From an uncultured archaeon (GTDB lineage Archaea > Aenigmatarchaeota > Aenigmatarchaeia > QMZP01), in NCBI GenBank assembly GCA_964389315.1, contig CAYMDJ010000001.1, positions 543-64,542 on the forward strand: 64,000 bases of DNA. Direction: 5' to 3'. The notes beneath the pieces were generated by a model that was given only the letters and a program-made list of their open reading frames with translations, was not told the DNA's origin and made no database searches. This document shows positions 1-64,000 of the stretch, in pieces (positions within the stretch are counted from its first letter, which is position 1; each line of letters opens with the position of its first letter). Both the position numbers and the translations under genes were made by a program.

Positions 1-3000
1 GCGGGCCGAGTTGTTGAACTCTCCTTCCCCGCTTGTCCTGTTCCCCCAGCCCGACCAGATTAAATTGTCCTCAGAGGTCCTGGTCTGGATTGTTATGGAG
101 GTGTCTTCAGGCTCTGTCGAGCTCCAGGTCATGTTGATGAAAGAGGACAGGGAACCTGTGTCAAAGACCTGGGAGGTATAGGTCCCGTTGTGCGTGTAGG
201 TTGTGGTGTAGGCGACGTCGAATCCCCTGTAGTTGTAATTGTTGGAGAAGTCGCTCTCCAGGTTCAGGAGGTTGCCCCAACCAGAGCCGTTCCAGGACTG
301 GCTCCACACCTCCTGGGAGCCTGATGTGTCGGATGTAACGAGGAACATGTTGTCGGTGTTGTAGTCCCTCTCTAACCGAAGGAAGAGCGGCATGGCACCT
401 AAGCTCTCTATCTGCCCCTCTGCCTCCCATGATGCTCCGTTCCATACCCTGTATTCCCCGCGGGAGTTGCCCTGGTCTGCCCAGACAGCGATTGCGCGGC
501 TAGAGTTGTCGAACTCAACGTCCATAGGAAAGTAGTATTGGGATAGGTAGCTGTCTGCCTCAAGCTCTGTCGGGCCTGACCAGGAGGAGCCGTCCCAGAC
601 CCAGCCGTTTATCTCGTCTGCGTCATCCCAGTCAACAAGGACCATGTTCCCTGAGTTGGGGTCTGCCGCGAGCTCAATTGCACGTGGAGCGCCCACGGAG
701 CCGAAAGCCGTTCCAGATTCCCAGTAATAGCCGTTCCAGATGGTGTAATTGAGCTTTGCATCGTCATATATTCCCCATACCAACATTGCCCTGGATTCGT
801 TGTCATATTCGACGTCGATTCCCTTGTATGTATAGCTATCATATGTCTCCAGGAAGACATGGTCGTGCCATCCTGTCCCGTCCCAGATCTGGGCCTCAAC
901 GTCATTAGAGGCGTCCTGCGTAAGCAGGATGACCTCATCAGATGAAGGGTCAGAGGCGAGCCTTACCCAGAGCATGTCGTCTGTTATGTCAGACGCGTAT
1001 CCAACAGAGCTCCAGGAGGAGCCGTCCCATATCTTGTAGTTGGGTATTGAAGCATCGCTTCCGTCGCGGTAGACAACCATGACGTGGGTATCGTTTATGT
1101 AGACAGCGTCAAACCTCTCATAGTCGCAGTGGGAGTTTGCCGTAATCAGGTCTGCCGAGCCCCACTTGTCACCGTCCCAGCGCTGCGCGTATATGTCGTG
1201 TGACGTGTCCATCGTAATCATCATGGCCTCTGACCTGTCAGGGTTCGAGGCTATCCTTACCCAGGCAATGTTTCCTGTAGTGTCGGTTGCAGTCCCCGCT
1301 GATGAGTAGCCCATCTGCCCGTCCCAGAGCCTGTATTCGGGAAGGGAGCGGTCTGCCTGGCCTATCCAGGATGTCAGGACTCTTCCAAATTTGTCAAGGG
1401 ATATCGCCCCGTTGCTGATATTGATGTTCTCCCGGGTTCCCAGGTCCCAAGATGAGAACGTGTGGTTTGAGGACCAGTTGGTGTGGGAGAGGTCGTCGGA
1501 GGGCTGGCAGTTCCATGTGAATTCCTTGTCTATCAAGCCCCCTGCCGGATGGATGTTGAGGGTCCAGTTTGAGAAGTTCCAGTAGCCGGTCATGTTCGAG
1601 TAGTTGATGATTTGCCATGTCCCTGGATAGTCTGACCAGAGGGTCATGTTCTCGAGGTTACCTGATGCCTGGGAGGCAGAGCAGTTGAACGGGACAGAGG
1701 TGAAGTGGACGGAATTGTTGTTGTCATCTGGGGTGGTCAGGTCGACGGAGTGCGGATAAAGTGTTATGAACCTGTCCTCTGTGACGTTCATCAGGCCGCT
1801 CGTCTCGTTCGCGTAAACCCGGAAGTAGGCGTCGTGCTCTGTTACCGAGGTCAGGTTTATGTAGCAATAGAACCCGTCAACTGTCATCGTTATGTTGTTC
1901 TGCGTCCCGTTGGCCCAAGTCATGTCCAGGATGCATTCGTCGAGCATCTCTCCGCCGGAGACGTTCACGTATATCCAGTCGTCCTCTGAGTTGGTTTCAT
2001 TGGGTAGGGTTGGAGAAACGAATGATGGGTAGAGGACGTTGGAGTATGTCATGTTCACCCAGTTGAGGTTCGGCTTGTAAAGCGAATTGTCAGTGGAGAG
2101 GATTGCCCGGTACTGGATGAACCGGGCACTGGTGTATATCACACCGCCCGGGTTTGTGTGATTGCTTCCTGCTGTCTGGTAATGCTCGGATATCTCCTCT
2201 TTTGAGAGCGTCCTGTTGTATATCATCAGCGAGTCAATCCTGCCGTCGAGGTAGCCATTATCTCCCGAGGTCTTGCTTATCGTGACAGCGTTGCCTGTCG
2301 CGCTCGGTGAGAAGTAGCTTTCCGTCTGGTTTGAGAGAGAGCCGTCAATGTAGAGCCTCTGTGTCGTGCCGTTCCAGGTCGCGGCGATGTAATACCACCT
2401 CCCGGTTTCAGGAACAATTGAGCTGGATTTGGGAAGCCATTCCGAGCCGTCGTTCAGAAGGAAGGATATCTTCCCACCCTCCGCTGTCTTGTCCATCCTC
2501 AGCCAGTATTCTCCGTCCTTCTGGAGTATCGTCGGGTATTCCTCAAGTGACGTGTTCCTGTCGAAATAGACCCAAGTCTCTATGGATATCTGGTTATTAA
2601 GCTGGAGGGTCGGGCTGCTCGGGACGCTCATGTAGTCGTTGATGCCGTCAAAGGAAAGGGAATTCCCGAAATGGCCATGATAAGCGTATGCGCCTGAGAC
2701 AGAGCCGTGGTTGTTGTTGCCCGACTCGTCCTGCGTCCAGCCAGAGGCGTTGACTGACTCAAGGCGCCAGAACGCCATTATATCCGACTCGTCCGAGAAG
2801 TTCCCCCCTGCCCAGCCAGTCCAGACAGAGTTGTCATCTGAGGTCCGGCTCTGGACGTCCAGCCGCAGGGCCCCCCTCTTGTAGATGTCAAGTATCTCTT
2901 CGGAGGAGAGGCTCCGGTTCCAGATTGAAAGCTCGTCTATGAGACCGCTCCAGTATTCGCTGGAATCATCTGTTCTCTTGGCTACGTGCAGGTCAGACGC

Positions 3001-6000
3001 AAAGTTCATGCTAATAGGCGAGAAAGATGCAGAGTTTGACAGAATTCCGTCAATATAAACCTTCAATGTCCCGCTGTTTTCCCTCACACCGGCGACATGA
3101 TGCCACATTCCATCATTTATGCCCCCGCCCACTACAGCTTCTCCTCCAGTGGCAATATCTAATGCTTCAAGAGATATGTTCCCATTCTTTACATCAAGCT
3201 TCCAGATGTAGGCGGCATTTCTTTTCCCGGCAATTACATGATATCCACTTCCCACACTCGTTGTCTTTATCCATGCCGATATGCTGAACCCGGACGTGCC
3301 GAAACTGAAATCAGAGCTATCGCTTATACTGATGTAATCGCCGCTCCCGTCAAACTCGAAAGCGCCGTTCAGCTTGCCTGATGCTGTGGGCGCGGCGTTG
3401 TCATGACCGGTCCCGTTGTTCCCTTCCCCGGAGAAGTCGTATACGTGGGTGTTGTTCTCGCCATAGGTGGAGTCGTTATTCAGGTGGAGGAGCAGGACAT
3501 TGCCGGTCATGTTGGCCCAGCCGTCTTCCTGGCTGTCCGGGAGCTCTGATTCGGTGTCGTTCCAGCAGTTGGTGCAGTTCCATGAGATGTTGGTGAAGGA
3601 AGAGAGTGAGCCCGTGTCGAATACCTGGGAAGTGTAAAGGCCAGTCAGGTTGGAGCCGTAAAGGGTTATGTTGGTTACGTTCGTGATTGTCTTGTCATGG
3701 GTCCCGAGGTCCCAGGAGGAGAATGTGTAGTTTGAGTCGGCCCAGTCGTCATCTGACTTGCTGTCATTGACGTAGCAGTTCCAGATGAAGGACCTGTCTA
3801 TGAAGCCGCCCGGGGGATGGAGGGCTTTGGTCCATGTGGAGAAGTTCCAGATTCCTGTCTTGGTCCGGGTGCCTATCTCCTGCCAGGAACCGGGATAGTC
3901 AGACCAGAGGGAGAAGGATTCGAGTGAGAAGGCCTCGTCGGTGAGGGCAGAGCAGTTGAAGAAGACTGAGGTGAACAGGACTGAGTCGTTGTAGTCCTCT
4001 GGCTCGTGGAGGGTCGTGACGACGTCGCTGTATTCGTATGTTATGTTGACATGATTGAGGTAGGGCGTGGAGCCGCCATAGAAGGTTGCCTTGTACTGGA
4101 TGCACCTGGCAGAGGTGTTTATCAGGCCGGATGGGTTAGTGTGGTTGCTGCTCCATGAGGTCCACCCGCCAGAGCAGCTTCCATCATTGGATGTGCGGGT
4201 CTGGACGGTTATGTTCGTAGTTCCTGGTTTCGTTTCTTCCCAGGAGATGTTCGACCACAGGGAGAGGGAGCCTGAATCAAAGGTATGGGACGTGTAAAGG
4301 CCAGTCAGGTTGTTTCCGTAGAGGGTCACGTTGGTCCCGTTTGCTGTCGTGTTTTCGTGGGTTCCGAGGTTCCAGGATGAGAAGGTGAAATTGTAGTCTG
4401 CCCAGTTGCAGTTGTCCTGGACGTCGCAGACATGGCAGTTCCAGAGATAGCCGGCATCGATGAAGTAGTAGTCGGATGGGTTTATGGTCTCTGTCCAGTT
4501 GGAGAAGTCCCATGTCCCTGAGACGTCCCTGCTCCCTATCTCCTCCCAGACTCCAGTATAATTGGACCAGAGGGACATGTTCTTGAGGTCGTATACCTGG
4601 CTGAGGGCAGAGCAGTTGAAGAATTCAGGGGAGGTGAAGTTTATCGTGTGGTTGTTATCAACAGGCTCTACGAGGGTGACGTTGAGGAGCTCTTCCCAGG
4701 TCCCTGACTGGCATATTTCTGCCTCTCCATCCGAGTCAGGGTCTCCCACGTAGCTGCTGTCATAGCATACGTCATTGTATACGCACATATCAGAGGCGTT
4801 GCAGCAGTAATTGTCTGCTGCGCTGGTCGTGCATGCCTCTGGATAGCAGACCCTGGTTATGGTGTATTCGCCTGCGTCGTCCTGGCAGCAGCTTCCTGTC
4901 GTCCCTGATGAGAAGCCTATGTCCCAGTTCGTGGATGCGCCTGTATAGCATTCGCACCAGTCGCTGTCAGAGTCCCATTCTATCGTGTAGAGGGTGAAGT
5001 TGTCTGACCTCTCCCATATCCAGGAGTCTCCCTCTGCATAGGCATCCGCGCTAGCGTTGTATGTCCCCTCAACGTCGCATACAGTGAAGCCGAGGCTGTA
5101 GGTCCAGTCGGTTGTGTTGGGGCTTCCTGCCGTGCATCCGCCTGACTGGCTGTCAAAGGTCATGGAATAGTCAGAGAATATGACGGTTCCATTCGGCCAG
5201 TAGAGGGTTAGGTTCATTCCATCAACCTCGCAGTCATGGCATTCAGAATCCCCACCAACAACCGCCCTGCAATCGTTTCCCTCGTAGAGGAATTCGCTGG
5301 CCGAGACGTATCCGGTGCTGTTCTTGCTCTTGCCGCAGAAGTCCTGGTTGGTTTCTGTTGTCCAGAAGGAGATTCCGCTGCAGTATCCCTCGTTCGGGCA
5401 TCCTATATCGCTTCCCATGAACGTGCAGGATGAGGAGCCTGAGGTCACTGAGCTTCCTGTGCAGAGCAGCCTGGATTTTGACGTGCTGTTGTAGACCAGT
5501 ATACTGATGTAGTCTGACTCCGGGTCTGATACAGTGGCGCTGGCGGTGACGTTGTCCAGGCCCTTTATGTAGCTTGACGGTGATATGGATTGTGAAGCTG
5601 GGTTGTTGGGGGTGAGGTTGTAGAGGGAGGTCCCTCCCTCGCAATAGGTGCAATTGAGGTTGGAGCTTGAGTTCTCAAAGGTGTCCATCACCCCGACTCC
5701 GCCGTCGTCGCCGCAGCACAGGCTTGCCCCGGTCATCCAGTCGAAAGCATTGCAGCCTGAACCATCGGTGCAGTAGGATTCCTGGGTGTCCCTGTCGATA
5801 TAGAAACAGGTCTCGTTGCAGATGTAGCCGTCAACAGGGCATGTGAGATTCTCATACTCGTCGCACTGGGAAGATGCGCCGCAGGCTGTTTCGCACTGGA
5901 GGCCTGACTTGCCTCCAAGGCCCGATTCAAAGCCGCCCGAGGCCTGCTGGTGGCTTGCGGGGTCACACTCCACGCAGTCGCCCTCTGACTCGTCCCACCT

Positions 6001-9000
6001 GAAGAACTCGTCTGTCCATGAGTCCGAATCATCGTCTGCTGAATCCGCGCATTCATCGTTTTCTGTCGTGGATGCCCAGCCAGACGGGTCCCTGTCAGCG
6101 CAGAAGGTTGGTGGGTTCACTCCAAGAACAGAGTATCCGGTGCAGTACTGGCCGTCCTGGTCGCCTGCAGGGTTGTTTATGAGGATTGAGTAGCTGTAGG
6201 AGCCTGCGTCCCATAGGTCGCTGGTCCCAGAGGATTCGTCGTCCACAATGTAGTAGGCGTTGAGGTCTGTGCATATGCCGGCTGTCCCCCCGGCAGCGCA
6301 GACGCCCCTGTCTCCTGTCCAGGACATCTCCTCGCACATGTCACCGTAGTCACCGACCCCTCCGTCTGTGCAGATGTTGTCTGCAGTGGTGTTGTAGTAG
6401 TCCCAGCCGGTCCATCTTGTTGAATCCTCGCCTGCATTGTCGTCATCAACCTGGTAAGTGCAGCCGGAAGCGGACTGGTCAGAGTTCCAGTCTCCGTCTG
6501 TCCCGCACCAGTATGAACCGCGCAGTGTGCAGGTCGTATCGTCCGTATCAAGGGTGAGGTTTCCTGCATCACTGCAGGAGTAAAGCTGGCCATCCAGGCA
6601 GAGTAGGGTTCCTGAGGCAGAATCGCTTGAGAGCTCAGAGGCGTAGAGGCAGCATGACGAGCCAGATGCTGTTCCGTTCTCGAAAGTGTCGCTTGTGCCG
6701 TCGTCGCCGCAGCATTTGCTTCCTGTTCCTGAGGAGCCTGACATCCAAACCAAACCGCCGCAGGTGCACCAGTTCTCATCAGTGTCGTAGGTTACTGTGT
6801 AGAGCTCGAACTGGGGCTGGTCCCAGTCAGACCACTCCCATACCCAGGTGCTGCTCTGATTCTCAGCCTTTGCAACGGCAGTTGCGTTGTAGGTTCCCTC
6901 CACGTCGCAGACAGTGTAACCAAGATTATATGTCCAGTTCTCATACTTCGGGTCGCCGGCTCCTGTGCAGCCTCCTGTCTGGCTGTCAAAGGACATGGAA
7001 TAGTTGTTGGGGTTGACAGAGGTCCCGTTGGGCCAGTAAAGGGTGAAGTTCATTGCATCCACATCACAGATATCACACTGACCGTCCCCGCCCACCTCTG
7101 CCGTGCAGTTGGCATATACTGCGTTCTCTGCGTATTCTGTATCCTCGCCGAACGTGAATTCAAGGACGTGCTTCCCGTAGGTGAGTGCCTGGCTGACCTC
7201 GTATCCGGTCTCGTTGCAGGAATAGTTCTCATAGAAGACTGCTGTGGTGGCATCGAGCCAAGTGATGTTAAGGACCTTGTCCCCGCAGCGCAGCTCAAGG
7301 AAGAGGAGGTCTTCGGTGGTATTCAGGTTGTGCCACGCAGTCCCGTTGGAGGCGCGGATTGAGAGGTTAGCCTCGCCCGTGGTGTTGAATCTGACAGTCC
7401 AGTTTCCCCCCAATTCAGGATAGCTTTTTACGTTGATTATGGTTATGTCCAGCTCATAGCTCTCGTTGGATAGGTGCGGGACAATCCAAGAGATGCGGTC
7501 TGTGAGCGTGTCGTTGTCCTTGTCTATGTAGGTCAGGTTCATGACGCGGCTCCTTGTCCCGTTCACGAGGCGGTAGAGCTTGTATGCCTCTTCAGGCAAT
7601 TCAGGGACGTCTGTGTAGGCCGTTATGTTCTCGTAGTGCAGCTCTGAGGAGATGGTTATGGTCTTCCTGTAGGGGGTTTCCTGGGCTTCTGAGGATTCGG
7701 GTGCAGGGGTCTCATAATAGACCTCAAAGTTTTTTCCTTGCCTTGTTATGGTGAGGGATATGGCATCGGGAATCCTCCTTTCTTGGGAGGCAGGCTCCCT
7801 GAAGGTTTTGTTGCTCAGGTCTTCCGGTATGCTCCCGCTGCTCATGTCTGTCATGCTGCCAGTAAGCCCGGTGCTCAGAGCATTGGTGCCTGTTTCGTTG
7901 AGGGTGACGTCATCGGATTGGCTAATGAAGGAAGATAGGATGCCCCTATACAGAATGGTTTCTGAAAGCTTTGATGGACTTACGGTTTCCCTGCTCTGGT
8001 TCCCTATTGCAAAGACACTTATGTTGGAGGCCTGCGGGGGGAGGAGGGTGGTGATTCTTTCAAGAGGGACAGAGGAGCTTATGCTCCTGAGCCACCGGAC
8101 AGGCTTGTTTATCTCAGCAGGAAGCTGAACGGTCTCCTCAAGGGCTTCGGTTATTTCAGACATTTTTTCAACGACCAGGAGCTCTACATGGCCGGATTCA
8201 GATGCGTTCATGGAATCTTCTGCAACAAAGGTTATTTTTCTCGTTCCTGTGAAATTGGTGTCCGGTATCAGAGTGGCCGCTGTGCCCGATATCTCCACGG
8301 TGATGTTTTCCGGCCGGGTTGATGAGAATGTAAGGTTGTCTCCATCCGGGTCCTGGCAGTAGTTATCCAGATAGATTGTCCTTTCTGAGTTCATGCCCCA
8401 GAGCTGATTCGGGATTGGAGACCATTCCGGGGGGAGGTTTGTCATGTTGGTTGTGTTCTCTGTGACGTTCTTGGGCAGACCGTGGACGACCGAGTAAGTG
8501 AGGTAATCTATCCGGAGGGTAGTGTTGCCGTGGGTCTCTATGAGGATGGTGTATTCGTCCTGCTCAGGGACATTGATGGAGCAGGTCTCCTCGCAGATGT
8601 CAGTGAAGAGGGTCATGATTGGTGTTGGGGCAGTAATGTTGGTCATGTTGGTTGTTATGTTCTTCTCTGTGACATTGGTGAGGTTCTCTGGGAGGGTCAG
8701 GTTCTCCTGGATTGTGATGTTGGTTTCGTTTGGTGGGAGGGTGACATTCCTTGGAGTGGTGAGATTTATAGAGACGTTCTCGGTGATGTTGGCTGTCAGG
8801 ATTTCACTGATGTTGAGAGAGACGTTCTCGGGGAGAGTGATGTTCTCGGTGGTTTCGTTGGGCGTTTGGTTTGTTGCACTACCAGTTACCCTACGCTCGG
8901 AGGCGTTCGACAGGTCGTAACCCTCCGCCGACTGGTCGGGTTGGGTGAGATTCGTCAGGGTTTCGGGGATTTCGGGGGTTTCTGAGAAGTTTTGCGACTC

Positions 9001-9546
9001 GTTGGGTGCTACATTGGTAACAGAATGGGAGTCGTTTGATGGGGGAGGAGTAAGGGGTTGGCTAGAAGAAGATGGTGAATCAGACATGTTGGTGCCGGCC
9101 AGCATGCCTGTTATGGGAGTATCGGGCGGTGGGGTGTGTCGAAGGTGGGTTGAATCGAAAATGAGAAGGGGTTCGTCGGTGGCAAGAAGCCACACCTTTA
9201 CGTCACCTTCTCCGACAACCGAACCGCTGAGGGAGACAGAGCTCAGGTCTCCAGCCGTCTCCGCTGAAAGGACAAGCGTCCCGTTCTGGAAGGACTGGTT
9301 TATCTTCTGCGTGTGGTAGGTCTCTGTCCCGAGAAAGAAGCCCGTCATGTTGGCGAACCCGAAGAAGAGGGCAAGGAGGATGCAGAGACCCAGCGCCGTT
9401 ATCACAGGCACCTTGCTTGAGGATTGCTCATCTGGTTCGTTCCCGAGGAAGACCTCATTCTCTCCAGTCTCGATGGAGTCATAGTAGAAGGATTCGCCAA
9501 GCTTCCCTTCGTCAGGCTTTTTCCTGGGAGGTTTAGTTTGGGTCAA
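1..9546 (-). CDS. Giant secreted/cell-surface glycoprotein, 5' part only (over 3,100 codons; the stop lies beyond the window). It has an N-terminal signal anchor, a region very dense in N-x-S/T sequons, a Cys-rich module region, three roughly 125-aa homologous modules, two LamG/ConA-like domains, and a C-terminal array of roughly 58-aa W-D-G-x-x-W repeats (beta-propeller-like). The start is probably TTG at 9546 or GTG at 9411.
   Basis: The minus-strand frame (codons on 3k+1..3k+3) was translated by eye at 1-60, about 2,900, about 5,000, about 7,500 and 9,340-9,606. All are in one frame with no stop between the TAG at 9606-9608 and position 1. No other minus ORF in this frame appears in the track across 9.4 kb. 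A hydrophobic stretch VPVITALGLCILLALFFGFANMTGFF follows an SSSK segment. Motifs include DELSIWNRSLSSEEI and DSLMIYNRTLSKEEI (LamG-like), plus recurring QTRTSxD..WxGW and SARxIQY modules. It is absent from the ORF track only because it has no in-window stop and no ATG start. Confidence 0.8.
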   Translation of the reverse strand, partial: MTQTKPPRKKPDEGKLGESFYYDSIETGENEVFLGNEPDEQSSSKVPVITALGLCILLALFFGFANMTGFFLGTETYHTQKINQSFQNGTLVLSAETAGDLSSVSLSGSVVGEGDVKVWLLATDEPLLIFDSTHLRHTPPPDTPITGMLAGTNMSDSPSSSSQPLTPPPSNDSHSVTNVAPNESQNFSETPEIPETLTNLTQPDQSAEGYDLSNASERRVTGSATNQTPNETTENITLPENVSLNISEILTANITENVSINLTTPRNVTLPPNETNITIQENLTLPENLTNVTEKNITTNMTNITAPTPIMTLFTDICEETCSINVPEQDEYTILIETHGNTTLRIDYLTYSVVHGLPKNVTENTTNMTNLPPEWSPIPNQLWGMNSERTIYLDNYCQDPDGDNLTFSSTRPENITVEISGTAATLIPDTNFTGTRKITFVAEDSMNASESGHVELLVVEKMSEITEALEETVQLPAEINKPVRWLRSISSSVPLERITTLLPPQASNISVFAIGNQSRETVSPSKLSETILYRGILSSFISQSDDVTLNETGTNALSTGLTGSMTDMSSGSIPEDLSNKTFREPASQERRIPDAISLTITRQGKNFEVYYETPAPESSEAQETPYRKTITISSELHYENITAYTDVPELPEEAYKLYRLVNGTRSRVMNLTYIDKDNDTLTDRISWIVPHLSNESYELDITIINVKSYPELGGNWTVRFNTTGEANLSIRASNGTAWHNLNTTEDLLFLELRCGDKVLNITWLDATTAVFYENYSCNETGYEVSQALTYGKHVLEFTFGEDTEYAENAVYANCTAEVGGDGQCDICDVDAMNFTLYWPNGTSVNPNNYSMSFDSQTGGCTGAGDPKYENWTYNLGYTVCDVEGTYNATAVAKAENQSSTWVWEWSDWDQPQFELYTVTYDTDENWCTCGGLVWMSGSSGTGSKCCGDDGTSDTFENGTASGSSCCLYASELSSDSASGTLLCLDGQLYSCSDAGNLTLDTDDTTCTLRGSYWCGTDGDWNSDQSASGCTYQVDDDNAGEDSTRWTGWDYYNTTADNICTDGGVGDYGDMCEEMSWTGDRGVCAAGGTAGICTDLNAYYIVDDESSGTSDLWDAGSYSYSILINNPAGDQDGQYCTGYSVLGVNPPTFCADRDPSGWASTTENDECADSADDDSDSWTDEFFRWDESEGDCVECDPASHQQASGGFESGLGGKSGLQCETACGASSQCDEYENLTCPVDGYICNETCFYIDRDTQESYCTDGSGCNAFDWMTGASLCCGDDGGVGVMDTFENSSSNLNCTYCEGGTSLYNLTPNNPASQSISPSSYIKGLDNVTASATVSDPESDYISILVYNSTSKSRLLCTGSSVTSGSSSCTFMGSDIGCPNEGYCSGISFWTTETNQDFCGKSKNSTGYVSASEFLYEGNDCRAVVGGDSECHDCEVDGMNLTLYWPNGTVIFSDYSMTFDSQSGGCTAGSPNTTDWTYSLGFTVCDVEGTYNASADAYAEGDSWIWERSDNFTLYTIEWDSDSDWCECYTGASTNWDIGFSSGTTGSCCQDDAGEYTITRVCYPEACTTSAADNYCCNASDMCVYNDVCYDSSYVGDPDSDGEAEICQSGTWEELLNVTLVEPVDNNHTINFTSPEFFNCSALSQVYDLKNMSLWSNYTGVWEEIGSRDVSGTWDFSNWTETINPSDYYFIDAGYLWNCHVCDVQDNCNWADYNFTFSSWNLGTHENTTANGTNVTLYGNNLTGLYTSHTFDSGSLSLWSNISWEETKPGTTNITVQTRTSNDGSCSGGWTSWSSNHTNPSGLINTSARCIQYKATFYGGSTPYLNHVNITYEYSDVVTTLHEPEDYNDSVLFTSVFFNCSALTDEAFSLESFSLWSDYPGSWQEIGTRTKTGIWNFSTWTKALHPPGGFIDRSFIWNCYVNDSKSDDDWADSNYTFSSWDLGTHDKTITNVTNITLYGSNLTGLYTSQVFDTGSLSSFTNISWNCTNCWNDTESELPDSQEDGWANMTGNVLLLHLNNDSTYGENNTHVYDFSGEGNNGTGHDNAAPTASGKLNGAFEFDGSGDYISISDSSDFSFGTSGFSISAWIKTTSVGSGYHVIAGKRNAAYIWKLDVKNGNISLEALDIATGGEAVVGGGINDGMWHHVAGVRENSGTLKVYIDGILSNSASFSPISMNFASDLHVAKRTDDSSEYWSGLIDELSIWNRSLSSEEILDIYKRGALRLDVQSRTSDDNSVWTGWAGGNFSDESDIMAFWRLESVNASGWTQDESGNNNHGSVSGAYAYHGHFGNSLSFDGINDYMSVPSSPTLQLNNQISIETWVYFDRNTSLEEYPTILQKDGEYWLRMDKTAEGGKISFLLNDGSEWLPKSSSIVPETGRWYYIAATWNGTTQRLYIDGSLSNQTESYFSPSATGNAVTISKTSGDNGYLDGRIDSLMIYNRTLSKEEISEHYQTAGSNHTNPGGVIYTSARFIQYRAILSTDNSLYKPNLNWVNMTYSNVLYPSFVSPTLPNETNSEDDWIYVNVSGGEMLDECILDMTWANGTQNNITMTVDGFYCYINLTSVTEHDAYFRVYANETSGLMNVTEDRFITLYPHSVDLTTPDDNNNSVHFTSVPFNCSASQASGNLENMTLWSDYPGTWQIINYSNMTGYWNFSNWTLNIHPAGGLIDKEFTWNCQPSDDLSHTNWSSNHTFSSWDLGTRENINISNGAISLDKFGRVLTSWIGQADRSLPEYRLWDGQMGYSSAGTATDTTGNIAWVRIASNPDRSEAMMITMDTSHDIYAQRWDGDKWGSADLITANSHCDYERFDAVYINDTHVMVVYRDGSDASIPNYKIWDGSSWSSVGYASDITDDMLWVRLASDPSSDEVILLTQDASNDVEAQIWDGTGWHDHVFLETYDSYTYKGIDVEYDNESRAMLVWGIYDDAKLNYTIWNGYYWESGTAFGSVGAPRAIELAADPNSGNMVLVDWDDADEINGWVWDGSSWSGPTELEADSYLSQYYFPMDVEFDNSSRAIAVWADQGNSRGEYRVWNGASWEAEGQIESLGAMPLFLRLERDYNTDNMFLVTSDTSGSQEVWSQSWNGSGWGNLLNLESDFSNNYNYRGFDVAYTTTYTHNGTYTSQVFDTGSLSSFINMTWSSTEPEDTSITIQTRTSEDNLIWSGWGNRTSGEGEFNNSAR

Positions 9547-9600
9547 GAAACCAGCCCCCGGAGTATTTCTGGGAGTGGAAAAGAAGCAAGTAACATGGTA

Positions 9601-9715
9601 GTTACCCTACAAAAAACTCCCATGTTATATAATATATGTATTGGTTATATTTATAGTTACCCTACAAATAGCTATCCTATTGGTCAGTAGGGTAATTAAT
9701 TCTTGGTGTAGGGTA
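9601..9715 (-). promoter_or_regulatory. Promoter/operator region of the giant gene. A 13-bp direct repeat GTTACCCTACAAA occurs twice (9601-9613, 9656-9668), and its inverted core GTAGGGTAA occurs twice (9687-9695, 9707-9715), in AT-rich DNA with TATA-like TATATAATATAT.
   Basis: The repeats are read directly from the sequence. They lie between the upstream gene end (9750) and the candidate start (9546) of the giant ORF. Confidence 0.45.
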
Positions 9716-9749
9716 AAAGTAGTGCAACTAGGTTTGAGTGTGGTGGTTA

Positions 9750-10211
9750 TCAATAGATGAGGGCGAGGTCAGCTGATATGTTTGTCATGTAGGTGTCTGA
9801 ACACTCATCACCGCAGCACCAGACAAGCCAGACTTTTTCTGTATCCATGTCTTCTGTGCATGGGACCGTTGTCAGCGTGCCTGCGGATTCTGATTCAAGC
9901 GTCTCGTTGCAATTGTAGATGTCAACGTCCTCACCATCACGGAAATTCATGCTGACGCTTGTCAGGGCCTCGGTTCCAGGATTGTAGAAGGACGTGACCA
10001 GGTTGCCGTCAATGCACTCAGATGGGCCATACTCAATATGGCAGCCTTCATAGGACTCTAGGGAATGGTATTTCCCCGGTGCCGGTGAATTGTAATCTGT
10101 GAACAGGACAGCCGCCCAGATAAGGATTACTGCTGCGATGAGGGATACTGATATGAGCTTCTCATTCCTCTTGATGAATCCTCTGTTCATAAGACTCTCA
10201 GACCGGGACAA
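9750..10211 (-). CDS. Small membrane-anchored extracytoplasmic Cys-rich protein (153 aa). It overlaps the upstream radical-SAM gene by 14 bp.
   Basis: ORF track. It has a charged N-terminus, the TM segment LISVSLIAAVILIWAAVLF, and an ectodomain with 10 Cys plus sequons (NCNET, NIS). Confidence 0.55.
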   Translation of the reverse strand: MSRSESLMNRGFIKRNEKLISVSLIAAVILIWAAVLFTDYNSPAPGKYHSLESYEGCHIEYGPSECIDGNLVTSFYNPGTEALTSVSMNFRDGEDVDIYNCNETLESESAGTLTTVPCTEDMDTEKVWLVWCCGDECSDTYMTNISADLALIY

Positions 10212-11106
10212 GCTCTCTGAACCCCCTTCTATCAGCGTATTCCTTGAATATTCCCTCGCAGATATTAAAGTGTTTGCAGGCCCTGCACTGGGGACCCTTT
10301 ACCCTCCCATGCTTTGCCCTGTTCTTCTCCACATCAAGGTCCCTGAACTCAGGGCCTGCATGATGCTCCTTCATTCTTCCTCTGGTGCTGAACTCGCTCA
10401 GGTGCTTCAGGTCAAAGAGCATGTAGCACATGGGAACGTATCTTATCATGCTGTGATTTATGCCGTGCCTCAGGCCCGCCTGGACAGTGGGCTTCAGGTA
10501 ATCCTTTATCTCCGTGAGTGTGGGAACCACCTCGTCAAAATGCTTCAGGGCATTGCCCCTGGGATGGATGAACATGAATTCCATCCCGTCTGCCCCTAGC
10601 CTGGCATTGTTATCTGCTATCTGGGGAAGGAAGCGGTAATTGTCCTTAACTATCACCGTGTTCGTGCAGATATAGATGTCATTGGAAAGCTCCTTTAGGT
10701 TCCTGAGGCCCTGGGTGGCGTATCTGTAGGAATTTGACCGGGTCAAGTAATCATGAAGCTCCGGGGTGTGGCCGTGTATGGAGAAGACCGCGGAATTAAG
10801 GCCGGCATCAAGAATTCTCTCTGCAAAATCCCTGTAGTAGAACATCTTCCCGTTGGTGGTGAGGCTTATGGTCTCGAATCCGAGCTTCTTTGCATATCTG
10901 ACCAGCGGGATTATGTCCCTCCTTATGGTTGGCTCGCCCCCGAGGAGGTCAACGAAAGTAGAGCCTCTCTTCATGGCCTCAAGAAGCTCCTTCTTGACCT
11001 GCTCGGTGCTCATGGGAGGGAGCGTCCTCTTGTAGCCGCCGTCGTAGCAGAACCTGCAGTTGTTGTTGCATTCATATCCCATTATTATAGAGGTCTTTAT
11101 CTCCAT
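10198..11106 (-). CDS. Radical SAM protein of the CNNNCxxC type, with a C-terminal Cys cluster CRACKHFNIC. It is a paralog of 12813-13652 and 21996-22943.
   Basis: ECNNNCRFC cluster at residues 13-20, a GGEPT motif, and a conserved C-terminus ICEGIFKEYADRRGFRELVPV. The RBS GGAGG sits 5 nt before the ATG. Confidence 0.8.
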   Translation of the reverse strand: MEIKTSIIMGYECNNNCRFCYDGGYKRTLPPMSTEQVKKELLEAMKRGSTFVDLLGGEPTIRRDIIPLVRYAKKLGFETISLTTNGKMFYYRDFAERILDAGLNSAVFSIHGHTPELHDYLTRSNSYRYATQGLRNLKELSNDIYICTNTVIVKDNYRFLPQIADNNARLGADGMEFMFIHPRGNALKHFDEVVPTLTEIKDYLKPTVQAGLRHGINHSMIRYVPMCYMLFDLKHLSEFSTRGRMKEHHAGPEFRDLDVEKNRAKHGRVKGPQCRACKHFNICEGIFKEYADRRGFRELVPV

Positions 11107-11189
11107 GGTTCCTCCGGGCGGGTTTTCTGTGATGGTGTTTCTTTTGTGTTATGGTTTGGATTCAAAAGCAGGATCTTCATACCCCTCTA

Positions 11190-11215
11190 TTGATATTTAA
11201 ATATTAATATCCATT
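11190..11215 (-). promoter_or_regulatory. Archaeal TATA box (TTTAAATA) with a BRE-like context upstream of the radical-SAM gene 10198-11106.
   Basis: The sequence GATATTTAAATATTAATATC lies in the 230-bp intergenic gap. It indicates the 23-kb minus-strand run is more than one transcription unit. Confidence 0.35.
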
Positions 11216-11335
11216 TCTTAATGTGCTACCAACAGCTGATTCTGTGATGATAAGCCAGGTCGTTCTGACTTTTATAGGGGCTGTGTTTCTTATAGAGATG
11301 GGAAAGATTAGGAAAGAGTTGAGTAAAGTTAAGCT

Positions 11336-12787
11336 TTAGACCAGATGCCCAAGACCCCTAAGTGTATCCATTGTTTTATTTTCCACTTCTATCGCGGGGT
11401 TCGAATACATGACGGACATTCTTCTGTTATTCTCTGACCATTCGAACAATTCACCCTTTAGTTCCAGGGTAACTTTTTTCTCGTTATCTATTATGTTAGA
11501 TTGCTCTTTTGGATCGGCCAGTATATCAAACAGCTCTTCTGATTGACTAACTGATGATATATATTTCCACCCATTTCTTCTCACGCTCTGTTTTTGACCC
11601 GATTCTGTCAATTCGCTAAATATCGCATAATCTGATATCAGACTATCATTAATCATTAGTGGAGTCATGCTATTGCCTTGGAACGCATCGCTGGTTTTTA
11701 TTTCAACGATATCTAAAAGCGTTGGCATTATATCGATAAGCGAAACGCTGCTCGATATTCTTGCCGGATGCTGTCCAGGTATTCTAATCAAAAGCGGTAC
11801 ATGTATTATTTCGTCATATAGCTCAATATGCAAAAAACCCCCATGGTCGAGGAACTCCTCGCCGTGGTCAGCAGTGAAGACTATTATGGTCTGGTTTTGC
11901 AATCCAGATTCTTGCAGTGTTTTTATTATCTTGCCGACAGAATCATCCATGTATCTTATCGAGCCGTCATAAAGTGCTACAAGATGATTGAAATCATTGA
12001 TGGAAGATTTGTTGAATCCTGACCAAAAAATGTTCCTCACTACACCAAAGGCCTCGTCTTCGGGGTTGGACCATTTTGAATCAATGTTCATGAACAAATC
12101 CGTTTGTGTCTCCACCAAGCTTCCGTCATATCCAACGTCAAAGAGATTATTATACGGCTCTGGCGGTAAATATGGATCGTGCGTTATATAGGTGTGGAAG
12201 AACATGAAGAATTTTTCATGCTTTCCTCTCAGCCAAGCAAGAGTTTCTTTCAGTATTTCCTCGTTCGTAAAGACGGTGTTTTTGTAGATTTTGTATTCGT
12301 CAAAACCATCCCCGAACCCCAGCATGGGGTCAACGTTTCCTCCCCCCGTGAATGCCACTGTCCGATATCCATTATCCTTCAGTATTTCGGGGAGCGTTGA
12401 TATTGAATCATTCAATCGTTTTATGTTCGTGTTTTGTATGTTTATAATTCCGTGAACAGATGGGTACATGGATGTGAACATGGACATATGAGAAGACGCG
12501 GTAAGTGAGGATTGACTGAAGGCGTTCTCAAACAAAATACTTCCGTTAGCCAGAGCATCTATGTTGGGGCTGGTGTCTCTGTGGTAACCATAACAACCAA
12601 GATGGTCTGCCCTGAGAGTGTCAATTGATATAAGGATGATGTTACAGTCCGGGCATTTGTAGCTTTGATTTTCTGGTATGATTATGAAACCTGAAAGGCT
12701 CAGGGTAAAAAAGTATGAAAAGAGAGCTATGAATATGATAAGCAGCATAAAACCCGCAAGATGATATTCATCCATGTACCTGAACAA
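11336..12787 (-). CDS. Membrane-anchored sulfatase-fold (alkaline-phosphatase superfamily) enzyme with Thr at the nucleophile position. It is likely a phospho-alcohol (phosphoglycerol or phosphoethanolamine type) transferase rather than an FGly sulfatase.
   Basis: N-terminal TM segment, then DTLRADHLGCYGY ... LTASSHMSMFTSMYPSVHG ... TADHGEEF. The C/S-x-P-x-R FGly motif is replaced by T-A-S-S-H. Confidence 0.7.
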   Translation of the reverse strand: MFRYMDEYHLAGFMLLIIFIALFSYFFTLSLSGFIIIPENQSYKCPDCNIILISIDTLRADHLGCYGYHRDTSPNIDALANGSILFENAFSQSSLTASSHMSMFTSMYPSVHGIINIQNTNIKRLNDSISTLPEILKDNGYRTVAFTGGGNVDPMLGFGDGFDEYKIYKNTVFTNEEILKETLAWLRGKHEKFFMFFHTYITHDPYLPPEPYNNLFDVGYDGSLVETQTDLFMNIDSKWSNPEDEAFGVVRNIFWSGFNKSSINDFNHLVALYDGSIRYMDDSVGKIIKTLQESGLQNQTIIVFTADHGEEFLDHGGFLHIELYDEIIHVPLLIRIPGQHPARISSSVSLIDIMPTLLDIVEIKTSDAFQGNSMTPLMINDSLISDYAIFSELTESGQKQSVRRNGWKYISSVSQSEELFDILADPKEQSNIIDNEKKVTLELKGELFEWSENNRRMSVMYSNPAIEVENKTMDTLRGLGHLV

Positions 12788-12812
12788 TGATTTATTTCAA
12801 TCTTTAAATAGG

Positions 12813-13652
12813 TTATTGAATGGGGGTGAATTCCTTTTCCCCTGACAGGTTCAGGTAGCTCTTCCATATCATGGGGCAGTCCTGCCTGGAGCCACATGTC
12901 TTGCAGGCCTTGGCAAAGGCGAGCTCTGGCCCCTGCTTTGTTACTCCCTTTGCAATCTCCCTGTATCCCTCTGGTAGCGTGCAGAGGGGAAAGTGGAAGA
13001 GTTTTACAGGGATGCCTGCATTGAGGAGGGTGTCTGCTGCCCGGGATGTGTGGGGGACCAGTTTGCTGTATCTGATGAATATCCTTTTCAGGTTAATGAG
13101 GGCGTTCCCGGTGTATTTCATGTTTATGAAGACAACTCGCTCGACTCCAGCAAGGTTTCTGGATATGAAGCGGGCGGTCTCGTCCAGGCTGGCGTAGTTG
13201 AGCCTGCTGACTATTACTCTTAGCTCTACCCTGATTCCCAGGGATGTCAGGGCTTTAATTCCGCGCAGGGTCTGTTCCCAGCTTCCCTTGACCATGGTTA
13301 CTGAGTCGTGGACGGAAGGTAGGTGGCTGTATATCGCTATCCCAACCCTGAAGTTCTTTATTCTCAGATTGGAGAGTCTTTCAGCGAATTCCGGGTAGCT
13401 GAACATCCTGCCGTTGGAGACCAGGAAAAGGAGGGTGTCCGGACGGGTGTCCCTGATGTATGACATCGCCCTGAAGAAGTTTGGGGATATTGTTGGCTCA
13501 CCGCCGCTTATTCCAACGGTATGGCAGTCTTTCGGCAGCCTGTCTATGCACTGTTTTATCGTTTTCCAATGCACGTGGCCGGAAGGTTGGCTGCGGTCTC
13601 TTATGCAGGATATGCAGTTGTTGTTGCAAACCAATGTAAGGGGAATCTCCAT
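12813..13652 (-). CDS. Radical SAM protein of the CNNNCxxC type (paralog family).
   Basis: VCNNNCISC cluster at residues 9-16, GGEPT motif, C-terminal AKACKTCGSRQDCP. Confidence 0.75.
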   Translation of the reverse strand: MEIPLTLVCNNNCISCIRDRSQPSGHVHWKTIKQCIDRLPKDCHTVGISGGEPTISPNFFRAMSYIRDTRPDTLLFLVSNGRMFSYPEFAERLSNLRIKNFRVGIAIYSHLPSVHDSVTMVKGSWEQTLRGIKALTSLGIRVELRVIVSRLNYASLDETARFISRNLAGVERVVFINMKYTGNALINLKRIFIRYSKLVPHTSRAADTLLNAGIPVKLFHFPLCTLPEGYREIAKGVTKQGPELAFAKACKTCGSRQDCPMIWKSYLNLSGEKEFTPIQ

Positions 13653-13711
13653 AACACTTTTTTGCAGGAAGGATTTAAGTTAATGCGGTTGGTGAAACCC
13701 GTGAGCCGGCA

Positions 13712-15412
13712 TCATTCCTGGGTATGGTTGTGTGCCCATATGGGATAGGGATATGCCCACGGAGGATAGAGATATATCCTGTCCATGGAAGCGTTAAGGC
13801 CGGGGATTCTTCCTTTTACAGAGTAGAGCGTGTAGGTCAGGTTTTCCAGTGAATATTCGGCGACGGGTACTGTTTCATAAACCCTCAGGAATTCCAGGCA
13901 GGACTGGTTATATGGTGGTATCCTGCATATATAGCCGTCGTAGAAGAAAGCCATGCCCCTGTTTCCGATTATCTCTTCAACCGCGTTGCCATAAAAGGCA
14001 CCATGAAGGGGGACGGGGTTTGCTCCTGGAACGACTGATAGTGCATGATAACTCATGCTGAAAACATAGGCATTGTCAGGGAGTTCGCTGCCTAACATTC
14101 CCATGGCCTTTGTCTCAAGAATCCTTGGTTCGCTATAAAACCCGTATTTTTTTGTCCCAATGGTGTAGCAGCATGTGTTCTCAAGATAATCTCCTCCGGC
14201 AAGCGGGGGGATTGCGAATGATATCAACAGGAGCAGTGAAATTAGGGCCGTAATGAACCTTTTTTTGGTCAGATAAACATCCTGGACCAAAGAAATTCCC
14301 GATGACACAAATAAAAAGAGGAAGGATATTGCAAAGACCAGAAGCATGGGCTGCAGGAACCCGGATACTGCATAAAGACCAATAAAGGATATCGGTATCA
14401 GGCCAATGCTCCAGGGAAAGGGAGTTTTTTTCTGGAGGCCGAGAAAGATTCCTGCTGCTATCAGGATGTTGAACAGAAGTGGGTAATATAAGCCCGAAGC
14501 CATTCCTGCAAGAATCTCTGCTATACCGTTGCTCATGCCAGGGCAGGCTTGAAACTCTCCCAAAACCGAAAAAATTTGCTCATTAAGAACCTGTTGATTA
14601 AGCACGAATTCCGTGTTTATCTGCGTCCACAAGCGCTGCAAATATATTATAAAAAAGGATGAAGAGAGAATAATAGCTGCCCTGAACCTGTAGTCATGGA
14701 GCCTTTTAAGGAGGCTCCTCCTTGAATGGAGCATGATGATTATTGTAGGCAGCATGGCTATGAATTCTATCCTCGCATTCAGTGTGAATGCCAGGGTTAA
14801 CAGAAAGAGGTAAAGGGATTTCTGGTCATCATTCCTTAGGTAAAGGCACAGGCTGGAAAGGGATAGGAGAGCGAAGAAAAGGGCTATCGTGAAATCCTCG
14901 CCCATGGCAGAGGCTGCGACCAGAAAAGGATAGGCAGAAAACAGCGCCGAAGCGTAAAGGGCCGGGCGGGTGTCCTTCATGATCAGATACAGAAGAATGA
15001 AGGCAAGCGGTATGCATAACGTCCCGAAAAGGATTGACGTGTATATGGCAGTGTAATTTCCAAGCCCGAACACCAGGAAGGAGATTGAAAATATTATAAC
15101 AGAACCGAATGGCTTGAAATAGGGATGGCAATCCTCTGTTTCATATCCAGTGCAATAGCATATTTCCGCGTTCCCGTGCATCATCAGGTTCTTTGCAGCA
15201 TTCAGCCTGTAATCCTCGTCGATGAAATTGTGCTGCATCGGGGACGAGAGCCTTAGGAAAAGGCCTGCCGTGGTTATCAGTATCAGCAAAACCCACACCT
15301 CCTTTCTAATCCCCTTCAGGGAAGATGCAAGCGTTCCCCTGTCCATGAAAAGGAGAATGAAAACCAGTACGAGATTCAGCACAGTGCCCAGCATCAAGAA
15401 CGTCATCAGCAT
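13712..15412 (-). CDS. GT-C fold membrane glycosyltransferase (PMT/ArnT-like, multi-pass, 566 aa). It is not AglB, since no WWDYG motif is present.
   Basis: Roughly 12 predicted TM helices. The first extracytoplasmic loop carries the DEDYR acidic motif typical of GT-C enzymes. Confidence 0.55.
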   Translation of the reverse strand: MLMTFLMLGTVLNLVLVFILLFMDRGTLASSLKGIRKEVWVLLILITTAGLFLRLSSPMQHNFIDEDYRLNAAKNLMMHGNAEICYCTGYETEDCHPYFKPFGSVIIFSISFLVFGLGNYTAIYTSILFGTLCIPLAFILLYLIMKDTRPALYASALFSAYPFLVAASAMGEDFTIALFFALLSLSSLCLYLRNDDQKSLYLFLLTLAFTLNARIEFIAMLPTIIIMLHSRRSLLKRLHDYRFRAAIILSSSFFIIYLQRLWTQINTEFVLNQQVLNEQIFSVLGEFQACPGMSNGIAEILAGMASGLYYPLLFNILIAAGIFLGLQKKTPFPWSIGLIPISFIGLYAVSGFLQPMLLVFAISFLFLFVSSGISLVQDVYLTKKRFITALISLLLLISFAIPPLAGGDYLENTCCYTIGTKKYGFYSEPRILETKAMGMLGSELPDNAYVFSMSYHALSVVPGANPVPLHGAFYGNAVEEIIGNRGMAFFYDGYICRIPPYNQSCLEFLRVYETVPVAEYSLENLTYTLYSVKGRIPGLNASMDRIYLYPPWAYPYPIWAHNHTQE

Positions 15413-15485
15413 CTTATCTTCCCTTTAAAGGTTTAGTATCATAGAGCTTTATGTTAATCGGACTTTCCAGTGGTTGGGTCGCATA

Positions 15486-16517
15486 TTAAAGTGGCATGAG
15501 TGGATCAGGGGAGGAATAATCCCCACCAACGAGCTTTGCGATGAACCTTGAGCCTCCCTTGCATTTCCAGAGGTAGTCGCACTGCCTGCATGCATCCGGA
15601 ACGAATCTCAGGTATCTCAATTTCAGCATCAGGTCGCTGTTCCAGCATCCCATTATGTCAAGTGGATTCCCTATGTTCTCGCCTATATAATAGCTTGGCT
15701 TTGCAAACCCCCTTGGATCAATCACAAACCTGGAGTGCCCATCATCTGTTATGCCGCCGAGGGAAACGCTTTCCACTCTGGCAGCATCATAGAAGCAGAA
15801 GGGGATTGGATTAGCTATCACATAATTTGTCCCGCTGGTTCTGTTTATATTAATCAGCCTGTCAACAAGGGCCTTGAGGCCTTTTACTGAGGATGTTGCA
15901 TGCTGCTTTGTGGTTGGAATTGTTCTGTAGAGTCCCCAGTGGTCAAGGTCAAGTTCCTGGACGATTGCAGTGAAATAATCAAGATTCGTTATGTTTTCAG
16001 GTGTTGCAACGGTCCCTGCCCTAAGCATCCATATTCCAGTCTTTCTGACCATCCTGAATGAATCTATCTTCCTTCTGAAGGATTCGGCCGTTCCGCCGAG
16101 CCTTGCCTCGCTCTCAGGCGAGAAAGAATTGAGTGAGATGAGCAGGTTGTCTATGTATCTGCCTATTCTTACTGCAGCCTTCTTGTCAATGAGCGTCCCG
16201 TTGCTGTTCAGCAACACATCCATTCCAATGGATTTTGCATGGCGTGCCAGAACGAAGAGGTCCTTCCTAAGGAGCGGCTCCCCGCCCGTAAACCTTATAA
16301 TGTCTACTCCATTGTCATAGACGGCGTCTATTATTTCCTTTATATGACTGGCTGGCATTTCTGGAAGTGTCCTTCCAGCGCTGGCGAATGTGCTCCTGTT
16401 GAAGCAGAACTTACAGGAAAGGTTGCATCGTGCAGTAACTTCTATAATAATCTCGCTGGGCTTCTTTAGGACGCTGGGTACGGATGCATGGCGTTCTTCC
16501 GTAATTTCGTTTTCCAT
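15486..16517 (-). CDS. Radical SAM/SPASM-type peptide-modifying enzyme. It is the candidate maturase for the adjacent His-Xaa-Ser peptide.
   Basis: CNLSCKFC cluster, FTGGEPLL motif, C-terminal CRQCDYLWKCKGG (SPASM-like CxxCx5C). It lies 29 bp downstream of the peptide ORF on the same strand. Confidence 0.8.
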   Translation of the reverse strand: MENEITEERHASVPSVLKKPSEIIIEVTARCNLSCKFCFNRSTFASAGRTLPEMPASHIKEIIDAVYDNGVDIIRFTGGEPLLRKDLFVLARHAKSIGMDVLLNSNGTLIDKKAAVRIGRYIDNLLISLNSFSPESEARLGGTAESFRRKIDSFRMVRKTGIWMLRAGTVATPENITNLDYFTAIVQELDLDHWGLYRTIPTTKQHATSSVKGLKALVDRLININRTSGTNYVIANPIPFCFYDAARVESVSLGGITDDGHSRFVIDPRGFAKPSYYIGENIGNPLDIMGCWNSDLMLKLRYLRFVPDACRQCDYLWKCKGGSRFIAKLVGGDYSSPDPLMPL

Positions 16518-16546
16518 GTTTCTGATTGGTTTGCAGATTTAAACTA

Positions 16547-16819
16547 TCAGTATGATTCGTGGCTTGCGTGGGAGGAGTGGGAGGAGTGGGAGCCGTGGCT
16601 GGCGTGGTGGCCGTGCTGGGCGGTGACAGTGCCTGCATTCCAGGATATGTCAAAGCTGTTGGTGTGGTCGGCGGCAACCTCGGGCAGGAATGAGAGTATT
16701 GATATCGATGCCAGGAAGGCGCCAAGGCTGGCTGCCTTGTGCTTGGCAACCCTCCCCCTGTTGTCCAGGAGGAAGTCTGAGAACGTGTTCTTTATCTTGG
16801 GCAGGATTTCCCTCTTCAT
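16547..16819 (-). CDS. Putative precursor peptide or small protein (90 aa) whose C-terminus carries six tandem His-Xaa-Ser triplets (HAS-HGS-HSS-HSS-HAS-HES-Y), following a hydrophobic segment.
   Basis: Translated by hand: MKREILPKIKNTFSDFLLDNRGRVAKHKAASLGAFLASISILSFLPEVAADHTNSFDISWNAGTVTAQHGHHASHGSHSSHSSHASHESY. The RBS AAGGGAG sits 4 nt before the ATG. Confidence 0.6.
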   Translation of the reverse strand: MKREILPKIKNTFSDFLLDNRGRVAKHKAASLGAFLASISILSFLPEVAADHTNSFDISWNAGTVTAQHGHHASHGSHSSHSSHASHESY

Positions 16820-16883
16820 TCAACTCCCTTATTATTTGGGAACCTTCAAATAAATAGCTGAGTGGCGATTCGGTAAACGTCGC

Positions 16884-17351
16884 TCATGTCTTGGTGGTTT
16901 TCCTGCCCTGAGGGACTGCTTCTGAACGTCCTGGTTTCTCTGTCCCCTTGGCCCTGTCCGGGGTCCAGGGCTTTGCTATCCCCTCCGGGTCATCCAGCCA
17001 ATCGGATTCCTCAGGCTCCTCTGTTTCATCGGCCAATGTGTTTGTGGCAAGAGCCCTCCTTATTATGGCCTCCCTTATTGGCTGCTTCTTTGCGGCCTGT
17101 ATGACGTAGACAGAGTAGTTTATGAGCTCGTTGCTGAAGTCGAGGCAGAGCCTCTTCAGGTCAAGTCCCTTTTCCTTGGGCTTTATTGTGACGATAATCT
17201 GCTTCTTGGGTTCGCCCTCGAACAGGAAGTGAGCCTTGTCGAGGAAGACATAGGCAGCAGAGTAAATGACCTCCGGGGGATAGAGTTTCGTGTTAACGAG
17301 GACTGTGGCTTCCTTCCCCCCTGGAGCAATCCTTATTGTTTTGTGCAGCAT
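16884..17351 (-). CDS. Hypothetical protein (155 aa) with an acidic, Pro-rich C-terminal tail. It is the first gene of the peptide/maturase sub-cluster.
   Basis: ORF track. A TATA-like TATTTAAA lies about 25 bp upstream, and no family was recognised. The motif LCLDFSNELINY is only weakly reminiscent of the HxsD LLNDYxLRE motif. Confidence 0.4.
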   Translation of the reverse strand: MLHKTIRIAPGGKEATVLVNTKLYPPEVIYSAAYVFLDKAHFLFEGEPKKQIIVTIKPKEKGLDLKRLCLDFSNELINYSVYVIQAAKKQPIREAIIRRALATNTLADETEEPEESDWLDDPEGIAKPWTPDRAKGTEKPGRSEAVPQGRKTTKT

Positions 17352-17373
17352 GGAAATATTTTGTATACGGCGT

Positions 17374-18411
17374 TTAAATAGGAATGATTCCTCCCTGAAA
17401 AACGAGCGTGAGGACGTATCCTATAAGGATAAAGGCAGCGAAAGGCTGGGTCTGGCAGACCCTGACCGTAGCGAAGCCTATACTCCCCTGCTTCCTGAGG
17501 CGCTTTATCCTTTCAACGTCCGCCTTCGTGAGCTCATCCAGGCCGTGGACAAACCTTCTCTTCTTCTGCTGGAGGAATTCAACAAGGCTCGAGTTCAGGA
17601 AGCTTATCCTTGAATATTCTTTTCCCTTGCGGTATATTCCCTCTGCCATAATCATGCCCGGCACGAGTTTCTCTATTCGCACCTCGCTGGTGAACGTGTA
17701 GTATGCAAGGTGTATGAGGAAGAACCTGAAGAAAACGAATACACCGGCAACGAGGAGGAAGAACTGAAGGCTCGCCAGGGTGAAGAGGCCCTGGAAATCC
17801 AGGAGGGCCCTCAGGACTGCAAGGAGTGCGAAGAATGCCTCTGCCTTTGCGCTTATCGTGACTGAGAAGAGCTCATATACAGCAAAGAGGATAAGGATGG
17901 TTATGAAGTAGTCTGCCTCTATCCCGGCAAGCCTTATAAGGCCTGTGAAGAACCACATGAAGCCTATCAGGATGATGAATATGAACGATATCCTGTAGGG
18001 GTTGAGCGAATGGGTGATGGCTTTCTTTATGGAGGATGCCTTGCTTCTGATAATGACATAGGCAACCATGAACGCAAAGACCGGGATGAAGATGTTCGCC
18101 ATGTATGGGAGAACAAGGCTTTCTGAATAGAGTCCCTGCGGGAAGAGGAGCAGGAGGGCAGTGAAGAGCTTGGCATCCCCTCCTGGCCAGAGGCCGAGCC
18201 ACCAGAAGAGGAAGGCTATGAAGAAGCCATAGAGGAACGTGGAGGCTATAGCAAGTGTGTCTGTCAAGAGCGCGCCTGAAAGGGCCTGGTAGGCAATGCC
18301 CAGGAGCAGCAGGGCGAGGATGAGCCTGTTCCTTATTATCCCGTGCCTTATGTCCTGGTAGCATATGTATATGCCCAGCAACAGGACAGGGAGAAGAATC
18401 AGGTCCAGCAT
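17374..18411 (-). CDS. Archaeal prepilin/preflagellin peptidase (A24 family, PibD/FlaK-like) with extra C-terminal TM helices.
   Basis: Polytopic membrane protein with an N-terminal Asp region (YQDIRHG) and GLWPGGDAKLF (the GGDxKL second catalytic Asp motif). Confidence 0.7.
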   Translation of the reverse strand: MLDLILLPVLLLGIYICYQDIRHGIIRNRLILALLLLGIAYQALSGALLTDTLAIASTFLYGFFIAFLFWWLGLWPGGDAKLFTALLLLFPQGLYSESLVLPYMANIFIPVFAFMVAYVIIRSKASSIKKAITHSLNPYRISFIFIILIGFMWFFTGLIRLAGIEADYFITILILFAVYELFSVTISAKAEAFFALLAVLRALLDFQGLFTLASLQFFLLVAGVFVFFRFFLIHLAYYTFTSEVRIEKLVPGMIMAEGIYRKGKEYSRISFLNSSLVEFLQQKKRRFVHGLDELTKADVERIKRLRKQGSIGFATVRVCQTQPFAAFILIGYVLTLVFQGGIIPI

Positions 18412-18446
18412 TTTATGTTATTGGGGATTGGGATTAATAACCTGAC

Positions 18447-19886
18447 CTATTTCATTATGTTATCGTTCCTGTACCAGCTTAGGAAGGTTTTCCTGTCCCT
18501 TTCTGAGAAGACCAGCCTCCTGGTTATTGATTCCAGAACGTGGTTGTTAATCTTGCAGCGGTCATCCATGGCGAGCTTGGAGATTATTGTTCCCTGGGCA
18601 GCGTGTGTGTATATCGGACAGATGCCGCAGAACGGGTTCCATGCGCAGTTGTCGCAGAGGTATCCCTGCTTTGAGGATACGTCAATCATGCTGGTAGCAG
18701 TCTTGTTGTTGAAGACCCTGTTGTAGGGTGTGGTCTTTGCGTTTCCGAGCCTCAGCTCCTTGAAGAGCTTGCCCTCATCGCAGGTGTGTATGTCTCCCTT
18801 GTAGTTATAGAACAGCTGCCCGATAGCAGCTCCGCAGGGTGACTGTATGTCAACGAACATCGGATCCCATCTCTGCAGCAGCTTCTTGAGGAAGATGACT
18901 GTCAGATGCTCAAAGAACGGGGTCCTGGCATTGGTCTCTATTATGTAATCCAGCGTTTCGTCCCAGAACTTCAGGTATTCCTCGGGTGTGTAGCCTATGC
19001 TGTTCCATGCCTTGCCTGCAAGGCCTATGTTGTTCATGAACCTCAGGAAGATTCCGTCGAACCCGAGCCTGATATATTCGTCCACCATCTCCCTGCCATA
19101 ACCGAGTGAATGCCTGGTTATGGTGGTAAGGGCCCTGAGGTTGAAGTCGTGCTTCCATTCGTTCTTCATTCTCCCTATCCAGTATACAACGTCATCGTAA
19201 GTTCCCTTGCCATCGATGTATTTCCTGTTCCTGTTGTGGAGCTCCCTGGGGCCGTCCAGGGATGTTGCAATTCCCATAAGCCTCCTCTTGGCCAGGCTTC
19301 TGAGTATGTCCTCGTCCATTAGCGTGAGGTTTGTTACGAGCCTGAAATTCATTTTCTTGCCCGCTTTTCTGGATTTCTCCCTGGCGTAGTCAATTATGTA
19401 TTCCACCATAGGGAAGTTCATGAGGCAGTCCCCTCCCTGGAACTCTATCACGAGGCTGTCAGATGGGGTTTTCAGTATGAAGTCGACCACAGACCTTGCG
19501 GTTTCCTGGTCCATGTCATGCCCCCGCGATCCCTCACTGACCATGGAATGGCAGTATACGCAGGCGGAGTTGCACCTCATCGTGGGTGTGATTATATGGA
19601 GCGTGGGCGGCCTGAAGAGGAAGTGGTTCCTTTCTGCATAGGACCTGACGACATCCCTTACATTCCTCTCGGTGAGGATTATTCCCTTCTGTTCAAGGAA
19701 GGAGAAGAGAGTCGGGTCTTCCTCAACCCTCTCCAGCCTGAGGAGTTCATGCTCTTGCTCAGATAGGACTGCCCATGCACCGTGGTCTGTGGTCACAAGA
19801 TAACAATCTTCCAGCTTCTTGGAAACGAAATAGTTCGATGTATATTGCTTATCAGAGAAATCTGAGCTGAGGTGGGTTATTTCCAT
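18447..19886 (-). CDS. Radical SAM/SPASM enzyme with a roughly 100-aa N-terminal extension, which may be a peptide-recognition (RRE-like) domain.
   Basis: CNSACVYCHS cluster at about residue 105, GGDCLMNF motif, C-terminal CDNCAWNPFCGICP and a further Cys. Confidence 0.75.
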   Translation of the reverse strand: MEITHLSSDFSDKQYTSNYFVSKKLEDCYLVTTDHGAWAVLSEQEHELLRLERVEEDPTLFSFLEQKGIILTERNVRDVVRSYAERNHFLFRPPTLHIITPTMRCNSACVYCHSMVSEGSRGHDMDQETARSVVDFILKTPSDSLVIEFQGGDCLMNFPMVEYIIDYAREKSRKAGKKMNFRLVTNLTLMDEDILRSLAKRRLMGIATSLDGPRELHNRNRKYIDGKGTYDDVVYWIGRMKNEWKHDFNLRALTTITRHSLGYGREMVDEYIRLGFDGIFLRFMNNIGLAGKAWNSIGYTPEEYLKFWDETLDYIIETNARTPFFEHLTVIFLKKLLQRWDPMFVDIQSPCGAAIGQLFYNYKGDIHTCDEGKLFKELRLGNAKTTPYNRVFNNKTATSMIDVSSKQGYLCDNCAWNPFCGICPIYTHAAQGTIISKLAMDDRCKINNHVLESITRRLVFSERDRKTFLSWYRNDNIMK

Positions 19887-19966
19887 TTTATCACATTTTA
19901 GATTGTCGGGATTATATTTAAATCCGGTTAAACATGAACAGGACCTGGTGGATATTTAGCGTGGTG

Positions 19967-22003
19967 TTAATTATAGGAGGCGTCTGATATGCACCTCTCC
20001 ATTATTGAGGGGTCTATTATCTGGTGGCAGGCATCGGGATTCTTTTCTGCAAGGGCATTGCATAGTATTCTTATGTCAGGCTCGGTTATGTTTGTGCATA
20101 GTTCATTTTTGCCTGTTGAGGAGGCGAACTCAAGTATGCAGGAATCCCTGCCAGCCTCGCCCAGGAGCATGCATTCCTCAGGGTTGCCACCAATCAGGGC
20201 GAGGCAGTTGGACCTATACCAGTCAAGGTCTATGTAATTGCAGTATTGCATGTTCTTCGTGAGGAAGGCCAGGCAGAACATCTTCTCGTTGATTGGCCTG
20301 CCCCCACACTCCTGAGAGCCTGTCTCGACGCCCTCTCTGCAGAGGGAGGCTTCTTTGCTGCCTTCTATTCCCTCGCAGAAAGAGGTGTTATAATTATCAA
20401 CTGCCATGGCTATATAGTAATTATCATCAACCGTTATCTGCATTGTCTTGCTTGCAGGAGAGCCTGTGCGGCCGCTGGAATCGATGGGTGTGTATTCTAT
20501 CTTTAGAAAGTCTCCCTCCTCCAGTCCGCTAAGTTTTGTCTGGCTTCCCTCTCCGAAAAGTTTGCCGTTAACATACCATCTGTATTCTGATTCTCCTTCT
20601 ATGCTCAGGCCGAAATAAATTCCCTTTGCAGAGACCTGGGAACCCGGGTATAAAATCTTCGGGTTTGTTACTATGCCCCTGGCAAACGGGGGCAGGTCCG
20701 TTATCTTGATGGTTTCTGAATTTACTGGCTCGCCCTCGAGCCCTGTAAAGTCTATCGGATGGTATGCGGCTCTTATCTCGTCGCCATCCTTTACTGGAAC
20801 CAGTGAGAGGTCCAGGGGATTTGAGCGGGCGTTTTCTATGGGCTGGTTGTTCTTATACCAGACAAGTGGGGATATTGGTTCCGGCATCCTCTCAATGTCG
20901 TTCGGTGAGTGGTATTCAGTATGGAGATGGACATAACCGTTATTTGCGTCGAACCGGAGGGAAATGTATGCGCTCGGTCTTTTTGTGTTGGTAAGTAAGC
21001 CATATGTCTTTGTGCTGGTGTTCGTTCCCTGGTATTCGACCATTAAGGATATGTTGTGTATCCCGTCTCCCCTGCAGAAATCGCTTGTTATGAACGTCTC
21101 CGCATACCTTCCATTAGCGGGACGGGGTTCCCATGGTCCATCATCGCAGCGGAACCAAATCCTGTCCATGCTGTCATTGTATTCGGCCCTTATTATGATG
21201 TAATCGTAAAGCGTCATGTTCATGGAATTTTTCTCCTCCTGTGGGAAAATCAGGTCCTTAAGGTTCGGGTTATACAATTCTGTATATGGCTGGTCTGTCT
21301 TGGAGACTGAATAGGATGTGTATTCACCACCAGGTGTTTTGAATGCAAGAGTATTCTCCCCTTCGGAGAGTGAGTCGCTGCTTATGGAAACCGAACCTGA
21401 ATCGTAGCATGTCCATTCCTGCGGATGCTGCTCTGTGCCGTATATGATTTTGTCATGGTTCAGCGCAATCCGCAGCTTGATGCTGTTATTCACTGTATTC
21501 ATGTAAAGATTGATTGGATAATCCTCTGTAAAACCGTAGAGGGTGCTGCCGAGGATCTTGGTGTATTTGAAATGGTCGCTCCCGGATGGGAGGGCCGAGT
21601 TATCAAAGAAAGTGTATGATGTTATGAATTCTGTTATGGTGGCGTTGTTGATGAATTCGATGGAGTTGTTCGTTATCTTAATGTCGCTTTCATTGCTACA
21701 GGGCCCTGCAACGCCCTTGTCAAGGTCATAGCACATATTGTCCCTGAAAACCATCTCGTATAGCGGGGACCATGGCTCGTATTGTGAAATGCATATCCCA
21801 TTGGCTGACTTGTTTATGAGGGAGAATGTGATTGACTGTCCTTGAAAGAGCACATCGAGATTGTTGGGATTCTCTATATCGAGCCATTCATTAATCCCGC
21901 CCCCTGCAGAGCCTGTTTCCGTGGGCAACGGTTGCAGAACATGAAGGAGCATGATGATTATAAGCACGGCCAGTGGAAGCATTGCATACGTGAGCTTATT
22001 CAT
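19967..22003 (-). CDS. Secreted N-glycosylated protein (678 aa) with a Cys-rich C-terminal region.
   Basis: Signal peptide MNKLTYAMLPLAVLIIIMLLHVL, many N-x-S/T sites, and about 18 Cys in the last 140 aa. It overlaps the upstream rSAM gene by 8 bp. Confidence 0.6.
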   Translation of the reverse strand: MNKLTYAMLPLAVLIIIMLLHVLQPLPTETGSAGGGINEWLDIENPNNLDVLFQGQSITFSLINKSANGICISQYEPWSPLYEMVFRDNMCYDLDKGVAGPCSNESDIKITNNSIEFINNATITEFITSYTFFDNSALPSGSDHFKYTKILGSTLYGFTEDYPINLYMNTVNNSIKLRIALNHDKIIYGTEQHPQEWTCYDSGSVSISSDSLSEGENTLAFKTPGGEYTSYSVSKTDQPYTELYNPNLKDLIFPQEEKNSMNMTLYDYIIIRAEYNDSMDRIWFRCDDGPWEPRPANGRYAETFITSDFCRGDGIHNISLMVEYQGTNTSTKTYGLLTNTKRPSAYISLRFDANNGYVHLHTEYHSPNDIERMPEPISPLVWYKNNQPIENARSNPLDLSLVPVKDGDEIRAAYHPIDFTGLEGEPVNSETIKITDLPPFARGIVTNPKILYPGSQVSAKGIYFGLSIEGESEYRWYVNGKLFGEGSQTKLSGLEEGDFLKIEYTPIDSSGRTGSPASKTMQITVDDNYYIAMAVDNYNTSFCEGIEGSKEASLCREGVETGSQECGGRPINEKMFCLAFLTKNMQYCNYIDLDWYRSNCLALIGGNPEECMLLGEAGRDSCILEFASSTGKNELCTNITEPDIRILCNALAEKNPDACHQIIDPSIMERCISDASYN

Positions 22004-22943
22004 GCTCTATTATTTGTTTCGAATCTTTAATCACCTTTCCCATTACAGGAACGAATTCTGAAGGACCATATCTTTCTGCATACTCCTTCCAGGGGCCTTC
22101 ACATATCAGATCAAAGCGGCATCTCTTGCACTGGTCGAACTTGGCCTTTCCCTGGGTTTTCCTCAGCCGGTCGAAGTTCCTTGTTATTCTCTTTGCATCG
22201 ATTATCTCTGAAGGTGGCATGTATAGCTCTGAGCAATGCCTCTCATAGCCCTTCATGAAGCAGAAGGGATAGGCCTCTATCATGACAGGAGCCTCGTTCG
22301 AGACCGCAATATCTATTGCATCGTGGACGTATTTCATGACCTCTGATTTCCTGGGCACGAGCAGATTGAAGTTCTTCCATGCGTTGCCTACAGGGTGTAT
22401 GAAGGCCAGCTGGAACTGGTCCACCCTGAGGTCTGTAAATAGCTGGACGATATCCTGGAGGTGCCTGGAGTTTGGCTTGGTTATTACGGAGTTCATTACG
22501 ACTCGCTGCCCGAACTCCTTGAGGTTCCTTATTCCCCGGACCGCCTGGTCAAAGGCGCCGGGAGACCTCGTTATATAGTCATGTATTTCCTGAGTGTGCC
22601 CATGGATTGCAGGGGCGAACTCTGTCACACCCGCCCCGATCAGGCTGCGGACAAAGGGTTTATAGCACAGCCTCCTTCCGTTGGTCTGGATCTGGACGTG
22701 TTCGTATCCGATGTCCCTTGCGTGCCTTATTATCTCACAAAGGTCATTCCTCATGGTTGGTTCTCCGCCTGTAAGGACCACCTCATTTGCGCCGTGCGAG
22801 AAGCCAATCTCGAGGTTCCTCTTGACCTGTTCTGTGGAGAGGTCTCCTAGGTGCTTGTTGTGAGCCTGGGGGCATGAGAGGCAGTTGTTGTTGCAGGAAA
22901 ATCCCACCTTCAGGTCAAGGCGCTTTGTTTTTTCTTTGGCCAT
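21996..22943 (-). CDS. Radical SAM protein of the CNNNCxxC type. It is the closest paralog of 10198-11106.
   Basis: SCNNNCLSC cluster, GGEPT motif, C-terminus CKRCRFDLICEGPWKEYAERYGPSEFVPV. Confidence 0.8.
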   Translation of the reverse strand: MAKEKTKRLDLKVGFSCNNNCLSCPQAHNKHLGDLSTEQVKRNLEIGFSHGANEVVLTGGEPTMRNDLCEIIRHARDIGYEHVQIQTNGRRLCYKPFVRSLIGAGVTEFAPAIHGHTQEIHDYITRSPGAFDQAVRGIRNLKEFGQRVVMNSVITKPNSRHLQDIVQLFTDLRVDQFQLAFIHPVGNAWKNFNLLVPRKSEVMKYVHDAIDIAVSNEAPVMIEAYPFCFMKGYERHCSELYMPPSEIIDAKRITRNFDRLRKTQGKAKFDQCKRCRFDLICEGPWKEYAERYGPSEFVPVMGKVIKDSKQIIEHE

Positions 22944-23001
22944 GATAATAGTTTGGGTTAGTTTTAAAATACAGGGTGTTCGCCTGATTTTTTAGCCACG
23001 G

Positions 23002-24015
23002 TTAAAATCTGAGCATCCTCCTAAAGGATTCATGCAGCTTGTTTATTAAAAATCTGATGATTTTCCTTTTTTTAAGGACCAGCGGGTTCGATAGTCCGAG
23101 CATGCTCATTGGAAGGAAGGCCTTCTTTCTGAATCTGATCGCTATCATAATCTCAATTAGCTTTATTTTTAGAAACGCGGGCAAGGAAACATTCTTGTAT
23201 CTTGATGTTCCCCCGGTCGATATTATGACCGACCTGCAGAAACCGTGATTAATCATATCATAATACACGAATAGCCTGCTTAGATAGCAATTCGTGTCAA
23301 CCGGATCAATTTCTTTGATGAGGCGCTCTTCCATGACTCGCTTTCCTATAAAGGATGGTGACAGAGCAGGCATGACATGGAGGGGGAAAAGAATCCGTGG
23401 CCGACTGCTTTTTGTGTTTATTTCAATTCCCCTGCAAATGTCATTAATCTCTCGCCTCGGGAGTTCGTAGAAAGCATCACCCTGATCGATGACGAATCCA
23501 GTGACTATTAGTGGTATGTTTTCTCTTGCTGCAATCCTTATAAACTCTTCATATTTGCTTCTGAAGCATACCTTGCACAATCTGTTTTCAAGGCTCTGTC
23601 CTCGCTCGAGAAATTTTTGACGAAGAATTTTTCTTAATCCATCATCCTGGTAGTAAAGGGAATCAAGGCCGAGAATCTCGATTGTTCTCTTGATGTTTTC
23701 AATCGCAGCGGGCGGGAGAAATCCGTTGTCTATAGTCACGGCAAGAACCCTTAATTTGTATTTTCTCGATAGGATATACGCAAGATAGGCGCTGTCCTTT
23801 CCGCCGCTTAACCCAAGCAGACAATGATATTTGTAAGGCCTGCCCTTTATCTTATTTATGGTTTTTTCCCAGTTCTTTCTGTAAAGATTCTTTAGTTTTT
23901 TATCGTCCCTGTGCTCCTTGCAAACGTGGCAGAAGTCGCCCCTGGGTATGCCAGATACGTATGTAGGGATTAGGCATTTCCTGCATTCTTCAGCGGAGTC
24001 TCTCATGATAGACAA
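23002..24015 (-). CDS. PP-loop ATP pyrophosphatase with an N-terminal zinc ribbon (TtuA/NcsA-like sulfurtransferase family).
   Basis: CRKC...CHVC at the N-terminus, LSGGKDS PP-loop, internal CKVC. The C-terminal roughly 80 aa is low-complexity, so the true stop may lie earlier. Confidence 0.6.
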   Translation of the reverse strand: MSIMRDSAEECRKCLIPTYVSGIPRGDFCHVCKEHRDDKKLKNLYRKNWEKTINKIKGRPYKYHCLLGLSGGKDSAYLAYILSRKYKLRVLAVTIDNGFLPPAAIENIKRTIEILGLDSLYYQDDGLRKILRQKFLERGQSLENRLCKVCFRSKYEEFIRIAARENIPLIVTGFVIDQGDAFYELPRREINDICRGIEINTKSSRPRILFPLHVMPALSPSFIGKRVMEERLIKEIDPVDTNCYLSRLFVYYDMINHGFCRSVIISTGGTSRYKNVSLPAFLKIKLIEIMIAIRFRKKAFLPMSMLGLSNPLVLKKRKIIRFLINKLHESFRRMLRF

Positions 24016-24085
24016 TTTCTTTTGTTATTTAAAACGTCATGCTTAAGTGTCCATGATAAGAAGCTTTGAGTTGGTTTTTTAATGA

Positions 24086-26029
24086 TTGTTGCTCAGAACT
24101 TTAATAGATTGTATGGGAGCCATATTCGGATATGTCGGTTTTGAAGACAACAATCTTGTTAGGAAAATGTCCAGACCAATGAGACATAGGTCAATGGATG
24201 GGTATAGGTATTACAAGAACAAGGACTTGGTCTTTGGCCAGGGGATTTCTAAGATCGGTGCTGATTGCTCTCCTGGACCAATCATAAGCGAGGATGGTGA
24301 TATCGTCCTTCTTTTTGACGGGCGCGTTTTTAGAGCAGATAAAATCAGGTCATCCCTTGAATCAGAAGGGCATGAATTCAAGACCGGTTTTAGCGGAGAG
24401 GTAATCCTTCATTTGTATGAGGAATGTGGGATGAAATTCCTTAACAGGATAAACGGTGATTTTGGGTTCTGTTTGTATGATTCCGGTAAAAGGAAACTTT
24501 TTTTGTGTTCTGATAACTCGGGGTCAAGGCCCATATATTACCATGAAAACGGCAGGGCGCTTGTTTTTGCGTCTGACATTAAACCTATCTTACAGTACGA
24601 TGTGTTTGAGAGGAAACTTGATGAGTACGCATTCAATTTGTTCTTGACCTATCTCTTTCTGCCAACAGAGAAGACCATGTTGCAGGGAATTAGGAGGGTC
24701 ATGCCATCCACTTATGTTGTTTTTGATTCGGGTTCTTTAGAGACCGTTAGATATTTTGAAATAAAAGAGAATATTGACAACACGAAGAGTGAGGAATATT
24801 TCATTAAGAAAACAAGAGCGGGGCTGGAAAGGGCCATAGATGACAGGTTTATTGATGGCGTTCCAATACACATGAGCCTGGGCGGCCTTGATTCCAGTGC
24901 AGTTGTAGGAATCCTCTCATCAAGAGCGGACGTCATCAATACGCATACGATAAGGTTTGATAACGAATTTGATGAGGGCGGGTTTGCAAGAGAGGTTTCG
25001 GAAATGCACGGAACAAGCCATCATGAATTTTATGTTGATGGTGATTCAATAGAGGGCTTTTACAAAAAAATGCTGGCAAATTTCAACTCACCCTCTGTCA
25101 TAAACATGGTTGCAATTAGCCTATATAGTATATTTTCAAAGATGGCTGGTAAGAGGTCGCTTTTTTTCAATGGAGAGGGTGCAGATGAGGTCTTTGGTGG
25201 CTTAAAGAACGAAAGTATGCTAAAATACAGGAGCCTTCTGAATATGCCTAAACCTGTAAGGAATTTTATAAGCAAGTCTTTTATTGCATCGGCCAACGGG
25301 ATGGGGGGTTTTGCTGATTTCATGCGGCTCAATAAGGGCCGGTTTGAGAGATCTACCATCAATGAATATGCTAAATTCCTCAAGGAATTGGTTTCCATGG
25401 ACAGGAGCTATGCGAACCTCACGCCAACCTTTTATTTTGATGGGTATGAAGCCGGTGTAAATTGTGATGGCAAAGACCTGTTTTTATACAGGAAAGGCCT
25501 CAATGACAAGCGTTTTTGTTATGTGAACAGACTAATGAAAATGGACACCGAATCCAGGGCGTATCTTGATGGTTTGGCAAGAAACGAAATAATATGCAGT
25601 TCTCGCGGACTGCTTAACAACTGCCCGTTCCTGGACAAGGAACTGATAATTTTTTCTTTCAAGGTTCCCATGAGGTATAAATTCAGAAGGAATTCAAATA
25701 AAGCGCTTTTGGCGAAGGCCACAAAAAATCTTTTTCCGAAGAGAGATTTGATTGGTAAGGGTTTGTTTACCAGGGGGGCACTTAGTGTTTATAACGACTA
25801 TTTTACTCAAAACCGCTCGCTTTTAGAGAACCTATTTGAGAAATCAGAGGTGTTCAACATGTTCAGAAGGGATTTTCTTGATAAAAACGTCAATCAACTT
25901 GCTAGGAGGTCCAGCGATTGCTTCAGCACAAAGGGTTTTTATAGAATCTCAAAAATACATACGCTGCTCTCGCTTGGTTTATGGTATGAACATTATTTCA
26001 ACGACGAGAAGATAAGCAATTTTTTCTGA
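24086..26029 (+). CDS. Asparagine-synthetase-B-like adenylating enzyme. The Ntn glutaminase Cys at position 2 is missing (TTG start; the N-terminus reads ..DCMGAIFGY).
   Basis: HRSMDG (similar to HRGPDG), and the SLGGLDSS PP-motif of the synthetase domain. It is about 640 aa, as in AsnB and the lasso-cyclase/amidotransferase relatives. Confidence 0.7.
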   Translation: MLLRTLIDCMGAIFGYVGFEDNNLVRKMSRPMRHRSMDGYRYYKNKDLVFGQGISKIGADCSPGPIISEDGDIVLLFDGRVFRADKIRSSLESEGHEFKTGFSGEVILHLYEECGMKFLNRINGDFGFCLYDSGKRKLFLCSDNSGSRPIYYHENGRALVFASDIKPILQYDVFERKLDEYAFNLFLTYLFLPTEKTMLQGIRRVMPSTYVVFDSGSLETVRYFEIKENIDNTKSEEYFIKKTRAGLERAIDDRFIDGVPIHMSLGGLDSSAVVGILSSRADVINTHTIRFDNEFDEGGFAREVSEMHGTSHHEFYVDGDSIEGFYKKMLANFNSPSVINMVAISLYSIFSKMAGKRSLFFNGEGADEVFGGLKNESMLKYRSLLNMPKPVRNFISKSFIASANGMGGFADFMRLNKGRFERSTINEYAKFLKELVSMDRSYANLTPTFYFDGYEAGVNCDGKDLFLYRKGLNDKRFCYVNRLMKMDTESRAYLDGLARNEIICSSRGLLNNCPFLDKELIIFSFKVPMRYKFRRNSNKALLAKATKNLFPKRDLIGKGLFTRGALSVYNDYFTQNRSLLENLFEKSEVFNMFRRDFLDKNVNQLARRSSDCFSTKGFYRISKIHTLLSLGLWYEHYFNDEKISNFF

Positions 26030-26049
26030 AGGCCCATTGGGACAACTTC

Positions 26050-27180
26050 CTAAGTCATTTTTTTAATAATGTCCATTGGTCTTGGAGGACAGCCCGGAAC
26101 CCATATAAGGTTATGCTTCCTAGCGAGTTCCCTTGTGCAGTTCCCTACACATACGACCTTGCCGTGCTTCTCTGGGACGTCGCTTTTTCCTGATAGGATG
26201 TCAACCCTCCTGAGGATTCCGTTATAGAAGAATATCGGCCACAATAAAGGGTTTCTCATTATCTGGATATTTAAGTCGATAAGTGCGCGGGTGCAACCCG
26301 AACATGTTTCGTCTGTGAACCAGTAATAGAAGTTGAATTTCCTGTCATGATCTGTCGGTTTCTTGAATTTCATCTTATGCGCAGATAGCTCGTTAAGAAC
26401 TTCCTTTGGGAAGGATATTCGCCTTTTCCCTGAAGCGATTCTGAGGTGCTCTATCTTCATTGGGTCCATTCCCATGAGCATAGAGGACAGGAAATCCACC
26501 TTAAGGGCGTCTGTTCCTATGACAAGCAGGTTTATGTTTTTTACTGGATTGCCTGTAGAACCGGGGCCATTCCCTTCAACGCCGCTAGTTGCATCCACCA
26601 TGGAAAGGTCTGGCTTTATGGCAGAATATAGCTTTGCTATGTTCCTGTGAAGGTCTCTGTGAGAAGACCGCTTTTCCTGAAGTGTCAGGAGCCCTTTCTG
26701 GTTCTTAAGGCAAAGGGTAACCCCTGTTTGTGAATGGGTCTTGAGCTTGGATATGTTTATGTATTCTGAGTTAAGAACCAGTCTCGGTATTGATATCTTG
26801 CGGCCGGCTGCATTGAGGTATATCCTCTCGGTCTCATATAAGTCTACTAGGGCCACGCCGGTCTTTTTGCAGAGTTTCTTGTATCCTGTTTTATTGAAAA
26901 CGTGGCGGGTGTTTTCTGATACAGGACCCTCTCCCACGGCTATTTCATCTATATCAATGTCTTGGAGGTATTCTATAAGACCTTCCACTACCTTTAGGTT
27001 TGTTATGTAAGGTGTCCCGGGGCGGTATTCGCCGACTATGTTAGGCTTTATGAAAACCTTTTTTTTCTTTGGTCTGTAACCAAAACTGGCGAGTGATTCG
27101 TATACGTCTTGTCTGGTTTTCCTTCCTAGTTTGAATATTTCAGGGTTCATGAAATCACTAGATGTTATTATATTTTTCAT
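26050..27180 (-). CDS. DUF362-family protein (function unknown, frequently Fe-S associated).
   Basis: Motifs IKPNIV, LKTHSQTGVTLCLKNQKG and VDATSGVEGNGP. It overlaps the upstream rSAM gene by 23 bp. Confidence 0.55.
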   Translation of the reverse strand: MKNIITSSDFMNPEIFKLGRKTRQDVYESLASFGYRPKKKKVFIKPNIVGEYRPGTPYITNLKVVEGLIEYLQDIDIDEIAVGEGPVSENTRHVFNKTGYKKLCKKTGVALVDLYETERIYLNAAGRKISIPRLVLNSEYINISKLKTHSQTGVTLCLKNQKGLLTLQEKRSSHRDLHRNIAKLYSAIKPDLSMVDATSGVEGNGPGSTGNPVKNINLLVIGTDALKVDFLSSMLMGMDPMKIEHLRIASGKRRISFPKEVLNELSAHKMKFKKPTDHDRKFNFYYWFTDETCSGCTRALIDLNIQIMRNPLLWPIFFYNGILRRVDILSGKSDVPEKHGKVVCVGNCTRELARKHNLIWVPGCPPRPMDIIKKMT

Positions 27181-28384
27181 TCATCACAAGCGAATAACAG
27201 AAAGGGACGATTCTGTTGTCTTTTGTCAGCTGCGCGGTCATACACCTTTCTATGTTATCAATATCTAATGTGTATTTATCTGGCCATGACCTGATATAGA
27301 CATTCAGTTCGCGCGGGCTCTTGTTTTTTAGCACTCTTTTTGCTATAAGTTTCAGTGTAATGGCCTTTCTTCTCTTTAATATGTTTCCCAAAAACATCAG
27401 GTTTTTTGACCTTGATTTCTTGAATACCTCAAAATCGATACCCTCTGACAGGAACTCTATCTTTTTGTTGTTTATAAAAATTGTTATTCTCAGTGAGCAG
27501 GGAAGTATTGTGCTATGGTTTTTAATTAACCTTTTTATTTTCTCCTGCAGAACACACTCCAAAAGAAGCTGTTTCTTACCTATATGTATAGCATTGCTTA
27601 ATACTTTTATTATTTCGGACAGGAATATCCTTTCTGGGTTGCCATGCCTTCCGATATGAACGGCGCTTCTTATTCTAAGTTCGTTTATGTTTCTTTTCAT
27701 GAGGCAGAAATCTATGATATTGGGGATTTCTTTTTCATTCCAGTTTTTTATGGCCATGAAAGAAAATATTGTCATTATTTTCGAATGCTTGAGGTTATCC
27801 ATGGCTGCCATCTTGGCAGGGAGGTTGTCTCCTTCTATCTTTTTCATCAATTTCCTGTCAAGCGAATTGATTGACAGATGAACTGCACCGAGGCCTGCAT
27901 CCTTTAGCTTCCCGACATACCCGGGGCTCGAAAGCTTTATACCGTTTGTGAGAAGGCTTACCGTCTTTCCATTTTTTGATGCGAACCTTATTATCTCAGA
28001 AAGTTCTTTCCTCAGGGCAGGTTCGCCGCCAGAGAGCCTTATGTATTTGCCTCCGAATCTTGCTATCTCTGACTTTATATCTTGCAGGCTCTTTTCCTTC
28101 TCCTTTTTTTTCGGAAGATAACAGAAAAAGCAGTTGTTGTTGCAGTCGTGTGTGAGTGTTATGGTCAGGGAATCAAAAAACTTTCTCTTTCCAGGTTTGT
28201 GGTTGAGTATTTCCCTGTATAACCAGGCATCCTTTTCTATAAGCGACCTTGTTTTCCCATGTGAAGGACATGTTTTAACCATATATATCTTTCCACCCTC
28301 TTCTAAGATGTCTGAATCTATTTTTTCCATGCACACCGGGCAAATGCTTGTTGTCTTTTTTAAAGCTTTTATATTAATCACCAA
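27158..28384 (-). CDS. Radical SAM protein with an N-terminal zinc-ribbon-like motif (CPVC...CPSHG) and a CNNNCxxC cluster.
   Basis: THDCNNNCFFCY cluster, LSGGEPAL motif. It overlaps the upstream B12-rSAM gene by 11 bp. Confidence 0.7.
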   Translation of the reverse strand: MVINIKALKKTTSICPVCMEKIDSDILEEGGKIYMVKTCPSHGKTRSLIEKDAWLYREILNHKPGKRKFFDSLTITLTHDCNNNCFFCYLPKKKEKEKSLQDIKSEIARFGGKYIRLSGGEPALRKELSEIIRFASKNGKTVSLLTNGIKLSSPGYVGKLKDAGLGAVHLSINSLDRKLMKKIEGDNLPAKMAAMDNLKHSKIMTIFSFMAIKNWNEKEIPNIIDFCLMKRNINELRIRSAVHIGRHGNPERIFLSEIIKVLSNAIHIGKKQLLLECVLQEKIKRLIKNHSTILPCSLRITIFINNKKIEFLSEGIDFEVFKKSRSKNLMFLGNILKRRKAITLKLIAKRVLKNKSPRELNVYIRSWPDKYTLDIDNIERCMTAQLTKDNRIVPFCYSLVMNEKYNNI

Positions 28385-29888
28385 GCGACCGTCTATTAAA
28401 AATTCTTTTCAATGTAAAGTATATATAAAGGCGCGGCAGGCACATCTTCTTCCTTCCGCTGAAATTTATCCTTCTTTTCCTCGATAAGAAATCCCTTGGT
28501 TTCCTTACAACCAACATGAACGTGTAAAGGGGTTTCGGAGGCAGGAACCTGTGGATGTTGTGCCTTATGAGGAATGATGATAGCCTGCCGGGAACCATAT
28601 TCAGGACGTAGAGCGAATTGACAGACTTGGCAAGTTCCCTGTTGAAGGTGTCCCCCTTATGTGTGAAGAAGCTCGTATTCTCTGATTCCTCTATCCTATT
28701 CATCATCTCATCGTCCAGAAGGCCCATCTGCCTTGCTATCTTCACTATCTCTGTCTTGGGGAAATACCTGAGCCAGTATGTCTGGACGAATTCCACGCCG
28801 TTCTCGCTGTAGAACCTGGCCATCTCAAGCACGTCATCGCTCTTCTGCAGCGGGAGGCCTACCATGTTGTCAGTGGTTATGTGTATGCTCTCCTTCTTGA
28901 ACAGCCTTATTGCCTTCCTGGTGTCTTTTGTGGAGCATCTCCTGTTGAGGATGTTTCTTCCCAACTCCTTGTTGTGGGTCTGGACGCCCATCTCGATGGC
29001 CACACAACCTGCTTTTCTAAGCATGGATGCTGTGTCTTCCCTGACATTAGCAGGGTATATCCAGCAAAAGAAGGGGAGGCCAATCTCCTTCCCGTATCTT
29101 TCTGAGAACTCCCTCAGCCAGGCATGGTCGTGATTGAAGGTCTCGTCGTGGAATATTATCTCCCTGAATCCCGCCCTCTTGGCCAGCCTGAGCTCCTCTA
29201 TGACATTGCCTACGCTCCGCCTGCGCAGGTATTTGCCCTTGCCCATGTAAAGCTTCTTCATGTAGGAGTTGTTGCAGTAGGTGCACGAGAACGGGCACCC
29301 CCTACTCGTTATGGTGGTATACCTGTCAAAGAATCTGGGGACTATCTCGCTGAATATGGACTTGTCAGGGAACGGGAGGGAATCGAGGTCTTGTATAAGG
29401 GGCCTTACCGGATTCCTGTATATCTTTCTGCCCTTTTTGGACCAGACGTTGGCTATCCTTCGGGTGGAGCGTCCTGACTCGAGTGCGTCCGTGAGTTCCA
29501 GAAGGGCATGCTCGCCCTCACCTACCACTACGAAATCAACGAAATCCTTCCTTATAACCCGCCCGGGAACGGACGTAGGGTGTATGCCGCCGAACACTAT
29601 CGGGACTTTGGTGTGTTTCTTTATCTCCCTTGCAATCCTGCATGCCCAGGAATAGTTGTCTGATATTACAGAGAAGCACACCAAATCCGGATTAAGTTCC
29701 TTAATCTCTTTTAGCAGGATTTTTTTGAAACCAATGACCCTATGGAGCCACCCGGCCCTTATTACAGAGTCCATGAAGAGCATGGGATCGAAAACGAGCT
29801 CTGTCTGGTGGCCGGCTTGCTTCAGGACCGCTGAGAGATACTCGACCCCCAGGCAGTCTGTCTCCGGGTGCACAAAAACCACCTTCAT
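28374..29888 (-). CDS. Cobalamin (B12)-binding radical SAM enzyme (class B, methyltransferase-like).
   Basis: N-terminal Rossmann-like B12-binding region (MKVVFVHPETDCLGVEYLSAVLKQAGH ... VVVGEGEH), then the CPFSCTYC rSAM cluster. Confidence 0.75.
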   Translation of the reverse strand: MKVVFVHPETDCLGVEYLSAVLKQAGHQTELVFDPMLFMDSVIRAGWLHRVIGFKKILLKEIKELNPDLVCFSVISDNYSWACRIAREIKKHTKVPIVFGGIHPTSVPGRVIRKDFVDFVVVGEGEHALLELTDALESGRSTRRIANVWSKKGRKIYRNPVRPLIQDLDSLPFPDKSIFSEIVPRFFDRYTTITSRGCPFSCTYCNNSYMKKLYMGKGKYLRRRSVGNVIEELRLAKRAGFREIIFHDETFNHDHAWLREFSERYGKEIGLPFFCWIYPANVREDTASMLRKAGCVAIEMGVQTHNKELGRNILNRRCSTKDTRKAIRLFKKESIHITTDNMVGLPLQKSDDVLEMARFYSENGVEFVQTYWLRYFPKTEIVKIARQMGLLDDEMMNRIEESENTSFFTHKGDTFNRELAKSVNSLYVLNMVPGRLSSFLIRHNIHRFLPPKPLYTFMLVVRKPRDFLSRKRRINFSGRKKMCLPRLYIYFTLKRIFNRRSLGD

Positions 29889-30989
29889 CTGACCACTGAT
29901 ATAAGATATAAACGTTTGTTATTAATCTTTAATATGAAGGCTTCCCATGTTTTCTGGACAGGTTTGAGGGTCGCTGGTTATAAAATGGGGAGGAGATTCT
30001 CGTTCCCTCTTCCGATGCCGGTAAACCTTGCCATTGTTCCCACAGGCAGGTGCAACTCCATGTGCAGGACATGTAACATATGGAAGACTCCTGTTAGTGA
30101 TGAGCTCGATGCTGGTGAGTGGGACAGGATATTCAAATCCATCGGGAGGTCTCATCCCTGGGTAACGGCTTCTGAAGGCGAGCCCTTCCTGTCAAAGGAC
30201 CTTGTCGAGATAACAAGGAACCTCGTGGAGCACACGGACCCGCAGATAATGGTTTTTCCCACCAACGGGATTCTGACCGAGAAGATAACGGATGACGTCA
30301 GGGAGATTTTGGGGTTTTATGGCGGCATACTCATAATAAATTTCTCCCTTGACGGCGTCGGGAATCTGCATGACGAGATACGTGGGGTCAGGGGGAATTT
30401 CAGGAGGGTTGTTGACAGCGTATCTGCAATGAAGGACGTCAAAAGGGGTTCTGATAACCTGGTGGTTGGGATAAACACGGTGGTATCCAAACACAACATA
30501 AAAAAAATTGATGAGATATCTGACTTCGTTAAGAATGAGCTGAAGCCGGACTCTCATATCTTTGAGATTGCAGATAACAGGGAGGCTCTCAACAACGCCG
30601 GGATGGACCTGAGGCCTGGTTGCCAGGAGTATCTGGATGCCATTGGCAGGGTATCTGGAGATTCCAACGTCTTCCCTACAGGGTTCTTCAGGAAGAGATA
30701 CTACAGGCTGGTTGAAGAGATGCTCCTGAAAGGCAGGGGGATTATCCCGTGCTATGCGGGCATCGCATCAGCGCAGATATCATCAACAGGAGAGGTATGG
30801 GCATGCTGCAGGATGTGCGAGTCAATGGGGAACCTGAGGGAGAATGGTTATGATTTCAGGAAGGTGTGGAAAAGCAGGCAGGCAATGGATGTGAGGAGGG
30901 GCATAAAGGAGAGGAAGTGCTGGTGCACATCAGCCAACGCGAACTACACGAACATATTATGTAGTTTCATAAGGCTTGCCGGAGTTTAG
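29868..30989 (+). CDS. Radical SAM/SPASM enzyme. The true start is probably the internal Met near 29934 or 29987, which would avoid the divergent overlap with the B12-rSAM gene.
   Basis: GRCNSMCRTC cluster, SEGEPFL motif, and C-terminal CCRMCESMGN ... CWCTSANANY. An AT-rich divergent promoter (ATAAGATATAAAC, TTATTAATCTTTAAT) lies at 29889-29935. Confidence 0.75.
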   Translation: MHKNHLHLTTDIRYKRLLLIFNMKASHVFWTGLRVAGYKMGRRFSFPLPMPVNLAIVPTGRCNSMCRTCNIWKTPVSDELDAGEWDRIFKSIGRSHPWVTASEGEPFLSKDLVEITRNLVEHTDPQIMVFPTNGILTEKITDDVREILGFYGGILIINFSLDGVGNLHDEIRGVRGNFRRVVDSVSAMKDVKRGSDNLVVGINTVVSKHNIKKIDEISDFVKNELKPDSHIFEIADNREALNNAGMDLRPGCQEYLDAIGRVSGDSNVFPTGFFRKRYYRLVEEMLLKGRGIIPCYAGIASAQISSTGEVWACCRMCESMGNLRENGYDFRKVWKSRQAMDVRRGIKERKCWCTSANANYTNILCSFIRLAGV

Positions 30990-31833
30990 GATTATGGATG
31001 TATCAGTAGGTGTGATGGCTCACAACGAGGAGAAAAACATAGGCAGTCTTCTGGATTCGCTTATAAACCAGGAAGAGGAGATTGTGAGGATAATGGAGAT
31101 TATCGTTGTGAGCTCCGGCTCTGTTGACAGGACGGACAGAATAGTTGAGAGCTTTTGCAGGGCTGACCGGAGGGTCAGGCTTGTAAAGGAGCCTGAGAGG
31201 AGGGGGAAATCGAATGCGATAAACCTTTTTCTGGAGAGGAGCAGAGGTGATGTCAACGTTCTTGTCAGCGGCGATGTTGTTCCAGGAAGGAATTCTGTTG
31301 AAAGGGTGTGCTCTATGCTTGTTGGAAATGTTGGAATCGCTGTCGGTAGGGTGGTACCAGAGGAGAGCGGAAGCTTGTTGGGGAGGGTTGTTGGCCTTGA
31401 GTGGAGGATTCATCATGAAGTTTCACTGAAAAGGCCGAAGTTCGGTGAGATGATAGCCTTCAGGGGGGTTGGCAAGATTGCAGAAACATCGGTTGATGAG
31501 GAATTCATAGGTATGCTCGTAGTAAAGTCAGGGCTTGAATCGGTGTATGTCCCCGGAGCCGTGGTAATGAACCGAGGCCCCAGGACAATGAAGGATTTCA
31601 TAAAGCAGAGGAGGAGAATCTATTCCGGTCATTTGGAGCTTTTCAGGACAGGGTATGAACCGGCAACCGTGAAACTCCTTCCTGTGCTGAGGGGGTTCAT
31701 GAAGTCAGGCGGCGCCGGGGCGGGTGTATTAATTTCAGCAGTGCTTCTGGAGGCAGTTTCCAGGGCGCTTGGCTTCTACGATTTTGTGTTCAACAGGGGG
31801 AGGCACATGGTCTGGGATATGGTAAAGAGGTGA
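30976..31833 (+). CDS. Glycosyltransferase family 2.
   Basis: VGVMAHNEEKNIGSLLDSL ... IIVVSSGSVDRTDRI. GT-A fold with DxD-type motifs. Confidence 0.7.
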   Translation: MPEFRIMDVSVGVMAHNEEKNIGSLLDSLINQEEEIVRIMEIIVVSSGSVDRTDRIVESFCRADRRVRLVKEPERRGKSNAINLFLERSRGDVNVLVSGDVVPGRNSVERVCSMLVGNVGIAVGRVVPEESGSLLGRVVGLEWRIHHEVSLKRPKFGEMIAFRGVGKIAETSVDEEFIGMLVVKSGLESVYVPGAVVMNRGPRTMKDFIKQRRRIYSGHLELFRTGYEPATVKLLPVLRGFMKSGGAGAGVLISAVLLEAVSRALGFYDFVFNRGRHMVWDMVKR

Positions 31834-31839
31834 GGGCTT

Positions 31840-32742
31840 ATGAAAAAACCGGTTGTTAGCGTTATTGTTGTGGTTTATAATGAAGAAACGTATATCGGGA
31901 AGTGCATCGAATCTATCCTGCGCCAGTCGTTTGGTGATTTTGAACTTATAGTTGTTGATGCCGCCTCAACGGACAGGACGCAGGAGATAGTCCGGGGGTT
32001 CGGAGACAAGAGGATAAGATATTTCAGGCTAAGTGAAAGGGTCAATATAGCAAAATCCAGAAACTTCGGGATAGGGGCATCAAGAGGGGGATATGTTTTC
32101 TTTACAGATGGGGATTGCTCACCCGCAAGAGGATGGATCAAGGAAGGCGTCAGGTGCCTGAAGGAGCAGGGGGTTGTAGGCTGTGAGGGCAGGACTGTTT
32201 ATGTTTCAAGCCGATACCGGCCCGGCCTGATGGAGAACGTGGTGTATAACAATGGGGGTGGTTTTTTTCCAACGAACAACGTGGCATACAAGAGGGCGGT
32301 CTTTGACGAGGCGGGCTTCTTTGACGAATCCCTGGATGTGGCAGAGGACACTGATATGGGTACGAGGGCATCCAGGCTGGGTGAAATTGTTTTTGTAAAT
32401 GAAATGCTGGTCATTCATGAAAAGAAGACGCTTTCCATGGGGTCGTTTTTCAGGAGGGTATACGTGACAGATAGCGTAGTCAGGATGGTTAAAAGGCATG
32501 GCAGATGCCGGGTTCGCGGACCGCGCGGGATTCCTTTTTATAATATTGGGAGGGTGGTTTTCCCATTCTATTATTTCGTTATGTTTTTCCCCCCGCTGCT
32601 CATAATTGTTCTAATGTTCAGAAAAATTAAAATGGGCAGCCTGAAGGATTTCCTGATGATTCCGCTGTATTATGTGCGGGTTGTTTTTTTCAGGTTTTTT
32701 GTCTGGAAAACGGCAATAAAGGAAAGGTCCTTTTTTATATGA
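31840..32742 (+). CDS. Glycosyltransferase family 2 with a C-terminal hydrophobic segment.
   Basis: VSVIVVVYNEETYIGKCIESIL ... LIVVDAASTDRTQEI ... FFTDGDCSP. Confidence 0.7.
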   Translation: MKKPVVSVIVVVYNEETYIGKCIESILRQSFGDFELIVVDAASTDRTQEIVRGFGDKRIRYFRLSERVNIAKSRNFGIGASRGGYVFFTDGDCSPARGWIKEGVRCLKEQGVVGCEGRTVYVSSRYRPGLMENVVYNNGGGFFPTNNVAYKRAVFDEAGFFDESLDVAEDTDMGTRASRLGEIVFVNEMLVIHEKKTLSMGSFFRRVYVTDSVVRMVKRHGRCRVRGPRGIPFYNIGRVVFPFYYFVMFFPPLLIIVLMFRKIKMGSLKDFLMIPLYYVRVVFFRFFVWKTAIKERSFFI

Positions 32743-33790
32743 GAGCTGTCCTCAGAAGTGTTTTTGGATTATAAACTATGCGATGCACCAGGAAGCATGG
32801 GTGTATGCAGCTGCAATTCCTAATCTCCCTCCTCCTCTTTTCAGCCATTTCGGAGAACCAGAGCCTCCTGAAATCATAGTTGAAATCCCTCAGGTTGCCG
32901 ACCGGCCCCGTTGATTCGCAAAGCCTAACGTCCCCGTCAGGTTCAATGACGCCTATAGTGTTTCCTGCCAGGCACCTGAAACCAAACCCCTGTCCCATGA
33001 TTCCCGTTTCTATAAGACTGTAAATTTTTCGCTTGCCCTTCAGGTTAAGCCCAAGGAAATGCACTTTTTCTTTTGAAAGATAATAAATGTCATATCCGAG
33101 AAGAATCTTGTAAAGGGTTGCCCATTGCCGGGGCGTGGGGGATTCCTCCGAGGCTCTGCCTGCCTTGTTCCTTATTGGTGAGACCGAGTGGTAATTGATG
33201 CCTTGCCTTGTCTTTATGAAATCCATCAGTTTCGGTATCTCACTGTAATTCCTTCTGGAGACCACTGTGTTTATCATGATGGAGAGGTTCGGGTATCTCT
33301 CCTTAAGTTTAACAGCGCCCTCGATGGTTTTTAATGTTTTTCTGAATCCTCCCCGAACACCCCTTATATCATCATGGGTCTTTCCCACACCGTCAAGGGA
33401 TGGTGCCAGGATTATCCTGGTTCTGGCGCAGGTTTTCAACATTCCCTCTGTTTTTTCCAGTATGTTTCTTGTGGCGAGGCCGTTGGTTGGTATGAATATC
33501 AAATTCGGTCTGTTGTTTCTGTAGAAAGCGTGGCAGATTTCCGGTAGGTCTTCCCTCAGGAATGGTTCCCCGCCCGAGACGAGAAGAGAGTAGAATCTGC
33601 CCATTCCTGTGGATGTCATTCTTATCTCTTCCAGGGAGAGCTCTTTGATTGGTTTGTTGATTCTGTCCCTGTAAAAACATCCACTGCATGATGAGTTGCA
33701 CTTGTTCGTAACGAAAAAAATGACCTCGTGTGGAAGGTGTCCCTTTCTGATCAGGGTGAGATGACCCGAGGTTACGTTTTTTATGTTCAT
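32735..33790 (-). CDS. Radical SAM/SPASM enzyme.
   Basis: CNSSCSGCFY cluster, VSGGEPFL motif, C-terminal CSCIHPCFLV. It is convergent with the GT2 gene and overlaps it by 8 bp. Confidence 0.75.
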   Translation of the reverse strand: MNIKNVTSGHLTLIRKGHLPHEVIFFVTNKCNSSCSGCFYRDRINKPIKELSLEEIRMTSTGMGRFYSLLVSGGEPFLREDLPEICHAFYRNNRPNLIFIPTNGLATRNILEKTEGMLKTCARTRIILAPSLDGVGKTHDDIRGVRGGFRKTLKTIEGAVKLKERYPNLSIMINTVVSRRNYSEIPKLMDFIKTRQGINYHSVSPIRNKAGRASEESPTPRQWATLYKILLGYDIYYLSKEKVHFLGLNLKGKRKIYSLIETGIMGQGFGFRCLAGNTIGVIEPDGDVRLCESTGPVGNLRDFNYDFRRLWFSEMAEKRRREIRNCSCIHPCFLVHRIVYNPKTLLRTALI

Positions 33791-33860
33791 ATAATGCTAT
33801 TAAAAAGAAATCATAAAAACGGCTCCCAGACCGTGGTGTAAGCCGTTAAACACAATGCGA

Positions 33861-34712
33861 CTAACCCAATATTGATTTAAGGACCCTTGGTATCGAGCTT
33901 ATGATGTCAGAGGCTATCAGGCCCGGACCGATCTCCCTTTCTGCCATGTCCCCTGCCAGCCCTGTCAGATGTGCGCCAGCGCATGCTGCATTGAGCGGGG
34001 GGTTGCCCATTGCGAGAAAGCCTCCGCAGACGCCGGCAAGGATGTCGCCGGTCCCGCCCTTTGTCATCCACGGGTTCCCGGTCCTGTTTAGGAGGGTCTC
34101 CCTTCCGTTGGATATCACGTCAACCCTTCCCTTGAGGAGGATTGTCGTGCTGAGCTTCCTCGCGAGCTTCATTGTTTCCTGCTCCCGTTTCTTGAGGTCA
34201 GCACTCGGTTGGGAACCGGAAAGCAGGGAGAACTCCCTTGCGTGGGGTGTCAGTATGAAGCTCCTCTTTATGACGCCAGGATTCCCTGAGGCAGCGGATA
34301 TGGCATCGGCGTCAACGACGCAGGGTTTTTCAAGGAGATTAAGGAAGTTCTGGACGAAAACCGCCGTGTCAGACCTGTTGTCCAGGCCGCCCCCTATTAC
34401 GACAGCATCGAAGTTCTCTGCCTCATCGAGGAGGAATTTCGTGTGCCAGTTGTTCAGGTAGTCGGTCCGTATGGGGTCTGCTATGAGGTCAGGCGAGAAT
34501 GAGGATATCACATCCGCTGCCCGCTCTGGCGCACAAACGTGGACGAGGTCTGTTCCCATGCGCATTGCCGCGAGGGCAGAGAGCGCCGGAGCGCCCGAAT
34601 ACGTCCTGCTCCCGCCTATGACGACCAGCCTTCCGAAGTCTCCCTTGTGTGACCAGTCTTTCTTCTTAGGATAGCATGCCTTCAGCATCTGGGGCGTTAC
34701 ATATTTTGGCAC
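33861..34712 (-). CDS. ADP-dependent NAD(P)H-hydrate dehydratase (YjeF C-terminal domain / Nnr).
   Basis: GDFGRLVVIGGSRTYSGAPALSALAAMRMG ... KGGTGDILAGVCGG. Confidence 0.75.
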   Translation of the reverse strand: MPKYVTPQMLKACYPKKKDWSHKGDFGRLVVIGGSRTYSGAPALSALAAMRMGTDLVHVCAPERAADVISSFSPDLIADPIRTDYLNNWHTKFLLDEAENFDAVVIGGGLDNRSDTAVFVQNFLNLLEKPCVVDADAISAASGNPGVIKRSFILTPHAREFSLLSGSQPSADLKKREQETMKLARKLSTTILLKGRVDVISNGRETLLNRTGNPWMTKGGTGDILAGVCGGFLAMGNPPLNAACAGAHLTGLAGDMAEREIGPGLIASDIISSIPRVLKSILG

Positions 34713-34720
34713 GTCATCAC

Positions 34721-36187
34721 CTATTTCACTTTGTCTATCTGGGCCTTCTGGAGGCGGTTGGAATAATCGAAATAGACTGTCTTGACCTCAGAGAACTCCT
34801 CAATTCCCAGCATGCCGGCTTCGCGTCCGTGGCCGGTCTCCTTCACGCCACCGAAGGGAAGGTGGACCTCCGAGCCTATGGTGCTGGAATTGACATAGGT
34901 CAGTCCTGCCTCTATCCTCTGGACGGCAAGGAAGGCGTTCCTGATGTTGCTGGTATATATTGCCGAGCTGAGACCGTATGTAACGGTGTTGGCGCAGTCT
35001 ATCGCTTCATCGAGGCTGTTAACAGGTGTTATGGAGAGGGTCGGCCCGAATATCTCCTCCTGCGCAATCCTCATGTCATTGTCAACGTTTGTGAAGATGG
35101 TTGGTTTGTAGAAGAACCCCCTTCCCGGAAGAGACGAGCCGCCCGTGAGGAGCTTTGCGCCCTCCTCCTTTCCGACACCGGTGTAGTAATGGATCTTCTT
35201 GAGGGCAGTTCTGTTTATCACAGGCCCAACGTCTGTCTCTGGCCTCAGGCCATCACCCAGGCGGAGCTTCCTGGCCTTCCCGACCAGCATCCTCTCGAAC
35301 CTGTTCTTTACCTTCCTGTGGATTATCACGCGGGAGGCGGCAGTGCACCTCTGGCCTGTCGTCCCGAAGGCGCCCCATATCACGCCGTCCAGCGCTAGGT
35401 CAAGGTCTGCGTCATCCATTATTATTATGGGGTTCTTTCCTCCGAGCTCGAGCCCCACCTTCTTTATTCCCGCGCACCTCATGGTGGAGAGCCCCACGTC
35501 CCTGGAGCCTGTGAAGGAGATTCCCCTGACCTTCCTGTGCTTGACCATGGTCTCGCCGACCGTGCTGCCCGGTCCTGTGACCAGGTTTATCACGCCCGGG
35601 GGAACGCCTGCCTTCTCGAATATCTTGACAAGCTCTATCGCGCAGAGCGGAGTGTCTGATGCCGGCTTAAGTATCATGGTGTTGCCGCATATGAGGGCAG
35701 GGGCAATCTTCCATGCAGGTATCGCCATGGGGAAATTCCATGGTGTTATCAGGCCGCAGACACCTATCGGCATCCTTGTGGTCATGCAGAACTTTTCCCT
35801 GAGCTCCGAGGGCGTCGTGAAGCCGAAGAGTCTCCTTCCCTCGCCTGCCATGTATTCCGTGACGTCAATCGCTTCCTGGACGTCTCCTCTCCCTTCTGCC
35901 AGGACCTTGCCCATCTCCATTGTGACCAGCCTCGCGAGCCTCTCCTTTTCCTTTTCCATGAGCAGGGCGGCCTTTAGGAGGATGTCCCCCCTCCTTGGGG
36001 CAGGGAGGCTGCTCCATCCCTCCAGGGCCCTTTCCGCCGCATCAACCGCCCTTTCTGCGTCGTTGGGCGTCCCGAGCTCGAACTTTCCCAGGGTCTTTTC
36101 CGTGGCAGGGTTCAGACTCTGGAAGGTTTCCCCTGAGTCTGATTTCTGCCATTTCCCGCCAATGAGTATTCCGTGAGTTTTCATCAT
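34721..36187 (-). CDS. NAD(P)-dependent aldehyde dehydrogenase. The start is probably MMKTHGILIGG at 36187; the track's longer version runs into the upstream gene.
   Basis: ALDH superfamily motifs: FTGS, LELGGKNP, EEIFGPTL, catalytic Cys context. Confidence 0.75.
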   Translation of the reverse strand: MMKTHGILIGGKWQKSDSGETFQSLNPATEKTLGKFELGTPNDAERAVDAAERALEGWSSLPAPRRGDILLKAALLMEKEKERLARLVTMEMGKVLAEGRGDVQEAIDVTEYMAGEGRRLFGFTTPSELREKFCMTTRMPIGVCGLITPWNFPMAIPAWKIAPALICGNTMILKPASDTPLCAIELVKIFEKAGVPPGVINLVTGPGSTVGETMVKHRKVRGISFTGSRDVGLSTMRCAGIKKVGLELGGKNPIIIMDDADLDLALDGVIWGAFGTTGQRCTAASRVIIHRKVKNRFERMLVGKARKLRLGDGLRPETDVGPVINRTALKKIHYYTGVGKEEGAKLLTGGSSLPGRGFFYKPTIFTNVDNDMRIAQEEIFGPTLSITPVNSLDEAIDCANTVTYGLSSAIYTSNIRNAFLAVQRIEAGLTYVNSSTIGSEVHLPFGGVKETGHGREAGMLGIEEFSEVKTVYFDYSNRLQKAQIDKVK

Positions 36188-36188
36188 G

Positions 36189-37571
36189 TCACCTCCCGAA
36201 TTCATAAAGCGCAGCAAGCGCCTTTGCCGCCTTCTCTGGGTAGGAGAAGGTCGGCGTCCCGAAATCCTCAATGCTCTTCTTGAGGACCTCTGTGAACCTT
36301 CCGCCAGCGGCCACCACCACCAACGGCTTGCTGCAGGTGTCAGCGATTGCGGAAACCACGTCCGTTATCTCCGCAGTCAGGGTCGGTATCTGGAAGAGGG
36401 TTATGACCATCATCATGTCAACGTTGCTGTCCGCAGCGGCTGCCTCCATGGCTATCCTGTATCTCTCGACCGTTGCGTCTCCTGTCAGGTCGAGCGGGTT
36501 CTTTATCACTACATGGGGCGGGTATCTCTTTTTCAGGTTCCTGGTTGTTGCCCTGTCCATCTGAGCGAGCCGGAGGCCGTTGCCTATTATCCAGTCTGTT
36601 GCAAGGACGCCGAAGCCCCCGCCGTCTGTTATCACCTGGACGCGGTTGCCTTTTGGCCTTGGCTGGGTAGAGAAAAGCCGCGCGAAGTCAAAGAGCTCCT
36701 CGAGGTTGTCTGCTGTTATTATGCCGGACTGCTTCATTGCCGCGCTGAATATCTCATACTCACCTGCAAGGGAGCCTGTGTGGGAGGAGACGGCGGAGGA
36801 GCCTTCTGAGGTTATCCCCCCCTTAAGGACTATTATGGGCTTCTTCTTTGAGACCCTGGTCGCGATGTCATAGAATTTCCTTCCCTGCTTGACGCCCTCG
36901 AAGTATGCGCATATGACGCTCGTCCTGGGGTCGTTGGCCAGGTATTCTATGAGGTCTGCCTCGTCAACGTCTATCGCGTTGCCGTAGGAAACGAACTTTG
37001 ATATCTTGTAGTTCTTCATTGCCATCCAGTCCAGAATTACCGAGCCGAGCGCACCTGACTGGGATATGAATGCTATAGAGCCTTCGCCAGGGCGCTCCAG
37101 CTTGTAGCGGGGGAGGAAGAACGTGTCAACCTCTGAATATGGGTCGAAGATTCCTATGCAGTTCGGTCCTATGGCACGCATGCCGTATTTCCTGATGATT
37201 TTCCTGCAGTCCTCCTCCAGCTCAATGTTCCCTATCTCACCGAAGCCCCCGGATATTATTATGACAGCACGGACGCCCTTCCTTCCGCACTCATCCAGGG
37301 TCTTTGGAACGACCGGTGCTGGGATGCAGACAACGGCAAGGTCTATCCCTCCGGGAACCTTGGTTACAGAGGGGTATGCTTTCAGGCCGAACATATCATC
37401 GGCATTGGGGTTTATTGGATAGATTTTGCCTGCGAACCTTCCCTCTATGAAGTTCCTGAGAATGACGTGACCTACCTTCTTGGGATTCCTTGAGGCTCCT
37501 ATGACTGCGACTGACCTGGGCTGGAAAAAATAGTCAAGTTTCTTCATGTTATTTATTATGGAAAGGCGCAA
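36189..37571 (-). CDS. Acyl-CoA synthetase (ADP-forming) alpha subunit / CoA-binding domain protein.
   Basis: PRSVAVIGASRNPKKVGH ... KIYPINP ... and a succinyl-CoA-synthetase-like flavodoxin domain. Confidence 0.7.
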   Translation of the reverse strand: MRLSIINNMKKLDYFFQPRSVAVIGASRNPKKVGHVILRNFIEGRFAGKIYPINPNADDMFGLKAYPSVTKVPGGIDLAVVCIPAPVVPKTLDECGRKGVRAVIIISGGFGEIGNIELEEDCRKIIRKYGMRAIGPNCIGIFDPYSEVDTFFLPRYKLERPGEGSIAFISQSGALGSVILDWMAMKNYKISKFVSYGNAIDVDEADLIEYLANDPRTSVICAYFEGVKQGRKFYDIATRVSKKKPIIVLKGGITSEGSSAVSSHTGSLAGEYEIFSAAMKQSGIITADNLEELFDFARLFSTQPRPKGNRVQVITDGGGFGVLATDWIIGNGLRLAQMDRATTRNLKKRYPPHVVIKNPLDLTGDATVERYRIAMEAAAADSNVDMMMVITLFQIPTLTAEITDVVSAIADTCSKPLVVVAAGGRFTEVLKKSIEDFGTPTFSYPEKAAKALAALYEFGR

Positions 37572-37579
37572 TATAAAAT

Positions 37580-38749
37580 ATGCTGAGGAACATCATTTCT
37601 GAAAGGGAGCAGGATCTCCCCGAATCCACGATAGGGCAGATGTTGAAGCTTTGCGCAGAATCAAAGGATGTGATTTCACTCGGGCCTGGTGAGCCCGACT
37701 TCTCGTCGCCTCCTAATGTGATAAGGGCAGCGAAGAAGGCGCTTGATAGGAAGATGACTCATTATTCGCCGATATCCGGGAGGACGGATTTCAAGGAAGC
37801 GGTTGTTAAGAAGCTTAAGAGGGATAATGGGATAGTTGCTTCTCCTGAGAACATAATCGTTACGTGCGGCTCCACAGAGGCAATCCTCCTTGCGCTCATC
37901 GCGACGGTTGACCCCGGGGAGGGGGTGATGGTCCCTGATCCAGGGTTTCTCTCATACCTTCCGACCGTGGAGGTCCTCAACGGCATGCCGATAACAATCC
38001 CCCTTACAGAGGAGGAGGGATTCCAGCTCAACGTTGACGTGATGAGGAAGAGGGTGATAAAGAAAAAGACCAGGGCAATCATAATAAACACCCCATCGAA
38101 CCCCACGGGGACCGTATTCACAAAGAGTGTCCTGGAGGAGGTTGCTGATTTCGCTGTCGAGAACGGCCTTCTCATAATCTCTGATGAGGCGTATGAGAAG
38201 CTGGTTTACGGTGACGCAAGACACGTTTCCATCGGCTCTCTCAACGGCATGGACAAGCATGTGATGACCCTGCAGAGCTTCTCGAAGACATATGCGATGC
38301 CCGGCTTCCGGCTGGGTTATGCGTGCGGCCCCAAGGACATAATCGGGGCGATGACGAAACTGCATATATTCTCGTCGCTCTGCGCGCCAACCATCTCTCA
38401 GGTCGCCGGGATAGAAGCTCTCAATGGGCGCCAGTCTGCGGTTGAGAGGATGAGAAGGGAGTATGACAGGAGGAGAATGATGATAGTGAAGAGGTGCAAC
38501 GAGATTCCTGGAATGGAATGTGTGGAGCCAAAGGGTGCTTTTTATGCCTTCCCTAACATCAAATCTTATGGGATGTGCTCTTACGACCTGTCCATGAAGC
38601 TGCTCAGGGAGGCGAAGGTGGCGACCATACCTGGAACAGAATTCGGCTCCTGTGGGGAGGGGTACATAAGGCTCTCATATGCAACCGCTTACGGGAAGAT
38701 AGAGAAAGCAATGGATAGGATTGAGAGGGTGGTTAGGAAGAGCAAGTGA
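37580..38749 (+). CDS. Class I/II pyridoxal-phosphate aminotransferase (aspartate/aromatic aminotransferase-like).
   Basis: LGPGEPDF, NPTG, FSKTYAMPGFRLGY (Lys-PLP context). Confidence 0.75.
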   Translation: MLRNIISEREQDLPESTIGQMLKLCAESKDVISLGPGEPDFSSPPNVIRAAKKALDRKMTHYSPISGRTDFKEAVVKKLKRDNGIVASPENIIVTCGSTEAILLALIATVDPGEGVMVPDPGFLSYLPTVEVLNGMPITIPLTEEEGFQLNVDVMRKRVIKKKTRAIIINTPSNPTGTVFTKSVLEEVADFAVENGLLIISDEAYEKLVYGDARHVSIGSLNGMDKHVMTLQSFSKTYAMPGFRLGYACGPKDIIGAMTKLHIFSSLCAPTISQVAGIEALNGRQSAVERMRREYDRRRMMIVKRCNEIPGMECVEPKGAFYAFPNIKSYGMCSYDLSMKLLREAKVATIPGTEFGSCGEGYIRLSYATAYGKIEKAMDRIERVVRKSK

Positions 38750-38810
38750 TGCCTTTGCGGGCGCGGTGTTTTCAGCATCATGTTATATGCCTTTTATATA
38801 ATTCTTATAC

Positions 38811-39827
38811 ATGATGGTCCTGAATGTGTTGAGGGTTTTTTGGGGAGGCTTAAAATATTACGCTTTTGGTTTGAGAACTCCCCTGAATGTTGGTTTGAGA
38901 ATAACCAACCAATGCAATTCTAAATGCAAGTATTGCTTTGTCCGTGACAGGCCACAGAGGGAGATGACAACAGAAGAGATAAAGAAGGTCATTGATGGCA
39001 TGCACTCCATGGGAACCCAGAGGGTTGGGATTCAGGGTGGTGAGGTGTTTCTCAGGGATGATGCTGAAGAAATAGTCAGGTACATAAAGTCCTGTGGAAT
39101 GCACCTGTCCCTGGTGACCAATGGTCTTCTCGTTCCTGATAACATGAAAGTGGTGAGGATGGTTGACTGCCTTGTTGTAAGTTTTGATGGGCGCGAAAAG
39201 GGCCATGAGAATAACAGGATTGTGGGTGGACATAAAGCGGCGCTGAATGCCATCAGGGCTGCCCGGTCAAATGGTGTTCTGGTGCTCACTATAACAGTTA
39301 TTACCAAAAACAATATAAATGATATTGATTACATACTAGAAACCGCAAAAGAGCGCGGGTTTGCGTGCATGTTCAATCTCTTGCATGGAGCAGACGTTTT
39401 TCCTGAAATGGGCGGGATGCTTCCAACAAAAGGCCAATATAGAAGGGCTATTCTGAATATCATGAAAAAGAAGCGTGAGGGTTATCCTGTCGTGCTGTCA
39501 TACAAGTCCCTTCGCCACATGCTGAACTGGGAGGATTACAGGAGGACGTGTAAGTTTGGCGGCCCCGGTGAAGGGAGATGCCTTGCCGGAAAGCTGTTTT
39601 GCAACATAGATACGGACGGGACGCTCTCTGCCTGCGATATCTCAAAACACTTTTCAGAAAAGATAGACATCACGAAACATGGATTCAGAAGCGCGTGGTT
39701 GAGGCTTGGAAAACAAAAACTACCATGTTCTTCCTGTGCTTGCTCGGCGCTGACAGATTATAATAACATGCTCCTGCCCGATGTTGGGACCGTCGGTAGC
39801 TGGCTGCGTTTTTTGTTCCGTCTGTAG
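38811..39827 (+). CDS. Radical SAM/SPASM enzyme.
   Basis: CNSKCKYCFV cluster, QGGEVFL motif, C-terminal CSSCACSALTD plus CNIDTDGTLSACD. A TATA-like TTTTATATAA lies upstream. Confidence 0.75.
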   Translation: MMVLNVLRVFWGGLKYYAFGLRTPLNVGLRITNQCNSKCKYCFVRDRPQREMTTEEIKKVIDGMHSMGTQRVGIQGGEVFLRDDAEEIVRYIKSCGMHLSLVTNGLLVPDNMKVVRMVDCLVVSFDGREKGHENNRIVGGHKAALNAIRAARSNGVLVLTITVITKNNINDIDYILETAKERGFACMFNLLHGADVFPEMGGMLPTKGQYRRAILNIMKKKREGYPVVLSYKSLRHMLNWEDYRRTCKFGGPGEGRCLAGKLFCNIDTDGTLSACDISKHFSEKIDITKHGFRSAWLRLGKQKLPCSSCACSALTDYNNMLLPDVGTVGSWLRFLFRL

Positions 39828-39835
39828 GCCCGGGG

Positions 39836-40186
39836 GTGCCCCGGCGTATTTTGGGACACGGTTGTAATAAATTTGACCTCATCAAAGTATATATCATGGT
39901 GAGGTTCTACAGGAACACCGTGGTCAATGTTGTGAGGATATTCCGTTTTCTGAAGCAGGCGCATGAAGAGGACAGGGGACACCTGACCGTGAGCGAGATT
40001 GCAAGGGAGCTGGGAATGCACAAGTGGACGGTCTCGCGGACGCTTGACATATGGATGGAGCCCATAGTTGACATGGTCATACCAGAAGAGCTGGAGGACG
40101 TTGGCCTGAAGATAAAGCTGGTTTCCCTCAAGAACCCCGACATCAAAGAGGAGCAGGTCGTGAAGATGCTTTCGGTCAGGAGCTAG
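39836..40186 (+). CDS. Small winged-helix DNA-binding protein (putative transcription regulator). The start is possibly the internal Met at about 39896.
   Basis: HTH-like LTVSEIARELGMHKWTVSRTLD. Confidence 0.45.
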   Translation: MPRRILGHGCNKFDLIKVYIMVRFYRNTVVNVVRIFRFLKQAHEEDRGHLTVSEIARELGMHKWTVSRTLDIWMEPIVDMVIPEELEDVGLKIKLVSLKNPDIKEEQVVKMLSVRS

Positions 40187-40545
40187 ATGAAGACCCTGAG
40201 GAATGCTTCCAGTCCTATCCAGTTCTCGTCATCAAATCTCCTGGCCTCGGCGTCCTTGATGGGAAGGAACCTCCACTGGTTCTTATTATACCAAGCAAGA
40301 AAGCCCATTGCCTGGGCGGTTTTGCACCATGATATGAAAGGGTCTAGTTTTTTCATGCTCAGGACCGGCTTCTTTGACCAGGACTTTATCTCAAAGCAGA
40401 GTATCCTTCCACCCTTTATTGCCACGAGGTCAGCCGGTGTGTGCAGCCCCCCAGAAGAGGCGGCTCTGATGCAGGAATAGCCCCTGGTTGAGAGGAAGCT
40501 GAGCAGTTGCCTCTCTGCGCGGTAGCCCTTCGCGTATATCTTCAT
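40183..40545 (-). CDS. hjc: Holliday junction resolvase Hjc.
   Basis: KGYRAERQLLSFL ... GYSCIRAASSG ... DLVAIK ... LCFEIK catalytic motif layout. Confidence 0.75.
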   Translation of the reverse strand: MKIYAKGYRAERQLLSFLSTRGYSCIRAASSGGLHTPADLVAIKGGRILCFEIKSWSKKPVLSMKKLDPFISWCKTAQAMGFLAWYNKNQWRFLPIKDAEARRFDDENWIGLEAFLRVFI

Positions 40546-40632
40546 GTTTATAATATACCCTTGTTGTTTTTAGGGTTTTGGTGGAGCAGAAAGATATTTA
40601 AACGGTGGTTATAAGATAATTCCAGTGGTTTC

Positions 40633-41322
40633 ATGAGGATACTTGTGATAGCGGATATGCATGGCTATATTGATGAGGTGTCTGAGTTCTTCAGGAAGAT
40701 TGACGCCTCTGGGTTTGACCTGATAATCTCCCCCGGGGACTTCACGGACATGTTCAACCAGCCACCAGGCTTCTCACAGACGCATATAGCGGACCTGATG
40801 ATGCAGAAGCTCATCGCATACAACACGCCGCTCGTCTGCCTTCCTGGGAACCATGACCCCTATGAGATAATCGATTTGTTCAGGGAGTATGGAGTGAACA
40901 TCCACGGCAAGCATAGGGAAATTAAGGGAGAATCCTTCGTTGGCTGGGGTGGGGCGCTGACCCATTTCGGGACGGCGTTCGAACCGAGCGAGGAGGAGAC
41001 AAAGGCCTCCCTGGATGCGCTCTCGGAAAGGGTCAAGAAGGGGGACTTCACTCTCATTCTACACAACCCACCCCATGGAACGGACGCAGACCTGACGATT
41101 TCCGGTGAGCATGTCGGCTCGAAGGCGATAAGGGAGTTCGTGGACAGGATGCATCCAAAGCTGGTAATATCCGCACACATACATGAGGCGAGGGGGGTGT
41201 CAAAGCTGGGCGATATCACCATATTCAATCCCGGACCATTCTATGCGGGATGTTATGGTGTAATAGAGATTGATGGAAAAAACGTTAAGTGTGAATGTAA
41301 AAAGGTAGAGCTTGACGTCTAG
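40633..41322 (+). CDS. Calcineurin-like metallophosphoesterase.
   Basis: ILVIADMHGY, SPGDFTD, LPGNHD, ISAHIHE. Confidence 0.7.
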   Translation: MRILVIADMHGYIDEVSEFFRKIDASGFDLIISPGDFTDMFNQPPGFSQTHIADLMMQKLIAYNTPLVCLPGNHDPYEIIDLFREYGVNIHGKHREIKGESFVGWGGALTHFGTAFEPSEEETKASLDALSERVKKGDFTLILHNPPHGTDADLTISGEHVGSKAIREFVDRMHPKLVISAHIHEARGVSKLGDITIFNPGPFYAGCYGVIEIDGKNVKCECKKVELDV

Positions 41323-42056
41323 TCCCTCGGCTGGGCTGTGTTTTTCAGGTTGGTTATTATATTGTCAACAGAATCCATCCTGCAGATTGCCAGGGGTATA
41401 TTCTCAACCTCAGCTATCCTCTTCGCGACCTCGTTGATCGTGTGAAGGCCGTGGACTATCACCAGGCCGGGGTGCAGGTTTGTCAGCTTTATCGCGACCA
41501 TTGGCGTCTTCCCTGTCGAGGTCTTTGTGAATATCAGTGCGCGCTGTGTCGTTATCCCATACATCTTCACGAGCTCTGTGAACGGGAGTTCTGTTATCGC
41601 CTTGAGGGAATCTATAATGGTGTAGCCGTATATCTCCTTATCTATCCCTCCCCTGACTATCAGGGTGCTGTTCGTGAGCCTGCAAAACTCCTCTATTGGC
41701 ATGGGCGACGAGAATTCCTTTATATCTATTATCGCGCTCGAGACCGTGAGTGGGGAGGATTCCTTGGAAAAGCTTCTCAGAACATTGCCGCCCCTGCTCT
41801 CATCTATCTTAAGCAGGGCGCCTACGTATTTATTGACCATCTTTATTCCGGGCGACCTCCTCCTGCCCGACTCGTAATCAGAGATGACAGAGGGTGTGAT
41901 GCCAAGCTCGTTTGCAAGGGTCTTTTGTGATATCTTGAATATGTTCCTCCATTTCTTTATGGCCCTGTCCGAATTATCTGTGAGGACTATCTCACCAACG
42001 ATGTCCTTGGCGAGTTTCTGTTTGGCAAGGAAAAACTCGTCAGTTATATTATCCAT
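41319..42056 (-). CDS. XRE-family HTH transcriptional regulator with a C-terminal domain of unknown function.
   Basis: ISQKTLANELGITPSVISDYESGRR helix-turn-helix. Confidence 0.6.
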   Translation of the reverse strand: MDNITDEFFLAKQKLAKDIVGEIVLTDNSDRAIKKWRNIFKISQKTLANELGITPSVISDYESGRRRSPGIKMVNKYVGALLKIDESRGGNVLRSFSKESSPLTVSSAIIDIKEFSSPMPIEEFCRLTNSTLIVRGGIDKEIYGYTIIDSLKAITELPFTELVKMYGITTQRALIFTKTSTGKTPMVAIKLTNLHPGLVIVHGLHTINEVAKRIAEVENIPLAICRMDSVDNIITNLKNTAQPRD

Positions 42057-42059
42057 ATC

Positions 42060-42311
42060 CGTTTATTGTTAGAGTGGTATTTAAGTGTTGTTTTGGTGTT
42101 CGACCCCCGTTTCATATGGAGGTTTGAAAACCTCACCACAACCCTACCATTTCCTGTGGAGATTGTCTTTTTTGTGAATCAACAACAAGAAAGATGTATA
42201 ACATTGTTATATTATAATAAATAAATTTTTATGACAAACAAACCTTTTATAAACAACATTCCAATAGAAACAATGGGGTTGGGGTCTATAATTTAGGTTT
42301 GGTGTGTTTCA
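42060..42311. other. Candidate replication origin (oriC). It is an AT-rich unwinding region with an ORB-like element TTTCCTGTGGAG (42150-42161), immediately upstream of orc1/cdc6.
   Basis: A 250-bp non-coding gap with an ATAACATTGTTATATTATAATAAATAAATTTTTATGACAAAC stretch. The ORB-like core is the reverse complement of CTCCACAGGAAA. Position next to orc1 is canonical for archaea. Confidence 0.4.
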
Positions 42312-43514
42312 ATGCAGGGCTCGCTTAAGGATATATTTGATAGTTATGTTAAGGGGGGGCGTGTCTTTAAAAACAAGGAAACGCTCTCCATAAGGTTTGC
42401 GCCAGACAACATACCACACAGGGACAGGCAGTTGAAGCAGATTGGTTTAATAATCGCGCCCGTACTGAGGAACGAGAAGCCATCCAACATATTCGTATAC
42501 GGGAAGACGGGGACGGGAAAGACGCTCGTTGTCTCCAATGTTATAAACACACTACTCAAATCAGCGGACGGGTCTGATTCACGGCTTAGGATAATATATG
42601 TAAACTGTAAGATGAAGAAGACGACAGACACGGAATACAGGCTGCTGGCTCACCTACTATCTTACTTCGGTGAGACGGTCCCATACACAGGCCTTCCTAC
42701 AAATGAGCTCTACTCAAAATTCTATAAATACCTAGATTCAAGGAACCAGAACGTAATAATAGTCCTGGATGAGGTGGATTCCCTTATAAGGAAGATAGGT
42801 GATGACATACTCTACAACCTGACCAGGGTAAACCAGGAGCTTGACAACTCCCAGCTTACGATAATAGGCATATCAAACAACATATCCTTTATAGAGACTC
42901 TCGACCCCAGGGTGAGGTCCTCCCTGTCCGAGGAGGAGATTATATTCCCTCCGTACAATGCTTCCGAGCTGAGGGACATACTGACAGAGAGGACGGGCCA
43001 GGCGTTCAGCCCCGGAGCCGTCCCTACGGGAGTTGTCGCGAAATGCGCAGCGCTTGCCGCGCAGGAGCATGGGGATGCGAGGAAAGCGCTGGACCTACTG
43101 AGGGTTGCCGGTGAGATAGCAGAGAGGAACGGCAGCCCCGTGGTTGAGGAGAAACATGTTGACATGGCAGAAAAGAAGCTGGACACGGACAAGATAATGG
43201 AGACCATACATTCCCAACCAAAACAGTCGCAGGCTGTCCTGAAGGCGATTCTCTCCCTTTACGGGGACGGTGAGAAGAACATACAGACCGGGGACGTTTA
43301 TGATTCGTATTCAAGGATATGCCGCTCCAACGGAATCACCCCGCTTACGCAGAGGAGGGTATCGGATCTCATATCAGAGCTTGACATGTTCGGCGTAATC
43401 AACGCGAGGGTTACCTCAAAGGGGAGATACGGCAGGACTCGCGTGATAAATATAAACCACCCGGAAACGCTCATAAGAAAGATGGGGGACTTCCTGGTGG
43501 GGGAGTTTGGCTAG
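42312..43514 (+). CDS. orc1: Orc1/Cdc6 replication initiator (AAA+ ATPase with a C-terminal winged helix).
   Basis: Walker A VYGKTGTGKT, Walker B IIVLDEVD, ORC1-type organisation, 400 aa. Confidence 0.85.
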   Translation: MQGSLKDIFDSYVKGGRVFKNKETLSIRFAPDNIPHRDRQLKQIGLIIAPVLRNEKPSNIFVYGKTGTGKTLVVSNVINTLLKSADGSDSRLRIIYVNCKMKKTTDTEYRLLAHLLSYFGETVPYTGLPTNELYSKFYKYLDSRNQNVIIVLDEVDSLIRKIGDDILYNLTRVNQELDNSQLTIIGISNNISFIETLDPRVRSSLSEEEIIFPPYNASELRDILTERTGQAFSPGAVPTGVVAKCAALAAQEHGDARKALDLLRVAGEIAERNGSPVVEEKHVDMAEKKLDTDKIMETIHSQPKQSQAVLKAILSLYGDGEKNIQTGDVYDSYSRICRSNGITPLTQRRVSDLISELDMFGVINARVTSKGRYGRTRVININHPETLIRKMGDFLVGEFG

Positions 43515-44402
43515 ATGGACAGGAAGGGGGCTGTGAGGGAACTGATATCCCGGGGAGAAATACCCACACCAGAGCTTATAGACAGGATGGTTTCCGGGAG
43601 GGGGGGTGGTAAACCCGAAGAGAGGGGGGCTGAAAATAAACGGGGCGAAGAAAGGATTGGGGTGAAGGTTCTTTCGCCCGAGAAAAAGGAAAGGCTCTCG
43701 GCCCAGGATTTCACGGCGTATTACAATAACAAGTATGAGGGGTTGAGGGAGATTCTCTCCTCAAAAATCAGCGCGATATCCATAAACAAGGCCACGGAGA
43801 CCTTCGGTGAGGTTGGTGTTATCGGAATGGTTAGGGAGAAGACACCCACCGGTTATATTATAGAGGATACCACGGGCTCGATAGAGCTTGTCCAGAAAGG
43901 CAGCAACATGGTGACGGGTGATGTCATAGGGGTTTCCGGCCAGGTAAAGGAAAACCGGCTATTTGGAAATGGCGTCGTGCTTCCAGACGTCTCACTAACC
44001 CAAAAATATGGCACCGTAAAGGGGGTCAGGATAACACTCTCCAGGAAGCCGCCCAAAAAGAGGGAAGAGGGAACGCTCCATTTCCATGCGGAGGGAAACG
44101 GGGGGCTCCCAAACGGCAGCCGGATAGAGATATCTGGTGGAGGGAAGGTCAGGATACTCTTTTATTCCCCCTTGGGGAAGGCAGGGCCCCAGGAATGCAC
44201 AGAGTGCTTGAAGAAGAGGCACCTCACCATCTCAAATAAGGAGATAATTTCACCCAAGGACGATTTCATAATAAGAGAGGTCCCTGACATGCTGTGGTCG
44301 AATTCGGACAACCGTTTTGTGGAGAGTTATAAGGGGGTCCTCATAATATCGCCGGGCAGCGAGACCGTCAGCGTTGACCTGGGAACCAGGAGAGTCTATT
44401 AA
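43515..44402 (+). CDS. Hypothetical protein with an OB-fold-like segment, co-located with the replication genes.
   Basis: ORF track. Lys/Glu-rich N-terminus, then EVGVIGMVREKTPTGYIIEDTTGSIELV (OB-like). No catalytic motifs were recognised. Confidence 0.35.
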   Translation: MDRKGAVRELISRGEIPTPELIDRMVSGRGGGKPEERGAENKRGEERIGVKVLSPEKKERLSAQDFTAYYNNKYEGLREILSSKISAISINKATETFGEVGVIGMVREKTPTGYIIEDTTGSIELVQKGSNMVTGDVIGVSGQVKENRLFGNGVVLPDVSLTQKYGTVKGVRITLSRKPPKKREEGTLHFHAEGNGGLPNGSRIEISGGGKVRILFYSPLGKAGPQECTECLKKRHLTISNKEIISPKDDFIIREVPDMLWSNSDNRFVESYKGVLIISPGSETVSVDLGTRRVY

Positions 44403-44425
44403 TACAAGAAAACAAACATAAAAGG

Positions 44426-45640
44426 ATGTTTGTCTACATCCTGGCTGCCCTTCTTTTGGGGATTGCCATAGGCACCCTGACTGGTTTGATTCCGGGCGTC
44501 CATCCAAACACGGTGTTCGTGTTTCTTCTCAGCGTTGTCGTGTTCCTCCCACTGAGCCCCGAAATACTTCTGGTTTTCATAATCTCTGTGGCGGTCTCGA
44601 ACACGTTCACGGATTTCCTTCCCTCCCTGATATTCGGCGTGCCAGACCCGGCCACTGCACTTTCTGTCCTGCCCGGGCACAAAATGGTTCTGGAGGGGAA
44701 CGCACACGAAGCGCTGTTCCTGACGGTCGTTGGTGGCCTGGGCTCAATATTCCTGATAATCCTCACCCTGCCGCTGCTGTTCCTGGTCCTCCCTGCTCTC
44801 TATGGGACGATAAGCCCGTTCATGCACATAATCCTGTCGGGGATTGTTGCCTGGATGGTGTTCGGTGAGAGTAACAGGAAGGCCGCCCTGCTGGTCATTG
44901 CGCTGTCCGGGGCGCTGGGGTTCGTGTCACTTAATGCGTTCTCTGATGCTGCCCTGTTCCCTGCATTCACGGGGCTGTTTGCGCTGAGCACGCTCTTTGC
45001 TAGCGTGAGGAGAGAGGGAGAAATCCCCCCGCAGAAGAAACCCACTGATGTTAAGGGGCCATTCAGGAGAGGGATAATCACGGGCTGGCTTGCCGGCTGG
45101 TTCTCTGGAATGCTTCCTGGCATAGGAGCGGCCCAGGCAGGGGTCCTTGCTGCTCAGGTACTGAAGGCGAAGACCAGGGACTTCCTGACTGCGCTCGGTG
45201 GTATAAACACGTCCAATATCGTGTTTACGTTGATAATGCTCTACCTGATTGGCAGGACAAGGTCCGGTGCAGCAGTGGCGGTCTCACAAACAATCGGATT
45301 AATGGGACCAGGCCACTTGGTGCTGGCGATAATCACAGTCCTTGTGGTAGGGTGCGTTTCCGCGCCCCTTACACTCTTCCTGGGAAAGAGGTTCATATCG
45401 CTGGTGGAGAGGATTGATTACGTGAAGATGAACAAAACCATCATAATAGGACTGATAGTGATGGTGGTTGCCTTCTCCGGCCTGGTTGGGATAATCATAA
45501 CATTCGCGGCGGCGTGTATAGGGATAATAACGATAAATTCCGGAGTAAGGAGGTCGCATCTAATGGGTTTCCTGTTGGTGCCAACGATTCTATACTTCTC
45601 TTCGGTTGGGGTTTATATGAAGGTTTTTGCGGGGATGTGA
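44426..45640 (+). CDS. Polytopic membrane protein, possibly TctA/DUF112-family transporter subunit.
   Basis: About 11 TM helices, Gly/Pro-rich loops (GLIPGVHP, GMLPGIGAAQAG). Confidence 0.45.
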   Translation: MFVYILAALLLGIAIGTLTGLIPGVHPNTVFVFLLSVVVFLPLSPEILLVFIISVAVSNTFTDFLPSLIFGVPDPATALSVLPGHKMVLEGNAHEALFLTVVGGLGSIFLIILTLPLLFLVLPALYGTISPFMHIILSGIVAWMVFGESNRKAALLVIALSGALGFVSLNAFSDAALFPAFTGLFALSTLFASVRREGEIPPQKKPTDVKGPFRRGIITGWLAGWFSGMLPGIGAAQAGVLAAQVLKAKTRDFLTALGGINTSNIVFTLIMLYLIGRTRSGAAVAVSQTIGLMGPGHLVLAIITVLVVGCVSAPLTLFLGKRFISLVERIDYVKMNKTIIIGLIVMVVAFSGLVGIIITFAAACIGIITINSGVRRSHLMGFLLVPTILYFSSVGVYMKVFAGM

Positions 45641-45647
45641 AGGTTGC

Positions 45648-45693
45648 CATGTCCCATTGGGGGTAGACGTTAACTTCATGTGGAGTTCATATA
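45648..45693. repeat. 46-bp perfect direct repeat, copy 1 (CATGTCCCATTGGGGGTAGACGTTAACTTCATGTGGAGTTCATAT).
   Basis: An identical string recurs at 46389-46434. The two copies bracket the LAGLIDADG gene. Confidence 0.8.
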
Positions 45694-45729
45694 AAAACGA
45701 CCCAAACTTCACGTGTTTATACTAAATAT

Positions 45730-46401
45730 CTATACAGAAAGAGGATCAAGCGCTTCATCAAGAAGGTCTATCTTATATCCCAGCGTGAAGCCGACCCTGT
45801 CTTTAAAGAGGTCCAGCCGGGTCTTCCCCTCTATATCAAGGCAGAAATAAGAACCACTGCTGTAGAGGGACGAGCGAATGCCAACCCCCTTAAGGAGAGA
45901 ACCGACACCCTCCAGTCCCCTCTGGTTGGCAGACGTGCACCTGACCCTTCTTATCTTATGCTTCCCCCTTTTTGTCTTCTTGACGTAATGGGTCACGATA
46001 CCTTCACAATCAAAGAAACCCCTCAGGAACATCACACCGAGCCCTTTGTCCTCGGCGCATCTCCTGGGAATCACCCAGGAAGAGGTTCCTGCGACCATTC
46101 CCCACCTTGACACAAACGATTCAACAACATCCTTCCCGTATTTAACGACCCTGTAAGAGACGCGCGACTCGTTTCCATGCTCCCTCATGCTGGTATAAAC
46201 TCCCGGCTTTCCCAAACATCTCATGAGCGCGTCTGAGAAAACCTTCACGAGTTCCCACCTTGACGTGCCCAGCGATATGTAGTAGTTTCCAGCTTCATGG
46301 TTGAGCTCTATCCTGCCTGCGGCGCAGAGGAGACCGCATAGGTAGGCGCCTGTTTTCTCCATGCGTGATATTTGGAGGCAGGTTTTATAAGCATGTCCCA
46401 T
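45730..46401 (-). CDS. Free-standing double-motif LAGLIDADG homing endonuclease. The first motif is degenerate (lacks the acidic residue) and the second is intact.
   Basis: YLCGLLCAAGRI (motif 1, D replaced by A) and FLRGFFDCEGIV (motif 2). 223 aa. The start codon lies inside repeat copy 2. Confidence 0.65.
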   Translation of the reverse strand: MGHAYKTCLQISRMEKTGAYLCGLLCAAGRIELNHEAGNYYISLGTSRWELVKVFSDALMRCLGKPGVYTSMREHGNESRVSYRVVKYGKDVVESFVSRWGMVAGTSSWVIPRRCAEDKGLGVMFLRGFFDCEGIVTHYVKKTKRGKHKIRRVRCTSANQRGLEGVGSLLKGVGIRSSLYSSGSYFCLDIEGKTRLDLFKDRVGFTLGYKIDLLDEALDPLSV

Positions 46402-46434
46402 TGGGGGTAGACGTTAACTTCATGTGGAGTTCAT
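46389..46434. repeat. 46-bp perfect direct repeat, copy 2.
   Basis: Identical to 45648-45693. Confidence 0.8.
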
Positions 46435-46562
46435 ATGAAACACCACAACCAAACCCTGCGTAGGAAGCAAAGGCACATGAAATTCACGCCAGTCACGTCA
46501 AGACGCTCCGGGCTTTGTCTGGGGGAACGGGTATATGTTTTTAATTTGCACATCCCATCACT

Positions 46563-49238
46563 TCAGTGGCGGGCACTTAACGGGCACGTCATCACACACT
46601 CAACCGGTCCCTTTGACGAGCCTATCAGGAGAGCCTTCCCACATTCACATGTCCCCGAAAGGGACGAGCCCTCATAGAACCTTCCACACCCGCTGCACAC
46701 GAATCCGGTCATGTCAGATATCCCAGCCTCCCTCGCAACGTTCTTATCCTCCACACCATTCAGGCCGAACGATGACATCAGGTCCATCTGCTTCCCGTTC
46801 CCAAGGAGCTCTGACTTGCTCACACCAAGGGCCCCGAATATCCTCTCCAGCGGAGGAAGGAGCTGGTTCTCGATATAATACTTGGGGTCCACCTGAACCC
46901 CTTTCTCCTTTATATAGTTCGGGTCCTCTGCCCGCTTTGACAGCAGTGACGTTCCCTTAACTATGACATAACCGACCCTGTCTCCCACACCAGGAGCCTC
47001 CTGCGGGTTCCTTATCCTCATCTTCTTCACGAGTTCTACGTGTGGCTGTATCCCCGCATACCTCTCAGGCGCCCTGGTCAGGGACTTGGTAACGACGAGC
47101 TTCTCCACAGGTATCTTCCCGCTAGTCAGCCCCCTAACTATCTCACCGAACCTCTTCACGGCCTCTTCCTGGTCGTCCCTCTTAACTATGATGTCTATTA
47201 TCTCCTTCATGGTGTCGCTGACCAGCTCGCACCAGTCCCTCCTGACGGTCTCTATTCCCTTCATCTCTATACCCTCCTTCCACCCGCCGTTCGAGGGCTC
47301 GAACTTCCACGCGACATACCTCTTCTTCGTGAGCGGAAGAAATCTCCGGAAGAGTTTCTCGAACTCCAGCTCCATCATACCAGGAAGCTTGTCTGTCACA
47401 TACTCCGATATCTTCTCGGCCTCCCTGCGTATCCTGTTCATGTCATCCATACCCATCTTCACCATGACGGAATCCGTATCACCGTACACCACCCTATGCC
47501 CGAACTCCTTCTCTACCATATCCTTGGTCTTGTGTATCATGTCCCTGCCCGTGGCGGTTATCACGTTGGCTATCCTTATGTCATATATCCTGGCCCTCGA
47601 GTATCCCATGTGCCCGTAGAACGCGTTTGCCATTATCTTCAGTGCCCACTGCTCAGCGTCGTAAACCCTCCTCCTGTTCTCATCCTTGGCATCCACCATC
47701 TTCTTCTTTGCAGCCCCCCTCCTCTTCATCAATTCCTCGAGTATCCCCGGGATTATGCCGTGCCTTACGCCCTTGGGGACGAACGACGTCCCCGTGACCG
47801 TGACTATGGGCTTCTCCACCTTCTTGTCCGTTATCATGGTCGTGGGGCAGACGTTGAAGGTCCTTATTATCGATGGATACATGCTCTTGAAATCAAGGAC
47901 CACCACATTATCGTGAAGCCCCTTGTCTGGCTCGAGGACAAACCCGCCCTTGAGCTCATTCTTTCTCGATGCCTCCCTCTCGGCAACGTCCTCCTCCTTC
48001 GGTCTGCACGGGAAGACGAATCCCCCCTTGTTGAATTCCTGGAGAAGGAAGTTCTCTATCCGTTGTGTCTCCCCGCTGGTCAGTGTGTCCTGTATAAGGG
48101 TCCCCGATATCTTTGAAAGCGCTATGTATTTGTCCATCAGCCTCATCTTCAGCACGAGGTCCAGCGCGAGCCTCGAGTCCTTCTTGCAGTATTCGACGAA
48201 CCTCTCGAACCCCTCCTGGCCTCCTTTCCAGAGGTCTTCCATCTCGCTTATCCGTATGGGAATCTTGCTGTCCCCGAGCAGGTTCTTGACGACCGTCCCG
48301 AGGTCATACCTCATGAAGGAGAAGTCCTTCTTGATGATTTCAAAACTGTCGAATATTATCCTTCCTGTCGCGGATACCCTGTATCTCGCCATCAGCTTCT
48401 TCGCTATGACCGGCTTCTGTGTGCACCTTCCCATCACGGGCCTCATCCTGTATTTTTTCATCCTCTCGAGCAGGTATGGAAAGTCGAAGTTGTTCACGTT
48501 ATACCCGGTTATGACGTCCGGGTCATACTGGGAGACTATATCCAGGAACCTGCTTATGATTTCCTCCTCTGTCGAGACCGCCGTCACCCCCTTGCCGGGC
48601 CTGGTGCTTATAAGCATGGATTTCTCGCCCTTGAACTCCTCGCTGAAGACCACCGATATCATTATCACGGGGTCCCTTACGGCATCTGGGGCGGTCCCGG
48701 AAACGAGCGGTATGCACTCTATGTCAAATGCCATGAACCTCAGGGGAGCGTTTTCCATCCTATCCACGGGCTCTATGCTCCCGGCCTTTATTGACTGGTC
48801 TGTCCTCACGGTGGCTGTTGGCGTTCCCTTACCCTCTTTTACCTTTATCCAACCGAGACCCTTTATACCGAAGTCGTTCATGAACCTGTACTTGAACAGG
48901 ATGTCAGACTCATACGTCCGGAGGCCCTTGCCATGTATCATGTCCCTTATTTCAGGCGTCCTTGACGGGTTCTGCAGGGTTATCTTCCACATATCAACAG
49001 GGTCGCTGAACCCCATGACCCTCTTCCTCCTCACCTTCTCCCTCTTGAGGACGTTGGGGTCGTCCTTGATGAACTCGAGCGCCCTCTCATCATCAACATA
49101 GAAATAAGGAAGATACTTGTCATAGAATACACAGACAGTCTTTCCATCCATCTTCTTGCCGAATATCCTCACGATCGGCTTCTCATCAACCAGCACGTAA
49201 TCGACGTCAAGCACCTGTATCTCCATCATCACACCCAT
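46563..49238 (-). CDS. polB: DNA polymerase B (family B, replicative), intein-free, 891 aa.
   Basis: Motif A DFKSMYPSII, motif C VVYGDTDSVMV, exonuclease motifs FDIE and YNVNNFDFPYL, C-terminal Cys cluster. Confidence 0.9.
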   Translation of the reverse strand: MGVMMEIQVLDVDYVLVDEKPIVRIFGKKMDGKTVCVFYDKYLPYFYVDDERALEFIKDDPNVLKREKVRRKRVMGFSDPVDMWKITLQNPSRTPEIRDMIHGKGLRTYESDILFKYRFMNDFGIKGLGWIKVKEGKGTPTATVRTDQSIKAGSIEPVDRMENAPLRFMAFDIECIPLVSGTAPDAVRDPVIMISVVFSEEFKGEKSMLISTRPGKGVTAVSTEEEIISRFLDIVSQYDPDVITGYNVNNFDFPYLLERMKKYRMRPVMGRCTQKPVIAKKLMARYRVSATGRIIFDSFEIIKKDFSFMRYDLGTVVKNLLGDSKIPIRISEMEDLWKGGQEGFERFVEYCKKDSRLALDLVLKMRLMDKYIALSKISGTLIQDTLTSGETQRIENFLLQEFNKGGFVFPCRPKEEDVAEREASRKNELKGGFVLEPDKGLHDNVVVLDFKSMYPSIIRTFNVCPTTMITDKKVEKPIVTVTGTSFVPKGVRHGIIPGILEELMKRRGAAKKKMVDAKDENRRRVYDAEQWALKIMANAFYGHMGYSRARIYDIRIANVITATGRDMIHKTKDMVEKEFGHRVVYGDTDSVMVKMGMDDMNRIRREAEKISEYVTDKLPGMMELEFEKLFRRFLPLTKKRYVAWKFEPSNGGWKEGIEMKGIETVRRDWCELVSDTMKEIIDIIVKRDDQEEAVKRFGEIVRGLTSGKIPVEKLVVTKSLTRAPERYAGIQPHVELVKKMRIRNPQEAPGVGDRVGYVIVKGTSLLSKRAEDPNYIKEKGVQVDPKYYIENQLLPPLERIFGALGVSKSELLGNGKQMDLMSSFGLNGVEDKNVAREAGISDMTGFVCSGCGRFYEGSSLSGTCECGKALLIGSSKGPVECVMTCPLSARH

Positions 49239-49435
49239 CTTAACAGGGGCAGGCCCCAGCAGGACACATACCCCAATTCAAATCATCCAATAACCCAACG
49301 GAACCCCAGAAATTCCAGATTTCCAACCCTAAATTATTGTCAGCACATAATAAAAAAACACCCTCACCCCAGACATATATTATAGAGGAGATGCTTGCCG
49401 CATAATTTATTTAAAACCCCGGAACAAGTGATATG

Positions 49436-49757
49436 CATGAAAATCAACCCCAAGCAGCTCGAGAAGATGGCAAGGAAGATGGGAATCCAGAGCACGGAGA
49501 TAGACGCAGAGGAGGTCATAATAAGGACGAAGAAGAAGGAAATCATCATCACGAATCCACAAGTGTCAAAGGTCAACATGGCCGGACAGGACACCTTCCA
49601 GATATCCGGCGACATCGAGGAGAAGGACTCCTCAGAGTTCTCAGAAGAGGACCTCCGCCTAATCGTTGAGCAGACCGGCGCCACCCCCCAGGAGGCCGCG
49701 GAGGCCCTGGAAGAAACAGGCGACATCGCCCATGCCATCCTGAAGCTCAAGAAATGA
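49436..49757 (+). CDS. nac: Nascent polypeptide-associated complex protein (archaeal NAC-alpha with a C-terminal UBA domain).
   Basis: MKINPKQLEKMARKMGIQ ... and the C-terminal TGATPQEAAEALEETGDIAHAILKL (UBA-like). The track ORF starts earlier at 49395. Confidence 0.7.
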
Positions 49758-49793
49758 ACTGGTTTTAAGCCGGGGCTGCCATAATATATTAAT

Positions 49794-52484
49794 ATGGACG
49801 AGGGCCAGTGGCACGAGACTGATGCCAAGCGCGTTCTGAAGAAGCTGGGTTCGTCTCCCCATGGAATCTCCCCGCAGGAGGCATCCTCCCGCCTGAGGGA
49901 ATACGGGCCGAACGAGATAAAGTCAGGGAAGAAGATAAACCCCCTTGCCATCTTCCTCGGCCAGTTCAAGAGCACCCTCGTCATCATCCTTATCTTCGCC
50001 ACCTTCTTCTCTGCCCTCATAGGCGAGGTCATAGACGCGATAGCGATACTTATCATAGTAATACTGAATTCGATATTCGGCTTCATGCAGGAATATCGCG
50101 CCGAGAAAACGATAGAGGCGCTCAAGAAGATGACCACCCCGGAATCAATCGTCATCAGGGACGGAAAGAAGCTCAGGATACAGAGCACCGAGCTCGTACC
50201 CGGAGACGTAGTCCTCCTGGAGCAGGGGACCCGCGTCCCTGCTGACATGCGCATCATAGAGACAGCAGAGCTCAAGATAGACGAGGCAATCCTGACAGGA
50301 GAGTCGCAGCCCGTCACCAAGGAAACCTCTCCGCTCAAGGCAGGAGCCCTCGCTGACAGGAAGAACATGTGCTACATGGGAACGGTAGTTTCTTACGGGA
50401 GGGGAATGGGAGTCGTCGTTTCAACTGGCATGAACACAGAGATGGGGAAGATTGCCCACAGGATAGAGGAGACCCCTGAAGAGGAGACGCCCCTCCAGAA
50501 GAAGCTCGCTGCGTTCGGCAAGAAGCTCGGGGCGATAATCCTCGGCATATGCGCTGTGGTCGCAACCACCGGGATACTCAGGGGAAGCCTTCTTACCGGA
50601 GACCCGGTAACAGAGAAGCTGATAACCACGCAGATAATAAACGGCATAGCCCTGGCGGTAGCAGCGGTCCCTGAGGGCCTTCCTGCGGTAGTCACGGTTA
50701 CCCTGGCCCTGGGCCTGAGGAGGCTCGCTAAGAGGAACGCGCTGATGAGGAGGCTCCCGGTCGTTGAGACGCTCGGCTCCACGACAGTCATATGCAGCGA
50801 CAAGACAGGGACCCTCACAAAGAACGAGATGACGATTAGCAGGATATGGCACCCGGGAAGGGACATATCCGTGACAGGGGCAGGATACGAGCCAAAAGGA
50901 GGGTTTCTTGTAAACGGAAAGAAGACCGACCCGTCCAGGGACAAGCAGCTTTCCCTCCTTCTGAAGACCGGCGCGCTCTGCAACAATGCGTCGCTTGATT
51001 TGTCCGGGAAGACATGGAGCATAATAGGCGACCCCACAGAGGGTGCAATCATCGTTGCGGCCCGTAAGGCAGGATATCATAGCGATGACATGGAAAGGGA
51101 GCATCCGAGGAAGAAGGAGTTCCCATTCACGTCAGAGAGGAAGATGATGAGCACCGTGAACTCCTGCGGAGGGATTGTTGTCAACGTCAAGGGCGCGCCT
51201 GAGAACGTGCTCAGGAAATGCACCACGATAATGATTAACGGAAAGGCAGCAAGAATGACACCCAAGCACAGGAAGGAAATCCTCTCAATGAACACGGAAT
51301 TCGCCACAGGGGCCCTGAGGGTGCTCGCCATTGCAATGAAGGAAACCATGAGCATTCCAGGGACACAGGAACAGGCAGAGTCCGGACTCACCTTCCTCGG
51401 CCTCGTCGGCATGATAGACCCGCCCAGGAAGACGGTCAGGGATGACATAGAGCTCTGCAAGAGGGCCGGCATAAAGGTCGTGATGATAACAGGCGACCAC
51501 AGGGACACCGCCATCGCCATATCGAAACAGATAGGCATAGTGGGTGACAGGCCGGTTGCCCTGACAGGCGAGGAGCTCGAAAAGATGTCTGACAAGGAGC
51601 TCTGCGGTAAGGCAAACGACATATCCGTCTATGCCAGGGTTAATCCCGAGCATAAGGTCAGGATAGTCGAGGCCCTCCGTTCCAACGGACATGTAATAGC
51701 AATGACCGGTGACGGCGTGAACGACGCCCCTGCCCTGAAGAGCGCAGACATCGGGATAGCCATGGGTATAAAGGGGACGGACGTTGCAAAGGAGGCCTCG
51801 GACATGATTCTGAGGGATGACAACTTCTCGAGCATAGTGAGCGCCATAAAGGAGGGCAGGGGAATCTATGACAACATAAAGAAGTTCATACAGTACCTCC
51901 TCTCCAGCAATACGGGGGAAGTGCTCATAGTCTTCATCGCGACCCTGATTGCCCTGGTTGACCCGGAAACGGGCCTCATACTCCTCCCGCTCCAGCTGCT
52001 CTGGATAAACATCCTGACCGATGGTTTGCCTGCGCTCGCCCTGGGGGTTGACCCTGCCTCGCCCGGAATAATGGACAAGAGGCCCCGTGACCCCAAGGAG
52101 AGCATACTCACCAGGAGAATGATGACAGACATTCTAATCGTCGGTATAGTGATGTGCGTAGGGACGCTCTTCCTCTTCTGGCTCAACCTCCCGACAGGGG
52201 GGAGGCACGCCATGACGGTCGCCTTCACTGCGATAGTGATGCTAGAGATGGTAAGGGTCCAGACGGTCAGGTCAGACTACAAGATAGGACTCTTCTCGAA
52301 CAAGGCCCTACTCATGGCAATGGGCCTTTCGATAGGGTTACAGGTCATCGTTGTCTACGTGCCGTTCCTCCAGCCAATATTCAGCACGGTACCCATCGGC
52401 CTGGAGGACTGGATTGAAATAATCATGGTCTCGCTGAGCGTAATGGTTATAATGAAGCTGAGGACAATAATTAAGAGTGGTTAG
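49794..52484 (+). CDS. P-type cation-transporting ATPase, type IIA (Ca2+-ATPase-like).
   Basis: DKTGTLT phosphorylation site, TGES, MTGDGVNDAPALK, PEGLPAVVTV in TM4. Confidence 0.85.
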   Translation: MDEGQWHETDAKRVLKKLGSSPHGISPQEASSRLREYGPNEIKSGKKINPLAIFLGQFKSTLVIILIFATFFSALIGEVIDAIAILIIVILNSIFGFMQEYRAEKTIEALKKMTTPESIVIRDGKKLRIQSTELVPGDVVLLEQGTRVPADMRIIETAELKIDEAILTGESQPVTKETSPLKAGALADRKNMCYMGTVVSYGRGMGVVVSTGMNTEMGKIAHRIEETPEEETPLQKKLAAFGKKLGAIILGICAVVATTGILRGSLLTGDPVTEKLITTQIINGIALAVAAVPEGLPAVVTVTLALGLRRLAKRNALMRRLPVVETLGSTTVICSDKTGTLTKNEMTISRIWHPGRDISVTGAGYEPKGGFLVNGKKTDPSRDKQLSLLLKTGALCNNASLDLSGKTWSIIGDPTEGAIIVAARKAGYHSDDMEREHPRKKEFPFTSERKMMSTVNSCGGIVVNVKGAPENVLRKCTTIMINGKAARMTPKHRKEILSMNTEFATGALRVLAIAMKETMSIPGTQEQAESGLTFLGLVGMIDPPRKTVRDDIELCKRAGIKVVMITGDHRDTAIAISKQIGIVGDRPVALTGEELEKMSDKELCGKANDISVYARVNPEHKVRIVEALRSNGHVIAMTGDGVNDAPALKSADIGIAMGIKGTDVAKEASDMILRDDNFSSIVSAIKEGRGIYDNIKKFIQYLLSSNTGEVLIVFIATLIALVDPETGLILLPLQLLWINILTDGLPALALGVDPASPGIMDKRPRDPKESILTRRMMTDILIVGIVMCVGTLFLFWLNLPTGGRHAMTVAFTAIVMLEMVRVQTVRSDYKIGLFSNKALLMAMGLSIGLQVIVVYVPFLQPIFSTVPIGLEDWIEIIMVSLSVMVIMKLRTIIKSG

Positions 52485-53426
52485 ATGTACGAGGCAATGA
52501 ACATCCTGATATTCATCGTCAGCCTTGGAATCCTCATAAAGGGCGCGGACATAATAACGAACTATGCCTCCCGCCTCGCAAAGCTCTGGGGCATCTCCGA
52601 GCTCGTCATAGGCATAACCATAGTAGCAATCTCTACATCCCTCCCTGAGCTCGCGGTCTCCCTCATATCAGTCCTCGGCTCATTGGGAGGGATAGCGGTT
52701 GGAACGATAATAGGCTCCAACATCGCAAACATAGGCCTGATTGTTGGAATCTCCGCCCTCGCCTCCCCGCTCCTGGTGACCAGGAAGTTCATAAGGGAGG
52801 GTATAGTCATGCTCTTCTTCAGCATCGTGACGGCCGCCCTGCTCCTTGACGGCATGTTCTGGTACGAGGGAATTATCCTGATAATAATGCTCTTTGGCTA
52901 CCTCTACTACCTGGTAAAATCGGCAACGTCAGGGGCATCGCACAAGAGAACCAGCAGGGCGGCCGAGGAGAAGAAGCACCGTGCCGTAATCAAGTGCCTC
53001 CTTTTCTGCGCGCTCGGCGCCGCGTTCATCGCAATCGGCGCGGAGGTGCTGGTCTACTCCACGATAAACATAGCGACCTGGCTAGGGATATCAGAGGTCG
53101 TTATAGCGCTGGTCGCAATAGCAATCGGGACATCGCTTCCGGAGTTCGCGACCTCTGTCGTGGCAGCCCTCAAGAAGATGCGCGGGATATCCGTAGGGAA
53201 CATAATAGGCTCGAACATATTCAACGTCTCCATACTGGGCCTGGTTGCCCTGTTCGGTCCCATACCCACAGAGGCCATAATAAACAACATAAACATACCG
53301 ATAATGCTCGTCCTCTCCTTCCTGCTAATCCTCTTCATGCGCAAGGGAATGAAGATAGACAGGACAGAGGCAATAGTCTTGTTCGGCATCTACGTGGTCT
53401 TCCTGATACTACAGTTCGCATATTAG
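52485..53426 (+). CDS. Na+/Ca2+ exchanger family (CaCA/YrbG-like) membrane protein.
   Basis: Two alpha-repeat motifs (GSLPELAVSLIS ... GSNIANIG and GTSLPEFATSVVA ... GSNIFNV). The start codon abuts the ATPase stop. Confidence 0.75.
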   Translation: MYEAMNILIFIVSLGILIKGADIITNYASRLAKLWGISELVIGITIVAISTSLPELAVSLISVLGSLGGIAVGTIIGSNIANIGLIVGISALASPLLVTRKFIREGIVMLFFSIVTAALLLDGMFWYEGIILIIMLFGYLYYLVKSATSGASHKRTSRAAEEKKHRAVIKCLLFCALGAAFIAIGAEVLVYSTINIATWLGISEVVIALVAIAIGTSLPEFATSVVAALKKMRGISVGNIIGSNIFNVSILGLVALFGPIPTEAIINNINIPIMLVLSFLLILFMRKGMKIDRTEAIVLFGIYVVFLILQFAY

Positions 53427-53428
53427 AA

Positions 53429-54937
53429 TCACTTTATAACGACCCCTAGCTTGCTCAGCGGCTTCCCGTTTATGAAGCCTCTCAGGGTTTCCGGGAGGTC
53501 GCTTACCCTGACCCTTATCTGCTTCATGGTGTCCCTGTCCCTCAGGGTGACGTCATTCCCTTTGAGCGAGTCATAATCTATGGTTATCCCCGCAGCAACC
53601 CCTGCCTCGTCAATCCTCCGGTATCTCCTGCCGATGCTACCTGACGAGTCATAGAACACGCTGAATCCGGCTTCCTGGAGAAGCCTCTTCACCCCCCTTG
53701 CCTTCTCCGGGAGGTTGTCCTTGTTTACGAGAGGAAAGATTCCCGCATCGAAGGGAGAGACCCTCCTCGGGAAGAGCATGACGTCCCTTTCCTTCTCTTC
53801 CCTGTAAGCGAGCTCGAAAAGGGCGTATATGTTCCTGTCAACCCCGAAGCTCAGCTCAAGCACGTGAGGGAGAATCTTCTTGCCGTCAACGTCAACCACC
53901 ATGCTGACGCCGGACACCTTCTGGTGACCCGATAGGTCATGGTCTGCCCTGTAGTGGAGGCCGGCAATCTCCCTGTATCCCCCTATACTTTCGAGGTCCA
54001 TCTCAACATCCCAGTGATACTTGTTGTAAAACGCCCTCTCATCCTCATCCAGCTCCCTGAACCGAAACTTCTCTTTCGGTAGGCCAAGCACGTCCAGGTA
54101 GAACTGCTGCATCATTGCCATGTGATAGACGTAGAACTTCGGGAGCTTCAGCACCCTGACAGCATCCTTCGCAGCCACCTCCTTTATCGTCCCCCTCGAG
54201 CGGTTCTTCACCGGAAAGACCCTGATTCTATACCTTTCAATCTCCCTGAACCTGGGGTGCTGCCTTATATTGTCAGGGTCAAAGAATACCTGGAGCTCTG
54301 CCTGCGTGAACTCCCTCTGCCTTATCAGGACATTCCTCGGTGATATCTCGTTCCTGAAGGCCTTCCCCACCACGGCAAGCCCCATGGGAAGCCTCTTCCT
54401 CAGGGCATCGAATTCGTGCTTGAAGTTAACGTAAGCGCCCTGCGCGGTTTCCGGGGAAAGATACCCCGTCCTCTTGGTCTTGCCCGTCCCTATCTCCAGG
54501 GGAAACATCATGTTGAGGATACCGACCTCCGCAAGCTCCCCCTTACATTTCGGGCACCTTATGTTGTTGTCCTTTATCAACTTCTCCATCTTCCTGAGGG
54601 AAACGCCCTCGAACGTCCCTCCCAGTTCTGCCTCTATTATGTGGTCTGCCCTCTCCACGTTAAGGCATTTCTTGCATTTGACTATGGGGTCCACGAAGGA
54701 CTCCAGGTGTCCTGATGCCCTGAACACTTCCTCGGGCATGACCTGGGAGACCTGTATCTCATGGAAGTTGTCGTCCAGTCCCAGGAAATATTCCCTCCAG
54801 ACGTTCTCCCACTTCCTCTTAAGGGACGCCCCCAGGTGGGCATAGTCATAAAACCCCGCTATAGGGCTGTATATCTGGGAGGACTGCCAGAAGAATCCCC
54901 TCCTCTTGGCTATGTCGAGTAGTTTGTCAGTCTTCAT
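53429..54937 (-). CDS. glyS: Glycyl-tRNA synthetase (archaeal/eukaryotic-type class II) with a zinc-ribbon insertion.
   Basis: RRGFFWQSSQIY ... GFYDY, class II motifs, C-terminal anticodon-binding domain, and a CKKC...CPKC insertion. Confidence 0.75.
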   Translation of the reverse strand: MKTDKLLDIAKRRGFFWQSSQIYSPIAGFYDYAHLGASLKRKWENVWREYFLGLDDNFHEIQVSQVMPEEVFRASGHLESFVDPIVKCKKCLNVERADHIIEAELGGTFEGVSLRKMEKLIKDNNIRCPKCKGELAEVGILNMMFPLEIGTGKTKRTGYLSPETAQGAYVNFKHEFDALRKRLPMGLAVVGKAFRNEISPRNVLIRQREFTQAELQVFFDPDNIRQHPRFREIERYRIRVFPVKNRSRGTIKEVAAKDAVRVLKLPKFYVYHMAMMQQFYLDVLGLPKEKFRFRELDEDERAFYNKYHWDVEMDLESIGGYREIAGLHYRADHDLSGHQKVSGVSMVVDVDGKKILPHVLELSFGVDRNIYALFELAYREEKERDVMLFPRRVSPFDAGIFPLVNKDNLPEKARGVKRLLQEAGFSVFYDSSGSIGRRYRRIDEAGVAAGITIDYDSLKGNDVTLRDRDTMKQIRVRVSDLPETLRGFINGKPLSKLGVVIK

Positions 54938-55024
54938 CCAACCACATTCCTATTTGGTATCAACAATTTATAATTGTCCCTGCTCACATAAAAGGCATTT
55001 ATTATCTCGGCACAAGAATAACCC

Positions 55025-55699
55025 ATGGCAGCTCCTGCACGAACCAGGAAACTGAAGGTAGACCTCCACATCCACACCAACCTATCCTCTGACGGTGGAC
55101 AGACACCGGAGGAGCTGGTTGAGACAGCACTCGCCCACGGCTTTGACGCGATAGCGGTAACGGACCACAACACCGTCCAGGGCTCGCTCAGGGCAGAGCG
55201 CCACGCAAGAGGAAGAATAATCATCTTCCCTGGCCAGGAGGTCCTGACAGATAGCGGAGAGATCGTGGTCCTTAATCTTCGGGAGACCCTGCCTGCCGGA
55301 GGGGGCCTCGAGGAGACGGTCAGGCTCGCCAAAGAGAAGGGAGGTTTCGTGATAGCACCACACCCCTTTGACATCATGAGGAGGGGCATAGGGGACAACC
55401 TCAACCGGATAATCGGCCAGGTCGATGCCATAGAGGCCTTCAATTCCAGGACCATATGGACCAGGTTCAACAGGAGGGCTCTGGAATACGCAGAGTCCAA
55501 AGGCAAGCCAATGGTCGCGGCCTCGGATGCCCACTTCCCGGACGAAATCGGAAAGACCTACATGCTGGTCTCATCCAGAAAGGACCCCGCGGACATACTG
55601 AAATCCATACTCGCGGGAAGAGCGGAACTCGTCATGAAGGCCCAGAGCCGCTCCTCAAAGCTCATGAGAGGATTCAGGAAGCTCAGGACATACCTCTGA
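55025..55699 (+). CDS. PHP-domain phosphoesterase.
   Basis: KVDLHIHTNLSSDG ... AIAVTDHNTVQG ... IAPHPFD. Confidence 0.7.
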   Translation: MAAPARTRKLKVDLHIHTNLSSDGGQTPEELVETALAHGFDAIAVTDHNTVQGSLRAERHARGRIIIFPGQEVLTDSGEIVVLNLRETLPAGGGLEETVRLAKEKGGFVIAPHPFDIMRRGIGDNLNRIIGQVDAIEAFNSRTIWTRFNRRALEYAESKGKPMVAASDAHFPDEIGKTYMLVSSRKDPADILKSILAGRAELVMKAQSRSSKLMRGFRKLRTYL

Positions 55700-55734
55700 T
55701 TCGTGCAATATAAAGACAGCTTCCAATATAGATT

Positions 55735-56874
55735 ATGTGGTTGGTCATAACAGTAGGAATCCTCACATTCACCTATCTGGTTCTCGGCCACGCGGGCATA
55801 AAAAGGACAGAGAGGGAGAGGTCCTCGCTCACTGCCCCCAAGAAGCTGCCGCTGGTTTCCATAATAATCCCTGCCTACAGGTCAGAGAAGACCATAGAAT
55901 CCACCCTGAAGTCAATAAAGTCTCTTAGATACCCGAGGAAGGAAATAATAGTGGTCAACGAATACCCGGACAGGACACCTGAAATAGCGAGGAAATACAC
56001 GAGCAAGGTCTACCACAGCAAAGAGAGGACAGGAAAGCCAAACTCCCTGAATTTGGCCCTCACCAAGGCTAGAGGAGATATTCTCTTTTTCCTTGATTCT
56101 GACACCTCGGTCATGCCAGACACGCTCAGCAGGATGGTTCCGTGGTTCTCGAAAAAGGACGTTGCCGCAGTGATGCCGAAATACCTGGTCAGGAACGACA
56201 GAAACGACCTCGCGAGGCTCGCTGGCGTGGAGAACGCGTTCACATTCGCACTGATAAAGATGAACATGTTCTTCGGCTCACTCATAGGATTCCGCGGCTG
56301 CGGGATTGCCATAAGGAGGTCTGTCATCAAGAGGCTGGGCGGGTGGCCTAACACCCTCCTGGAGGACAATGACCTCGCGGCAAGGATTGCAAAGAAGGGG
56401 ATGAAAATCCAGTGGGAGCCGCTCTCCATAATAAAGACCACAGAGCCGCCCGACAGGAAGAGGCTCAGGAACCAGAAGATACGGTGGGGCAAGGGCAGCT
56501 TCTTCAGCTATGCCCACCACTGGAAGTTCTACATGAAGGCGCCGCAGTTCCTGCTGTTCTTCTTCCCCTACCTGCTGCTGAGCATATTCATGATTGACAC
56601 CCTGCTGATAGGGACGGTGATGTCCCTCATCTATGACGCCCCGATGTTCTTCGCCTTCGTCATATACCAGATACTACTAGCCTTCCTGGCCATGCTCCTC
56701 CATTCAGTGATAATGGTCTGGTCAACCGGCGACAGGAGGGACCCACTCGAAATATTCGAGTTCGTGTTCTTCTACTTCCCCCTCACCACATACTACTACT
56801 TCCGCGGCCTCATCAAGGGGATAAGGAAGAAGAAGAGAAAGGAGCCAGAGCTCAGCTTCAAATACTGGCAGTAA
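55735..56874 (+). CDS. Membrane-bound glycosyltransferase family 2 (GT2 domain plus C-terminal TM helices).
   Basis: VSIIIPAYRSEKTIESTL ... FLDSDT ... QKIRWGKG and 4 C-terminal TM helices. Confidence 0.7.
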   Translation: MWLVITVGILTFTYLVLGHAGIKRTERERSSLTAPKKLPLVSIIIPAYRSEKTIESTLKSIKSLRYPRKEIIVVNEYPDRTPEIARKYTSKVYHSKERTGKPNSLNLALTKARGDILFFLDSDTSVMPDTLSRMVPWFSKKDVAAVMPKYLVRNDRNDLARLAGVENAFTFALIKMNMFFGSLIGFRGCGIAIRRSVIKRLGGWPNTLLEDNDLAARIAKKGMKIQWEPLSIIKTTEPPDRKRLRNQKIRWGKGSFFSYAHHWKFYMKAPQFLLFFFPYLLLSIFMIDTLLIGTVMSLIYDAPMFFAFVIYQILLAFLAMLLHSVIMVWSTGDRRDPLEIFEFVFFYFPLTTYYYFRGLIKGIRKKKRKEPELSFKYWQ

Positions 56875-56882
56875 ACCAATGT

Positions 56883-57686
56883 TCATCTACTCAGGTTCTT
56901 ATATGAAGATTTCTTTGTCCAATATGCGAGCTGAAGTATATATCCAGGAACACCACATTTGTTTGCCAAATCCAAGGAAAACTCCTCTGCCTCAATGTAG
57001 GACCTTCCCTTAAGACCAAGTTTTTTCTTTTTTGTTGATATCACGTCTGTTCCCCACCTGGGTCTATCAACCTCGACCCTAGGCATCTCAACAGGATAGC
57101 CAAGAAAATAAAGCATCTCTGCCATCCATGAATCAACCGGAACCAGATATTCTGCTCCGCACATTCTCAAGAAAATGGATGCTGTTTTCCCTCCAAACCC
57201 CCTGACATCCTTTATCATCCCCTTCCTGAGCAAAATCTCTCGCTCCCTGTTAGTTTTGATGCCCTCATTAATCCTTTCCAAAAAATCCAAGCTTTCCCAA
57301 ATCTCAGACAACTCATGAATATTGCTGGGCTTTTGTCTAAACAGCGAAACCCTCCCTTCCCTGAAAATCCTATATAATTTTTCTTCGCTCTCTCTGACAC
57401 TCTCTGGTGAGTCAAGACCCTCACTCATAAGCTGTTCAAAAAGCCTGATATGTCCAGGATAATCCTGTTGTGGGGTTAATAATGAATAAATCGCTCCACG
57501 AAAGACCCCATTGTCTGTGAGCTCTCCGTTTTCACGGACAATTTCTGACTCCCTGCTATATACTTCATGTGCCTCTCTAAAATCGTCCTCAGTAAGAATC
57601 ATATCAGAAAATCCTTCTATTTTATAGAGCCTGCCGGTTTCAGCAATCCGTTTTTCAGCCAGTCCCATGTCATACACTATTGTCAT
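56883..57686 (-). CDS. HhH-GPD DNA glycosylase (archaeal 8-oxoguanine glycosylase-like).
   Basis: KDVRGFGGKTASIFLRMCG ... VPVDSWM helix-hairpin-helix with a Gly/Pro ... Asp motif. Confidence 0.55.
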   Translation of the reverse strand: MTIVYDMGLAEKRIAETGRLYKIEGFSDMILTEDDFREAHEVYSRESEIVRENGELTDNGVFRGAIYSLLTPQQDYPGHIRLFEQLMSEGLDSPESVRESEEKLYRIFREGRVSLFRQKPSNIHELSEIWESLDFLERINEGIKTNREREILLRKGMIKDVRGFGGKTASIFLRMCGAEYLVPVDSWMAEMLYFLGYPVEMPRVEVDRPRWGTDVISTKKKKLGLKGRSYIEAEEFSLDLANKCGVPGYILQLAYWTKKSSYKNLSR

Positions 57687-57732
57687 TTTGAAAAGAAGGA
57701 AAAAAACATTAAATCATTGTATTGTTCTCAGA

Positions 57733-58482
57733 TTACTTCTTTACCCCAACGGCGGCGATAACCCTCCCGAACCTGTTGGCCAGGGGGTTGTCGTAATTGA
57801 GGCGGCTCACCTTCCTGTTCCTCGGCCTGCCTATTGACATTGAAAGGATCCTGCTCTTCATCCATAGCGGGGCGAACGCCCACCCAAAGGAGAACAGGAA
57901 TTCCCCACCTATCATTTTCTCGAACCTCATCCCGGACCTCTCCATCCTCTTCCTCAGCTCTGTCCTGGAATAGGGATACTCGTTGCCATGAATCCACGTC
58001 CCCGTCTTTTCTGCAAGGAGCTTGCCAATCCTGTATGGGGGCGACTTTATCTGGGGGACTGTTATCACAGACCTCCCTCCCCTCTTCAGGGCATTGGCAT
58101 GGACGTCCACGATTCCCTGCCTCCTCTCCCCCCTGAAGTGCTCTATCACACCCTCGCTGTGGGAGATGTCAAACCCACTCAAATCAACATCGAACGCGTC
58201 CCCGAGGACCAGCTCTCCGTCAACGCCCAGGGACCTCATCACGCGCTTCACTATCCCCAGCGCATCCCTGGAATAATCCAGGAACGTGACCTCCGCTCCC
58301 CTCCTTGCCATCATGCAGGTGCTTATCCCTGTCCCGCACCCGATCTCCACCACGCGCTTCCCCCTGTAATCAAACCTTCTCCCGAGAAGGGACTCGTATA
58401 TGCTCCATGTGTAGTTCTCCCTCTCAAACCCAATGTCCTTCATACCTGTCCAGACAGAATCCCACGAAGACTCAGATGACAT
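57733..58482 (-). CDS. SAM-dependent methyltransferase (class I).
   Basis: VVEIGCGTGISTCMMARRGAEVTFLD (motif I) plus acidic motif II. Confidence 0.7.
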   Translation of the reverse strand: MSSESSWDSVWTGMKDIGFERENYTWSIYESLLGRRFDYRGKRVVEIGCGTGISTCMMARRGAEVTFLDYSRDALGIVKRVMRSLGVDGELVLGDAFDVDLSGFDISHSEGVIEHFRGERRQGIVDVHANALKRGGRSVITVPQIKSPPYRIGKLLAEKTGTWIHGNEYPYSRTELRKRMERSGMRFEKMIGGEFLFSFGWAFAPLWMKSRILSMSIGRPRNRKVSRLNYDNPLANRFGRVIAAVGVKK

Positions 58483-58577
58483 GTCTTTAATTAGGGCCAG
58501 TTAATTTAATAACTGTTGCGAATATTGCGGCAGCCAAGAAAAAGAAAAAATTAATAAGCAAGCCGTTAACTAATATT

Positions 58578-58964
58578 ATGTCCGATATGGACGACCAATT
58601 AAAGCAACTGGTTGAAGACAATGTTGGGGCCCTTGCAAGCATAGGCGAATCCGTCAGGCCGCACAACATAGCGGTGGGTTCCTCAAAGGTCGTTTCTGAA
58701 AACCAGATTCTTGTAACTGATAATTTCATGAAGGAAACCATACAAAATATCCTGAAAAACAAAAACGTTTCTTTGTTATTCTGGAACACTGACCGGGAAA
58801 AGAGAAAGGACTGTCCTGGCTGCGAATTCAGAGGCACCGCAGAATACTTCACTTCCGGTAAATGGGTTGAAAATATTAGGGACAGATATAAAAAACAAGG
58901 CAAAACCCTGCCTGCCAAGGGAGCGATTCTCATTAAAGTGGACGATATTAAGAAATTAACATAA
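58578..58964 (+). CDS. Pyridoxamine-5'-phosphate-oxidase-like FMN-binding split-barrel protein.
   Basis: Small (128 aa). Segments ...SVRPHNIAVGSSKVVSEN..ILVTDNFM.. are typical of the PNPOx-like fold. Confidence 0.45.
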   Translation: MSDMDDQLKQLVEDNVGALASIGESVRPHNIAVGSSKVVSENQILVTDNFMKETIQNILKNKNVSLLFWNTDREKRKDCPGCEFRGTAEYFTSGKWVENIRDRYKKQGKTLPAKGAILIKVDDIKKLT

Positions 58965-59024
58965 CATGCCTTATTGCCTTCAGCCAACGCGAAAGGTATA
59001 AATTCGTAACCATGAAATATAAGC

Positions 59025-59741
59025 ATGGCAATCCGTTTTTCAGTGATAATCCCCACCTACATGGAAGAGCGCGCGATAGGAAGGACGCTGAAGCATCTGG
59101 AGCGCGCAGGGCGCGGGTACGGTATGGAAACCATAGTAGTGGATTCTGACTCTCCTGACAGGACGAGGGAGATTGCGTCCGGCCTCGGGGCCAGGGTACT
59201 TAACATCAGCAAGAGAGGCATTTCTGTTGCCAGGAACCACGGAGCCAGGCTGGCCAGCGGAGAGATTCTCATGTTCATAGACGCCGACGCAATAGTTCCC
59301 ACTAACCTCTTCGCAAGGCTTGACTCTGTCTTCTCAGAGCCTTCTGTTGCTGGGGCATCATGCAATATGATGCCAGACCCTTCGGTGAAGCCCACCCTGT
59401 TCGAATACTCCTTCTACAGGGCATGGTCAGGCATCAAGTCACTCGCACACACGATAAAGCCCTGCACGTCAGGGGAGAACGGGATAATGGTAAGGAGGGA
59501 AACCTTCAGCCGCCTGGGAGGGTTCGATGAGAGCCTCCCCGTGATAGAGGACCTGGATTTCGTCTTCCGCGCATCGAGATGCGGCAGCTTTCCCCTCCTG
59601 AGGGACCTCACGATAAAGGACTCAATCCGCAGGTTCAGGGAGCTGGGAGTCCTGGCCTTCTCAAAGACATACCTGACCAACTGGATATACTACACGTTCA
59701 TGAAGAGCAGCAGGGTAAGTGAGTGGCACCCTGTCCGCTGA
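59025..59741 (+). CDS. Glycosyltransferase family 2.
   Basis: FSVIIPTYMEERAIGRTL ... ETIVVDSDSPDRT ... FIDADA. Confidence 0.7.
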   Translation: MAIRFSVIIPTYMEERAIGRTLKHLERAGRGYGMETIVVDSDSPDRTREIASGLGARVLNISKRGISVARNHGARLASGEILMFIDADAIVPTNLFARLDSVFSEPSVAGASCNMMPDPSVKPTLFEYSFYRAWSGIKSLAHTIKPCTSGENGIMVRRETFSRLGGFDESLPVIEDLDFVFRASRCGSFPLLRDLTIKDSIRRFRELGVLAFSKTYLTNWIYYTFMKSSRVSEWHPVR

Positions 59742-61260
59742 CCTTAAACCATTATTAACGACCAAAACCAATAAGGATATAGATAACATGGAAGACGTTG
59801 TCAAGAAGCTTTCCCCGCACGAGAAGAAGGTTCTGCTCGCACTCAAGAAGCTTCAGGAGGCAGCCACGGGCGAGATAGCAAAAGAGACAGGCCTCTCTGA
59901 GGACACTGTCCACAAGGCAGGCCAGTGGGCCAGCATGAAGGGACTTGTGGAGCACAGGGAGGAGGTCGAGACAAAGGCAGAGCTCACCGAAGAGGGGAAG
60001 AGATACTCTGAGGAGGGTGTCCCCGAGAAAAAACTTCTGGAGATAGTTTCAAAGAAGACCATGTCAATACAGGAACTCAACAGGAGCGTTGATAATTTCA
60101 GCATTGCCCTTGCCTGGGCCAAGAAGAAGGGCTGGGTCCAGATGGCAGGGGGAAAGGTGAGCATAACCAAGACAGGAAGGGAAGTCCTCTCCAAGAGCAC
60201 GCCCGTTGAGGAGGGCCTCAGGGGAAACTTCCATGAGAATAATCTGGATGAGCTCAGGGCAAGGAAGCTCGTCACGGTCAGGGAGAAGAAAACGAAGATG
60301 CTCTCCCTCACAGAGAAGGGAAGGCAAATCCTTCCGCACCTCAAGGATATGAAGGCAATAAAGGAGGAGGTGGGTCAGTTGACGCCCTCCCATATAAAGA
60401 CAGGCAAGTGGAAGGACGAGGTATTCAGGGAGTATGACGTCAACACCCCTGTTCCAACGTTATACACGTCCACCATCCATCCATACGTGCAGTTCATAAA
60501 CGAGACCAGGAGGAAGATGATTGCCCTGGGATTCCATGAGATGAAGGGTCCCTTTACAGAGACAGAGTTCTGGAACATGGATGCCCTGTTCATGCCACAG
60601 GACCACCCCGCCAGGGGGATACATGACGTATTCAGGCTGAAGAAGCCCTCTAAAGGCGAGGTGAAGGATAAGATGGCCCTGGAGAGGGTAGGAAAGACGC
60701 ATAAGAATGGCTGGATAACAGGCTCCACCGGATGGGGTCACTGGAACCAGGAGCAGACACTCAATCTGGTATTGAGGAGCCACACGACCTGCGTTTCTGC
60801 CAGGACCCTCGCATCCAGGCCGGAGATTCCCTCGAAGTTCTTCACCATAGACAGGGTTTTCAGGCCGGACGTCCTTGACGCCACCCATTCCTTTGAGTTC
60901 CACCAGATGGAAGGAATAATCCTCGGGGAGAACCTCAACATAAGGAACCTGCTGGGATACCTTGAACTCTTCGGAAGGGAGGTCGCAGGAGCAGAGGACA
61001 TTCGTTTCAGGCCGGGATACTTCCCCTTCACAGAGCCATCCGTTGAGATGGACGCCAAGATAGGGGGGAAATGGGTCGAGATTGGAGGCTCGGGCATATT
61101 CAGGCCAGAGCTCACCAAACCCCTGGGGATTGATGCGAGCGTCCTTGCATGGGGTCTGGGTTTCGGGAGGCTCGCCATGATAAAGCTCGGCATAAGCGAC
61201 ATGAGGGACCTGTTCAACCACGACGTTGAGTGGCTCAGGAAGAGGAGGCTGGTGGTCTGA
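59719..61260 (+). CDS. pheS: Phenylalanyl-tRNA synthetase alpha subunit (archaeal type). The start is possibly the internal Met at about 59785.
   Basis: N-terminal winged-helix repeats, class II core FMPQDHPARG ... FRPGYFPFTEPS ... GSGIFRPE. Confidence 0.85.
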   Translation: MSGTLSADLKPLLTTKTNKDIDNMEDVVKKLSPHEKKVLLALKKLQEAATGEIAKETGLSEDTVHKAGQWASMKGLVEHREEVETKAELTEEGKRYSEEGVPEKKLLEIVSKKTMSIQELNRSVDNFSIALAWAKKKGWVQMAGGKVSITKTGREVLSKSTPVEEGLRGNFHENNLDELRARKLVTVREKKTKMLSLTEKGRQILPHLKDMKAIKEEVGQLTPSHIKTGKWKDEVFREYDVNTPVPTLYTSTIHPYVQFINETRRKMIALGFHEMKGPFTETEFWNMDALFMPQDHPARGIHDVFRLKKPSKGEVKDKMALERVGKTHKNGWITGSTGWGHWNQEQTLNLVLRSHTTCVSARTLASRPEIPSKFFTIDRVFRPDVLDATHSFEFHQMEGIILGENLNIRNLLGYLELFGREVAGAEDIRFRPGYFPFTEPSVEMDAKIGGKWVEIGGSGIFRPELTKPLGIDASVLAWGLGFGRLAMIKLGISDMRDLFNHDVEWLRKRRLVV

Positions 61261-62909
61261 TGCCTGTCATAGAGATAAGCGCCCCTGACCTCAAGGGGAT
61301 GATAGGAAGGAAGGTGGCGGACAGCGAGCTGGAGAGCGTCCTTCCCCTGAACAAGCTCGAGATAGAGGAATGGGACGGTGACAGGATAAAGATTGAGGTC
61401 ACTCCAGACAGGCCAGACCTCATGTGCACAGAGGGCATAGCCAGGCAGGTTTCCGCGTGGCTGGGGATAAGGAGAGGCCTGCCGAGCCATGTTGTCTCGA
61501 AACCAACCATATCCATGGCAGCAGGTCCTGTCAAGGCGAGACCCTGCATAGTCGCAGGCATAGCCCGTGGCCTGAATCTCAATGACGACACCGTCAGGAG
61601 CATAATGCAGCTCCAGGAACTGATTGACCTCACCATAGGAAGGGACAGGGTAAAGACAGCAATAGGCGTGCACGACGTCTCCAAGGTAAAGCCGCCGTTC
61701 TGCTACAAGGAGGTCGACCCCAAGACGGTCAGCTTCGTTCCCCTAGGATTCAAGAAAGAGATGACCATGGAGGAAATCCTCAGGAAGCATCCCAAGGGAA
61801 TCCAGTACAGGCACATCTTCGGGAACGCCAGGAAGCTGCCGATAATCCTTGACAGGAACGGCGATGTTATCTCCTTCCCTCCCATAATAAACGGGGAGCT
61901 GACAAAGGTAACAGAGGGGACCAAGGACATATTCCTTGACATAACGGGTTATGAAGAGACCCCGATAAGCTATGCCCTCAACATCCTGCTCACCTCCATG
62001 GAGATGCGCGGGGGAAGGATAGAGGCTGTCAGGATAAACAAAAAGACCTATCCGAACCTGAGGGCAAGGTCCATGAAGCTCGATACGGGTTATGTCAAGA
62101 GGATGCTCGGCTACAACCTGAAGGACAGCGAGATAAAGTCCCTCCTTGAAAGGATGAACTACGGCGTGAACATGAAGAACAGGACGGTCCTCGTCCCGCC
62201 ATATAGGTATGACATCCTCCACACCGTTGACATCATAGAGGACATAGCGATAGCATACGGCTACAATGATTTCGAGCCAGAGCTTCCAAGGCTCCCGGCC
62301 GTGGGAAGGCCGCACCCTTTCGAGGAGTTCTGCAACAGGATAAGGGAGATGATGATAGGAACGGGATTCCAGGAGGTCGTCAATTACACCCTCACGAACC
62401 CCGAGAAGCAGTTCAGGCTGATGAACGTTCCCGAGGGAGAGACCGTGGAGATAGCCAATCCCATGTCAAAGGAATACTCCCAGGTGAGGGTGTGGGCAAT
62501 CCCCTCGCTCATGGCAAACCTCGTCTCCAACAAGCACAGGAGATACCCCCAGAGGCTGTTTGAGGTCGCTGACTGCGTGCTCCCTGACCCCAAGCAGGAC
62601 GTCAGGACAAGGAACATAAGGAAGCTCGCGGGCGTGGTCAGCCACGCCAACGCCAACTTCTCTGAGATGGCAGCGATAGTCAACTCGATAGACGAGAACC
62701 TGAGTCTAATGGCGTCCAAGCAACCCTCTGACCATCCCTCCTTCATGAAGGGGAGGTGCGGCCAGATAATGAAGGGAAAGAAGACAATCGGATTCTTCGG
62801 AGAGATATCCCCGGCCATCCTCAGCAAGCTCGCGCTCAAGATGCCCGTCACGGCCTTCGAGCTTGAGCTCGACGAAGTCTACAAGCACAAGCAACCCCTT
62901 TACTGCTAA
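61260..62909 (+). CDS. pheT: Phenylalanyl-tRNA synthetase beta subunit (archaeal type). The start overlaps the pheS stop (TGATG).
   Basis: MPVIEIS... N-terminus, B3/B4 and B5 domain layout, about 550 aa. It sits directly downstream of pheS. Confidence 0.85.
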   Translation: MPVIEISAPDLKGMIGRKVADSELESVLPLNKLEIEEWDGDRIKIEVTPDRPDLMCTEGIARQVSAWLGIRRGLPSHVVSKPTISMAAGPVKARPCIVAGIARGLNLNDDTVRSIMQLQELIDLTIGRDRVKTAIGVHDVSKVKPPFCYKEVDPKTVSFVPLGFKKEMTMEEILRKHPKGIQYRHIFGNARKLPIILDRNGDVISFPPIINGELTKVTEGTKDIFLDITGYEETPISYALNILLTSMEMRGGRIEAVRINKKTYPNLRARSMKLDTGYVKRMLGYNLKDSEIKSLLERMNYGVNMKNRTVLVPPYRYDILHTVDIIEDIAIAYGYNDFEPELPRLPAVGRPHPFEEFCNRIREMMIGTGFQEVVNYTLTNPEKQFRLMNVPEGETVEIANPMSKEYSQVRVWAIPSLMANLVSNKHRRYPQRLFEVADCVLPDPKQDVRTRNIRKLAGVVSHANANFSEMAAIVNSIDENLSLMASKQPSDHPSFMKGRCGQIMKGKKTIGFFGEISPAILSKLALKMPVTAFELELDEVYKHKQPLYC

Positions 62910-62910
62910 T

Positions 62911-63025
62911 CCTGCCCCACCAGATAACAACAGGGCAGGTAACAGCAACGAATCTTCGCGTCCAGGAACAACATAATCTATCCTGGGTCCGAAAGGCTTA
63001 ACCAAAAACGGAGTCAGTAAACGAG
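62911..63025. repeat. Roughly 100-bp direct repeat, copy 1 (core CCAGATAACAACAGRGCAKGTAACAGCAACGAATCTTCG...GAACAACATAATCTATCCTGGGTCCGAAAGGCTTAACCAAAAA). It includes a degenerate copy of the 3' end of the downstream MinD-like gene.
   Basis: Aligned by eye to 63718-63840 at roughly 90% identity. The tail GTCAGTAAACGAGCC matches ATCAGTAGACGAACC, the stop and last codons of the minus-strand gene ending at 63827. Confidence 0.7.
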
Positions 63026-63091
63026 CCTGACCAAAAGCTTAAATATATAAGTTTATATATATAATATTATTAATATATATTAGGTGATTTC

Positions 63092-63370
63092 ATGAAGACC
63101 CAGACCCTTCACATGCCGAGACTTGACACCGTTCTGATGGTAGAGGACACCATAAAGAAGTTTGATTACTATCCGACAAAGAACCAGCTCTGGAGGGCCC
63201 TCCCGAAAATGGTCATGTGGCAGACATTTAATTTGATTCTGGAATACCTGGAGAAGAGCAACAAGATACTGATAACAAAGGACAAAAAGATAATGTGGGT
63301 AGCAATGGACAACAAGAAGCTAAGAAAGCTCTTCGAAACATCAGTCAAATGGGAGAAAAAAGGCAAATGA
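63092..63370 (+). CDS. Small protein (92 aa), the candidate antitoxin partner of the downstream RelE-like gene.
   Basis: ORF track. It overlaps the next ORF's start by 4 bp (ATGA). Confidence 0.35.
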   Translation: MKTQTLHMPRLDTVLMVEDTIKKFDYYPTKNQLWRALPKMVMWQTFNLILEYLEKSNKILITKDKKIMWVAMDNKKLRKLFETSVKWEKKGK

Positions 63371-63705
63371 CGACAATAAGATTATCCCAGGAATTCCTTA
63401 AGGATTTTTCTAAACTCGAAAGGCGGCTTGAAAAAGGAAGCGGAGATGCCGAACACATAATCAGGATAATAAACAGGGGTATGACCAAGCTATCCGAGAA
63501 TCCTGAGGCCGGCCAGAAAATACCAAGAAAGCTCTGGCCGGAATATTACATAAGCAAATATGACATAAACAACCTCTGGAGGCTCAGGCTTGATGACAGC
63601 TGGAGAATGATATACACGCTGGGCAAGGAAGGCATAGAAATATTCTGCATAGTTCTAGAAGCAATGGACCACAAGAAATACAACAAGAGGTTCGGATACA
63701 AATAA
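63367..63705 (+). CDS. RelE/ParE-family toxin-like protein (start MTTIRLSQEF...).
   Basis: C-terminal WRMIYTLGKEGIEIFCIVLEAMDHKKY matches the RelE-type signature (W/Y-R-x-I-Y ... hydrophobic strand ... H-R/K-K-x-Y). The track ORF 63295-63705 uses an upstream Met in the same frame. Confidence 0.5.
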   Translation: MTTIRLSQEFLKDFSKLERRLEKGSGDAEHIIRIINRGMTKLSENPEAGQKIPRKLWPEYYISKYDINNLWRLRLDDSWRMIYTLGKEGIEIFCIVLEAMDHKKYNKRFGYK

Positions 63706-63717
63706 CCTTTTTACAGA

Positions 63718-63840
63718 TAACTCTGTCGCCAGATAACAACAGAGCATGTAACAGCAACGAATCTTCGTGCCCATGAACAACATAATCTATCCTGGGTCCG
63801 AAAGGCTTAACCAAAAAAAAACAAAATCAGTAGACGAACC
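63718..63840. repeat. Roughly 100-bp direct repeat, copy 2. It overlaps the 3' end of the MinD-like gene.
   Basis: See copy 1. Confidence 0.7.
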
Positions 63841-64000
63841 GTCCGAAGAACCTGTGCAGGACAGGCCTCTTTATCTTGTATTCCATCCCAAGGATGTTGG
63901 CTGCCACTGCAAGGAACTGCTGCGACGAGAGCGCCCCGGGGTTGTGCGAAACCACAGGAGACTTCTCTGCTATCGCCTTCCTTACGTTCTGGTCCTCGTT
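63827..64000 (-). CDS. C-terminal fragment (57 codons) of a MinD/ParA-family ATPase. The gene continues beyond the window end.
   Basis: Hand translation: ...NVRKAIAEKSPVVSHNPGALSSQQFLAVAANILGMEYKIKRPVLHRFFGRFVY*. The C-terminus resembles MinD. It is not in the track because it has no in-window start. Confidence 0.4.
   Translation of the reverse strand, partial: NEDQNVRKAIAEKSPVVSHNPGALSSQQFLAVAANILGMEYKIKRPVLHRFFGRFVY

What the first reader, a model, noticed from the sequence alone, without database searches (positions are those of the whole stretch)
45648..46434. Free-standing LAGLIDADG homing-endonuclease gene bracketed by 46-bp perfect direct repeats, inserted just downstream of an intein-less polB
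ORF 45730-46401 has two LAGLIDADG-type motifs. The first (LCGLLCAAG) has lost the catalytic acidic residue and the second (LRGFFDCEG) keeps it, which suggests a degenerating or heterodimer-like enzyme. An exact 46-bp repeat flanks it on both sides (45648-45693, 46389-46434), and copy 2 contains the start codon. polB genes are classic intein/HEN hosts, yet this polB (46563-49238) carries no intein. The HEN may be a relic of intein loss, a mobile free-standing HEG that duplicated its target on insertion, or a domesticated regulator.
Basis: seen in the sequence. Interest (0 to 1): 0.65.

Follow-up and report, generated by a model that had tools for sequence, protein, structure and literature searches.

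The report
Domesticated LAGLIDADG gene bracketed by ultraconserved sites
What looked like a mobile homing-endonuclease gene is a long-resident, probably non-cutting DNA-binding protein gene next to the replication genes of an uncultured archaeal lineage, enclosed by two copies of a non-coding element that resembles a replication-origin box and has hardly changed while the rest of the DNA diverged to saturation.

Summary
The repeat is real: 45 nt exact at 45648-45692 and 46392-46436, with no other copy in the window. The ORF is a two-domain LAGLIDADG-fold protein. Its true start is 46362 (210 aa), so the repeat lies upstream of the promoter and does not hold the start codon.

The mobile-HEG reading fails:
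- The gene and both repeats sit at the same place, at the 3' end of polB near orc1/cdc6, in every related genome found.
- Its neighbours diverge in parallel, and dN/dS is 0.08-0.16.
- Distant homologues (28-40% identity, some named Aenigmatarchaeota) also sit beside polB.
- Three of those distant lineages have their own flanking repeats sharing the core TCCAYRTGAAGTTAACG..CCCCC, yet two of the three proteins lack both catalytic acids (P0158 was not inspected).

Both copies are nearly invariant (42-43 of 44 columns) where four-fold sites are only 19% invariant. The core contains a mini-ORB-like dyad that matches the canonical origin boxes upstream of cdc6.

Best reading: a domesticated DNA-binding protein with two cognate operator sites. 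Whether the protein itself or Orc1/Cdc6 binds them is unresolved.

The parts
45730..46362 (-). Gene for a 210-aa two-domain LAGLIDADG-fold protein (MEKTGAY...PLSV; the stop codon is at 45730-45732). Motif 1, YLCGLLCAAG, has no acidic residue. Motif 2, FLRGFFDCEG, keeps Glu.
   Evidence: Pfam LAGLIDADG_3 at 6e-15. Homologues are 209-210 aa. The start was verified. AF2 pLDDT 87, with Foldseek matches to I-Tsp061I, I-DmoI and WhiA. dN/dS 0.08-0.16.
46392..46440 (-). Repeat copy A, upstream of the gene. Read on the - strand it is TTTCATATGAAC-TCCACATGAAGTTAACGTCTACCCCC-AATGGGACATG. It is exact over 46392-46436. It contains the mini-ORB-like dyad CTCC-ACAT-GAAG and a C-run.
   Evidence: 43 of 44 columns are invariant in 5 lineages whose 4-fold sites are only 12/64 invariant. 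The distance from the core to the ATG is exactly 62 nt in all 5 lineages.
45648..45696 (-). Repeat copy B, 33-49 nt downstream of the stop codon and 8 nt beyond the stop codon of the convergent TctA gene. It is exact over 45648-45692.
   Evidence: 42 of 44 columns are invariant across 5 lineages.
46383..46391 (-). Putative TATA box (C-TTATAAAA), directly abutting copy A. It starts 28 nt before the A of the ATG, which implies a leaderless mRNA.
   Evidence: GCTTATAAA is invariant in the alignment of four lineages. L020 and L013/L018 have the same arrangement. The promoter role is inferred from archaeal promoter geometry, not measured.
46472..46490 (.). Conserved palindrome GGCGTGAATTTCATGTGCC between the polB stop and copy A. 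It carries two inverted CRYRTGAA half-sites of the same type as the repeat core.
   Evidence: TGAAT-TTCATGTG is invariant in four lineages. It is part of a cluster of 5 CRYRTGAAR motifs within about 800 bp, against 14 in 64 kb.
45707..45715 (-). An extra CACGTGAAG motif, 33 nt upstream of the core of copy B.
   Evidence: The corresponding [CT][AG]TGAAGTT is present in the other lineages.
46563..49238 (-). Family-B DNA polymerase gene without an intein. The LAGLIDADG gene lies at its 3' end in every lineage examined.
   Evidence: Pfam DNA_pol_B 1.1e-112, one continuous match. Synteny.
42057..42311 (.). Canonical-looking oriC upstream of orc1/cdc6. ORBs of the form TTCC-N4-GAAAC-N1-3-GGGGT lie at about 42103-42121 (-), 42150-42161 (-) and 42259-42286 (+), flanking an AT-rich stretch. 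This is context, and it is the source of the ORB comparison.
42312..45640 (+). Three genes on the other side of copy B: orc1/cdc6 (42312-43514), a truncated PolD-small-subunit-like gene (43515-44402) and a TctA-family membrane protein gene (44426-45640).
   Evidence: Pfam and NCBIfam.

Best explanation
The ORF is not a mobile homing-endonuclease gene. It is a vertically inherited, domesticated LAGLIDADG-fold protein that has kept the DNA-binding saddle and has lost nuclease competence. One catalytic acid is missing here, and both are missing in most of the family.

The gene belongs to the replication-gene island (orc1/cdc6, DP1-like, polB) of an uncultured archaeal lineage. The closest named relatives for this gene cluster are Aenigmatarchaeota MAGs.

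The two 45-nt repeats are neither a target-site duplication nor an insertion scar. They are two copies of a strongly selected protein-binding element, with core TCCAYRTGAAGTTAACG-N2-5-CCCCC, that has bracketed the gene since before these lineages split.

Proposed mechanism (inferred, not shown):
- The protein binds as a monomer to the asymmetric core of about 25 bp in each copy.
- Copy A touches the BRE/TATA box of its own leaderless gene, so occupancy sets the gene's transcription (autoregulation).
- Copy B, at the 3' end between convergent genes, is either bridged to copy A or blocks incoming transcription.
- Because the core includes an ORB-type dyad identical in kind to the origin boxes 3.4 kb away, Orc1/Cdc6 probably binds or competes at the same sites. 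This would couple the module to replication.
- Gene conversion between the copies keeps them identical within a genome.

Shown: the fold, the loss of catalytic residues, vertical inheritance, purifying selection on the gene and on both sites, and the ORB resemblance. Inferred: which protein binds, and the regulatory outcome.
For: **Synteny**
- The order polB - repeat A - gene - repeat B - TctA recurs in L001, L006, L007, L008, L009 and L011.
- Neighbouring proteins diverge in parallel: PolB 84-91% identity, TctA 75-87%, the LAGLIDADG protein 76-83%.

**Selection on the gene and on the repeats**
- dN/dS is 0.08-0.16, with dS of 0.66 to above 2.
- 4-fold sites are 12/64 invariant, whereas the repeats are 43/44 and 42/44 invariant. 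The spacing from repeat core to ATG is fixed at 62 nt.

**Deep conservation**
- Homologues at 28-40% identity (PolB only 44-56% identical) again sit at the 3' end of polB near cdc6.
- L013, L018 and L020 have their own flanking repeats with the same core.
- L012 and L015 have a single ATGAACTCCACGTGAAAT / ACTCCACGTGAAAC element at the same distance of about 68-72 nt from the start.

**Loss of catalytic residues**
- Both acids are lost in P0008 and P0157 (LCGAG/FFDSAG and LCSKG/FFDSGC), although the repeats are retained in their lineages.
- Each LAGLIDADG motif supplies one catalytic residue, and the two active sites share a metal ion (PMC3017599).

**Fold**
- AF2 model with pLDDT 87. Matches to I-Tsp061I (TM 0.77), I-DmoI, and WhiA, which is a domesticated LAGLIDADG transcription factor.

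**Concerted evolution of the two copies**
- L007 carries the same G>A change in both copies.
- The L013 copies are 57/58 identical, yet they differ from L018 in the 3' part.

**ORB link**
- Exact CTCCAYATGAAR occurs in the window only at the oriC box (42110) and in the two repeats.
- The Pyrococcus mini-ORB core is TTCC..GAA, and a second Cdc6-bound ORB cluster lies downstream of cdc6 in Thermococcales (PMC1904270).
Against: - No experiment or model shows that this protein binds the repeats. The universally conserved part of the element is the ORB-like dyad, which points to Orc1/Cdc6 rather than to a protein that has diverged to 30% identity.
- 44-49 nt of invariance is longer than one LAGLIDADG footprint (about 22 bp). 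A single binder therefore does not explain the whole element.
- L012 and L015 have only the upstream copy, so two sites are not obligatory for the family.
- The window subfamily keeps Glu in motif 2, so residual nicking activity cannot be excluded.
- All data come from MAGs or metagenome contigs of a few lineages. Look-up caps stopped a wider survey.
Confidence: 0.55

Rival explanations
1. The repeats are origin-recognition-box-type sites bound only by Orc1/Cdc6. They would form a second ORB cluster a few kb from oriC, like the one in dp1 of Thermococcales. The LAGLIDADG gene simply sits between them, perhaps after an ancient insertion that duplicated an ORB, and is at most regulated by Orc1/Cdc6. 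Its protein acts elsewhere or on other DNA.
For: - The core CTCC-ACAT-GAAG (TTCC-ATAT-GAAG in L013/L020) fits TTCC-N4-GAA, the same form as the canonical ORBs at 42103-42286.
- The N4 centre is the variable part, as in the ORBs.
- The part shared by all six lineages is the dyad.
- L012 has an inverted, fully canonical ORB (TTCCAGTCGAAATAAGGGGGT) 60 nt from the element.
- CRYRTGAAR motifs cluster around the gene.
- Cdc6 is 54-61% identical across the lineages, against 28-33% for the LAGLIDADG protein.
- Precedent: a second Cdc6-bound ORB cluster in Pyrococcus (PMC1904270).
Against: - There is no G-string after the dyad. Instead GTTAACG and a C-run follow, and these are invariant in four lineages.
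- The repeats are more conserved than the bona fide ORBs of the same genomes, which vary at 3 or more positions among three lineages.
- The two copies are direct, not inverted, and they enclose a gene rather than an AT-rich unwinding element.
- This reading does not explain why the sites always bracket this particular gene at a fixed distance from its promoter.
Confidence: 0.33
2. This is the first reader's main reading: an active or recently active free-standing homing endonuclease gene that moved into the polB-TctA spacer and duplicated its 45-bp target.
For: - LAGLIDADG fold, with one catalytic Glu retained.
- Direct repeats flank the gene.
- Contig L010 switches from 100% identity with L009 to 100% identity with the window exactly inside repeat A. 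This could be cassette exchange by recombination.
Against: - Same locus in all lineages, parallel divergence with the neighbours, dN/dS about 0.1, and no empty site.
- The repeats are conserved between lineages, not just within one.
- Catalytically dead relatives keep the repeats.
- Homing by double-strand-break repair does not make target duplications (established knowledge). An intact target on both sides would be self-cleaved.
- No homologues in the phage or plasmid collections.
- The L010 mosaic is equally well explained as an assembly chimera at a shared 50-nt identity.
Confidence: 0.03
3. The repeats are recombination sites (att-like or deletion-prone direct repeats) that allow the 0.7-kb cassette to be excised or lost as an on/off switch for the gene.
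For: - Direct orientation, identical copies, 706-744 bp apart.
- Signs of gene conversion between the copies.
- The L010 breakpoint lies in the repeat.
Against: - No excised or empty form was seen in any contig.
- There is no recombinase gene in the module.
- The repeat is conserved between lineages far beyond what a homology-only substrate needs.
- Copy A has a fixed position relative to the promoter.
Confidence: 0.05
4. The repeats are RNA-level elements, such as a small RNA gene, a terminator or a processing signal. Alternatively, the gene is a leftover of a lost polB intein.
For: - A T-run precedes copy B.
- The Pfam family LAGLIDADG_3 is rich in intein endonuclease domains, and NCBIfam gives weak matches to intein-bearing proteins.
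Against: - No Rfam hit and no tRNA.
- Folding z-scores are 0 to +1 on both strands, and no hairpin is conserved between lineages.
- There is no Hint domain.
- The best sequence and fold match is an intron-encoded enzyme.
Confidence: 0.04

Closest known systems
WhiA (DUF199), the bacterial transcription factor derived from a LAGLIDADG homing endonuclease
   Same: Monomeric two-domain LAGLIDADG fold that has lost catalytic residues. Vertically inherited in a conserved gene neighbourhood and used for sequence-specific DNA binding. Foldseek TM 0.63-0.73 to 3hyi and 8dy9_I.
   Different: WhiA has an extra C-terminal helix-turn-helix domain and its own Pfam families. This protein is 210 aa with only LAGLIDADG_3, it is archaeal, it keeps one acidic residue, and it is bracketed by two long conserved sites. 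There is no detectable sequence relationship beyond the fold.
I-Tsp061I and I-DmoI, archaeal rRNA-intron-encoded monomeric LAGLIDADG homing endonucleases
   Same: Closest solved structures and about the same size. 2dch: TM 0.75-0.77, rmsd 3.1 A, 18% identity. 2dch is the only PDB sequence hit with any LAGLIDADG relevance, at E = 0.25.
   Different: Those enzymes have both catalytic acids, lie inside introns, and are sporadically distributed mobile genes. This one is free-standing, fixed in position, and lacks the motif-1 acid.
Origin recognition boxes (ORB and mini-ORB) bound by Orc1/Cdc6, including the second ORB cluster inside dp1 of Thermococcales (PMC1904270)
   Same: A TTCC-N4-GAA dyad a few kb from orc1/cdc6, conserved over large distances, and sharing an exact 12-mer class with this genome's own oriC boxes.
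   Different: No G-string: GTTAACG plus a C-run follow instead. The element is 45 nt and almost invariant. There are two direct copies around a gene rather than inverted copies around an AT-rich unwinding element.
HO endonuclease of yeast (a domesticated intein-type LAGLIDADG enzyme)
   Same: A LAGLIDADG protein recruited by the host for a chromosomal function at defined sites.
   Different: HO is an active double-strand nuclease with a remnant Hint domain and zinc fingers. Here the active site is incomplete, and it is absent in sister lineages.
UBP/ucm, the accessory origin-binding protein and motif of Sulfolobus (PMC12141716)
   Same: Precedent for a non-initiator protein that recognises a short conserved motif in archaeal origins.
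   Different: An unrelated protein and motif. UBP is abundant and has hundreds of sites, whereas here only two sites are seen.

Membership tests
LAGLIDADG homing endonuclease (functional, mobile) | Two LAGLIDADG helices with the alpha/beta saddle fold | tested here: met
   Pfam LAGLIDADG_3 at 6e-15. AF2 pLDDT 87 and Foldseek probability 1.0 to I-Tsp061I, I-DmoI and PI-SceI.
LAGLIDADG homing endonuclease (functional, mobile) | A catalytic Asp or Glu at the end of each LAGLIDADG motif | tested here: not met
   Motif 1 is LCGLLCAAG, with Ala aligned to the Asp of I-Tsp061I. Motif 2 keeps Glu. This pattern is invariant in 7 homologues. P0008 and P0157 lack both acids.
LAGLIDADG homing endonuclease (functional, mobile) | Mobility: presence/absence polymorphism, empty target sites, sporadic distribution | tested here: not met
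   The gene is at the same locus in all lineages found. Divergence parallels the neighbours. dN/dS 0.08-0.16. The survey was limited by look-up caps.
LAGLIDADG homing endonuclease (functional, mobile) | Residence in an intron or intein, or insertion that splits its target | tested here: not met
   The gene is free-standing with its own TATA box. The flanking element is intact on both sides.
LAGLIDADG homing endonuclease (functional, mobile) | Site-specific DNA cleavage | not testable with these tools
   This needs purified protein and the 45-mer substrate.
WhiA-type domesticated LAGLIDADG regulator | LAGLIDADG scaffold without catalytic residues, vertically inherited | tested here: met
   The window subfamily retains one Glu.
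WhiA-type domesticated LAGLIDADG regulator | C-terminal helix-turn-helix domain and the WhiA Pfam signatures | tested here: not met
   Only LAGLIDADG_3 matched at E up to 1. The model ends after the second LAGLIDADG domain.
WhiA-type domesticated LAGLIDADG regulator | Binds specific promoter DNA, including its own promoter | not testable with these tools
   This is only inferred, from copy A abutting the TATA box at a fixed distance.
Archaeal ORB / mini-ORB | A TTCC-N4-GAA dyad | tested here: met
   CTCC-ACAT-GAAG in the window. TTCC-AYRT-GAAG in L013, L018 and L020. The core motifs are as given in PMC1904270.
Archaeal ORB / mini-ORB | A G-string immediately 3' of the dyad (long ORB) | tested here: not met
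   The dyad is followed by TTAACGTCTA and then CCCCC. The genome's own ORBs have GAAAC-N1-3-GGGGT.
Archaeal ORB / mini-ORB | Proximity to orc1/cdc6 | tested here: met
   Copy B lies 2.1 kb and copy A 2.9 kb from the cdc6 stop. Cdc6 is within a few genes in L012, L013 and L015.
Archaeal ORB / mini-ORB | Inverted copies flanking an AT-rich unwinding element | tested here: not met
   The copies are direct, 744 bp apart, and enclose a coding gene. The canonical arrangement exists separately at 42057-42311.
Archaeal ORB / mini-ORB | Binding by Orc1/Cdc6 | not testable with these tools
   Needs EMSA or footprinting.
Target-site duplication of a mobile insertion | The repeat is specific to the occupied allele; related genomes carry a single copy | tested here: not met
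   Both copies are present and nearly identical across 5 close and 3 distant lineages.
Intein remnant | Hint-domain splicing blocks flanking the endonuclease domain | tested here: not met
   No Hint or intein Pfam match. The protein begins 6 residues before the first LAGLIDADG helix.

The most novel reading that the evidence does not exclude
The module may be a previously unrecognised replication-origin accessory system of Aenigmatarchaeota-like archaea. In this reading, a homing endonuclease that once targeted an origin recognition box was captured. It now acts as a sequence-specific, non-cutting (or single-strand-nicking) factor that competes or cooperates with Orc1/Cdc6 at two ORB-derived sites beside polB. 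In that way it could tune origin firing, fork passage or polB expression.
Probability: 0.2. Interest if true: 0.85.

Novelty: new variant of a known kind. Interest (0 to 1): 0.62.

Why it matters
Domestication of homing endonucleases into host DNA-binding proteins is known from only a few cases, such as WhiA and HO. Two full-text searches of the held library returned no archaeal case tied to the replication island.

Here the protein comes with its probable binding sites. These sites are among the most conserved non-coding sequences one could expect: a 17-nt core unchanged across lineages whose PolB is only about 50% identical. They also look like modified origin boxes.

This gives a concrete, testable protein-DNA pair. 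It bears on how origin-proximal elements and accessory factors work in DPANN archaea, which cannot yet be studied genetically. It is also a clean example of what becomes of a selfish gene after fixation.

Tried and rejected
**Searches that found nothing**
- Rfam at gathering and at permissive thresholds, and a tRNA scan. Nothing at the repeats.
- RNA folding of both copies on both strands. No better than shuffles.
- The sigma-70 promoter and terminator scan is not informative for archaea. It only flagged the conserved palindrome at 46472-46490.
- tblastn of the protein against the plasmid and phage collections gave no match. IMG/VR gave one weak partial hit, L019, which was not pursued.
- The cluster look-up gave no organism names for the window group.
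- The PDB sequence search gave only I-Tsp061I at E = 0.25 and an irrelevant methyltransferase.
- Two full-text searches returned no listed paper that links LAGLIDADG proteins with archaeal origins.

**Ideas considered and dropped**
- A hairpin GTC..CCC/GGG..GAC inside the repeat. The L007 and L006 variants break it, and it is absent from L013.
- A C/D-box sRNA. There are no C or D boxes.
- A dif/Xer site. No resemblance, judged from memory only.
- A third near-match to the non-ORB half, at 54421-54440. It lies inside a coding region without the dyad and is taken as chance.

**Correction**
- My early note that L008 lacks cdc6 was wrong. That contig simply ends inside the DP1-like gene.
Full report
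**1. The observation**

The window holds a perfect direct repeat of 45 nt at 45648-45692 and 46392-46436. It extends to 49 nt with one mismatch. None of 100 shuffles gave a match, and there is no third copy in 64 kb.

The ORF between the copies (45730-46401, minus strand) matches Pfam LAGLIDADG_3 at 6e-15. An AlphaFold model built on 15 homologues has pLDDT 87 and pTM 0.87. Its best PDB match is the archaeal intron-encoded enzyme I-Tsp061I (TM 0.75-0.77). I-DmoI, intein endonuclease domains and WhiA follow.

In the HMMER alignment to I-Tsp061I, motif 1 (LCGLLCAAG) has Ala at the catalytic Asp position and motif 2 (FFDCEG) has Glu. The neighbouring polB has one uninterrupted polymerase match and no intein.

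One detail is wrong. The ATG inside copy 2 is not the start.
- All homologues are 209-210 aa and begin MEKTGAY, which is window 46362.
- The upstream in-frame ATG runs into stop codons in L006 and L008, and it is ATA in L007.
- An invariant CTTATAAA lies between the repeat and the true ATG. It starts 28 nt before the ATG, which fits a leaderless archaeal mRNA. That last step is an inference from promoter geometry.

**2. The gene is not mobile**

Exact and near homologues were traced to contigs. In L001-L005 (same species), L006 (GCA_975962685.1), L007, L008, L009 and L011 the order is always polB, repeat A, gene, repeat B, then the convergent TctA. The DP1-like and orc1/cdc6 genes follow wherever the contig reaches that far.

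Identity to the window proteins falls in parallel for all genes:

| Protein | Identity to the window protein |
|---|---|
| PolB | 84-91% |
| Cdc6 | about 91% |
| TctA | 75-87% |
| DP1-like | 65-74% |
| LAGLIDADG | 76-83% |

L008 is the most distant lineage for every gene.

Nei-Gojobori dN/dS for the LAGLIDADG gene is 0.08-0.16, with dS from 0.66 to saturation. The gene is therefore maintained by selection, not decaying. tblastn found nothing in the phage or plasmid collections.

**3. The repeats are under stronger constraint than the protein**

Across the five close lineages only 12 of 64 four-fold degenerate columns are invariant, and pairwise four-fold identity is 0.38-0.59. Yet the 44-nt element TATGAACTCCACATGAAGTTAACGTCTACCCCCAATGGGACATG is invariant at 43 of 44 columns in copy A and at 42 of 44 in copy B. 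With a neutral invariance rate of about 0.19 per column, the probability of this is below 1e-25 (my calculation).

The distance from the repeat core to the start codon is exactly 62 nt in all five lineages, while the distance from the stop codon to copy B varies from 33 to 49 nt.

The only differences are a G>A present in both copies of L007 and a G>A in copy B of L006. The shared L007 change suggests gene conversion between the copies.

A scan of one genome per GTDB species for a 22-mer of the core found a single contig with two copies 730 bp apart. The element is therefore not a dispersed intergenic repeat.

**4. The module is ancient**

A profile search of 1.8 billion representatives found a family of free-standing proteins of about 200-230 aa, with 10 hits at E below 1e-30 and 54 below 1e-10. 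In most members both catalytic positions are non-acidic.

Members at 28-40% identity could be placed on contigs. Three things vary between these lineages: the neighbouring genes, the flanking element, and the catalytic acids.

| Protein (locus, source) | Gene neighbourhood | Element | Catalytic acids |
|---|---|---|---|
| P0021 (L012, Aenigmatarchaeota MAG) | TctA > gene > < polB < DP1-like < cdc6 | Single ATGAACTCCACGTGAAAT upstream | not assessed here |
| P0162 (L015, Aenigmarchaeota MAG) | < NAC, gene >, < PAP2 < polB < DP1-like < cdc6 | Single ACTCCACGTGAAAC upstream | not assessed here |
| P0157 (L013) | polB > gene > < TctA, with cdc6 nearby | 58-nt flanking repeat, 57/58 identical: ..TTCCATATGAAGTTAACGTCCCCCC.. 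| both lost (LCSKG / FFDSGC) |
| P0158 (L018) | contig too short to show | TTCCACATGAAGTTAACGACCCCCC upstream; a second copy starts at the contig end | not assessed here |
| P0008 (L020) | contig too short to show | 33-nt flanking repeat: ATTCCAT[G/A]TGAAGTTAACGGGTCCCCCTGACAG | both lost (LCGAG / FFDSAG) |

PolB in L012, L013, L015 and L018 is 44-56% identical to the window's; Cdc6 in L012, L013 and L015 is 54-61% identical.

In L012 and L015 the gene is convergent with polB and there is no spacer for a second copy. Their single element sits about 68-72 nt before the start, the same distance as in the window.

The repeats are kept in two lineages (L013, L020) whose proteins lack both catalytic acids. 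They therefore cannot be homing or cleavage targets.

**5. What the element looks like**

Directly upstream of orc1/cdc6 (42057-42311) there is a textbook origin. It has ORBs of the form TTCC-N4-GAAAC-N1-3-GGGGT in inverted orientation around an AT-rich stretch, and it is conserved in L006 and L007.

The repeat core CTCC-ACAT-GAAG has the same dyad form. Exact matches to CTCCAYATGAAR occur in the 64 kb only at the oriC box (42110) and in the two repeats. Five of the 14 CRYRTGAAR motifs in the window lie within about 800 bp around the gene. They include a conserved palindrome at 46472-46490.

In Pyrococcus the mini-ORB core is TTCC...GAA. A second cluster of ORBs, bound by Cdc6, lies inside dp1 downstream of cdc6 and is conserved in Thermococcales (PMC1904270). 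That is a precedent for origin boxes a few kb from oriC.

The element nevertheless differs from an ORB in four ways:
- It has no G-string. GTTAACG and a C-run follow the dyad instead, and they are invariant in four lineages.
- It is more conserved than the genome's true ORBs.
- The two copies are direct, not inverted.
- They enclose a gene.

**6. Other readings tested**

There is no Rfam family, no tRNA, and no folding signal on either strand. No hairpin is conserved between lineages.

Contig L010 is 100% identical to L009 up to repeat A and 100% identical to the window after it. That is either recombination at the repeat or an assembly chimera, and it cannot be decided here.

**7. Interpretation**

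Shown:
- a LAGLIDADG-fold protein with an incomplete active site, absent altogether in relatives;
- vertical inheritance at the 3' end of polB in the replication island;
- strong purifying selection on the gene and on both flanking elements;
- an ORB-type dyad in the element;
- copy A abutting the gene's TATA box.

Inferred: the protein is a sequence-specific DNA binder, and the two elements are its operators. They would give autoregulation at copy A, and bridging or a transcription block at copy B, with probable interplay with Orc1/Cdc6.

The main rival is that only Orc1/Cdc6 binds. It is nearly as likely for the dyad part. It explains less well the extra invariant 30 nt and the constant pairing of the sites with this gene.

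I give about 0.9 to 'resident, domesticated, not a mobile HEG'. I give about 0.55 to the full statement, including self-binding.

**8. Comparison and novelty**

By fold and fate the protein works like WhiA, a domesticated LAGLIDADG DNA binder. It is not a WhiA family member, because it has no HTH domain and no WhiA signatures.

It is a LAGLIDADG_3 family member by sequence. It fails the defining features of a functional homing endonuclease: the catalytic pair, mobility, and an intron or intein setting.

The element resembles an ORB but fails the G-string and arrangement criteria.

Neither full-text search returned a listed paper connecting LAGLIDADG proteins with archaeal origins. I therefore class the finding as a new variant of a known kind.

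Noticed in passing
window 42057-42311: A canonical-looking replication origin directly upstream of orc1/cdc6. ORBs lie at about 42103-42121 (-), 42150-42161 (-) and 42259-42286 (+, TTCCAATAGAAACAATGGGGTTGGGGTC), around an AT-rich stretch at about 42195-42245. The arrangement is conserved in L006 and L007.
   Followed up: partly
window 43515-44402 (+): A 295-aa ORF whose start overlaps the cdc6 stop. It matches only the N-terminal and OB-fold part of the PolD small subunit (NCBIfam PRK04036, 1.6e-20, far below cut-off) and has no phosphoesterase domain. A counterpart of 290-338 aa follows cdc6 in all related lineages, including the Aenigmatarchaeota MAGs. It may be a truncated DP1-like replication factor.
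   Followed up: partly
L010 1-4219 (Ga0315536_1000729): A mosaic contig. Bases 1-591 are 99.7% identical to the window. The middle is 100% identical to L009. The sequence is again 100% identical to the window from repeat A onward, with the switch exactly inside the repeat. This is either real inter-strain recombination at the conserved element or an assembly chimera.
   Followed up: partly
window about 44000-48000: Cumulative GC skew peaks at about 44-46 kb and the sign of the skew flips there. This coincides with the convergent gene boundary at copy B. It could reflect the coding strand or the replication direction.
   Followed up: no
L012 4850-4961: In the Aenigmatarchaeota MAG, the spacer upstream of the LAGLIDADG gene holds a fully canonical ORB (TTCCAGTCGAAATAAGGGGGT, - strand). 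It is inverted relative to the CTCCACGTGAAATAAAGGAGACCCCCC element, with about 60 AT-rich nt and a CATGAATTCATG palindrome between them. This is an origin-like arrangement right at the gene.
   Followed up: partly
window 46563-46700 (polB C-terminus): PolB ends with a Cys-rich tail (..CSGCGRFYEGSSLSGTCECGK..) beyond the Pfam polymerase domain. It may be a zinc-binding extension.
   Followed up: no
L013 3937-3994: In this lineage the duplicated unit is 58 nt. It includes the TATA-like TTTTATATTTTT, and it overlaps the last codons of TctA. Copy B could therefore drive an antisense transcript into TctA. This is not so in the window lineage.
   Followed up: no
window 54421-54440 (+): TGAAGTTAACGTAAGCGCCC matches the non-ORB half of the repeat with one mismatch. 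It lies inside a 502-aa ORF and has no dyad, so it is probably chance.
   Followed up: yes
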